Of a stretch of DNA of 30,979 nt, positions 1-30,979 are shown piece by piece (within the stretch, counting starts at the first letter, position 1; every line of letters starts with the position of its first letter). The notes under the pieces were generated by a model that did not search any database, was not told the DNA's origin, and saw nothing but the letters and a program-made list of their open reading frames with translations. The DNA lies in NCBI GenBank assembly GCA_028279045.1, contig JANQSZ010000030.1:1-30979 (forward strand), read 5' to 3'. This DNA is from Candidatus Nanoarchaeia archaeon. GTDB taxonomy: Archaea > Nanobdellota > Nanobdellia > Woesearchaeales > UBA10216. The position numbers and the translations under genes are program-made.

Positions 1-185
1 CGGGCTGCAACAGCTCCTGCTAAAACAAAAGCAAGAGCAAGCGCTCCGTTTAGTACATAGTCTCCTGAGAATACAACCAAACCGCCTCCGACACCGAAAC
101 CGCCTGCGGCAACCATATTGTAGCCCCTCATTCTGCGCTGCGCAGATTCGTAGATGCGTTGAACCGCGTATAACCCTTCAGACAT
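1..185 (-). CDS. small glycine-rich two-TM membrane protein, C-terminus cut by window edge
   Basis: Not in the ORF track because it runs off the window. ATG at 185..183 on the minus strand. Translation is MSEGLYAVQRIYESAQRRMRGYNMVAAGGFGVGGGLVVFSGDYVLNGALALAFVLAGAVAA... It has the same short polar head plus G-rich TM hairpin as the ORFs at 550..912 and 948..1232. Confidence 0.4.
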   Translation of the reverse strand, partial: MSEGLYAVQRIYESAQRRMRGYNMVAAGGFGVGGGLVVFSGDYVLNGALALAFVLAGAVAA

Positions 186-216
186 AGCGTAAGGATTCTC
201 TTCAGGAGATATAAAC

Positions 217-516
217 TTATCCCAGCAACTCGAAATACCGCATACTAATGCTCTCGTGGTCGGCTGCTGCTACAAAGTCCTTGAGTGCGTCAGATTCCAT
301 TTGAGCCCTGAACTCATTCTGAGCGTTGTCGGCGTGTTCTTTAGATTCCCACTTGACAACATCCAACATGGAGCCGTCTCCTTTGTAGACTTCCCAGGAA
401 ATGAAGCCAGGTTGTTTACTAAGAAATTCGTCTTTTGCTTTTTGCTGGGCTGCTTTATATGTTTCGTCGGTAACACCAGCGACTAAAGAGTATTCTACAA
501 CTTCTACGATTACCAT
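217..516 (-). CDS. ABM / dimeric alpha-beta-barrel (Dabb) family small protein
   Basis: 99 aa. Pattern is V..V.Y.L..G...E.Y...Q.......KQPGF.SWEVYK....LDVVKWESKEHADNA, typical of antibiotic-biosynthesis-monooxygenase-like domains. TATA (tttata, 541..546) is centred about 27 nt upstream of the ATG. Confidence 0.6.
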   Translation of the reverse strand: MVIVEVVEYSLVAGVTDETYKAAQQKAKDEFLSKQPGFISWEVYKGDGSMLDVVKWESKEHADNAQNEFRAQMESDALKDFVAAADHESISMRYFELLG

Positions 517-549
517 GAAAGTTCTGGAGAAGAAGTACTATTTATAGAT

Positions 550-912
550 TCAGTTGTAGATCCAATACTGAGGGAACTGCTCAATTGCTGCGTGTGCATT
601 ATCGCGCTCTTGTACTCTAGATCTATACTCACTGTTATCGTCAATTGATTTTCGAACAGTAAAGACTTCTACTAGAGCTGCAATACCTGTGACTACAGCA
701 AGCGCAACTCCTGCGATCACGTCGGTTTCGTCACCTGTAAATTCTTTGTACGACAGGTAGCCTGTGGCGACACCACCAATAGGGACAACTACATTTGCAG
801 TCATGGTGATTTTTTTGTCGACATTCAAACGTTCGACACTAAAATCTGCCCTTTGCACTCTCCTGAATGCATCCATGTACTCTGCTTCCTCTTCAGTAAG
901 GTCGTGTCCCAT
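550..912 (-). CDS. small two-TM membrane protein (paralog family)
   Basis: 120 aa with an acidic N-terminal head and a G-rich TM hairpin (VVVPIGGVATGYL...VIAGVALAVVTGIAALV). Own TATA-like element (about 933..942) lies about 25 nt upstream of the ATG. Confidence 0.6.
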   Translation of the reverse strand: MGHDLTEEEAEYMDAFRRVQRADFSVERLNVDKKITMTANVVVPIGGVATGYLSYKEFTGDETDVIAGVALAVVTGIAALVEVFTVRKSIDDNSEYRSRVQERDNAHAAIEQFPQYWIYN

Positions 913-947
913 GACAGTGGCGAACAGAATCTAATTTAAAAAACCTA

Positions 948-1232
948 CTACTCTGGATCAGGCAAGTCCTCGACTGCGTCTCGGGCAAAGTATATGCTCG
1001 CCAGAGTGAACGCTGTCCCAAATGCCAACCCCACTGCTTCCCGAGGTCCAAGCTCACCATTGTGTATCATGTACCCAGACCCGTAAAGACTGCCTGCTCC
1101 GATGCTGCCTGACACTACTGCGCCTGCTATTTTCCACGCTATGTTTGCCGCTTGTGGCCTTTCTACCTCAGAAGGGTCGATTCCGTGATGCTCTGGTCGA
1201 AACATGTGCAAGAGTGGCGATGGGGCATTCAT
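948..1232 (-). CDS. small two-TM glycine-zipper membrane protein (paralog family)
   Basis: 94 aa with IAGAVVSGSIGAGSLYGSGY...AVGLAFGTAFTLASIY. TATA TTTATAAA (1251..1258) lies about 22 nt upstream. Confidence 0.6.
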   Translation of the reverse strand: MNAPSPLLHMFRPEHHGIDPSEVERPQAANIAWKIAGAVVSGSIGAGSLYGSGYMIHNGELGPREAVGLAFGTAFTLASIYFARDAVEDLPDPE

Positions 1233-1250
1233 ATACTTGTCTCCATAACC

Positions 1251-1258
1251 TTTATAAA
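1251..1258. promoter_or_regulatory. palindromic TATA box (TTTATAAA) in the divergent spacer between the 948..1232 gene and the rpl1 operon
   Basis: This is the only TATA-like element in the 81-nt spacer. It sits about 22 nt from the minus-strand ATG (1232) and about 60 nt from the rpl1 ATG (1314). The rpl1 start is additionally preceded by GGAGG at 1304..1308. Confidence 0.5.
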
Positions 1259-1313
1259 TAGAAACGAGATTCTAGTGTTATTCCCAGTATTACTACTTCG
1301 GTAGGAGGGCCTA

Positions 1314-1964
1314 ATGGAAAAAAAAGACATTTTAGAATCATTGAAACAAGTGCGCGATGGTAAGAAGCGCAAGTTTTCTCAGAGTGTTGATCTCATTGTT
1401 AATCTGAAGGATATTGATCTGAAGAAAAATGATCAACAAGTAGACTTCTTTGCACAGTTGCCGCATGCAGAAGGCAGCGGCATTGCAATCTGCGCTTTGG
1501 TAGGACCAGAGCTGAAAGATAATGCAACAGCAAACGTTGACACTGTTATTGAAGTTGATGACTTTCCAAAATATACTAAAGACAAGAAGCTTGCAAAAGC
1601 ACTTGCAGAAAAACACCAATTCTTTATTGCACAGGCAAACATCATGCCACAGGTTGCAACAGCATTTGGACGTGTATTGGGTCCTAAGGGAAAAATGCCA
1701 AATCCAAAAGCTGGTGGAGTTGTACCGCCAAAAGCAGACCTTGCACCACTAGTTGCTCGGTTAAAGAAAACACGACGTGTTTCTGCTAAGACAGCACCTG
1801 TTGTACACACACTTGTTGGAACCGAATCATTGAGTGATGAAGATCTTGCAGAAAACATTCTGAACATGTACAAACAAGTTCTTTCACATTTACCAAACGA
1901 AGAAGCAAACGTAAAATCTGCTTTCGTTAAACTAACAATGGGTAAGCCGGTGAAAGTAAGATGA
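1314..1964 (+). CDS. rpl1: 50S ribosomal protein uL1
   Basis: 216 aa. N-terminus ...KKRKFSQSVDLIVNLKDIDLKK... and ...GPKGKMPNPKAGGVVPP... are classic archaeal L1 signatures. GGAGG SD lies 6 nt upstream. The stop overlaps the next start (ATGA at 1961..1964). Confidence 0.95.
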   Translation: MEKKDILESLKQVRDGKKRKFSQSVDLIVNLKDIDLKKNDQQVDFFAQLPHAEGSGIAICALVGPELKDNATANVDTVIEVDDFPKYTKDKKLAKALAEKHQFFIAQANIMPQVATAFGRVLGPKGKMPNPKAGGVVPPKADLAPLVARLKKTRRVSAKTAPVVHTLVGTESLSDEDLAENILNMYKQVLSHLPNEEANVKSAFVKLTMGKPVKVR

Positions 1965-3532
1965 GTGAACACAAAGTAGCCGCGGAAAAAGTAGAGTTGG
2001 TCAAACAACTCAGAGAACTTATGGACGAATACCCAGTTGTTGCACTTGTTAACCTTGCTAACTTACCAGCACCGCAACTTCAAGTCATGCGTGCAAAATT
2101 GCGTGATTCGGTTGTTATGGTAACTGCTAAAAAACGGTTAATGCGTATTGCACTCGAGGGTGCTAAAGATAAAAAGCCAGGTATTGAACAACTTTCTGAT
2201 AAAATGAAAGGAATGCCTTCGCTTGTGTTTACGAAAGACAATCCATTCAAACTTGCAGGAATCCTGCGAGAAAATAAATCAAAAGCACCTGCAAAAGCAG
2301 GACAAGAAGCACCGAATGATATCATTGTTCCAGCTGGAGCAACACCATTTAGTCCAGGACCAGTTATTAGCGAACTTGGTTCAATTGGATTGAAGACTGG
2401 TGTTGAAGGCGGAAAAGTTGCTATCAAAGAAGATTCTGTTGTTGCAAAAGAAGGCGATGTTATCGACCAGAACATGGCAAACGTACTTGCAAAACTTGAG
2501 ATTCACCCAATGGAAATTGGATTGGACTTGACAGCTGCATACGAAGACGGAACAATCTTTGGTAAAGATGTACTATCAGTTGATCCACAAATTTACCGTG
2601 ATGAATTAACAGCAGCGATTGCTGAATCACACGCACTAACCATGGGAATTGGTTACATCACTGATGCAAACGCAGAAGCACTTGTACAAAAAGCATTCCG
2701 AGAAGCTCTCGGACTTGCTATTGACAAAGAAGTGTTGTCTGATGAATTGCTAAAGAAGCAAGTCGGCGATGCGTATGTTCAAATGAAAGCGCTGATGGGT
2801 AAGGCTAGTATTAGTGAGGATGCAGCTGAAGAACCAAAAGAAGATCCTGAACCAGAAGAACCGAAGGAAGAGCCTAAAGAAGAAGCTAAACCAGAGCCAA
2901 CTCCAGAAGCTCCTGCAGAAGAACCGAAAGAAGAACCTGCAGCTGAGTCTGAAAAAGTAGAAGAAACTCCTGCTGAACCAGAACCGGAGCCAAAGGAAGA
3001 AGCAACTCCTGAACCTGCACCGGAAGAGCCGAAAGAAGAGGCAGCGCCGGAGCCAGAAAAGGTTGAAGAGCCGCAACCAGAAGCAGAACCTGAACCAGAA
3101 AAAGTTGAGGAACCAGCTCCTGAAGAAGTGAAGGAAGAAGCAACTCCTGAACCAACTCCTGAAGAACCAAAGGAAGCTGAACCAAAAGAAGAAGCACCTG
3201 AAGTTCCTGAATCAGAACACGATGCAAGTGAAGCAGAACCGGAACTACCGCCGGAAAGAGAAGCTCCAGCACCTGAACAAGTTCAAGCACCAGTAGAACC
3301 AGAAAAGGTTGAAGAAAAACCTGCTGTTGCACCAGAAGCTGCAAAAGAAATTGATAGTGCAGTAAAAGACGCTCAAGAATTTTCACAAAAACAAGTGGAC
3401 AAAATTGAGGACGAGATCGATCAACAAATCGAAGAAATGCGTGTCAAGAAGGACGACGATGTTAGTACTGATCAAGATAAGATCGAAGAACTAACAAAGA
3501 AACTTCAGAAAAAAGGCACGTTACGAGACTAA
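1961..3532 (+). CDS. rplP0: ribosomal stalk protein uL10 (P0) with a very long acidic Pro/Glu-rich C-terminal extension
   Basis: The N-terminal ~285 aa are colinear with archaeal P0 (KVELVKQLRELMDEYPVVALVNLANLPAPQLQVMRAKLR..., PAGATPFSPGPVISELG). Residues 286-461 are EPKEE/PEPEKVEEP-type low complexity. The last 62 aa are a charged helix ending KKGTLRD. Position between rpl1 and rpl12. Confidence 0.9.
   Translation: MSEHKVAAEKVELVKQLRELMDEYPVVALVNLANLPAPQLQVMRAKLRDSVVMVTAKKRLMRIALEGAKDKKPGIEQLSDKMKGMPSLVFTKDNPFKLAGILRENKSKAPAKAGQEAPNDIIVPAGATPFSPGPVISELGSIGLKTGVEGGKVAIKEDSVVAKEGDVIDQNMANVLAKLEIHPMEIGLDLTAAYEDGTIFGKDVLSVDPQIYRDELTAAIAESHALTMGIGYITDANAEALVQKAFREALGLAIDKEVLSDELLKKQVGDAYVQMKALMGKASISEDAAEEPKEDPEPEEPKEEPKEEAKPEPTPEAPAEEPKEEPAAESEKVEETPAEPEPEPKEEATPEPAPEEPKEEAAPEPEKVEEPQPEAEPEPEKVEEPAPEEVKEEATPEPTPEEPKEAEPKEEAPEVPESEHDASEAEPELPPEREAPAPEQVQAPVEPEKVEEKPAVAPEAAKEIDSAVKDAQEFSQKQVDKIEDEIDQQIEEMRVKKDDDVSTDQDKIEELTKKLQKKGTLRD
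2816..3343 (+). repeat. degenerate in-frame Pro/Glu/Lys-rich repeat tract inside rplP0
   Basis: Recurring gaaccNaaagaagaa and gaaccagaaaaggttgaaga units encode EEPKEE and PEPEKVEEP (the latter motif appears three times). This tract generates the long spurious antisense ORFs 2750..3076 and 2886..3386. Confidence 0.85.
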
Positions 3533-3553
3533 TGTTAACGGAGGTTACCCAAC

Positions 3554-3862
3554 ATGGAATACGTCTACGCAGCTATGCTCTTGCATAAAGCTGGCCAAAA
3601 AGTAGATGAGGCATCTTTGAACAAAGTACTAGAAGCCGCTGGCGCAAGTCCAGACGCTGCTCGTACAAAAGCTGTCGTTGCTGCTCTTGACGGAGTAGAT
3701 ATCGAACAAGCTATCAAAGACGCTGCAGTCGCTCCTGTTGCTGCTGCTCCTGCACCTGCACAAGGTGGAGATGCTCCTGCTGAAAAGAAGGACGAGAAGC
3801 CTGCAAAGGAAGAAAAGAAGGAAGAAGAAGCTGCAGCCGGCCTCGGTGCACTATTTGGTTAG
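3554..3862 (+). CDS. rpl12: ribosomal stalk protein P1 (archaeal L12)
   Basis: 102 aa: [17 protein letters not shown]...[16 protein letters not shown], with the canonical Ala/Pro hinge, acidic linker and GLGALFG tail. GGAGGT SD at 3540..3545. Confidence 0.95.
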
Positions 3863-3883
3863 TTTTTTTGTTTTTTTCTTTTT
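3863..3883 (+). terminator. oligo-T archaeal terminator after the stalk operon
   Basis: tttttttgtttttttcttttt starts immediately after the rpl12 stop codon. Confidence 0.6.
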
Positions 3884-3892
3884 CTCAAAAGC

Positions 3893-4777
3893 ATGGAATC
3901 GAAAAGAGAACTTGTTGAAAAATTGAAAACGCTGCAGCGCGAAATAAAACAGCTGCGGCGAGACTTAACTAGTGATAATCAGACGAAGGAGGAAGCTTTC
4001 CAAAAGAAAGAACAACTCAAGAAAGATATTCGTCAACTTATCGGGGATGTTAAGAAGTTGCGTGCACAACGTGACGATCACACTTCTAAAGTAAAAGAAT
4101 TGAAAGAAAAGCGTAAGGAAGCATCGACGGAATTACGCAGTAAGATTTCTACTATCAAAGAATTACGATCAGCGGGATCACCAAAGCCTAATCCACGGGA
4201 TAAGAAGAATAGGCCAAAAACACCAGATCAAATTCAGCAAATGATTGAGCGCATGGAATACAAGATTGAAACAGAAGGGGTTTCATTCAAAGAAGAACAA
4301 AAGCTCATGAAACAAATGAAAGAACTCAAGAAGGAGTTTGAATCTACAAAAGCAACTAAGGAAGCTAGTAAAGGAATCAAACAACTTTCGCAAGAAATTA
4401 CTGAGTCAAAGAAAGCAGCAGATGAACACCACGCATTAGTGCAGGAACATGCGCAGAAGAGTCAGGAATTGCATGAAAAGATTCTTGGCATGTCTAAGAA
4501 TATTGACGTGAAGAAGAAAGAAGAAGAGGAAGCACACAAGTTGTTTATTTCGCAAAAGCAAAAGATGGCTGAACCTGTTAAGCAATTACAGAGCAAGCTT
4601 GATGAATATTCTAAACTCAAGTCAAGTGTTGACGAAGCACAGACCAAAGAAAAGCAAGAGAAGAAAAAGCAAACTGCAGAAGACATGCAGAAGCTTGAAG
4701 ACGAACTTGCAGACATGGTAAAATCTGGAAAGAAATTGACTACAGAAGACTTGTTGAAATTTAAGTTCAAAGAGTAA
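3893..4777 (+). CDS. Lys/Glu-rich coiled-coil protein (resembles the conserved uncharacterized archaeal coiled-coil family)
   Basis: 294 aa with a heptad-like K/E/L composition throughout and no TM segment. The family assignment is from memory of composition and architecture only. Confidence 0.55.
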   Translation: MESKRELVEKLKTLQREIKQLRRDLTSDNQTKEEAFQKKEQLKKDIRQLIGDVKKLRAQRDDHTSKVKELKEKRKEASTELRSKISTIKELRSAGSPKPNPRDKKNRPKTPDQIQQMIERMEYKIETEGVSFKEEQKLMKQMKELKKEFESTKATKEASKGIKQLSQEITESKKAADEHHALVQEHAQKSQELHEKILGMSKNIDVKKKEEEEAHKLFISQKQKMAEPVKQLQSKLDEYSKLKSSVDEAQTKEKQEKKKQTAEDMQKLEDELADMVKSGKKLTTEDLLKFKFKE

Positions 4778-5270
4778 ACGAGGCGATTGATCGCCAACTT
4801 TCTTCTTTACCCGATGTGTCTGCAACTGCAATCGAATCTACGCCAAAAGAAATCGGGTAGCCTGTTATTCTTGAAGCAATTGCGTCTCTTTTTTCTGATG
4901 AGTATTCGCCGTATACCAAGCTAAGATGAGGGAAAAAATCTGTTTTTAATCCGAATTCCTGCTGAGCTTGGCTATTAGCAGTCATAAGTTCGGGTGTTTG
5001 TCGAACAGCAACATAGACAGCCCGGTAAAATGCATCTGAATGGTGTAGCGAATCAAGATATGCTGTAAAGGGCGACAAACGGTCTGCCAAAGAAGCAGTT
5101 CTGCTTAATATTTCATCTTTTGCTAGGTTTTGATGAGGAAGGAAAGTGATATGAGGCTCGAATCTCGGACTAGAAAGTGCAGATGCTTGTGCATCAATGA
5201 TTCCTGAAAGAGATTCATTGTCCGCAACATTAGGTACAAGCCACAATGAGTATCCTGGTCCGAGTTCCAT
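4767..5270 (-). CDS. 2H phosphoesterase, CPDase (cyclic phosphodiesterase) family, paralog A
   Basis: Two H-x-T/S-x motifs (PHITF, PHLSLVYG). Colinear with plant/fungal CPDase (YSLW...PHITx...F.A.Y.....PELM......PHLSLxYG). The track start at 5312 is TTG. I prefer ATG at 5270 (MELGPGYSLW), which has TTTAAA (5291..5300) centred about 25 nt upstream and matches the paralog N-terminus. Confidence 0.8.
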   Translation of the reverse strand: MELGPGYSLWLVPNVADNESLSGIIDAQASALSSPRFEPHITFLPHQNLAKDEILSRTASLADRLSPFTAYLDSLHHSDAFYRAVYVAVRQTPELMTANSQAQQEFGLKTDFFPHLSLVYGEYSSEKRDAIASRITGYPISFGVDSIAVADTSGKEESWRSIASFTL

Positions 5271-5308
5271 GAAGAAAAGAGGTCGCTCGGGGTTTAAAGG
5301 CCTATCTG

Positions 5309-5815
5309 TCAAAGAGTAAATTCTGCTACTTCGTGCCAGCCGGTCGGATTGCCGCCGGTGTAATATACGTAAATTGAAGTTATAGGAAATGTGATGTTGA
5401 AATCATCTCCTATCGATTCAATAATTTTCTGCTTTTCTTCTAGAGGGAGATCCCCATACAGTAATGTGAGGTGTGGCATGTAGACTTCATCCATACCAAT
5501 TGTGTTTTGTGCTACTTTGTTTGCATTCATGAGTTCTGCTGAACGCTCTGCGTGAATGTACAATGCAGTAAAGTATGCATCGTTGTGACCAATTTTAGTT
5601 AGGTTGACGGTGAACGGTTTGAGTAGGCTTGCAATTTCTCTCGCTTTCTCAATTACTTCTTGCTCGGTAAGAAACTGATGCGGGATTAGCGTGATGTGAG
5701 GATCGAAGAGCGGCGTGTTGTGCAACTTTGATATTCCTGTCATGATCTTTGACAGTTGCTCTGCGATTTCTGCAGGCGGTTTGATCCAGAGTGAGTAGCC
5801 AGGTTGGAGTTCCAT
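5309..5815 (-). CDS. 2H phosphoesterase, CPDase family, paralog B
   Basis: PHITL and PHLTLLYG motifs, colinear with paralog A from MELQPGYSLW to the shared C-terminal ...EFTL. ATG at 5815 is preferred over the track start at 5926, which would overlap the upstream gene. TATAAA (5837..5842) lies about 25 nt upstream. Confidence 0.8.
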   Translation of the reverse strand: MELQPGYSLWIKPPAEIAEQLSKIMTGISKLHNTPLFDPHITLIPHQFLTEQEVIEKAREIASLLKPFTVNLTKIGHNDAYFTALYIHAERSAELMNANKVAQNTIGMDEVYMPHLTLLYGDLPLEEKQKIIESIGDDFNITFPITSIYVYYTGGNPTGWHEVAEFTL

Positions 5816-5851
5816 ACAGCCCTTGTAGTGGAGAAGTATAAAGAGTTTTCT

Positions 5852-5872
5852 AAAAGAAAAAAAAGAAAAAAA
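5852..5872 (-). terminator. oligo-T terminator (minus strand) after the surface-protein gene
   Basis: The plus-strand A-runs aaaagaaaaaaaagaaaaaaa read as T-runs on the minus strand, just downstream of the stop at 5883. Confidence 0.55.
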
Positions 5873-5882
5873 GGCGTTTTGC

Positions 5883-7700
5883 CTAGCTTGCGTCGAAGTC
5901 AACAGATGCACTTTCTCCGAAGGCAATCTTCGAAATAGTTACACCGTTTTCTGTTACATCAAGCGCATGGTCTAGAGTTGGGCGCGTTGTGCTGTTCGAC
6001 GTTACTTCCAATGCCTTGGAAATTTCTGTTGCACTCGACTCAATCACAATAGGGTCGGTAATCATAATTGTATTACCGCCGCTAGCTGCTGTTTGAGCTT
6101 CGTTAAACGTCTTGTAACACACGCTGCTTTCAACAACACAGTACGGACTGAGTTCTGTGTAGGTAACTTTCACACTAACATGATCAAGTTCACAGTCTAC
6201 ATCAGTTCCTGTGTTTGCCAAGCAACGGCCCTTCACTGCGAAGTTTCCATCTTCGAAATCTTCTAGAGTCCATGTTCGGTCTGCGGTAACGTCAACAGTC
6301 ACAGTCTGCATTGTTCCTGACAAGTCGAATTCGTGGTTATCTCCAAGAGTAACACCGTCATCAACACTTGTCTTGAACAAAATCTTACCATCAGTTCCAC
6401 CAGCAGCTTTGTATGTTGCAATCAATCGAACTTTTTGAATGACTGCAATGTTTGGAATGTCCAAACCAAAGTCTTGCCAGAGTTGGTGGTCAGAGGTTGT
6501 GTGGACGTTTGTTCCGTCACCTTCAGATACGTTACCATCTTCGACGTATGCGTTTTCGCAGTTTTCCCATTCAGTAAAAGTACTGTATTGGGAACAGCGA
6601 GATGGTGAACCGATCTCTTCTTCAGGAAGGTGGTATGATACGTTTACCTTCAACAAGTCGACTTCACAATCAACAGGAGTTCCTGTTGTAGCTTGACATC
6701 TCCCTTTTACAGCGAAGTTTCCATCCTCGAAGTCGTCGTACTCGTACGTCCAGTCGCTCGTAATGTCAGTAACAACAGTTTGCATGCTTCCTGATAACGC
6801 AAGGAAGTGGTTTGAACTACGCGTTACACCATCATCGATACTGGTTTGGAGCAGAACGTTGCCTGACGTTGAACCAGCTGCCTTGTACACAGTAATCAAT
6901 TCAACAAGGTCAATGATTGCGTCTTCTGGAAGTGTTGTATCGAAGTCTTGCCACAACTGGTGGTCAGAAGTTGTGTGGTCATTGGTACCGTCACCTTCTG
7001 CAACTACACCGTCTTCGTTTCGAACTTCTTCACAGTGTTCCCATTCTGTGTACGTGCTGAATTGCACACACATAGCTGGTGTTCCTGGTTCTGGGATGAA
7101 TCCGAGAATAATGTCATCGAAGTAGTTGTTGAATCCAGACTGTGTGTTATCGGTTTCTAGCTGTACTTGAGCGACTCCGCCTTCATAATTGTGTGGCGAG
7201 GAAAAGTCTCTACTACAAGCATAGCTTCCATCGATGTGGATGTCATAACTTTCATCATCGTAATCGATGTAATACTCGATAGTGTAGTTTGTATCATCTT
7301 GTGATGCGATGTTACAGCCAGATCCTGGAATGTTCTCGAACAATTCATCATGATTGTGCAAATCATGGATAGGTCTTATAGTTAGATTGTTCGCCATGCC
7401 GAAGAACTGCGCTCTCGTTACGTCATCGCTTCTAAATGTGTACGATACGTATGTCGGGAGGAAGTCCGACTCTGTGACGTTGTAAAACGCCCTTGCACGA
7501 TCTGAATCGACGTCGATCAGCTTAAGCTGTCCATCGACCGTGGTAATGCTGTTGCTTCCACCGCTTGCATCGTACCAGCCTTCCAAGCCGCTTTCAAACG
7601 TGAAGCTTAGGCCAGCCGCCATTGCAGACGGGACTAGTGAGACCAGAAATGTTGCAAGAACCAGTGTCACCAGTGTTATTTTATATTTTATTTTACTCAT
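5883..7700 (-). CDS. secreted/surface protein with an N-terminal lectin-like beta domain, two tandem ~150-aa Cys-containing repeats and a short beta-helix-like C-terminal segment
   Basis: Signal/anchor MSKIKYKITLVTLVLATFLVSLVPSAMAAG. ATG at 7700 is preferred because the 35 codons upstream in the track ORF are A/T-rich spacer. GAGGG lies 9-13 nt upstream. See the internal duplication feature. Confidence 0.75.
   Translation of the reverse strand: MSKIKYKITLVTLVLATFLVSLVPSAMAAGLSFTFESGLEGWYDASGGSNSITTVDGQLKLIDVDSDRARAFYNVTESDFLPTYVSYTFRSDDVTRAQFFGMANNLTIRPIHDLHNHDELFENIPGSGCNIASQDDTNYTIEYYIDYDDESYDIHIDGSYACSRDFSSPHNYEGGVAQVQLETDNTQSGFNNYFDDIILGFIPEPGTPAMCVQFSTYTEWEHCEEVRNEDGVVAEGDGTNDHTTSDHQLWQDFDTTLPEDAIIDLVELITVYKAAGSTSGNVLLQTSIDDGVTRSSNHFLALSGSMQTVVTDITSDWTYEYDDFEDGNFAVKGRCQATTGTPVDCEVDLLKVNVSYHLPEEEIGSPSRCSQYSTFTEWENCENAYVEDGNVSEGDGTNVHTTSDHQLWQDFGLDIPNIAVIQKVRLIATYKAAGGTDGKILFKTSVDDGVTLGDNHEFDLSGTMQTVTVDVTADRTWTLEDFEDGNFAVKGRCLANTGTDVDCELDHVSVKVTYTELSPYCVVESSVCYKTFNEAQTAASGGNTIMITDPIVIESSATEISKALEVTSNSTTRPTLDHALDVTENGVTISKIAFGESASVDFDAS
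6153..7070 (-). repeat. internal tandem domain duplication (two copies, period 158 codons) within the surface-protein gene
   Basis: Copy 1 spans residues 211-358 (6627..7070), CVQFSTYTEWEHCE...FEDGNFAVKGRCQATTGTPVDCEVD. Copy 2 spans residues 369-516 (6153..6596), CSQYSTFTEWENCE...FEDGNFAVKGRCLANTGTDVDCELD. Well over half the positions are identical by eye and all four Cys are conserved. Confidence 0.9.
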
Positions 7701-7880
7701 TTTGGCATCCCTCTTGTAGTTGTCAGCTGCATAACAAAAAATTGCTGCATAAAATGCAATAAAAATTTGGTTTTTAAGTTTTTGGCGTATACAATATGAC
7801 AACACAAGTCCCTATATATTTGCTATGCGCACTTGTCCAGTGAGCGAAAGAAACAAAAAGAGGAACATGTTTGGATAGTT

Positions 7881-9008
7881 ATGGTATACGAACCGCGCGA
7901 AGATAGTTACTTTCTGCAGAAGTTTGTTTCTGGCGTTAGAGGTAGAGTACTTGACATGGGAACAGGTACTGGTGTACAAGCCGAGGAAGCTGCGAAAACT
8001 GCAGATGTTGTTGCAGTTGATATCGATCCTGAGGCGCTGAAGATTGCTAAGCGGCTTACCAATGTGAAAGTTATCAAAAGTGATTTGTTCAGTAATGTTG
8101 AAGGGGAGTTTGATGCTATCATCAGCAATGCGCCGTACTTGCCTACTGACAAAAAGCACCCTGATGTTGCACTCGACGGTGGAAAGCACGGTTATGAGTG
8201 GATATGGCGGTTTTTGGAAGGGTCAAGGAAACACTTGGCAGCTGGTGGAAGAATAGTGTTGTTGTGCAGTTCGCTTAGCAAAAAAGAAAAAGTAGAGGAA
8301 GGGATTCAGAAGTATGGATATGTGTTTCGCGTTCTTGGTAAGAAGAATTTGTTTGGAGAAATACTGTATGTGTATGAAATTACACAGCATCCGGTGCTTG
8401 CGGAGTTGAATGTTGCGGATCTGGAGTTGCTTGCGCAAGGAAAACGGAGTTTGGTGTATACAGGATTGTTTGGGAAAAAAGTTGCGATCAAGATTAAACA
8501 TCCGCGGAGTAAAGCGGTTGCACGCATTAGTGTGGAAGCTGAATGGCTGCGGAAAATGAATGAGCACGGTATTGGGCCGCGCTATATTGCGAGTTCGGCT
8601 AAATTTGTGATGTATGAATTTGTCGATGGGGAGAAGATTGGAAGTTATCTCGAACATTGTAGTGGGAAAGATGCGCTGCGTGTGTTTCGAAACGTGATGA
8701 AGCAATGCAGAATCATGGATGCGATGAAGGTAGATAAGGAAGAGATGCATCATCCTGTCAAACATGTGTTGATTAGCAAGCGAGTAGTGCTGATTGATTT
8801 TGAGCGATGTCATAAAGTCAAGCTGGGGAAGAATGTAACGCAGTTTGTGCAGTTCCTGGTATCGGGAAATGTGGAAAGACACTTAAAGAAGAAGAAAATT
8901 AAGCTTGATAGGGAAAAATTATTGGAGGCAGCCAAATGGTACAAAAAGGACCAGTCCGACAAGAATATGAATCAGATATTAAAGCTGGTAAAATCAAACC
9001 AGGGATGA
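7881..9008 (+). CDS. fusion protein: Mtq2/HemK-type SAM methyltransferase (N-terminal) plus atypical protein-kinase-like domain (C-terminal)
   Basis: N-terminal half: VYEPREDSYFL, VLDMGTGTGV (motif I) and DAIISNAPYLP (NPPY-type motif IV), as in archaeal/eukaryotic release-factor glutamine methyltransferases. C-terminal half: LAQGKRSLVY (G-loop-like), VAIKIK (VAIK Lys), EAEWL, MYEFVDGE hinge and LIDFERC (DFG-like). ATG at 7881 is preferred over the TTG at 7833. Confidence 0.75.
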   Translation: MVYEPREDSYFLQKFVSGVRGRVLDMGTGTGVQAEEAAKTADVVAVDIDPEALKIAKRLTNVKVIKSDLFSNVEGEFDAIISNAPYLPTDKKHPDVALDGGKHGYEWIWRFLEGSRKHLAAGGRIVLLCSSLSKKEKVEEGIQKYGYVFRVLGKKNLFGEILYVYEITQHPVLAELNVADLELLAQGKRSLVYTGLFGKKVAIKIKHPRSKAVARISVEAEWLRKMNEHGIGPRYIASSAKFVMYEFVDGEKIGSYLEHCSGKDALRVFRNVMKQCRIMDAMKVDKEEMHHPVKHVLISKRVVLIDFERCHKVKLGKNVTQFVQFLVSGNVERHLKKKKIKLDREKLLEAAKWYKKDQSDKNMNQILKLVKSNQG

Positions 9009-9316
9009 ACTTTAATGAAAGAGTGTGGGCTCTTACTAGTCGTATTCCAGAGGGTGAAGTGACTACTTATGGCGAGATAGCTCGGAAGATGGGTACTAAA
9101 GCTGCACGTGCTGTTGGGAATGCGTTGAATCGCAATCCGTATGCACCTGAAGTTCCTTGTCATCGAGTTGTAGCATCCAATGGAGCGTTAACTGGATTTG
9201 CAACAGGGCTTGCTAAAAAGGAACGGATTCTTGCGAAAGAGGGTGTAAAGGTTAGTGTTGATCATAAGGATGCTGCGAAGAAACGGATTGTCGTTGAGTA
9301 TTACAAATTCCGATGA
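9005..9316 (+). CDS. ogt: O6-alkylguanine-DNA alkyltransferase, catalytic/DNA-binding domain only
   Basis: TTYGEIARKMG..AARAVGNALNRNPYAPEVPCHRVV contains the PCHR active-site motif. ATG at 9005 forms an ATGA overlap with the upstream stop. About 103 aa, with no N-terminal domain. Confidence 0.85.
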   Translation: MNFNERVWALTSRIPEGEVTTYGEIARKMGTKAARAVGNALNRNPYAPEVPCHRVVASNGALTGFATGLAKKERILAKEGVKVSVDHKDAAKKRIVVEYYKFR

Positions 9317-9915
9317 ACTACAAGGATGTTACAAAGGAAAGTTATAATTCTAGCGTAGAGGCGTATGCGGCAAGGAATGCAAGTAGAACGAACCCGCGCT
9401 TGCAAGCTTTTTTTGATATGCTTCCGGGAACGAAAGTTTTAGAAGTTGGATGCGGCGATGGACGGGATGCGAAAATCTATTCTGAACAAGGTTTTGTCAT
9501 AACTGGCATTGATATTTCTGAAAAAATGATTGCGCATGCAAAGCAACATGCTGTAAAGGCAGAATTTTTTGTTATGGACGCTACTTCACTGGAGTTTCCT
9601 GATAATACTTTTGATGGCGTGCTTGCCGCAGCTTCATTGCATCATGTTTCCCGAGAAGATATGCCCAAAGTAATCAAAGAAATACATCGCGTGCTGAAAC
9701 CCGGAGGACTCTGTAGGATTACGGTGAAGAAGGGGGACAATGCACGGTTTGAGAAAGATGAACGCTATGGCGGTGTAGAGAAATTCTGGAATTACATGAA
9801 TGAAGAATACTTACGAGAACAACTTAGTGATTTTGAGATTGTTGAGATGATTGAACATCCATCTGAATCGAATCCAGACCTGATGTGGGTAGAAGTTGTG
9901 GCACGATCACGCTAA
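9313..9915 (+). CDS. class I SAM-dependent methyltransferase
   Basis: VLEVGCGDGRDA (motif I), ITGIDISEKM, FDGVLAAASLHHV and LKPGG. ATGA overlap with ogt. Confidence 0.8.
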   Translation: MNYKDVTKESYNSSVEAYAARNASRTNPRLQAFFDMLPGTKVLEVGCGDGRDAKIYSEQGFVITGIDISEKMIAHAKQHAVKAEFFVMDATSLEFPDNTFDGVLAAASLHHVSREDMPKVIKEIHRVLKPGGLCRITVKKGDNARFEKDERYGGVEKFWNYMNEEYLREQLSDFEIVEMIEHPSESNPDLMWVEVVARSR

Positions 9916-11301
9916 ATCTTGCAATGTTTGCACACGCAAATTATCAGAATGTCCTTTCTTGCCGACTTTTGTTCCTAGCGTTACCACGACGCGGCTTGAT
10001 GGTTTGAGGAGTTTCTTTCTGAGAAGAATTTTCGCTGTACTCTTGAGGAGAGCGTCGCTGCTTTTTTCTCGCGTACCCATAACTGGATAGGTTCCATACG
10101 ATAACGAGAGTTCCCGGAATGTATTCTCTTCTGGCGTCATTGCGAAAATAGGAATGCGTGGTTTGTAACGCGCAATGAAACGTGCTGTTGAACCGTGAAT
10201 TGTATGGGTGATGATTGCATCTGCGTGCAGATCCTTCGTAGCTGCGTACGCACTCTTGCCGATGAATTCTTGCGTTGACGCCATTTGCTTGCCGAAGATT
10301 TTTGATCTGCTAATAAGTGGAATTTGCTCATTGTATTTTGAAATTCTCGCGAGCATCTCAACAGCGCGGACAGGGTACTTGCCGGTTGCTGTTTCACCGG
10401 AGAGCATTAATGCATCAGTACCGTCGAAAATTGCATTTGCAATGTCTGTTGCTTCTGCTCTTGTGGGCCTAGGTGAGTTGGTCATTGATTCCAGCACTTG
10501 CGTTGCGGTAATGACTGGGATTGCTTCGATGTTGCAGCGCATGATAATGCTTTTTTGCAGTGCAGGAACTTGTTCGATTGGTAGTCCTAATCCGAGATCG
10601 CCGCGCGCAACCATGACGCCGTCGGAATTGCGCACGATGTCTTGCAAGTTTTCAATTGCTTGTTTGTTCTCTACTTTAGAAATGAGTTTTATTCCGCCCA
10701 TCAGTGCGCGAATGGCTGCGATGTCTTTTTTGTTTCTCACAAAAGAAGCTGCCACGAAATCAATATCGAGCTCGCGAGCAATTTTCATGTCGTCTTTGTC
10801 TTTCTTTGAGAGAAATGGAGTGTGTAAACTTGCTGCTCCGGGAAAGTTTGCGTTTCTTTTACTTTTGAGAATGCCAGGGCCAGTGACTTTTGCAAATGTT
10901 TTCTTGCCTGTCTTGGTAACTTTGAGCTCAATCATGCCATCGCTCAACAGGATTTCATCCCCGACTGAGAATTTTGCTTTTGCTGCGCCGTTGATGTGGA
11001 GTACTTTATCTGTGCATTCGCCTTGGCCGAGATGCACTTCAAGAACTTGATTGAGTTTCAGCTTGATTGGTTCTTTACAGACACCAGTCCGGACTTCAGG
11101 GCCTTTAGTATCGAGCATGATAGCGAGATCAGGAGCGACTTTGCGGAGTGTTTTGACTAGCGGAGGGATCTTTTCTGGGTCAGCATGGCTCAGATTGATC
11201 CTGGCAACGTTCATGCCCGCCTTGTGCATCTGCTTCAGAGTAGAAAGAGTATTACAACTCGGTCCAATAGTGCAGACGATTTTAGTGAGTTTCACTACCA
11301 C
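9907..11301 (-). CDS. pyk: pyruvate kinase
   Basis: TKIVCTIGPS, MNVARINLSH, MLDTKGPEVRTG, KVENKQAIENL, MVARGDLG and ATQVLESM are all canonical PK motifs. 464 aa. Confidence 0.95.
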   Translation of the reverse strand: MVVKLTKIVCTIGPSCNTLSTLKQMHKAGMNVARINLSHADPEKIPPLVKTLRKVAPDLAIMLDTKGPEVRTGVCKEPIKLKLNQVLEVHLGQGECTDKVLHINGAAKAKFSVGDEILLSDGMIELKVTKTGKKTFAKVTGPGILKSKRNANFPGAASLHTPFLSKKDKDDMKIARELDIDFVAASFVRNKKDIAAIRALMGGIKLISKVENKQAIENLQDIVRNSDGVMVARGDLGLGLPIEQVPALQKSIIMRCNIEAIPVITATQVLESMTNSPRPTRAEATDIANAIFDGTDALMLSGETATGKYPVRAVEMLARISKYNEQIPLISRSKIFGKQMASTQEFIGKSAYAATKDLHADAIITHTIHGSTARFIARYKPRIPIFAMTPEENTFRELSLSYGTYPVMGTREKSSDALLKSTAKILLRKKLLKPSSRVVVTLGTKVGKKGHSDNLRVQTLQDLA

Positions 11302-11372
11302 TACTGAATACTTGAGGTTAATAAATGTTATAGTTAGGAAGAGTTATATTCTCAACCGAGTTACCCTGTGTC

Positions 11373-11783
11373 ATGACTGAACTCACTGTTGACGAAATCA
11401 CTGAAGCATTGAATCATGCCATCCGAGAGAGGAACCTGGATTTTAGAGCAGACTTCAAAGAAGATTATGTTGGCTGTGGCGTTATTCTTTATGGTGATTG
11501 GATTCCAGAAGGCAAGATAGATCAAGAAGGTCATTTATACGGAGTGGCACTCTGGCGATATGAAGAAGAGGGCTTCTTTGCTGATTTTGGTGACATGCTC
11601 TTGAGCGCAACACCGACTCGGGGACTGGATATTTGGGATACAGTAGTGTATGATAATGAAGATGAACTACGGTCGCAATTCGAAAAAGGCGGACTTATTG
11701 GCTCAGAACCGCACGTTCTCGTTACACCATTCAAAAACATAGCTGACACTGTACAGCCAATTCTAGATACTATTAGTTCTTAG
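11373..11783 (+). CDS. hypothetical acidic cytosolic protein
   Basis: 136-aa ORF with no motif I recognise. TTATATT (11344..11350) is centred 26 nt upstream of the ATG, so it looks leaderless. Confidence 0.5.
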   Translation: MTELTVDEITEALNHAIRERNLDFRADFKEDYVGCGVILYGDWIPEGKIDQEGHLYGVALWRYEEEGFFADFGDMLLSATPTRGLDIWDTVVYDNEDELRSQFEKGGLIGSEPHVLVTPFKNIADTVQPILDTISS

Positions 11784-11806
11784 AAAAAAAAGTATAAGAA
11801 AAAAAA
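11784..11806 (-). terminator. oligo-T terminator (minus strand) after tfb
   Basis: The reverse complement reads ttttttttcttatactttttttt immediately after the tfb stop. Confidence 0.5.
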
Positions 11807-12733
11807 TTATTCCTTGACCTTCTTCTTGGTCTTCTTGATTTCCTTCTCAAGCTGAAGCTTGTCAAGAAGTTCCTTGTAGCGGTTTCGGATTGTCACTTCA
11901 GTAACACCAGCAACATCTGCGACTTCACGCTGAGTGCGCTTTTCGCCGTAAATGAGTGCTGCTACGTAGAGTGCAGCTGCTGCGATTCCTGTAGGACCGC
12001 GTCCAGATGTTAATTCGCTCTTTTGCGCACGTTCCAAGATCTCAATAGACTTGGACTGTGTTTCTGCGCTCAACTTTAGAGCAGAAGCGAATCGTGGAAT
12101 ATAGTCAGCTGGATTGGAAGGCATTATGGAAATGCCGAGTTCGCGGGTTACGAATCGGTATGTTCGTCCAATTTCCTTCTTCTCATTACCAGAAGCTTCA
12201 GCAAGTTCGTCAAGTGTTCGAGGAACTTCATGACGTCTACATGCTGCGTATAAAGCACCGGCAACAACAGATTCCATTGATCGGCCTCGTACCAGGCCAC
12301 GTTGTACTGCAAGTGTGTAAATACGAGCTGCTTCTTCTTCAACACTCTTTGGAAGTTTCAAGTAGCTTGAAATTCTCTTCAATTCGGAAAGTGCAAGCTT
12401 CAAGTTACGCTCAATAGCAGTTGAGATTCTGTACTGCCACTTTCTCAAACGGAAGAACTTGTTTCTGGACTTGTTTTCCAAACGTGACAAGTCTGCTTTC
12501 ATACCAACTTCAGTACCCAAACCTTGGTCGTACTGTGTATAGGTCATAGGAGCTCCTACACGTCTGCGGCTATCACCGCTATCAGAATCGAACTCACGCC
12601 ACTCTTGGCCGAAGTCAACCATCTTATCTTCGACTACTAGACCGCAGTCTCTACAGATGATCTCTCCTTTTTCTTTGTTCCAGAATAGATTAATGCCCCC
12701 ACATTCAGGACACTTTTTGACAAAATCGCTCAT
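11807..12733 (-). CDS. tfb: transcription initiation factor IIB (TFB)
   Basis: N-terminal Zn ribbon CPECGG...CRDCG, B-finger region and two cyclin repeats, ending with ...TEVTIRNRYKEL. ATG at 12733 (MSDFVKKCPECGG) is preferred over the TTG at 12796. Confidence 0.95.
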   Translation of the reverse strand: MSDFVKKCPECGGINLFWNKEKGEIICRDCGLVVEDKMVDFGQEWREFDSDSGDSRRRVGAPMTYTQYDQGLGTEVGMKADLSRLENKSRNKFFRLRKWQYRISTAIERNLKLALSELKRISSYLKLPKSVEEEAARIYTLAVQRGLVRGRSMESVVAGALYAACRRHEVPRTLDELAEASGNEKKEIGRTYRFVTRELGISIMPSNPADYIPRFASALKLSAETQSKSIEILERAQKSELTSGRGPTGIAAAALYVAALIYGEKRTQREVADVAGVTEVTIRNRYKELLDKLQLEKEIKKTKKKVKE

Positions 12734-12928
12734 TATGCTCCCCCCATAGTTTCGAAAGGTATACCCCCCAACGAAACGGTTAATTATGATACTCAAAGAC
12801 CATTAATTACTTAAATAGGAGATCGAACTGATATATAAAGCTTTCGAATTCCCTAGGGCTTCTATAAAAACATTGCGAATCATTTATTAACAAATCCGCG
12901 TTCTAACATAAGAATAGTAGTCCCCTAC

Positions 12929-12934
12929 TATATA
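12929..12934 (+). promoter_or_regulatory. TATA box of the rel gene (leaderless)
   Basis: ctaTATATAgttt is centred about 25 nt upstream of the ATG at 12956 and is preceded by a 6-bp hairpin tagtag-tccc-ctacta (12915..12930). Confidence 0.5.
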
Positions 12935-12955
12935 GTTTATGGTGATTTTGGGTGT

Positions 12956-14869
12956 ATGACAGAAGAGAATCACGTACTCGGGCTAGACAAAGACGGCTAT
13001 TTACGTCACCTTCTAGTGTATAATCCTAACGCTGATCTGAAACTGATTGGACGTGCGTATACTTATGCTGAAGAAGCGCACGCAGGCCAGAAACGGCTTT
13101 CAGGGGAACCGTATTTTGAACATGTTCGGAACGTAGCGCACATTATTGCTTCTTTGCGATTAGATTCTGCTACAATAGCTGCAGGGTTGTTGCATGATGT
13201 CATAGAAGACACGCCAATTACGGATAAACAGATTAAAAAAGAGTTTGGCAAGGAAATTCTTGAGTTGATTCAAGGAGTTACCAAAATTGACAATGCACAA
13301 ATCAAGCTGGACAGTGATGAAGAACGCCGCGCAGAGAATGTGCGGAAGGTATTGCTTGCTACGATTAAGGATATTCGTGTTATTTTGATTAAATTGGCTG
13401 ATCGATTACATAATATGCGAACACTGAAGCACAAATCAATAACAGAACAAAAACGGATTGCGAAAGAAACACTTGAGATTTACGTACCGATTGCGTACAA
13501 ACTTGGAATATATCGTATCAAGAGTGAATTAGAAGATTTATGCATGCGATTCTTGATGCCTCATGTGTATCAGAACTTGAAATCACAAATTTCTCGAACA
13601 AAAGAAGAACGTGAACGAGAAGTTGCGGTGAATACGAAAAAGATTGCTGCGTTGTTGAAACGGAAAGAGATTGAAGCAGAAGTTTATGGGCGGGCGAAGA
13701 ATTTCTTTAGCATTTACAAGAAAATGCGGCGCAAGGATTTGAAGTTCAAGGAAATTCATGATTTGAGTGCGATGAGAGTTGTCGTTAAGAATATTGATGA
13801 CTGTTATCGTGTACTTGCATTGTTGCACGAAACATTTCAGCCAATACCAGGGCGGTTTGATGATTACATTTCCACACCGAAGCCGAACATGTATCAATCG
13901 TTGCATACTGAAGTTGTTATTGATGGTAAACCAGCAGAAGTGCAAGTACGTACGTCGGAAATGCACTATGTGGCAGAAGAAGGAATTGCAGCGCACTGGC
14001 GATATAAGGATACTGATCGCGATAAGAAGTTTGATCGAACAATTGGTTGGTTGAAGCAGATTTTGGAATGGAAACGAAGTGCGAACGCGAAAGAATTCAT
14101 TGAAAATTTGAAGATTGATGTTTTCAAAGATGAAATTTATGTGTTAACACCGAAAGGCGATCCTATACCACTACCCGAAGGAGCGACGCCGATAGATTTT
14201 GCTTATCGTGTGCATAGCGGAGTTGGAGATCGTTGTGTTTCTGCGAAAGTGAACAACAACATTGTGCCGTTGGACCATCAGCTCGGAAGCGGAGATGTTG
14301 TTGAAATTTTAACACGGAGAAATGCACTGCCATCTCGTAACTGGTTGAAGTTTGCGAAGACGAACACTGCGAAGAGTAAAATTCGGCAAAAATTGGGTAT
14401 GACGCAGGAACGCGATCCTAAACAAGAACGGGAATTGATGCGAGAATATTTGTTGGAGAAGATTGATGCTCCTGATAATGCGAAGTTGCGATTATCGCAA
14501 GATTGTCGATGTGAATACGGACGTGCGATCACCGGATATCGCATGAAAGATGGTCGAATTAGTGTGCATAACTTGGGATGTGAAAGTTTGAATAGTTTGA
14601 ACAAGAAAAATATTGTTCCGTTGTCGTGGAAAGAACATGGGCAGGTTAATGTTTCTAAGATTCAAGTGCAAGCGACAGATCGAACAGGATTGTTTTCTGA
14701 TTTGTTGAATACGTTTACTGAAGAGCAGATGAAAGTGAATGCGATCCATACCAAGACAAGAAAAGATAAGTTCCACATTGTGTTTGAAGTGGAAGATATT
14801 GAGCGTGCTGGAGACGTTGTTACTAAGCTAAAACAGATTCGGAACGTTGTAGGTGTGAGTGCTGCATAA
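12956..14869 (+). CDS. rel: long RelA/SpoT homologue, bifunctional (p)ppGpp synthetase/hydrolase architecture (HD-SYNTH-TGS-helical-ZFD-ACT)
   Basis: HD: HAGQKRLSGEPYFEH...LLHDVIEDT...ADRLHNMRT. Synthetase: GRAKNFFSIYKKM, DLSAMRVVV, YISTPKPNMYQSLHT, EVQVRTSEMHYVAEEGIAAHWRYK. TGS: IYVLTPKGDPIPLPEGATPIDFAYRVHSGVGDRC. Zn-finger-like: CRCEYGRAITGY...ISVHNLGCESL. ACT: VQATDRTGLFSDLLNTF. 637 aa. Confidence 0.93.
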   Translation: MTEENHVLGLDKDGYLRHLLVYNPNADLKLIGRAYTYAEEAHAGQKRLSGEPYFEHVRNVAHIIASLRLDSATIAAGLLHDVIEDTPITDKQIKKEFGKEILELIQGVTKIDNAQIKLDSDEERRAENVRKVLLATIKDIRVILIKLADRLHNMRTLKHKSITEQKRIAKETLEIYVPIAYKLGIYRIKSELEDLCMRFLMPHVYQNLKSQISRTKEEREREVAVNTKKIAALLKRKEIEAEVYGRAKNFFSIYKKMRRKDLKFKEIHDLSAMRVVVKNIDDCYRVLALLHETFQPIPGRFDDYISTPKPNMYQSLHTEVVIDGKPAEVQVRTSEMHYVAEEGIAAHWRYKDTDRDKKFDRTIGWLKQILEWKRSANAKEFIENLKIDVFKDEIYVLTPKGDPIPLPEGATPIDFAYRVHSGVGDRCVSAKVNNNIVPLDHQLGSGDVVEILTRRNALPSRNWLKFAKTNTAKSKIRQKLGMTQERDPKQERELMREYLLEKIDAPDNAKLRLSQDCRCEYGRAITGYRMKDGRISVHNLGCESLNSLNKKNIVPLSWKEHGQVNVSKIQVQATDRTGLFSDLLNTFTEEQMKVNAIHTKTRKDKFHIVFEVEDIERAGDVVTKLKQIRNVVGVSAA

Positions 14870-15908
14870 ATTCTTGAATGACTGATTGTCGACCAGGATC
14901 GGGCGTGAGTTTACTTAATTTTACACCAACGAGACGAACAGGTTTTTCTTTAACATGTGTTATGAAAAGCTCATTTGTCACTTTTTTAATGTCTTCCAAT
15001 TCTGTTGTTGCGGTTTGTAATGTGTAATCGCGCGTTATTGTTGAGAAATCGTGGTACCGCACTTTAATTGAGATTGTTTTGCATGCGCGTCTTCCGAGAT
15101 CTTTGTAGACTTTCTTGCAGACTTTACCGAGGAACTTTTGCGCTTCTTTGCTTGTTACGTCTTCAAAAAAGGTTCTTTCTCGGCTGACTGATTTTGCTGC
15201 ACCGCGTTGACGTATGCGTGATGTGATTTCACCCAATGCGATTTGTTGTAATCGCACGCCGTACATGCCGAAGTATCTTAAAACGCGGAAGCGATTCATT
15301 TTCATCAAGTCACCAATCGTTAATACTCCTTTGTTGTGGAAGTATTGCTTGCTCTTTTTTCCGACGCCAGGGAATGTTTCTATTGGTAGTGGCTGGAGGA
15401 TTTGTTCTGGATTCACTAAGACAGCGGTGCCTGCAGGTTTGTTGAGCTCTGATCCAATTTTTGCAAGGGTTTTTGATTTAGCAATTCCAACTGAGCAGGA
15501 GAGATTTGTTTGGAAAACAACTAATGAGCGAAGGATTCTGGCTGTTTGCTCAAGTGTTTCGTACCGGCGAGAGAATGAAGTAATGTCAAGATACGCTTCG
15601 TCAACAGATACCTGCTGCATGTCATCGGAAAAGCGATGGAGAATTGACATAATTGTTTGTGATTGCTCGCGATAATAGCTGTAGTCTCCTGGCAAGAAAA
15701 TACCGTTAGGGCAGCGCTTCCTTGCGATTGAGATTGGGGTAGCTGAAAAGACACCGAACTTTCTGGCTTCGTAATTTGCAGCGGAGACAACGCCGCGTTT
15801 TCCTGTTGCGCCAACCATGACCGGCTTGCCTTTTAGTGATGGATCCTTTTTTTCTTCGCATGCTACGAAAAAGCAGTCCATATCCACATGGGCAAGGATA
15901 CGATCCAT
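14823..15908 (-). CDS. dinB: Y-family DNA polymerase IV (Dpo4/DinB)
   Basis: ILAHVDMDCFFVACEE, KPVMVG...GVVSAANYEARKFGV, VSVDEAYLDIT, and a little-finger region at the C-terminus. The 3' end overlaps rel by 47 nt (convergent). Confidence 0.93.
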   Translation of the reverse strand: MDRILAHVDMDCFFVACEEKKDPSLKGKPVMVGATGKRGVVSAANYEARKFGVFSATPISIARKRCPNGIFLPGDYSYYREQSQTIMSILHRFSDDMQQVSVDEAYLDITSFSRRYETLEQTARILRSLVVFQTNLSCSVGIAKSKTLAKIGSELNKPAGTAVLVNPEQILQPLPIETFPGVGKKSKQYFHNKGVLTIGDLMKMNRFRVLRYFGMYGVRLQQIALGEITSRIRQRGAAKSVSRERTFFEDVTSKEAQKFLGKVCKKVYKDLGRRACKTISIKVRYHDFSTITRDYTLQTATTELEDIKKVTNELFITHVKEKPVRLVGVKLSKLTPDPGRQSVIQEFMQHSHLQRSESVLA

Positions 15909-16004
15909 GAGGTCCTGGAAAGTTCATTGCTTAAGTAGGCTAGGCGCGTCCCTGTCCAGTGGAAAGTGAAATGTTTTTATAGCGAAAGGGTATTGCTGGA
16001 AGTA

Positions 16005-16820
16005 ATGAACATCTCATCTACGATAAAGTTGAATAATGGTGTAGAAATGCCGCTGCTAGGACTAGGAGTGTGGCAGGCTAAAGATGGCGATGAAACCGTT
16101 GATGCTGTCAAAGCGGCGTTGAAAACAGGGTATAATCATATTGATACTGCTGCGATTTATGGAAATGAGCGCAGCGTTGGCAAGGCAATTAAAGCGATGG
16201 GTGTTCCTCGCAAAGATATTTTTGTTACGACGAAAATCTGGAACGATGATCATGGCGATCCTGAAGCGGCATTTAACACCTCGCTTGAGAAACTCGGATT
16301 AGAGTATGTTGACTTGTATCTGATCCACTGGCCTGTCAAGGAACGGAAAGAAACTTGGCAAGTGATGGAGAAGCTGTACAAAGAAGGAAAAGCACGCGCA
16401 ATTGGCGTGAGTAATTTTACGATCGAACATTTGACAGATTTCTTGAAAGACTGCGAAATAAAACCTGCTGTCAATCAAGTTGAGTTTACGCCTTACTTGA
16501 ATCAAAAGGAATTGCTCGCGTTTTGTCGCGAGAACGACATTCAGCTTGAGGCGTATTCGCCATTGGTTCGAGGGCAGAAATTGGATGACCCACCATTGGT
16601 GGCGTTGGCTGAAAGACATGGTAAAACGCCTGCACAAATTCTTATTCGGTGGTACTTGCAGCAGAATATTGTTGTGATTCCTAAATCTTCAAATGCGAAA
16701 CGAATTCAAGAGAATGCGAATGTGTTTGACTTTGAGTTAACAGATGAAGACATGAAGAATCTGGGAAGCTTGAATGAGAACTTGCGGTTATGCTGGGATC
16801 CAGCAACAGCACCGCTTTAA
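16005..16820 (+). CDS. aldo/keto reductase (2,5-diketo-D-gluconate reductase-like)
   Basis: KLNNGVEMPLLGLGVWQ, GYNHIDTAAIYGNE, LEYVDLYLIHWP, AIGVSNF and VIPKSSNAKRIQEN. ATG at 16005 is preferred over the GTG at 15966. TTTTTATAG (15974..15982) is centred 27 nt upstream. Confidence 0.9.
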   Translation: MNISSTIKLNNGVEMPLLGLGVWQAKDGDETVDAVKAALKTGYNHIDTAAIYGNERSVGKAIKAMGVPRKDIFVTTKIWNDDHGDPEAAFNTSLEKLGLEYVDLYLIHWPVKERKETWQVMEKLYKEGKARAIGVSNFTIEHLTDFLKDCEIKPAVNQVEFTPYLNQKELLAFCRENDIQLEAYSPLVRGQKLDDPPLVALAERHGKTPAQILIRWYLQQNIVVIPKSSNAKRIQENANVFDFELTDEDMKNLGSLNENLRLCWDPATAPL

Positions 16821-17167
16821 GATTGAGGGACTTGCAACTTCTTCGCGCTGTCAACATATCCTGAAAGTCTTCTTTCGGCGCTTATGAGTTCCATCAAGTA
16901 TACTCTTGGTGCACCATTACCTGGTTCTGCGACACTGGTACGAAGGGAAGCTTCTATCTCCTGGTATTTTTCCCATGCGCCCTCAATATTAGCTGCAATA
17001 ACTCCTGCCTCGATCCCCAATCGTGATGCACTGTATGCTTCAACAACTGCGCTTGCATTGCCATTGGCTTCAGTAATTGCATCCGCCCACTTGCCGTTAA
17101 TAGTGTTTAGTCTATCGTCAAGATCTTCTTGTGGTAAGCTTAGTAAACTCAGTGTTATGCTGCTCAT
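16817..17167 (-). CDS. hypothetical helical protein
   Basis: 116-aa ORF with an ATGA overlap to the upstream membrane-protein ORF. No motif recognised. Confidence 0.5.
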   Translation of the reverse strand: MSSITLSLLSLPQEDLDDRLNTINGKWADAITEANGNASAVVEAYSASRLGIEAGVIAANIEGAWEKYQEIEASLRTSVAEPGNGAPRVYLMELISAERRLSGYVDSAKKLQVPQS

Positions 17168-17388
17168 TTTCCTAATGCTGAGATAACAAAGTATAAGCCG
17201 AGGAAGACAAGTGCTGCTATTGCCAAATGAATTGGAGCGAGCACGCGGCCAAGCAGAATGTTAGCGATTGTTAGCGTTATCAGGAACACCAGAGTAAACG
17301 CTATCAAGCGAGCTGCTTGGTTCTTCTTTAAGGCTCTTGACGTTATCACTAGAAAGGATGATGAACCAGTATTCAAAAAGGTTTCCAT
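17164..17388 (-). CDS. small two-TM membrane protein (start uncertain)
   Basis: The track ORF starts at TTG 17478 and would overlap the divergent gene. The only in-frame ATG is at 17388 (METFLNTG...). Hydrophobic segments LIAFTLVFLITLTIANILL and IHLAIAALVFLGLYFVISAL. Confidence 0.45.
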   Translation of the reverse strand: METFLNTGSSSFLVITSRALKKNQAARLIAFTLVFLITLTIANILLGRVLAPIHLAIAALVFLGLYFVISALGK

Positions 17389-17392
17389 AAGG

Positions 17393-17401
17393 TTAATATA
17401 T
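17393..17401 (+). promoter_or_regulatory. TATA box for the Kazal-domain lipoprotein gene (leaderless)
   Basis: TTAATATAT is centred 26 nt upstream of the ATG at 17423, within a 34-nt divergent spacer. Confidence 0.5.
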
Positions 17402-17422
17402 GCTGGAGTATACACTACTGTT

Positions 17423-18001
17423 ATGAAATGGGTATTCCTATTGGGATTAGTTGTGTTGGCTGGCTGCGTAGTTATCAATGAAGCGCCAGCGCCTACAGCA
17501 CCTGCTCCAGATAATGAGCCAGATGTGATTAGACTGCCACCTGAAGCAGAGCTGGTTGCATGTACTTCTGATGTAGACTGTATTCCAAACCCAGGACAAT
17601 GTCACCCTGACAATTGTATCAACAGAAAACATGATGATCTCTTTGAAGTACCACAAGCGTGTACGCGAGAATTCAGAATTGAAGCTGCATACAATGCGCA
17701 AGATTGCGGATGTGTAAATAATGTGTGTACTAATTTGAACGAAGGAAAAGATCAAGCAGAGCCAGAAGACACGACACCGCCACGCGTGCCTGTTGAAGGG
17801 GATTTGGAACAATTTGATTGTACAGAAGAAGCACGAGATGCAGATCTTTGTCCTGCACTATACGATCCTGTCTGTGGATGGTTTGATTCATCTGTAAACT
17901 GTTTAGTGTACCCATGTGCGCAAACATACAGCAACAATTGCGAAGCATGTCGTGTATCACATGTTGAATACTACACGTTAGATGAATGTCCAACAGGATG
18001 A
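17423..18001 (+). CDS. secreted Cys-rich lipoprotein with a C-terminal Kazal-like domain
   Basis: MKWVFLLGLVVLAGC has a lipobox-like LAGC. The C-terminus CPALYDPVCG...TYSNNCEACR......DEC follows the Kazal pattern C-P-x3-Y-x-P-V-C-G ... T-Y-x-N-x-C-x2-C. ATG at 17423 is preferred over the track start at 17258. Confidence 0.6.
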   Translation: MKWVFLLGLVVLAGCVVINEAPAPTAPAPDNEPDVIRLPPEAELVACTSDVDCIPNPGQCHPDNCINRKHDDLFEVPQACTREFRIEAAYNAQDCGCVNNVCTNLNEGKDQAEPEDTTPPRVPVEGDLEQFDCTEEARDADLCPALYDPVCGWFDSSVNCLVYPCAQTYSNNCEACRVSHVEYYTLDECPTG

Positions 18002-18384
18002 AACTAGTTCTCTTAGCTGTACGAAAAGAAGATACGCATAGTACGTATATTTTGGAAAAGGATCAAAACTTTTTTCCATTATTTCGAAAATTCATAGGTG
18101 CGTTGGAAACATATGAGATGGAAGGCTGGGGAAAAGCAGCAGGGGATAAGGGAGAACCCCTTCCAGAAGATTTATCTGTTTTTTCATTAGCAGATCACTA
18201 CGAACATTTGTATGAGAGCCCCGACGGTATTGATACACAAATCATTTATGGAGCGAAGAAAATCTTTGTAACCTTCTTCCATAAACCCGGGCAAGAACAA
18301 AAAATTGCAAACGCTATGTTTGAAATTTCAGAATTTACTTCTTCCGATCGTTCAGAAGATCAAGATAGCCAAGACCGACAGTAA
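17998..18384 (+). CDS. hypothetical protein
   Basis: ORF with an ATGA overlap to the preceding stop (alternative ATG at 17986). Acidic C-terminus. No motif recognised. Confidence 0.45.
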   Translation: MKLVLLAVRKEDTHSTYILEKDQNFFPLFRKFIGALETYEMEGWGKAAGDKGEPLPEDLSVFSLADHYEHLYESPDGIDTQIIYGAKKIFVTFFHKPGQEQKIANAMFEISEFTSSDRSEDQDSQDRQ

Positions 18385-18757
18385 GCAAGAACGTAATTCC
18401 GTAAATGAAAATACTGAACTGATCAATTGAGCTAAAGAGTTCTGGTGCTTGCAAGATTGTTGAAATTATGACTTCTAGCAAGCCGAGTAAGAAAATTATT
18501 GAGAGTACTGCTGCGACGCCGTTGAACAACGGGCCGGGCAAGTTGAACGGAAACGTCAACATTCTGAATCCGTCTGCTGCCACAACAACAATTGCGATAG
18601 CGATTATTAAGAGAATCTGACTGTTCAGGAAAGAAACAATTGCATCCAGAATATTGTTGCTAATAATTGCGTTTGCGATGTTCGCAAGTAAAAGGAACAA
18701 CAGGAAAATAAGAGACCCTACTGTCTTCGCAAGGATTAATTTGATTATTGAACGCAT
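18335..18757 (-). CDS. multi-pass membrane protein
   Basis: 140 aa with about four hydrophobic helices. Convergent 50-nt overlap with the previous ORF. Confidence 0.55.
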   Translation of the reverse strand: MRSIIKLILAKTVGSLIFLLFLLLANIANAIISNNILDAIVSFLNSQILLIIAIAIVVVAADGFRMLTFPFNLPGPLFNGVAAVLSIIFLLGLLEVIISTILQAPELFSSIDQFSIFIYGITFLLTVGLGYLDLLNDRKK

Positions 18758-18808
18758 AGATTTAGTGATATTTTGTGGTTTATAAATGTTGCAGTATTCT
18801 TATAAGTC

Positions 18809-19102
18809 GTGGATGGTTCGCGTATCGTCATGGAACGTATTTACATCACTGTGCTTGCAGCAGTGTATGCGATGATCATAGAAGTGGTTATTCATGTCTA
18901 CCCACAAAACGGATTGTGGTTGCGATTTTTGCAGGTGGGCGTGTTACTTATCTACTTAGTAGGCTATGAGTCAATCATTGCTCAAGATCGAAGGATCTCT
19001 GCTGCCAAAATGGAGCGTGTACGCCAAGAGGCGCTCGAGCTACAGAAGGAGCTCTATAAGGCGCAAGCAGAGCTGGATCATTGCAAAAGAAATATAAACT
19101 GA
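18809..19102 (+). CDS. small membrane protein with a C-terminal coiled coil
   Basis: Two TM segments, then RQEALELQKELYKAQAELD. The GTG at 18809 lies about 26 nt after TTTATAAA (18779..18786). An alternative ATG is at 18830. Confidence 0.5.
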   Translation: MDGSRIVMERIYITVLAAVYAMIIEVVIHVYPQNGLWLRFLQVGVLLIYLVGYESIIAQDRRISAAKMERVRQEALELQKELYKAQAELDHCKRNIN

Positions 19103-19120
19103 TATCACCCACTTAGGACC

Positions 19121-19237
19121 ATGAAGAAAACAAAGAAAACAGAGCTCATATACGTGACTGCGAAGCCGTCAAAGCATTTTATTGAGATAGAGAGACTCAT
19201 TAAAGACTGGGAGAAGTCACTCAGTCAATTTGCGTAA
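19121..19237 (+). CDS. possible small basic protein (38 aa), below the ORF-track cutoff
   Basis: ATG..TAA ORF MKKTKKTELIYVTAKPSKHFIEIERLIKDWEKSLSQFA fills an otherwise empty 166-nt spacer. There is no strong SD or TATA, so this is weak. Confidence 0.3.
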   Translation: MKKTKKTELIYVTAKPSKHFIEIERLIKDWEKSLSQFA

Positions 19238-19268
19238 GATATTAATTCTGAAGGAAATTTTTTGATGT

Positions 19269-19856
19269 ATGCATACTGAGGCCATACAGCATTTGCAGCA
19301 GGATCCGGTGATGGATCAAATCATAGCAGATATCGGACCTTGTGAGTTCAAAGCGAGAAAGGGATATTTTCAATCACTAGTGCGGACGATTATCTCTCAA
19401 CAAATTTCTTGGCAGGCTGCAAATACAATACGGAATCGAGTGTATGGCGTGTTGGAAAACAAAGTGACACCCGAACGCGTATTGCAAGTGAGCGATGATG
19501 AACTGCGTGCAGCTGGATTGTCACCCCAGAAAGTTGCGTATGTCAAAGATTTGGCGCAGCATTTTTATGATAAACGGATTAATGTTCGGAAGTTGAAGTA
19601 TCAGAGTGATGAAGAAGTGCTGCAAGAGATAACGGCGGTAAAAGGATTAGGTGTGTGGAGCGCAGAAATGTTCATGATGTTTGCGCTGGGAAGAATGGAT
19701 GTGTTTTCTGTACAGGATATTGGGATACAACGCGCTATTCATAATGAATATGGATTGCGGAAGCGGCCCTCTGCGAGACGAATGCTAGAAATTGCTCGGC
19801 CATGGCGACCGTATCGGAGTATTGCGATGTGGTACTTGTGGCGGAAAGTGGATTAA
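19269..19856 (+). CDS. alkA: HhH-GPD DNA glycosylase (AlkA / 3-methyladenine glycosylase II-like)
   Basis: [18 protein letters not shown]..., Hh[37 protein letters not shown] with the catalytic Asp context, and [12 protein letters not shown]. Confidence 0.8.
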
Positions 19857-20317
19857 CACGTATTCCGTCCGCGCTTTGCTAAATATTTCTGGTGGTAGTC
19901 TTCAGCTTCGTTGAAGTTGCCTGCAGGTGCAATCTCTGTTACGATTTTTGACTCTTTGAACTTTTCTTGCATCTCTTTCAATGATTCTTCAGCAAGTTTT
20001 TGCTGTTCATCGCTGTGGAAGAAAATAGCAGAACGGTATTGCGAGCCGACATCAGGGCCCTGCCTGTTTAGTGTTGTTGGATCGTGATTCTCCCAAAAGA
20101 TTTTGAGGAGTTCTTTGTAGGAAATTTTGTTTTGATCATAAGTGATTTCAACTGCTTCTGCATGGCCTGTTTTACCGGAGCAGACTTGATCGTAGCTCGC
20201 GTTATCCACGTGGCCGCCGATATAGCCGACGCGGGTTTTTTCCACACCAGGAAGTTTCCTGAACAGCTCTTCAGGGCCCCAGAAACATCCTGCAGCGAAT
20301 GTTGCGATTTCTGTCAT
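19853..20317 (-). CDS. msrA: peptide-methionine (S)-S-oxide reductase
   Basis: [20 protein letters not shown]...[20 protein letters not shown] and [14 protein letters not shown]. Confidence 0.95.
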
Positions 20318-20360
20318 ACTACTGATTTGAGAAGGTTGGTTTATATGCTTTTACCCAAAT

Positions 20361-21002
20361 TCATACCTTTTCAAGTGTGATTTGACCAGACAAATCGTTA
20401 ACTTGTACAGAACAGATGTATTTTCCTTTTGGTAAGGTGTCGTCGGCGTAGAGGGAGAGATAGAGCACTGTGTTCTGATTTGATTCGGTTGTTGCGGACT
20501 CTATCTGAAATCTTTCTTGCAATGCATCTGGAGCACAGCTGGCAACTACAGGCGTTGTTTCTGTTGTTGCACCAAGATGATAATACGCAACAGGGACATT
20601 GTATGTTCCGCTGTCAATTCTAATGACATTTCCTGGAACCACAAGGCGGTCGTTTTCTGTTGCGAAGACGCCGGCAGGAACATCGTAAATATTGTTATCG
20701 AACGACACGGATAGGTCGCTGTAGATGACAGCGAAACCAGTTGTTATGATGAGTGCTGGGATGACGATGATGATAGAGATCAGCATGGAGCCGCGCTCGT
20801 GGCGTTCTTGTTTCATCAATGATGCGCGGTATACCAGCATTGCTCCTAAGAGTACTGCGAGGAGAGATGCGCCCATGTACTGAACAGGGATTTGGGAGAA
20901 TGTGAAGTAGGAACCGGTGAAGAAAAGGAAAGCGAAACCAGCGAGAAACGTAATGACGCCTAGAAAAAAGGTGAACACTTTGAAGAGGGTTTGGATGCCC
21001 AT
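20361..21002 (-). CDS. membrane protein with three N-terminal TM helices and an extracytoplasmic beta-rich domain
   Basis: 213-aa ORF with hydrophobic N-terminal ~100 aa. No motif recognised. Confidence 0.5.
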   Translation of the reverse strand: MGIQTLFKVFTFFLGVITFLAGFAFLFFTGSYFTFSQIPVQYMGASLLAVLLGAMLVYRASLMKQERHERGSMLISIIIVIPALIITTGFAVIYSDLSVSFDNNIYDVPAGVFATENDRLVVPGNVIRIDSGTYNVPVAYYHLGATTETTPVVASCAPDALQERFQIESATTESNQNTVLYLSLYADDTLPKGKYICSVQVNDLSGQITLEKV

Positions 21003-21033
21003 AGGTGTTCTTTGGGAAGGAGTGTATATATAG

Positions 21034-21534
21034 TTAACTCATGAGCTTCTTTGTGAGAGTGAGTTGGCGGGCTTTGATTGTTTTCTTGCCGTTTGTGATA
21101 TTCAAGGATGCTTCTCGGATTTTGGTGCAGTGCTCTACGATCTTGTGGACTTCCACCTCGAAACCAGCTTTTTGCAAGAGGGGAATGCACTTTTTTTGGC
21201 GTTTGCTTAATTGTTCGTGTCCTAATTTGCACTCTACGAATTTGAACTGGCCGTGGCGGAAACAAATGAAGTCAGGCATGCCGTGATGGACAGCGCAGAG
21301 ATATTCGAGGTACTCTCGCTTCTTTGGATGGTACTTGTCAAGAAGGTGATGTAGTAATTGATAGCGGAAGCGAACATTGGGGTAGACTTCGTCCATTCTT
21401 AGGATGTTAATTGCACCGCCCCGCCAGACTTCCCAGCCTTGCTTTTGCAAGCGTTGCTTGATGAGTTTTTCTGATAAGCCTACGCGGTTTTTGTAATTTC
21501 TACGCAGCGGAATGTAGTAAACGGTGAGGTACAT
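21034..21534 (-). CDS. PD-(D/E)xK nuclease (VRR-NUC / Hjc-like)
   Basis: GLSEKLIKQRLQKQGWEVWRGG ... GMPDFICF..GQFKFVECK...LSKRQ...LQKAGFEVEV gives an E...PD...E-x-K arrangement. ATG at 21534 is preferred because the upstream 46 codons of the track ORF run through the tRNA gene. Confidence 0.6.
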   Translation of the reverse strand: MYLTVYYIPLRRNYKNRVGLSEKLIKQRLQKQGWEVWRGGAINILRMDEVYPNVRFRYQLLHHLLDKYHPKKREYLEYLCAVHHGMPDFICFRHGQFKFVECKLGHEQLSKRQKKCIPLLQKAGFEVEVHKIVEHCTKIREASLNITNGKKTIKARQLTLTKKLMS

Positions 21535-21546
21535 GATTAGAAAGTG

Positions 21547-21715
21547 CGCCGGCGCTGGGACACAACACAATCTACGATTGTGTGTGCATAAAATCGAAGA
21601 TTTTATTGCATTCAACTCACCGGCCAGTACGTCGACCGAAAAGTTTTTGAACCCAGGAGTTCTTTCGGACACTGAGGTCTTAACTCAGCGGCTTACCGGA
21701 CTAGCCTACGCCGGC
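21547..21715 (-). tRNA. class II tRNA-Leu with an 85-nt intron in the T-loop; anticodon loop UUAAGAC (anticodon AAG by standard numbering)
   Basis: Hand-folded cloverleaf: GCCGGCG-UA-GGCU-AGUCCGGUA-AGCC-G-CUGAG-UUAAGAC-CUCAG, 15-nt variable arm, CUGGG-UUCAAA[intron]U-CCCAG-CGCCGGC-G. G18G19 and the UUCAAAU T-loop are present after intron removal. No encoded CCA. Mature length is about 84 nt. Intron borders are +/-2 nt. Confidence 0.75.
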
Positions 21716-21818
21716 ACACTACATTTCTTCCTGTGTCGGAATTTATTCTTTCACTCTTTTTTCTCGTAAATCTTTCGAAAGAAGTCTGTTTATATTCTCT
21801 GCGGGTGGTTGGCCAGTG

Positions 21819-22064
21819 CTACTTCCATCTCTCAAGAGTAGGAAGAATCTCTTTTGCCATTCGTAGTGCTTCGTCTTTAGAAAACGGGAGCTCCTTGAGC
21901 ATTTGCTTGGAAGCAATCTGGACCATTTCATCCATGGAAACGTCTTTGGTGAAGCTGCCTTTTTTGTAGCAACTAATGCAATACGTTTCGCTTGGCGCTC
22001 CTGTTGTCTCGGTTCCGAATGATTCTGGGCGGAGCCGGAGACTACAGCTCTGACATTGATCCAT
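21819..22064 (-). CDS. putative zinc-ribbon domain protein
   Basis: 81 aa with CQSC...YCISCY (C-x2-C ... C-x2-C), followed by KKGSFTKDVSMDEMVQ... and a C-terminal ...LERWK, as in the small putative-zinc-ribbon family. Confidence 0.65.
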   Translation of the reverse strand: MDQCQSCSLRLRPESFGTETTGAPSETYCISCYKKGSFTKDVSMDEMVQIASKQMLKELPFSKDEALRMAKEILPTLERWK

Positions 22065-22090
22065 TGATTAATTTTTGGTGATGGTGGTAT

Positions 22091-22594
22091 TTATAGATTG
22101 GGTTTAGAACTCAGCTCAGCTGCGTAACTTTGTTCAACTGTACGATCCAACTCTGTTGGAAATCCTCTTGGCATAAGATGTTCTTGCCTCATTTGATTTC
22201 CCCATTGAGCGTTGCGTACAATTGTTTCCATCGGCAATCCTGAATCGTACCCTATGCTTTGAGCCAATCTCGTGATCACGTTACCCGCAAAAAGCGCTTC
22301 ACTAGAACGGATAACAACATCAAGAAGACCTAGTTTGAATGCGTCCCCTAACTCACCAGCTGAGAATAACTCACCGCTGCTCAAATTAATCACCATATCG
22401 GGCAATGCCCCATACGTAGGTATTGTGTATTGGCCGTCACGCCACATTTCTTGGTGGTTTTCTCGGCCAGCGTGAACGTCTGCCTGCAATGCCAACTCAG
22501 GCACGAAACGCCATTGCCTTTGCTGAGCTGCTACATACTCACGAATTTCACTAATATGGTCATCAGTCATGCGGCCGATTGATTGTGGATTCAT
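22091..22594 (-). CDS. hypothetical protein
   Basis: 167-aa ORF. A TATA-like AATTATAA lies about 28 nt upstream of the ATG. No motif recognised. Confidence 0.5.
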   Translation of the reverse strand: MNPQSIGRMTDDHISEIREYVAAQQRQWRFVPELALQADVHAGRENHQEMWRDGQYTIPTYGALPDMVINLSSGELFSAGELGDAFKLGLLDVVIRSSEALFAGNVITRLAQSIGYDSGLPMETIVRNAQWGNQMRQEHLMPRGFPTELDRTVEQSYAAELSSKPNL

Positions 22595-22671
22595 ATGAGA
22601 TGGTAAGTGTTGTTTAGTTATAATTCTTTCTCAAAGGAATCTATTTATAATGGTAGAATATTCTTATCTAC

Positions 22672-23049
22672 ATGAACCAAGACGAACTCGTAGCTATGTT
22701 TAACAAACTGAAGAAGTTAATGAAGCCGTACGAGAAACACTTTACGAAAAAGTTTGACTTGGATAGCAAATATGACTTGTGGTCTGTTAAGGATTTGGTT
22801 ATTGAAGGCCGGAAGCGAAAAGAAGTGTTTTTCGCTGGGCTGATTATACAAAGTAGTTATGTAGGATTCTATTACATGCCGATTTATGTTGAGAAAGATA
22901 TGGCAACGGTATTTGAGCCTGAATTGTTGGCTACATTGAAAGGGAAATCGTGCTTTCATATTAAGAAGTTGGACGCAAAACTTGAGAAGCAAATTGCAAT
23001 TGCGCTGAAGAAAGGATTTGCACTGTATAAGAAACGCGGCTGGGTCTAG
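22672..23049 (+). CDS. hypothetical protein, possibly YdhG/DUF1801-like
   Basis: 125 aa. The ...YYMPIY......L..LKGKSCFHIKKLD... pattern is reminiscent of that family. TTTATAA (22644..22650) is centred 25 nt upstream (leaderless). Confidence 0.4.
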   Translation: MNQDELVAMFNKLKKLMKPYEKHFTKKFDLDSKYDLWSVKDLVIEGRKRKEVFFAGLIIQSSYVGFYYMPIYVEKDMATVFEPELLATLKGKSCFHIKKLDAKLEKQIAIALKKGFALYKKRGWV

Positions 23050-24005
23050 TTTTTTTCAACGTACTCGTAGACAGTTTGTGAAACTTCTGCTATCACTTTA
23101 TTCGCTTGATCGTTTGAAGTGTCTTTACTCATAATGCATATAAGATACGGAGATGAAGCGTACACGATGCCACAGTCATGGTGACTCTGATCGTTTTCAT
23201 TAACGCCAATTTTATGAGCGACTATGACGTGCTTTGGAACACCGGCTGGAATTCCTTCTTCAAATTCTGTTTTAGTCAGCAGCGAAAGTGCGAATTGTGA
23301 AAAGGGTCTTCGTAGATAATTAGAGTAATAAAGTGTGCGGAAAACGGTGCTATATTTCTTAGGAGAGATGATCGTGGGCTGTTCTGGATTAGGGAGAGGT
23401 ATGTCCGTGGCAAGACGTGCTTCCTCAAGAGACTTTCGCGAAAGTAATCTGCGCAGTGTTCTCGATGCTGTATTGTCAGATTCAAGTGCAATCAATTCTA
23501 ACAGTTCCTCGACTGAAATAACATATGCGTCTCCTTTTCCTACCAGATTTCCGGACCGAATATTAAAATCGTCCTCATTCACTTTCACATCCTTGTCCAA
23601 GGAAAGTTTGCCTTGCTCTATTTGCTTGAGCGCAGCAATCATTGTGGATACTTTGAGCAAGCTTGCAGGGACATATTCTTCACCTTCATTCACGCCAATC
23701 CACGAACCAGTTGCCAGATCTTCATAGTACATACTGTATGTTCCGGGCTGAGAAAGTAGTATTCTGCTGACCTGCTGCCGAAGCGGGCGATAGGCTAGGG
23801 TGTATGAATCCTGTTGATTAAGAAATTCATCCATATTAACTTGAGCAGCTTGCGGATTAAGGAGTTCATATTTGGTATCTTCAACAGTAACAAATCCTGT
23901 CGGAGAGTTTCCTTTTCCAACCACAAACGCTAAGATAAGAATTATGACGAACTGGACTAGGATTAAACTATAGAGTCTTGTTTTTGTGATACGGAAGCGT
24001 ACCAC
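23046..24005 (-). CDS. membrane-anchored class A beta-lactamase-fold serine hydrolase
   Basis: N-terminal TM (LYSLILVQFVIILILAFVV). S-x-x-K as PASLLKV, SDN as LESDNTAS, and a KTG-like AHKIGV. GTG start. Confidence 0.7.
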   Translation of the reverse strand: MVRFRITKTRLYSLILVQFVIILILAFVVGKGNSPTGFVTVEDTKYELLNPQAAQVNMDEFLNQQDSYTLAYRPLRQQVSRILLSQPGTYSMYYEDLATGSWIGVNEGEEYVPASLLKVSTMIAALKQIEQGKLSLDKDVKVNEDDFNIRSGNLVGKGDAYVISVEELLELIALESDNTASRTLRRLLSRKSLEEARLATDIPLPNPEQPTIISPKKYSTVFRTLYYSNYLRRPFSQFALSLLTKTEFEEGIPAGVPKHVIVAHKIGVNENDQSHHDCGIVYASSPYLICIMSKDTSNDQANKVIAEVSQTVYEYVEKN

Positions 24006-24051
24006 TGTGCACCCCCATGAAATGGGGTATTGTTGAAGGATAAAAACCTTC

Positions 24052-25263
24052 CTAAATAATTACATTGATGAAGATGTAGATGAACGTTAATGGAATGAAT
24101 GAGATAAGATAGACTGATTTCTTCCAGGCCCATACCTTCTTGCCGCCGAATGGAGTAAAGGGAAGCATTTGTAGGAATGTAATGCCTAATGCGAGCAGCA
24201 TCACCATTTGGTAGATAGTTGATGGGTTGAGGAAGTTGAGAACAAAGAAAACTCCGAAAGCGATGAACGTCATGAAATTGACGATGAATGCGTGCTTACC
24301 TTCGTGCTCGTTTTCCTTTTCATCAGAAGCAACATAGCCTGCTAGCGAGAAGGTGTTACCGAGCCACGCTGTTAACGCGGTAACGATTGCGCCGTACAAC
24401 CAAATCTTGTATTCGGTATGGAGGCCGTGTTTCTTGTCTAAATAAAGACGCACTCCATTACGAACTGCGTAGACAACCATGTTAACGACAATTGTTAAGA
24501 GGAAAAATTGTGCTGCAGGAGAATTTGGAGAGAGATACATGTATCCTAGAGAGATTGCAAATATGGATGCAGAAATTAAGATGGCGAACCATTCTCGTAA
24601 TTTGAGGCGGACACCAGCTGCGTGGAAACCAAGGAACTCGTCCTTGACAGATTTTTTGTTTACCCATTTCATTACTTTGCTGGCGAGGAACAATGAGAAT
24701 ACTCGTTTGAGTACTTTTATGATAAGTTGCCAGAACCACAAGAATGAGATACCGACTAGCGTTGCGGCAGCAGGAACGTATTCTTCTGGGATGACTTTAT
24801 TGAGTGGTGAACGAGAAGCAGCTGTTTGCGGTTCGTTGGCATGACCTGTTTTATCGGAGACAACCATGAACCTGCCTTGTGGTCCTTCAAGAAATGTTGT
24901 GATGCCAACGCTAGTTGCGTCTTCATCTTTGGTTAGTGTGGGATCGTTAATGAGATCATTTGAGTATTCAGAATTCTTCGGGCCGCCGATGACGATAACT
25001 GTTTTGCCTTCAATAGCTTCTGGTGTTAGATCTTCTTCTGCAATGCGCTCGACGCTTGCTAATTGACTGTATTTCTCTTGAACAAACGCAAGGGTTGCTT
25101 TCTCTGTTAATGAAGCGTGCTGGCCTTCAACAATAATAATGTCAGGGTTTTCCTGCACAAACTCACGAACTTTGACTTCTAACTCTGCCAGGTCTTCTGT
25201 GAGTTGAGCAGACGCTACCGGAAGCAAGAAAAGGAGTAGTAAGAGTACACCAGCTTTTTTCAC
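24052..25263 (-). CDS. membrane protein with signal peptide, extracytoplasmic domain and a C-terminal polytopic domain resembling a degenerate site-2 protease (M50) core
   Basis: Signal MKKAGVLLLLLFLLPVASAQ. The segments YAVRNGVRLYLDKKHGLHTEYKIWLYGA and LQMLPFTPFGGKKVW align by eye with the M50 HExxH-helix/KKxG and NxxPxxxxDGG regions, but the metal ligands are substituted. A separate HEGKH string is present. GTG start with GGTGAT SD. Confidence 0.35.
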   Translation of the reverse strand: MKKAGVLLLLLFLLPVASAQLTEDLAELEVKVREFVQENPDIIIVEGQHASLTEKATLAFVQEKYSQLASVERIAEEDLTPEAIEGKTVIVIGGPKNSEYSNDLINDPTLTKDEDATSVGITTFLEGPQGRFMVVSDKTGHANEPQTAASRSPLNKVIPEEYVPAAATLVGISFLWFWQLIIKVLKRVFSLFLASKVMKWVNKKSVKDEFLGFHAAGVRLKLREWFAILISASIFAISLGYMYLSPNSPAAQFFLLTIVVNMVVYAVRNGVRLYLDKKHGLHTEYKIWLYGAIVTALTAWLGNTFSLAGYVASDEKENEHEGKHAFIVNFMTFIAFGVFFVLNFLNPSTIYQMVMLLALGITFLQMLPFTPFGGKKVWAWKKSVYLISFIPLTFIYIFINVII

Positions 25264-25295
25264 CTAATCACCATAACTCTGGAAAGAAACGTGGT

Positions 25296-25565
25296 TTATA
25301 AAGGTTGGGATATGTCATACTGGCGCATTTCTTCTTGCTGCTCTCTTCTGAACGCTTCATAAATAAGCGGTCGCTCATTGCGCATCTGTTCATCGTTGAT
25401 AAATGCAGTGCGGGCGATGGATGCTGTAAGGTTTACCATGCTGGTGTATCCGAGTACTTCGTCTTGCCGTCCTTCGTGTGCAATTTCATCAAGCTGCGCT
25501 CCATAATGAGACATGAAATGCTCTAAGTCTTTCTGTAGTGGGCTTTTTTCATTGTTGTTTGTCAT
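25296..25565 (-). CDS. hypothetical small helical protein
   Basis: 89-aa ORF, divergent from the 25718 ORF. No motif recognised. Confidence 0.45.
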   Translation of the reverse strand: MTNNNEKSPLQKDLEHFMSHYGAQLDEIAHEGRQDEVLGYTSMVNLTASIARTAFINDEQMRNERPLIYEAFRREQQEEMRQYDISQPL

Positions 25566-25717
25566 AGAGAATTATTTGTTTCTTGTTAAAAGAAAGGTTT
25601 CTGAAGAAAAAGCAAAAATGATTCGACCTGTTTCGAAAATCTTCCGGTTTTCGTCGGGAAATTCACTTAAAAGAACATTAGACTACGTTGAAGTTACAAA
25701 CAATTAGGTGATGCGAC

Positions 25718-25945
25718 ATGTACAAAAGCGAAGAAATGATGAGAGATTTTAGCGATGCATTGTTTGAAATGGTCCAAAAATATTGCGACGATTTTCAAGA
25801 AGATCCAAGTCAGTACACTACTGCAGATGTAATCGGAATTTTCAACTTGGGTCTTGATTTCCTTAGCATTAGAGAACTTTCTCGAGATCCGCGAAGATCA
25901 AAGACGATTGAGATGCTTGATGAAGTACGCGCAAACTATAAATAG
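25718..25945 (+). CDS. hypothetical small helical protein
   Basis: 75-aa ORF with AGGTGAT SD at 25703..25709. Its 3' end contains the TATA of the next gene. Confidence 0.5.
   Translation: MYKSEEMMRDFSDALFEMVQKYCDDFQEDPSQYTTADVIGIFNLGLDFLSIRELSRDPRRSKTIEMLDEVRANYK
25936..25945 (+). promoter_or_regulatory. TATA box of the ATPase gene (leaderless), embedded in the last codons of the upstream ORF
   Basis: CTATAAATAG is centred 27 nt upstream of the ATG at 25967. Confidence 0.5.
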
Positions 25946-25966
25946 ACTTGATATAGTGGCAAGTTC

Positions 25967-26776
25967 ATGCCACGAAAGAAACATCACCCTGCTGTTGCTG
26001 CGAGTGGAGCAATAGCAAAAGGACTCTGGTGGGTGAGTAAAAAGACTGGGAAAGGCGTCGTAGCTGTTGCTAAAAAGAGTGGGAAGGCTGCGAAGAAACG
26101 CAGAGTGAAAACCCGGAAGACGAAGCCGACAGAGAAAGGATACGAGCAGTTGAAAATAGTTAACTCTGTAGCAGGGGAGTTTGATGATTTTTTGAACGTG
26201 CTGCACAACAGAAGCACGATTGCACTTGTGTTTGGTAAGAGAGGAAGCGGAAAGTCAACACTTGGCTTTAGATTGTTGGAAAACTTGCGGAGTAAAACAG
26301 GACGGCCTTGTTTTGTTCTCGGAGTGAAGCAAGATTTGTTACCGAACTGGATACAAGAAATTAGTGATATAGAAGCTGTTGAAAATGGCGGCGTTGTTTT
26401 GGTAGATGAAGGGGCTGTGACGTTTAATTCTCGCGAATCGATGCGGGAACAGAATGTTGAGCTTGGTAAATTGTTAGCGATTGCGCGTCATAAGGATTTA
26501 TCTGTCATTTTCTTGACGCAAAATACAGGAAGTATTGACAAAAACGTGTTGAACCTTGCGGACATTATTTTTGCAAAAGAAGGAAGTTTGTTACAACAAC
26601 AAATGGAACGTGCTGCTTTGCGGAACTTTGTTACGAAAGCAGATGGGGCGATTAAAGAGTATCCGAAGCATGAGCGAGTTTCCTATTCTTACGTGTTCTC
26701 AGATGACTTTGAGGGATTGCTGCACGTGCCTCTACCTAGTTTCTGGGACGAGAACGTGAGTAAGAGTCATTCGTAA
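25967..26776 (+). CDS. P-loop NTPase, HerA/FtsK-superfamily-like (A32-like / plasmid-virus type), with a Lys-rich N-terminal tail
   Basis: Walker A VFGKRGSGKST, Walker B GVVLVDEGA, and then LLAIARHKDLSVIFLTQNTGSIDKNVL, which resembles the arginine-finger/sensor region of HerA/FtsK-type ATPases. The first ~55 aa are K/R/A-rich. Confidence 0.65.
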   Translation: MPRKKHHPAVAASGAIAKGLWWVSKKTGKGVVAVAKKSGKAAKKRRVKTRKTKPTEKGYEQLKIVNSVAGEFDDFLNVLHNRSTIALVFGKRGSGKSTLGFRLLENLRSKTGRPCFVLGVKQDLLPNWIQEISDIEAVENGGVVLVDEGAVTFNSRESMREQNVELGKLLAIARHKDLSVIFLTQNTGSIDKNVLNLADIIFAKEGSLLQQQMERAALRNFVTKADGAIKEYPKHERVSYSYVFSDDFEGLLHVPLPSFWDENVSKSHS

Positions 26777-26812
26777 GCAAAGTTTATATAGAGCGTTTTC
26801 TCTAGAATTTCT

Positions 26813-27853
26813 ATGAAATGGGCCGTGATTGTGCTTCTGTTCTTAGCTGCGTGTACTCCTGCAGCTGAGGAGGCTGTGGTTGATATCGACTTTGTTGAAG
26901 AAGTTGAAGAGCTAGAGCCAGTCGATCCGAGTCCGGAGCCGGAAGTTGTTCCGGAAGCAATGGCGCGTTTCCAAATTGAACGGAGTAATGCAGAATGGTC
27001 GCCTGAAGACGATCGGTTGATTGCAAACTACTTTCTTTACGAAGACGGTGAGCCACTAGTTGACGCACCGTTTGTTATTGAATATACGGTAGATGGCGAA
27101 GTTGAACGACAAGAAGGACGGACGACGAAAATTGGCAAAGCAGAAGCGTTGTTGAAAGAACCTGAACCAGGAGTATATTCTTTTGTGCTTTTGGATGTTG
27201 ACGGAGAATCGCTTGACAACGAAGTGTTGGATGTGCTTGTAACTTCTACCAAATTAACGTTTAGCGATCTTAGTGTGGAATACCGACGAGGAGAAGATTA
27301 TCCTGTCGGCGGTGTTGTGCTGTTTTTCTGGGAGACGGAAAAGTTCTTTGATAGGAATGCTCGGGTTGAACTAGAATTTGAATGGCCAGATGGCGATTCG
27401 GAAACACATGTTGTTGATTACAATAGAACAATTCAGTTTGCGATGCAGTACACTAGTGATGAACCAGGAGCGAAGTATCGTGCGCGCGTGTTGCGTGTTT
27501 TAGATGGTGATGCAAGCGAAGGGGAGATTGTGTATACTGTTCCGGATCGCGATATCACTGTTGTTAACTCTGGTGTTATTGAACGTGTGGATCCAGAAGA
27601 TGAAACAGAGAAACCAACGTTCTGGTGGAAGCTGGATCAGGATGGGAAGGGGATGTTCGATGTTGTGCTGGATGTGGAATGGGTAGAAGGATCTGCCCAA
27701 TGGTTTGAGCAATCTGATGCAGAAGGGAATGTGTATGCGTATGTGGATAGCTACCTTGGAAATGGGGTTGCGATGAGCATTGTGAGCGCTTCTCGCTCAG
27801 ATGGCGGGTCAGGCTCCTATACAGGAGATGGCGACGATCTCGTACTGAGCTAA
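26813..27853 (+). CDS. secreted acidic lipoprotein, beta-rich
   Basis: MKWAVIVLLFLAACTP has a lipobox-like LAAC, followed by an acidic linker and beta-strand-like repeats. TTTATATA (26783..26790) is centred about 26 nt upstream (leaderless). Confidence 0.6.
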   Translation: MKWAVIVLLFLAACTPAAEEAVVDIDFVEEVEELEPVDPSPEPEVVPEAMARFQIERSNAEWSPEDDRLIANYFLYEDGEPLVDAPFVIEYTVDGEVERQEGRTTKIGKAEALLKEPEPGVYSFVLLDVDGESLDNEVLDVLVTSTKLTFSDLSVEYRRGEDYPVGGVVLFFWETEKFFDRNARVELEFEWPDGDSETHVVDYNRTIQFAMQYTSDEPGAKYRARVLRVLDGDASEGEIVYTVPDRDITVVNSGVIERVDPEDETEKPTFWWKLDQDGKGMFDVVLDVEWVEGSAQWFEQSDAEGNVYAYVDSYLGNGVAMSIVSASRSDGGSGSYTGDGDDLVLS

Positions 27854-27861
27854 CAGAAGGA

Positions 27862-27869
27862 TTTATAAA
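27862..27869 (+). promoter_or_regulatory. candidate TATA box giving a ~220-nt leader for csp
   Basis: TTTATAAA is the only TATA-like element between the upstream stop (27853) and the csp ATG (28115). It is followed by TAGTCA-a-TAGTCA (27884..27896) at the predicted start site. Confidence 0.4.
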
Positions 27870-27989
27870 GGGATAGCGTCTCGTAGTCAATAGTCAGTAT
27901 CAGTGGTGATTTCTGATTCAACAAGCATATGAATTGCACGCAAGGGAATGGAACAGACCAAATAGTCAGATTTCGTTCTGGAGCATACA

Positions 27990-28118
27990 GTGGTTGATTA
28001 CAAAATTGTGCGCTACTGTTGGCTTTGCAAAAAGCGATTTGTTGTTGGAAAAGGAGAATCAAAACGAAATTCCTGTGATGACTGTCAAGAAAAACTAAAC
28101 CGAGAGGAATCAGAATGA
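27990..28118 (+). CDS. possible small zinc-ribbon protein / upstream ORF overlapping the csp start
   Basis: Not in the track. Open frame from 27966 with no ATG; candidate GTG starts at 27990 and 28008. It encodes ...YCWLCKKRFVVGKGESKRNSCDDCQEKLNREESE (C-x2-C-x17-C-x2-C). Its TGA (28116..28118) overlaps the csp ATG (28115..28117). Confidence 0.35.
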   Translation: MVDYKIVRYCWLCKKRFVVGKGESKRNSCDDCQEKLNREESE

Positions 28119-28306
28119 ACGGAACAGTAAAATTTTTTAACCAGAGTAAGGGATTCGGCTTCATTGCCGGAGACGACGAAAAAGAATACTTCGTGCATGT
28201 AAGTGCATTGAAGGAAGGCGAAACTTTGAATGACGGCGACGCTGTTACATTTGAAGTAGAGCAAGGCGATCGCGGTCCTAAAGCAGTTAATGTGAATAAG
28301 GCGTAA
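28115..28306 (+). CDS. csp: cold-shock protein (CspA family, CSD)
   Basis: MNGTVKFFNQSKGFGFI (RNP1) ... EYFVHVSAL (RNP2) ... GPKAVNV. 63 aa. Confidence 0.93.
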   Translation: MNGTVKFFNQSKGFGFIAGDDEKEYFVHVSALKEGETLNDGDAVTFEVEQGDRGPKAVNVNKA

Positions 28307-28311
28307 TTGTG

Positions 28312-28325
28312 TTTTTTCTTTTTTT
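28312..28325 (+). terminator. oligo-T terminator after csp
   Basis: ttttttcttttttt starts 6 nt after the stop and is followed by TTTATAAA (28333..28340) for the next gene. Confidence 0.5.
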
Positions 28326-28371
28326 CATTATTTTTATAAATGGCTTCTGATTACTTTTTTCCGGTGTTACG

Positions 28372-29187
28372 ATGACCCTTGAAAAAGCTATAGATGTGTA
28401 CGTATCTCTTCTTGAGCGAGGAGGCCGAGTGTTGACTCCGAGAGAAGTAGATCTCAGAAAGCTTGCAGACTTGCGTGCTGCTGCCCAGGAATCTGAAGCA
28501 GCGTTAGAGGGCTTTGGAACGCTTGAGGATGTACGCAATTTCGGAATACGGCTTGTTCGAGATCCAGATCGCATTACAGCATCCAGTTTCTACAACTTTG
28601 CTTTTGATGAAGCAGATTTTACACTGAGCATTTATGCAGAGGATGATCATGAAAGAAAGGAAGCACCAATAAAAGTTATTGAAGTGAATCAATCCCAGGG
28701 ATTGATACTCCGTTCTGTTTTTGGTTCAGGTGGAGATCACGTGAACAGAGCTGAGTTTTGCGAACAATATGGGTTTAGCAGAAGCGCTTTAGGGGTTCAT
28801 TTAGCGAGATTGCGCAGAAAAGTTGGAGTTCCAATCGTTGAATCACACTATGTTGGTAGCATGCGATTGCACAGACAACTAGACGAGCCTGTTCAGATTG
28901 GTGATGTGGAATACGATCCAGGAACAGGAAAAGCACTTCAGAATGGAAGCGAAATTCGAATACACAGCGGACCTCAGCAAGTCCTTAACGCACTTCTTGA
29001 TAACAGAGGGCAAGTACTGTCTCTTCAAAATCTTGCAGACCTGTCGAGTATCACTAGACCCGCCTCGGCGCTCACATACATTAGCAGAATTAGAAGTGCT
29101 ATCGACCCTAAGGTTATTGAAACAGTTGAAGGGGGATATCGCATGCCTCTTCAAGAAGAACTTAATCAAAATAATCTTCGTAGCTGA
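28372..29187 (+). CDS. DNA-binding protein with two tandem OmpR/PhoB-type winged-helix domains and no receiver domain
   Basis: Domain 1: NQSQGLILRSVF...VNRAEFCEQYG...ALGVHLARLRRKVGVPIVES...GSMRL. Domain 2: GPQQVLNALLDNRGQVLSLQNLADL...ASALTYISRIRSAIDPKVIETVEGGYRM. Both fit the Trans_reg_C pattern (L..L....G.V.S...L.........A....I.R+R..+....I.TV.G.GYR+). Confidence 0.7.
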   Translation: MTLEKAIDVYVSLLERGGRVLTPREVDLRKLADLRAAAQESEAALEGFGTLEDVRNFGIRLVRDPDRITASSFYNFAFDEADFTLSIYAEDDHERKEAPIKVIEVNQSQGLILRSVFGSGGDHVNRAEFCEQYGFSRSALGVHLARLRRKVGVPIVESHYVGSMRLHRQLDEPVQIGDVEYDPGTGKALQNGSEIRIHSGPQQVLNALLDNRGQVLSLQNLADLSSITRPASALTYISRIRSAIDPKVIETVEGGYRMPLQEELNQNNLRS

Positions 29188-29581
29188 ACGATTTTCTTCC
29201 TTCGTAGGTGCAGTTTCCTTTCTCGTCGATGATGTTGCCGAGGAATTCTCTAAATTCTGCGCGCATTAGTGTGCAATCGCTGCAACGTTTGAAATCAGTT
29301 CCTACTTTTATTGTGAAATTCTTTTCGTCTTGCCGTTCTAATTTTGTTGGAGTAGATAGTCTCGATTGAACTTGATTAAATATTGTGGTGATGAAACGGT
29401 CATCGGTGATCGCGTCGGATAACGTTAAATGAAGGATGCATTCTTTTGGGGCGTCTAATTTTGTTACTTCTCTTCTTACTTTCATAATCTTGTGATGCTT
29501 CATCTTGTATTCTTTTTCTTCTCGTGACTTTTGCATATGAGAAGGAAGTTTTATTGAACCATCAGGATTGAATTCGACCAT
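29162..29581 (-). CDS. hypothetical protein
   Basis: 139-aa ORF with a 26-nt convergent overlap with the wHTH gene. No motif recognised. Confidence 0.5.
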   Translation of the reverse strand: MVEFNPDGSIKLPSHMQKSREEKEYKMKHHKIMKVRREVTKLDAPKECILHLTLSDAITDDRFITTIFNQVQSRLSTPTKLERQDEKNFTIKVGTDFKRCSDCTLMRAEFREFLGNIIDEKGNCTYEGRKSFSYEDYFD

Positions 29582-29616
29582 AGGAAATTTAAGAAAGTGA
29601 TTGTTGATAAAGATTG

Positions 29617-29886
29617 TTATAACAGATAACTTTCAAATGCATCATCAAAGGCTTGCCTACCTGCTTCTGTCAAAACGACGTTAGCATAACCCCGGAAATA
29701 CTTTGCTTTACGCAGTGCATGTACATCGCGCTCAACAGAAGACCTGTTTTTCCGGTATTGAAAGTCACAATGACCAAGATCTGCTTCCTTGAACGAATCA
29801 CCAGGTTCCAGTTCTCGAATCGCTTCTATGAACGGAACACCAGATACAATCACTTCTGTTCCTACTATCATATATTCTGTCTGCAT
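29617..29886 (-). CDS. hypothetical small protein, possible C-terminal winged-helix
   Basis: 89 aa. The C-terminal ...VHALRKAKYFRGYANVVLTEAGRQAF resembles the recognition-helix/wing end of MarR/PadR-like wHTH proteins. This is weak. Confidence 0.4.
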   Translation of the reverse strand: MQTEYMIVGTEVIVSGVPFIEAIRELEPGDSFKEADLGHCDFQYRKNRSSVERDVHALRKAKYFRGYANVVLTEAGRQAFDDAFESYLL

Positions 29887-29940
29887 TCACAACACCAGCC
29901 AAGCAGAGTCTTGATGGTGTTTTTAAATTTGATGGATATA

Positions 29941-30369
29941 TCAGAAGAAGCTCTGTGTTGATGCATACGCGTCGCAACCGGCAATGGCGAGAATTGCTAA
30001 GAGAATCAGTGCAATGCCAATTCTGAGTCGTAATGTTTCAGAGATTTTGTGGAGTACAACGAAGAATGCAACATATGATGCCAAATAGGCACCCATTAAG
30101 ATAAATCCGAGTAATTCGTTCTTCACACTAAAAAGATGCAGGAACCCGCTACCAAGCATTTGGAAACCCATGAGATTCATAGATGCGGCAATCAGTGGCA
30201 CCCAAACTAGATCCTTGGGAAAAAGTCCTCCAGAAACTACTGTGGAAAACGCAAAAATCAACAAATCAATGATGACTTTGGCCACATACAATCCAACTGG
30301 CATGACCATCCAAAACGTTCTTTTTTCAAATTTTTTTTCTGTGTAAGCTTTCAATCTCTGGAAGTCCAT
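29941..30369 (-). CDS. four-TM membrane protein
   Basis: 142-aa ORF with four hydrophobic helices, located directly downstream (minus sense) of the tRNA at 30413..30526. Confidence 0.55.
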   Translation of the reverse strand: MDFQRLKAYTEKKFEKRTFWMVMPVGLYVAKVIIDLLIFAFSTVVSGGLFPKDLVWVPLIAASMNLMGFQMLGSGFLHLFSVKNELLGFILMGAYLASYVAFFVVLHKISETLRLRIGIALILLAILAIAGCDAYASTQSFF

Positions 30370-30412
30370 ACTTGTTTACTTGCTTTGAGAGTATAAAACT
30401 GTTTTGGAAGTG

Positions 30413-30526
30413 CGCCGGCGCAGGGAGATTCAACTCTTGGCTGTCACCACAAAGTTTTTGAACCCCGAAGCCCTAACGGGCACTAAGGTTTGAGCTTAGC
30501 GGCCTCGCCAATGGCCGTGCGCCGGC
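30413..30526 (-). tRNA. class II tRNA-Leu (anticodon CAA) with a 30-nt intron in the T-loop
   Basis: Hand-folded: GCCGGCG-CAC-GGCC-AUUGGCGA-GGCC-G-CUAAG-CUCAAAC-CUUAG-U-GCCC-GUUA-GGGC-UU-CGGGG-UUCAAA[30-nt intron]U-CCCUG-CGCCGGC-G. The acceptor stem is identical to the tRNA at 21547..21715. Mature length is about 84 nt. No encoded CCA. Confidence 0.8.
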
Positions 30527-30577
30527 ACAAAACATTTTATGTCGGCACTTCTTTTTATTCGCTACGCGCGTTAAAAT

Positions 30578-30979
30578 CTATTCCAGAAGATTCTCAATAT
30601 TCTCATGAGTTCTAGTGAAATTCTTTATTGCAAGAGAAGTTCCAATGGCCACTGCACTTCCAGCTAAGCCCCAAACTATGTCTACTGGATCGAATACACT
30701 TTCAGATCTGTTTAGCCCTACACCAAACTTTTCAGCGTACTCCACTACAGTAAAGGCTAGCGGACCTATACCGTATGCTAACGGGGCAAACTTGCCTTTT
30801 AGATTTCCTGTTAAACTTACAAATACAGATGTTAGCTGAAATGCGCCAGCAGCACTACTTCCGTGCTGAGCTAATTCCGACAAAGGGTATGCACTTTGAA
30901 CCCACATCTCGTTTCCAATATACAATCCCATACCCAAAAAGGATCCAGGATATGCTGAATAATCAACTTGATAACTCAT
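30578..30979 (-). CDS. glycine-rich membrane protein
   Basis: 133-aa ORF whose ATG is the last three bases of the window, so an upstream start cannot be excluded. Several G/A-rich hydrophobic segments. Confidence 0.45.
   Translation of the reverse strand: MSYQVDYSAYPGSFLGMGLYIGNEMWVQSAYPLSELAQHGSSAAGAFQLTSVFVSLTGNLKGKFAPLAYGIGPLAFTVVEYAEKFGVGLNRSESVFDPVDIVWGLAGSAVAIGTSLAIKNFTRTHENIENLLE

Follow-up and report, generated by a model that had tools for sequence, protein, structure and literature searches.

A predicted bifunctional Rel-type alarmone enzyme with a remodelled sensor half in a clade of DPANN archaea

The window (the whole 30,979-nt stretch of DNA that was analyzed) carries on its plus strand an open reading frame at positions 12956..14869 that starts with ATG, encodes 637 amino acids, and contains no frameshifts or stops. 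It is an intact, real gene whose boundaries, start codon, and length are exactly those given in the preliminary description. The product scores 656.5 bits against NCBIfam TIGR00691 (spoT_relA; cutoff 499.2) and stays below the equivalog cutoffs for both RelA (NF008124, 411.7 bits versus 728) and SpoT (NF008303, 503.6 bits versus 947). Its best PDB match in a phmmer search is Bacillus subtilis Rel (6yxa, 2.9e-145). The gene encodes a long RelA/SpoT homologue (RSH), most likely of the bifunctional (p)ppGpp synthetase/hydrolase, or Rel, type and predicted to be active.

The domains of the protein, all encoded on the plus strand, follow one another in the order HD-SYNTH-TGS-ZFD-ACT. The (p)ppGpp hydrolase domain HD (residues 34 to 185, positions 13055..13510; Pfam HD_4, 1.6e-49) and the (p)ppGpp synthetase domain SYNTH (residues 245 to 353, positions 13688..14014; Pfam RelA_SpoT, 7.9e-40) are followed by a hinge/core region (…DRDKKFDRxIxWLKQILEW…; residues 354 to 393, positions 14015..14134), which by column entropy is unusually conserved in the archaeal clade considered below. 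The TGS domain (residues 394 to 453, positions 14135..14314; Pfam TGS, 2.1e-21) contains His420. Between it and the zinc-finger-like ZFD/RIS domain (residues 511 to 558, positions 14486..14629) lies a remnant of the AH domain (residues 461 to 510, positions 14336..14485), represented in the AF2 secondary structure by two short helices at residues 470 to 480 and 488 to 501. The ACT/RRM domain (residues 568 to 634, positions 14657..14857; Pfam ACT_4, 1.2e-9, and ACT, 1.8e-9) closes the protein and contains the loop D575-R576-x-G578. The “full long-RSH architecture” described earlier therefore holds for the domain order but not for the AH domain, which is about 84 residues short in the alignment, nor for the first ZFD cysteine, which is an Asp.

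Upstream, on the opposite strand, lies tfb, encoding transcription factor B (11807..12733; Pfam TFIIB and Zn_Ribbon_TF), and an L1/P0/P1 stalk operon is found on the same contig at 1314-3862; both had been pointed out previously. Since tfb homologues are 306 to 309 amino acids long, the true tfb start is likely the ATG at 12733 (308 amino acids) rather than the TTG at 12796. Intron-containing tRNAs were also reported for this contig, but neither ARAGORN nor Rfam, the latter at the gathering threshold and at E ≤ 1, detected a tRNA gene in the window. The archaeal TATA element noted close to the RSH start codon is present as a TATATAG box on the plus strand (12929..12935), centered about 24 nt 5′ of the ATG, and is a candidate promoter that may produce a leaderless or short-leader mRNA. 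Similar boxes occur at −24 to −27 in the homologous loci L084 and L086, and AT-rich boxes occur at about −22 to −36 in L081, L082, and L087. A Shine-Dalgarno–like GGTGA at 12941-12945 (−15 relative to the ATG) and an alternative upstream TATA at −90 make the transcription start of the RSH gene ambiguous. The spacer between the two genes contains, on the minus strand at 12805..12850, a putative BRE/TATA block (CGAAAG-N-TTTATATA, with a second TTTA-rich box downstream) that faces tfb and whose conservation extends from the window to L081, L082, and L087.

Homologues of the RSH protein form an archaeal clade of more than 120 sequence clusters with 48 to 58% identity and lengths of 618 to 697 amino acids (nearly all 620 to 665). 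According to the taxon labels of the homologues, many of which are truncated, named members belong to Woesearchaeota or Nanoarchaeota. In a neighbor-joining (NJ) tree, the only kind of tree calculated, with bacterial Rel loci from a contig profile search as named outgroups, the 41-sequence archaeal group has a bootstrap support of 99/100 and a wider 53-sequence group of short-linker proteins has 62/100. The backbone of the tree is star-like, the stem of the clade measures only about 0.035 substitutions per site, and the tree singles out no bacterial donor. Among the matches listed, the best named bacterial ones are from Bacillota/Clostridia. Two longer proteins, P0097 (968 amino acids) and P0290 (899 amino acids), were considered as candidates for the clade that had kept a complete AH domain and were rejected as bacterial-type proteins. 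Both contain a duplicated segment (SYNTH in P0290; SYNTH plus TGS in P0097, which also carries RFKD), and these duplications are probably assembly artefacts.

In bacterial long RSHs, the AH, or Helical, domain comprises about 95 to 115 residues between TGS and ZFD. In the window protein, the linker between these domains (R477 to C517) is 39 residues long, and it ranges from 35 to 49 residues in the archaeal clade compared to 110 to 146 (median, 124) in 62 named bacteria, which indicates that the α-helical core has been deleted. Consistently, the AF2 model contains only the two short helices in place of the domain, and PF19296 has no match in the protein at E ≤ 1, while a Bacillus control scores 51.5 bits. 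As judged from the alignment, the deletion is common to the whole archaeal clade. A short linker (58 residues) is also found in P0154, a true bacterial protein encoded in the context of HU, SecDF, and apt-rel-dtd; the deletion alone is thus not diagnostic of archaea, and the unmistakably bacterial surroundings of P0154 indicate that genomic context can discriminate between the two. In E. coli RelA, the AH core packs on the D stem of the A/R-tRNA (PMC4974054). Since B. subtilis Rel forms a stable complex with tRNA through TGS plus the Helical domain but not through TGS alone (PMC7797070), loss of the core may weaken tRNA sensing.

The ZFD, also called RIS and described as the major ribosome-binding domain of RelA (PMC4974054), stands alone among the domains in being less constrained in the clade than in bacteria: its column entropy is 2.08 bits in archaea versus 1.58 bits in bacteria, and its identity is 0.36 within archaea versus 0.52 among bacteria at equal divergence of the N-terminal domain (NTD). 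The bacterial RIS signature has disappeared at P519, P521, T530, G532, G534, and R552; on the domain surface, conservation is limited to the zinc ligands and W558. The window protein retains the ligands C517, H538, and C542; its D516-C517-R-C519 stretch has Asp at the first position of the “CC” pair, which is Cys in 98% of the clade, and C519 possibly substitutes for the missing residue. Column entropy in the clade is 1.15 bits for TGS (1.34 bits in bacteria) and 1.37 bits for the hinge/core (2.21 bits in bacteria). [quoted passage not shown] The DRxG loop of ACT is also well conserved (D in 47, R in 50, and G in 51 of 53 sequences). Net charge per 100 residues is higher in the clade than in bacteria for both ZFD (+7.0 versus +0.6) and ACT (+3.3 versus +0.8), and the short TGS-ZFD linker of the clade still has a net charge of +6.5. 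Overall, these comparisons indicate that the sensor half is remodelled in the entire archaeal clade and that the architecture is not fully bacterial.

How such a sensor would work can be viewed in two ways. The enzyme may be active but independent of the ribosome, docking having been lost after the transfer into archaea, with C-terminal domains that serve only for autoinhibition or, in a SpoT-like manner, for sensing a small ligand, free tRNA, or a protein partner. The clade-wide absence of the AH core and the loosened ZFD/RIS are consistent with this possibility, and the hyper-conserved hinge/core would fit a compact self-regulated state such as that of full-length SpoT (7qpr), which is itself among the sequence and structure matches of the protein. 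A precedent is provided by B. subtilis Rel, which off the ribosome binds deacylated tRNA, its hydrolase being inhibited in an H420-dependent manner (PMC7797070). Yet the zinc ligands, W558, and the DRxG loop, which contacts L16 in RelA, are retained, and the ZFD, ACT, and linker are more basic than their bacterial counterparts, as expected for an RNA-binding surface. The elements to which bacterial Rel docks (A-site finger H38, uS19, uL16, and the tRNA CCA end) are universal, which also argues against a loss of docking. We regard ribosome independence as a serious but, on balance, rather unlikely explanation.

All hydrolase and synthetase signatures listed in the preliminary description are intact and align gap-free to B. 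subtilis Rel 6yxa. For the hydrolase, these are H42/Q45/R47, H56, H80-D81-V-I-E84-D85 (HDxxED), and R150-L-H-N153; for the synthetase, R246-x-K248, D269 (B. subtilis D264), K309-x-N-x-Y-Q-S-L-H317, E328-x-Q-x-R-T333, and AAHW. HDxxED, H56, N153, R246, K248, D269, E328, Q330, R332, and T333 do not vary among 30 clade members, whose mean column identity is 53%. In addition, 239 of 251 aligned long RSHs, the window protein included, retain all 10 residues of the catalytic string HHDEDNRKDE. The modelled NTD superimposes on bacterial Rel structures with TM scores of 0.85 to 0.93, the highest being for the S. aureus Rel NTD bound to pppGpp (7oiw; rmsd, 2.2 Å). Column entropy of SYNTH is lower in the archaeal clade (1.46 bits) than in bacteria (1.64 bits). 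These patterns of conservation indicate that the hydrolase and synthetase sites are both under strong purifying selection across the clade.

One synthetase motif differs. The charge motif RxKD is typical of bifunctional enzymes (PMC2666561) and reads RFKD in 56 of 62 bacteria; the window protein has R300-F-D-D303 instead, and the clade mostly has xFDD, with Lys at the third position in 2 of 41 members. Kinetics and substrate preference may therefore differ from those of bacterial enzymes (PMC2666561). Because this Lys is not conserved and DPANN archaea need host nucleotides (PMC8407392), the protein could be imagined to retain a single activity, as a (p)ppGpp hydrolase or scavenger of host-derived nucleotides, or to be a decaying relic. 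We consider this highly improbable, since the synthetase catalytic residues are just as invariant as those of the hydrolase among sequences that diverge by about 50%, SYNTH is more constrained in the clade than in bacteria, and the reading frame is undamaged.

The divergent tfb-RSH pair recurs with P0010, P0003, P0091, and P0033 in at least four other assemblies (NCBI, JGI, and ENA), close to L1-P0(-P1) stalk genes and to genes for an MTS methyltransferase and a DNA_binding_1 protein, although the RSH proteins in these contexts are only 51 to 58% identical. The recurrence on independent contigs speaks against the chimeric junction that had been named as a possible refutation. Codon preference (r = 0.84) and GC3 (0.39) of the RSH gene match those of its neighbors, and no compositional or codon break was found at the gene. 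The nearest relatives of the protein all share the clade deletion, and identity to any bacterium is about 50% at most. Thus, although contigs of metagenome-assembled genomes can be chimeric and the N-terminal half of the protein is 47 to 54% identical to Bacillota and Myxococcota Rel among the matches listed, a bacterial rel mis-joined into an archaeal contig during assembly or binning is effectively refuted by the recurrence of the junction and neighborhood in these independent assemblies, the host-like composition, the clade-specific relatives, and the ability of context to reveal a genuinely bacterial short-linker protein. Conserved synteny, host-like codon usage, and archaeal monophyly instead support the earlier proposal of a domesticated inter-domain transfer. 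A functional coupling of tfb and RSH was also considered and rejected: five contexts show the pairing, whereas P0058, P0093, P0112, and P0166 have surroundings that lack it, and the conserved BRE/TATA block of the spacer points toward tfb.

Taken together, the data are best explained by a native, vertically inherited gene of a DPANN archaeon of the Woesearchaeota/Nanoarchaeota type that encodes a Rel-type bifunctional alarmone enzyme, whose ancestor was anciently acquired from bacteria and whose sensor half has since been remodelled (a probability of roughly 0.7). By analogy with bacterial homologues, SYNTH would transfer pyrophosphate from ATP to the 3′-OH of GTP or GDP to yield (p)ppGpp, HD would hydrolyze it back, and the C-terminal half would switch the two activities reciprocally. 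The most likely trigger would be uncharged tRNA, its CCA end read by His420 of TGS, while the basic ACT and zinc-finger modules may provide contact with RNA or the ribosome. With its AH core missing and its RIS/ZFD surface no longer conserved beyond the zinc ligands, the enzyme, if it docks to the archaeal ribosome at all, would have to do so in a geometry that is shorter than the bacterial one and different from it. We tentatively raise the further, less probable scenario of a ribosome-coupled stringent response in a large DPANN lineage, in which a naturally minimised Rel, stripped of the AH core and equipped with a re-tuned, more basic RIS/ACT anchor, would dock at bridge B1a of the archaeal ribosome, read the CCA end of deacylated A-site tRNA via His420, and make (p)ppGpp, which would throttle archaeal GTPases and nucleotide salvage. 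If true, this would be the first alarmone signaling system in Archaea and would define a minimal sensor for starvation on any ribosome.

The founding survey of RSH proteins found archaea to be without long RSHs (PMC3153485), and a 2023 review described (p)ppGpp as undescribed in archaea, with no important role there (PMC10249747). RelA/SpoT genes, for which a bacterial origin was inferred, have nevertheless been recorded in Woesearchaeota (41.7%), Diapherotrites (69%), Pacearchaeota (21.3%), and Nanoarchaeota (19%) (mSystems 2021, PMC8407392), and GenBank annotates clade proteins as bifunctional (p)ppGpp synthetase/hydrolase. The novelty suggested earlier is thus partial: the literature contains no biochemical characterization of the clade, but the existence of the gene in DPANN is already on record, and what is added here concerns its architecture, the constraint acting on it, and its synteny. 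A stable archaeal clade with both sites under selection makes alarmone synthesis in DPANN directly testable. The clade-wide AH deletion and RIS loosening amount to a natural experiment on which sensor parts of Rel are required for the recognition of deacylated tRNA and on whether a module that senses the bacterial ribosome can be adapted to that of archaea.

Among known systems, bacterial bifunctional Rel proteins (B. subtilis 6YXA/6HTQ, S. aureus 7OIW, RelSeq 1VJ7, and T. thermophilus 6S2T) share with the archaeal protein the HD-SYNTH-TGS-…-ZFD-ACT order, 41 to 46% identity over regions aligned in the structure search, and intact HDxxED, synthetase Asp, and TGS His420. They differ in that the archaeal protein is about 84 residues short in the Helical domain (B. 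subtilis 470 to 583), lacks the P-x-P-G-D…T-x-G-R-G signature of the ZFD, has RFDD in place of RFKD, and is encoded in an archaeal genome behind a predicted archaeal-type promoter. E. coli RelA on the 70S ribosome (5IQR and 5KPV; PMC4974054) has the same TGS, RIS(ZFD), and ACT folds and provides the top Foldseek match of the model (5iqr_8, E = 2e-39). The DD at the third and fourth positions of the charge motif recalls the ExDD of RelA, but the archaeal motif is RFDD, the AH core is absent, and the hydrolase site, dead in RelA, is complete. SpoT (A. baumannii 7QPR) is bifunctional, as is predicted for the archaeal protein, and a similar compact self-regulated state is conceivable, although the archaeal protein is only 25 to 26% identical to it in the structure search. 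The DPANN RelA/SpoT genes of the mSystems study (PMC8407392) almost certainly represent the same gene family; they are treated there in one sentence and a supplementary tree, and the domain analysis, the AH deletion, the ZFD relaxation, and the tfb synteny are new here.

An open reading frame at 12956–14869 on the plus strand had been described as a bacterial-type long RelA/SpoT homologue (RSH). It was confirmed as such: it begins with ATG, encodes 637 amino acids, and contains every catalytic motif that had been picked out by eye. Pfam placed HD_4 at residues 34–185 (1.6e-49), RelA_SpoT (SYNTH) at 245–353 (7.9e-40), TGS at 394–453 (2.1e-21), and ACT at 568–634 (~1e-9). The protein scored 656.5 bits against the NCBIfam RelA/SpoT family model TIGR00691 (curated cutoff, 499.2) and fell below the cutoffs of the equivalog models for E. 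coli SpoT (504 versus 947 bits) and RelA (412 versus 728 bits). The best solved relative was B. subtilis Rel (6yxa, 2.9e-145), and every catalytic block aligned to it without gaps. An AlphaFold2 model (mean pLDDT, 75) was built from 30 members of a clade of Woesearchaeota- or Nanoarchaeota-labelled long RSHs to which the window protein belongs; its catalytic half matched pppGpp-bound S. aureus Rel with a TM of 0.93 and an rmsd of 2.2 Å. The 3′ end of the gene overlaps by 47 nt (14823–14869) a convergent gene for a DinB/Dpo4-like Y-family polymerase with IMS and IMS_C domains (14823–15908, minus strand).

Catalytic residues were compared in 30 clade members with a mean column identity of 53%. 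None was disrupted: H42, Q45, R47, H56, H80, D81, E84, D85, K146, D149, R150, and N153 of the hydrolase and R246, K248, D269, R274, K309, N311, Y313, S315, H317, E328, Q330, R332, and T333 of the synthetase were present in 30 of 30. D269 aligns with D264 of B. subtilis Rel, whose D264G mutant is synthesis-dead (PMC7797070). Column entropy in the clade versus equal-sized bacterial samples was 1.35 versus 1.43 bits in HD, 1.46 versus 1.64 in SYNTH, and 1.15 versus 1.34 in TGS. Judged by this conservation, both active sites are under selection, and the gene is neither a relic in decay nor a remnant kept for hydrolysis alone. By analogy with bacterial homologues, the protein is most likely an active bifunctional Rel that would make (p)ppGpp from ATP and GTP or GDP and hydrolyse it. 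The C-terminal half would set the balance by reciprocal regulation, and the conserved input would be uncharged tRNA, its CCA end read by the TGS domain.

The gene resides in an archaeal genome. Its neighbors in the window include genes for pyruvate kinase, the Y-family polymerase, and an aldo-keto reductase; tfb, whose product carries a Zn ribbon as well as TFIIB repeats; and a stalk operon (L1-P0-P1) that has the archaeal/eukaryotic RL10P insert. The divergent tfb-RSH pair is found again on independent contigs, drawn from NCBI, JGI, and ENA assemblies (homologues P0010, P0003, P0091, and P0033). Within a few kilobases of it lie L1/P0(/P1), a DNA_binding_1 gene, and a methyltransferase of the MTS type, and the RSHs of these contigs are only 51 to 58% identical to that of the window. 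The composition of the gene is unremarkable (GC, 0.41; GC3, 0.39), and its codon preferences correlate with the rest of the window at 0.84, a value near the top of the 21 genes. The recurrent synteny and matching composition effectively exclude a chimeric assembly, of which no sign was seen. As a control for the context test, we used P0154, a short-linker homologue outside the clade, which is surrounded by HU, SecDF, Der, and the classic apt-rel-dtd arrangement and is therefore clearly bacterial. The intron-containing tRNAs mentioned in the preliminary description were not recovered: neither ARAGORN nor Rfam (gathering threshold and E ≤ 1) detected a tRNA in the window, and Rfam at the same two settings matched no family of any kind in 1–30979.

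An archaeal TATA box had been claimed 25 nt upstream of the RSH. A TATATA(G) box is present on the plus strand with its center 24 nt before the ATG; its promoter role is putative. TATA-like boxes lie at −24 to −27 in two more distant clade loci and AT-rich boxes at about −22 to −36 in syntenic loci, and the upstream box is consistent with an archaeal promoter yielding a leaderless or short-leader mRNA. The tfb-RSH spacer also contains a conserved block of ~45 nt in four syntenic loci: 12805–12850 of the window (minus strand), ~6460–6510 of contig L081, ~7835–7885 of L082, and ~4815–4865 of L087. Its minus-strand sequence is [A/C]CGAAAG-N-TTTAWATA, a canonical archaeal BRE+TATA, and another TTTA-rich box comes after ~17 nt. 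The block faces tfb, whose ATG is 102 to 112 nt away (256 nt in L081), and probably serves as the tfb promoter, giving a long leader. The mechanically called tfb frame (11807–12796, minus strand) starts with TTG at 12796 and encodes 329 amino acids; since homologues have 306 to 309 and the zinc ribbon follows directly after Met22, the probable start is the ATG at 12733 (308 amino acids).

Elsewhere in these loci, P0 (1961–3532, plus strand) has 523 amino acids versus 262, 410, and 418 in syntenic relatives and is thus very variable in length in this lineage; the L10/RL10P_insert models match only its residues 7–181. No Pfam match at E ≤ 0.001 was found for the frames at 5883–7805 (639 amino acids) and 24052–25263 (402 amino acids), both on the minus strand. 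A Fic gene (9959–11011) directly follows the RSH in L082, with ParE (12897–13160) ~3 kb further, and in L081 PIN and MazE genes (12505–14859) lie ~4 to 6 kb downstream of the RSH. Such toxin-antitoxin-type or Fic neighbors on two clade contigs form no consistent pattern across loci.

A search of 5.8 billion proteins, clustered at 90% identity, returned more than 120 clusters 48 to 58% identical over the full length, nearly all of 618 to 665 amino acids. Where a source name was readable, it was “Candidatus Woesearchaeota archaeon” or “Nanoarchaeota archaeon”; in GenBank these proteins are annotated as [quoted passage not shown]. A distant clade member used as query added ~25 short clusters. Two other homologues, P0097 (968 amino acids) and P0290 (899 amino acids), were set aside as bacterial-type Rels with an internally duplicated SYNTH (SYNTH and TGS in P0097), which inflates their scores against the query; the duplications probably arose from faulty assembly or gene calling.

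A neighbor-joining tree was computed from 251 long RSHs. These comprised 41 clade members, 62 named bacterial proteins taken from genome loci, and 148 representatives from a set of 150 at 50% identity, from which two below 560 amino acids had been dropped. The 41 clade members were monophyletic in 99 of 100 bootstraps, and a broader group of 53, each with the short linker, held together in 62 of 100. The backbone of this tree was star-like and did not resolve a bacterial donor phylum; the nearest named bacteria were Bacillota/Clostridia and Myxococcota (47 to 54% identity over the N-terminal half). The deep divergence of the clade, the synteny within a subclade, and the full compositional amelioration indicate that the gene passed from bacteria to archaea long ago and was inherited vertically thereafter, in line with the earlier proposal of a domesticated transfer rather than contamination.

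The sensor half has been remodeled. Of the full long-RSH architecture claimed at first, HD, SYNTH, TGS, the zinc finger, and ACT are present, but the core of the alpha-helical (AH) domain is missing and the surface of the zinc-finger domain (ZFD, also RIS) is altered. The interval from R477 (“KIRQ” after TGS) to C517 (zinc-finger “CC”) spans 35 to 49 residues in the clade (median, 40; window, 39) versus 110 to 146 (median, 124) in the 62 named bacterial Rels. In the alignment, the first post-TGS helix is kept, ~84 residues are gone, and homology returns just before CC; the AlphaFold2 model has only two short helices there (470–480 and 488–501). PF19296 (RelA_AH_RIS) was not detected in the C-terminal 177 residues of the window protein even at E ≤ 1 (Bacillus control, 51.5 bits), and precomputed annotations list it for none of the short proteins and essentially all long ones. 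Three parts make up the AH domain (485–580) of E. coli RelA: Linker Helix 1 lies beneath the tRNA acceptor arm, the core (~520–560) packs against the D stem of A/R tRNA, and Linker Helix 2 packs against ACT (PMC4974054). The simplest reading is that the clade retains both linker helices without the D-stem–binding core. In B. subtilis Rel, TGS alone forms no stable tRNA complex, while TGS-Helical does, dependent on H420 and deacylation (PMC7797070). P0154 (8001–10028 of contig L085) has a partly shortened linker of 58 residues and a weak PF19296 match in the RIS half only; AH shortening has thus also occurred independently in some bacteria.

The ZFD is the sole domain more variable in the clade than in bacteria (2.08 versus 1.58 ± 0.03 bits; pairwise identity, 0.36 versus 0.52 at matched catalytic-domain divergence). 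Its zinc ligands and W558 are kept (≥98%), while the bacterial signature P519, P521, T530, G532, G534, and R552 is lost; the window protein, alone among 53, has Asp at C516 and an extra Cys at 519 (D-C-R-C). Of 62 bacteria, 56 carry RFKD at the RxKD motif of bifunctional enzymes; the clade mostly has xFDD (Lys retained in only 2 of 41), and the window protein has RFDD. In bacteria, this motif governs the Mg2+ response, GTP/GDP preference, and C-terminal coupling (PMC2666561). The SYNTH-TGS hinge (residues 354–393; 14015–14134), ERDKKFDRxIxWLKQILEW, is far more conserved in the clade than in bacteria (1.37 versus 2.21 bits) and is modeled with low confidence; it may form a surface, specific to the clade, for regulation or for a partner.

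How this half would be regulated can be read in several ways. With the AH core gone and the RIS surface unconstrained, a ribosome-independent, SpoT-like or free-tRNA mode is a tentative possibility; against it, the net charge per 100 residues, archaeal versus bacterial, is +7.0 versus +0.6 in ZFD and +3.3 versus +0.8 in ACT, which speaks for RNA contact, and the bacterial docking elements (H38, uS19, uL16, and tRNA) are, to our knowledge, universal. A fully ribosome-coupled archaeal stringent response is an equally tentative possibility. Simple loss of RNA binding is disfavored by TGS His420 (250 of 251 aligned long RSHs), by the maintained ACT DRxG loop (D in 47, R in 50, and G in 51 of 53), and by the basic ZFD, ACT, and shortened linker (+11.5 versus +5.3). 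The Asp of that loop touches L16 in RelA.

Among archaea, Atkinson et al. (2011) recorded no more than a few small RSHs, and they counted the absence of long ones as a trait of the domain (PMC3153485). The presence of RSHs in DPANN archaea is by now on record, so the gene itself is less of a surprise and is not a discovery of this work. The literature covered, which takes in few subscription journals, yielded no analysis of the clade proteins, whether of domain architecture, expression, or biochemistry. What the sequences add is a clade-wide deletion of the AH core, a hybrid charge motif, conserved synteny with tfb and the stalk operon, and a ribosome-docking domain selectively relaxed while the catalytic and tRNA-sensing parts are constrained. 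The clade thereby offers a directly testable way into alarmone signaling in archaea.

Follow-up and report, generated by a model that had tools for sequence, protein, structure and literature searches.

Non-canonical tRNA introns, among them those at position 59/60, and relaxed splicing motifs (HBh', hBH/BHL and bulges of 1–4 nt) are established in association with broad-specificity endonucleases (PMC3239211; PMC4090602), and the ARMAN-2 enzyme cleaves a relaxed hBH intron at 59/60 in vitro (PMC3239211). Published relaxed motifs have bulges of 1–4 nt or lack one bulge, not a structured one of 51 nt (PMC3239211). Multiple introns occur in ARMAN-2, including two within one T-loop, at 53/54 and 59/60 (PMC3239211). 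DPANN lineages, including Woesearchaeota, have α4 endonucleases with an L3 loop, which are associated with disrupted tRNA genes; DPANN tRNA sets are often incomplete, and cleavage takes place after the second bulge nucleotide (PMC5829648). As to the anticodon, A34 is found in 3 of the 10,517 archaeal tRNAs of GtRNAdb, all of them in four-codon boxes, and TadA/ADAT is apparently absent from archaea (bioRxiv 10.64898/2026.05.15.725136; PMC11066159). ARMAN-4 and ARMAN-5 have tRNA-Leu(AAG) in place of the G34 form, tRNA-Leu(GAG) (PMC3239211).

The locus analysed here lies in a stretch of 30,979 nt (hereafter, the window), which encodes a TFB and the ribosomal protein L10P/P0 and is therefore archaeal. 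The VRR-NUC protein encoded downstream of the locus has its nearest named relatives in Woesearchaeota/Nanoarchaeia/Nanobdellota, at ≤60% identity, and we regard the host as a Woesearchaeota/Nanoarchaeia-like DPANN archaeon. A Logan contig from SRR20820731 showed 100% identity over 9.9 kb.

On the minus strand, positions 21715..21547 are a tRNA-Leu gene with the anticodon AAG, which begins with GCCGGCG and ends with CGCCGGC-G. It resembles the relaxed intron of ARMAN-2 in the DPANN host, the 59/60 T-loop site, the T-stem as outer helix and the departure of one BHB half from the 3-4-3 rule, as well as in being missed by standard tRNA finders. The two differ in the bulge, which is known as 1–4 nt or absent, whereas tRNA-Leu(AAG) has a 48-nt two-hairpin domain in its 3' bulge; also, the ARMAN-2 substrate was cleaved in vitro, whereas splicing of tRNA-Leu(AAG) is a prediction. 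With tRNA-Leu(AAG) of ARMAN-4 and ARMAN-5, the gene shares A34, a four-codon-box Leu and a DPANN host, but the aberrant intron is present only in the window gene. The split tRNAs of Nanoarchaeum equitans (PMC4090602) are alike in their proposed relaxed-BHB processing by a broad-specificity endonuclease, and would be a possible evolutionary neighbour if the insertion carried a promoter. Unlike them, the halves of the window gene are contiguous and have neither a complementary leader/trailer helix nor a promoter motif. No precedent for a two-hairpin folded domain inside a BHB bulge was found in the literature examined.

The unspliced gene was missed by ARAGORN, which called no tRNA in the raw window, and a search of the whole window with Rfam was empty at E ≤ 10 as well as at the gathering score. 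Run locally and permissively, Rfam matched only the 5' part (21710..21637) to RF00005/tRNA, with 20.6 bits (gathering score 29), and gave nothing credible besides tRNA at this locus. Once 21645..21561 (85 nt) were deleted in silico, ARAGORN called an 85-nt class-II tRNA-Leu(aag). The layout of minus-strand positions 21715..21544 is GCCGGCG-UA-GGCU...AGCC-G-CUGAG-UUAAGAC-CUCAG-(14-nt variable arm)-CUGGG-UUCAAA-(85 nt)-U-CCCAG-CGCCGGC-G-CAC. The features of the gene are as follows, an arrow marking a predicted cut:

21646..21715, minus strand: 5' exon, tRNA positions 1–59, from the acceptor 5' strand through the D arm, anticodon arm, long variable arm and T-stem 5' strand to T-loop UUCAAA (in-silico splicing and ARAGORN; partial Rfam match)
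21679..21681, minus strand: anticodon AAG with A34 at 21681, linear position 35; loop UUAAGAC at 21683..21677 (ARAGORN)
21648..21651, minus strand: U54–A57 (UUCA), 5' strand of the 4-bp central BHB helix, pairing with UGAA at 21611..21614; same helix in the second gene
21645..21647, minus strand: 5' bulge A58 A59↓A, with the predicted 5' splice site between 21646 and 21645 (sequence and register both as in the second gene and L074)
21615..21644, minus strand: inner intron hairpin, consisting of the ACUU/GAGU helix (h') and a 7-bp stem at 21639..21619 (predicted folds)
21611..21614, minus strand: UGAA, 3' strand of the central BHB helix, pairing with UUCA
21586..21609, minus strand: hairpin unit 1, GCAAUAAAAUCUUCGAUUUUAUGC, with a perfect 8-bp core at 21606..21588 (hairpin search and folding)
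21562..21585, minus strand: hairpin unit 2, ACACACAAUCGUAGAUUGUGUUGU, with a perfect 8-bp core at 21583..21565 (hairpin search and folding)
21560..21561, minus strand: predicted 3' splice site G(21561)↓U60(21560), a cut inferred by alignment to the bulges UC↓U of the second gene and AC↓U of L074
21547..21560, minus strand: 3' exon, with U60, T-stem 3' strand CCCAG, acceptor 3' strand CGCCGGC and G73 (ARAGORN)
21544..21546, minus strand: trailer CAC with no encoded CCA, pairing with leader UGU(G) at 21716..21719
30410..30526, minus strand: second gene, tRNA-Leu(CAA), interrupted at 59/60 by an intron of 30 nt (30456..30427) with a strict hBHBh' motif (ARAGORN after splicing; BHB scan)

In the spliced product, the acceptor (7 bp), D (4 bp), anticodon (5 bp) and T (5 bp) stems are intact at 21/21 base pairs, as are the conserved tertiary positions U8, A14, G18G19, U33 and GUUCAAAU. 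Class II was checked on the 14-nt variable arm and the Leu anticodon AAG, both of which are present. The T-loop of the spliced cloverleaf reads UUCAAAU, which places the intron at 59/60, inside the T-loop. A first-pass annotation of this DNA had proposed a tRNA-Leu with an 85-nt T-loop intron, which the ARAGORN call bears out, and a clean cloverleaf, which stands for the four main stems and fails in the variable-arm stem, where one C·A mismatch replaces the C-G of the other two Leu genes considered here. Its further proposal that the leader can extend the acceptor helix also holds: UGU pairs with G73-C-A in both window tRNA genes, whose flanking nucleotides do not differ. The anticodon and T stems differ between these two genes by compensatory changes. 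In archaea, the Leu identity element is an A73 discriminator. Here, G73 was found; as it is common to tRNA-Leu(CAA) and to the L074 tRNA-Leu(GAG) described below, it looks like a lineage trait and not a defect.

A canonical 37/38 intron gave no solution because the anticodon loop is already intact. An exhaustive single-deletion ARAGORN scan was too permissive for ranking splice sites, and the alternative 'tRNAs' that it produced by small deletions have mismatched stems.

For comparison, two related genes with strict BHB introns were available. In tRNA-Leu(CAA), the T-stem provides an outer helix of 5 bp, UUCA pairs with UGAA in the centre, AA↓A and UC↓U are bulged, and ACUUU/AGAGU forms an inner helix of 5 bp. 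The other is a tRNA-Leu(GAG) in the Nanoarchaeota MAG JBBSVZ010000049 (L074, 4090..4202), the one real relative among the 117 matches of a loose pattern scanned against genome contigs, which were mostly bacterial and due to chance. Its 25-nt intron, also at 59/60 with a strict BHB, has the central helix and AA↓A bulge of the window genes, an inner helix starting with AACUUUU and a 3-nt 3' bulge, AC↓U. The three introns have GGUUCAAAAACUUU and AGUUGAA in common. Within the window, GGGUUCAAAAACUUU and GAGUUGAAU are exactly identical between the two Leu genes, in line with the homology claimed earlier for the 85-nt and 30-nt introns, and the hairpin interiors differ. On the strength of these exact blocks, which persist despite divergent hairpin interiors, the 85-nt intron is judged to be homologous to those of tRNA-Leu(CAA) and the L074 tRNA-Leu(GAG), and to share an ancestor with its neighbour in the window. 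The BHB-forming blocks of the two window genes are identical at 15/15 and 9/9 positions and the intron interior differs, which suggests that the splicing elements are under selection. Introns at 59/60 in tRNA-Leu look like a trait of the host lineage. The strict introns and that of the AAG gene agree in Leu family, site, UUCA/UGAA, AA↓A, inner-helix start AACUUU and G73; the former differ by their 3-nt 3' bulges (UC↓U, AC↓U), their lengths of 30 and 25 nt and their C34/G34 wobble.

tRNA-Leu(AAG) has kept the outer helix formed by its T-stem, the 4-bp UUCA/UGAA pairing in the centre, the bulge AA↓A on the 5' side and the inner helix. The inner hairpin is 21 nt long, versus 14 in the second gene, which makes up the other 7 extra nucleotides; its helix ends are conserved with those of the second gene and its interior differs. 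By contrast with the usual 3 nt, the 3' bulge measures 51 nt (U + 48 nt + G↓U), and U at 21610, G(21561) and U60(21560) are the counterparts of the canonical 3-nt bulge. The predicted 3' splice site adjoins the T-stem. The insertion, made up of two 24-nt hairpin units, is located between bulge nucleotides 1 and 2; the helices on either side of it are spared, as are all three nucleotides of the bulge. Its placement at the 3' bulge had been recognised previously, but the net length is 48 nt and not 51, a 51-nt bulge replacing one of 3. The splicing signal is half broken, with two hairpins inserted at one of its two cutting sites.

The anatomy fits the relaxed form (HBh'/hBH), one of the options of the first-pass annotation: AA↓A at the 5' site is a 3-nt bulge flanked by UUCA/UGAA and ACUU/GAGU. 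A BHB scan detected no strict hBHBh' (4-bp helix, two opposite 3-nt bulges and flanking helices) at tRNA-Leu(AAG). A SPLITS-like scan, in which the intron was removed at every strict BHB on both strands of the whole window and the product submitted to ARAGORN, recovered only the second gene. Cleavage after bulge nucleotide 2, as published, fits both AA↓A and G↓U. Folding of the T-arm plus intron with both hairpins gave −35.3 kcal/mol for the BHB-competent structure versus −35.5 kcal/mol for the minimum-free-energy (MFE) one, and this gap of 0.2 kcal/mol indicates that the insertion is compatible with the 5' part of the splicing motif. The pair probabilities of the central helix were 0.42–0.56 in the unconstrained ensemble. 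One near-optimal fold leaves just U, G and U without a partner between UGAA and CCCAG; the MFE fold has U60 in a base pair at the foot of hairpin 2 and not bulged.

The two hairpins were found at the positions first proposed (21588..21606 and 21565..21583). Both cores have 8 perfect base pairs and a 3-nt loop, and can be lengthened to 10 bp if one bulged base is accepted. Unit 2 matches unit 1 in reverse complement at 17/24 positions, versus 9/24 in direct orientation; Tandem Repeats Finder detected no repeat in the insertion, which goes with this inverted, not direct, relation. By inspection, the cores differ at two arm positions, each compensated on the opposite arm. Perfect 8-bp hairpins as such are as frequent in the window as expected (4 observed, chance mean 3.7); two next to each other turned up in only 2 of 200 Markov simulations, and the 50-nt block folds with z = −3.3. 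A metagenome-contig scan with a pattern demanding the large insertion yielded 4 matches, all due to chance, and viral-contig scans for either hairpin, for the intron pattern and for the anticodon arm gave chance matches or none. Overall, no relative with the insertion was found in the pattern scans of genome, metagenome and viral contigs, the genome pattern being loose.

The loop UUAAGAC does place A at position 34 (21681), as first reported. Together with the non-canonical intron site, this feature is present yet less exotic than was supposed, both having been described in ARMAN archaea (PMC3239211). If decoding had adapted to an unmodified A34, CUC should be depleted in the codon usage of the window, and no depletion was seen: CUC occurs 131 times versus 180 for CUU, and C/(U+C) is 0.42, above most four-codon boxes. 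As CUC is not depleted, unmodified A34 would be a poor sole decoder; either A34 must be modified, or it must read C tolerably, or another genomic tRNA-Leu must exist. Among the 30 window proteins scanned with Pfam, none has a deaminase domain.

To describe transcription, a promoter matrix was learned from 17 window genes with AAxCTATAAATA at −34. This element is found upstream of 17 of the 40 genes examined, usually starting 32–35 nt before the ATG, which suggests that mRNAs are mostly leaderless. The features flanking the tRNA gene are:

21742..21747, minus strand: AATAAA, TATA-like, 32..27 nt upstream of tRNA position 1 (read from the sequence; inferred promoter)
21034..21534, minus strand: VRR-NUC nuclease gene (Pfam PF08774), with its ATG at 21534, 9 nt past the tRNA trailer

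The mRNA promoter matrix did not match the AATAAA upstream of tRNA-Leu(AAG). In the second tRNA gene, AATAAA lies at −33..−28, and L074 has TATATG near −30. For the VRR-NUC gene, no promoter motif of its own was found (best matrix score −4.6), and it is most simply explained as being co-transcribed, probably, with tRNA-Leu(AAG). Its homologues, at ≤60% identity, have no upstream tRNA. They begin at the residue matching M47 of a 212-aa ORF that runs through the tRNA, so that this longer ORF is an artefact; gene callers extend the VRR-NUC ORF through the tRNA and annotate, in error, 212 aa instead of 166.

We favour, at a probability of about 0.45, a functional relaxed (HBh'-type) BHB intron in a working tRNA-Leu(AAG), which would be removed by a broad-specificity endonuclease. 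The precursor would be transcribed from its own AATAAA element with a 2–3-nt leader, and would fold into a four-way junction whose arms are the T-stem, the BHB helix continued by the inner hairpin, and each of the inserted hairpins. The endonuclease would cut the relaxed HBh' substrate after A59 and before U60, and an RtcB-type ligase would join the exons. The mature tRNA would read CUU and CUC via A34 or modified A34, as proposed for ARMAN-4 and ARMAN-5, and the promoter-less VRR-NUC would probably be supplied by read-through of the tRNA transcript. Supporting this reading are the clean spliced product, the relatives with strict BHBs, the conserved BHB blocks, the fold at 0.2 kcal/mol from the minimum, the structured insertion (z = −3.3) with its compensated core differences and its adjacent hairpins, rare by chance, the compensated exon differences, the archaeal host and the literature on ARMAN and on DPANN endonucleases. 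Counting against a working gene are the lack of a valid 3' motif, the pairing of U60 in the MFE fold, the rarity of A34, the CUC usage, the C·A mismatch and the fact that no relative with the insertion was found.

The main rival reading is a decaying paralogue: a duplicated tRNA-Leu(GAG) would have lost its function by G34>A, by a G>A change in the stem of the variable arm and by a palindromic insertion of 48 nt, which wrecked the 3' half of the BHB, and would no longer be spliced; such a copy may survive perhaps only because it is recent or co-transcribed with the nuclease gene. That A34, the C·A mismatch and the disrupted 3' bulge, all three at odds with the family consensus, coincide in a single gene speaks for decay, as do the near absence of A34 from archaeal tRNA sets (bioRxiv 10.64898/2026.05.15.725136), an insertion that is unique and had no conserved counterpart in the contig scans, and the common use of CUC, which calls for G34 or another decoder elsewhere in the genome. 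However, 21/21 main-stem pairs and the tertiary positions are intact, the 5' half of the BHB is unchanged, the insertion occupies the sole place that spares the flanking helices and the three bulge nucleotides, the compensated hairpin differences suggest time under structural constraint, and Leu(AAG) works as a replacement for Leu(GAG) in other DPANN (PMC3239211). We hold decay to be possible, if on the unlikely side. Alternatively, the twin palindromes might serve the VRR-NUC gene. They could be an internal promoter/terminator pair, in which case the locus would be a split tRNA in the making, or the operator of a protein, or an RNA element controlling how a tRNA-mRNA co-transcript is processed. 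The ATG 9 nt past the tRNA trailer with no intervening promoter motif would accord with such a role, and both palindromes have an AATC-N3-GATT core, read off the sequence with a spacing of 23 bp. A weak lead is the resemblance of AATAAAA and TTTTAT in hairpin 1 to the AATAAA of the tRNA genes and to TTTTATAC upstream of gene 30369, but AATAAA is a short, common word. Moreover, the embedded promoter that the first-pass annotation had considered finds no support in a matrix score <3 bits everywhere in the insertion on the strand of the gene, mirrored compensated differences are predicted by nucleic-acid pairing and not by single-protein binding, and the relatives of the nuclease have no upstream tRNA, all of which renders this role improbable. 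The matrix scores in the insertion and the lack of complementarity between the intron halves, as read from the sequence, likewise speak against a split tRNA with an internal promoter.

Two further options from the first-pass annotation fared worse. A nested or second intron, in which the 48–51 nt would be a separate BHB intron whose removal, first or second, restores the canonical motif, has a parallel in the two T-loop introns of ARMAN-2 (53/54 and 59/60; PMC3239211), and the insertion is flanked by a UG...UG repeat such that removal would recreate UGAA-UG↓U. Yet an exhaustive BHB scan for a 4-bp helix with 3-nt bulges, allowing one mismatch, found none in or around the insertion, and if either part is removed the remaining 3' side has, by inspection, no UGAA to pair with UUCA, so that we give this option very little credence. 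Archaeal tRNA introns can host guide RNAs, as in Haloferax tRNA-Trp, and the insertion is structured, as would suit an intron-embedded small RNA (a C/D-box guide like that of the euryarchaeal tRNA-Trp intron) or a ribozyme. Against this, the intron contains no RUGAUGA or CUGA box on reading, no non-tRNA Rfam family reached E = 1 and no snoRNA matched in the local permissive scan, and nearly all of the 48 nt is closed hairpin, which leaves no guide region; of all the options, this is the one we consider most improbable.

Going beyond the favoured relaxed-BHB intron, it is conceivable, though we think it unlikely, that selection maintains the hairpins as part of what the endonuclease recognises for splicing, or that the locus is en route to a split tRNA, with the product a working A34 tRNA-Leu that reads the abundant CUC. 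If the hairpins are selected, this would be the first BHB-type intron with a folded domain in the bulge of the 3' splice site, and the DPANN α4 endonuclease with L3 loop would need no more than the T-stem and the intact 5' half to locate the 3' site. In either case, CUC would be decoded by A34 with no known deaminase. Splicing as such would already mean that the rule of 3-nt (at most 1–4-nt) bulges needs loosening for DPANN enzymes and that tRNA finders must admit structured insertions in BHB bulges, and it could help to account for the incomplete DPANN tRNA sets (PMC5829648). A further A34 tRNA-Leu in a CUC-using archaeon bears on A34 decoding in DPANN in the absence of TadA/ADAT. A pseudogene, for its part, would be a clear snapshot of a tRNA intron disrupted by a small palindromic insertion.

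As to the gene neighbourhood, Pfam scans found neither a splicing endonuclease nor an RtcB ligase encoded in the 31-kb window, and the Zn-ribbon neighbour has no indexed homologue. An integrated element was rejected, as the window contains no partial tRNA copy (att repeat) elsewhere and the block between its two tRNA genes has no integrase. The genes flanking the L074 tRNA are unrelated to the window neighbours. Between the two window tRNA genes lies a block of mostly ORFans plus a Zot-like ATPase.

The discriminator base at position 73, usually A, was found to be G in all three tRNA-Leu genes compared, none of which encodes CCA. These comprised the two window genes, tRNA-Leu(AAG) and tRNA-Leu(CAA), with G73 at 21547 and 30413, respectively, and the related tRNA-Leu(GAG) of L074, a Nanoarchaeota MAG contig (JBBSVZ010000049), with G73 at 4199. 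Both window genes are flanked by the same nucleotides, UGU 5' of position 1 and GCACUU 3' of position 72, so that the leader can pair with G73-C-A in each of them; just two such pairs are possible in L074. The pairings are:

21716..21719 with 21544..21547, leader with trailer and G73 of tRNA-Leu(AAG), (-) strand
30527..30529 with 30411..30413, leader with trailer and G73 of tRNA-Leu(CAA), (-) strand

For both window genes, the leader expected from the promoter spacing is only 2-3 nt long.

The core of tRNA-Leu(CAA) (30410..30526, (-) strand) is also of unusual build, with an acceptor-to-D-stem spacer of three nucleotides, C-A-C, and position 8 being C rather than U. This gene was detected by ARAGORN only without the strict-spacer option, and its top local Rfam match was the tRNA-Sec model (26.4 bits). 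In an alternative fold, the acceptor is 9 bp long and the T stem has 3 bp. The molecule resembles the 9/3 "allo-tRNA" architecture known from bacteria.

Immediately downstream of tRNA-Leu(AAG), gene callers extend the ORF of a VRR-NUC nuclease to a GTG inside the tRNA gene (21034..21672, (-) strand, 212 aa), a version that constitutes its own cluster in the protein database. Homologues show the true start to be ATG 21534, yielding a protein of 166 aa.

The two tRNA-Leu genes are co-oriented and separated by 8.7 kb (22091..30369), which encode mostly ORFans, along with a Zot-like/P-loop ATPase, a winged-helix protein and a class-A beta-lactamase-like protein. This stretch may represent an integrated element, but neither an integrase nor an att repeat turned up in the window.

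Across the window, 17 of 40 genes examined carry a strong promoter motif, AAxCTATAAATA, starting approximately 34 nt 5' of the ATG, as in:

22099..22088, motif upstream of ATG 22064
550..539, motif upstream of ATG 516

This distance implies that the mRNAs would be mostly leaderless. Between divergent genes, TTTATAAA palindromes occur at 1251, 18779, 25295, 27862 and 28333.

Among the other proteins, a full-length RelA/SpoT homologue (12956..14869, (+) strand) comprises HD, synthetase, TGS and ACT domains; its host looks like a DPANN archaeon, and long RSH enzymes are uncommon among archaea. A 523-aa homologue of ribosomal protein P0/L10 (1961..3532, (+) strand) has its L10 and insertion domains within the N-terminal ~180 residues, and beyond them extends a very long C-terminal region without an assigned domain.
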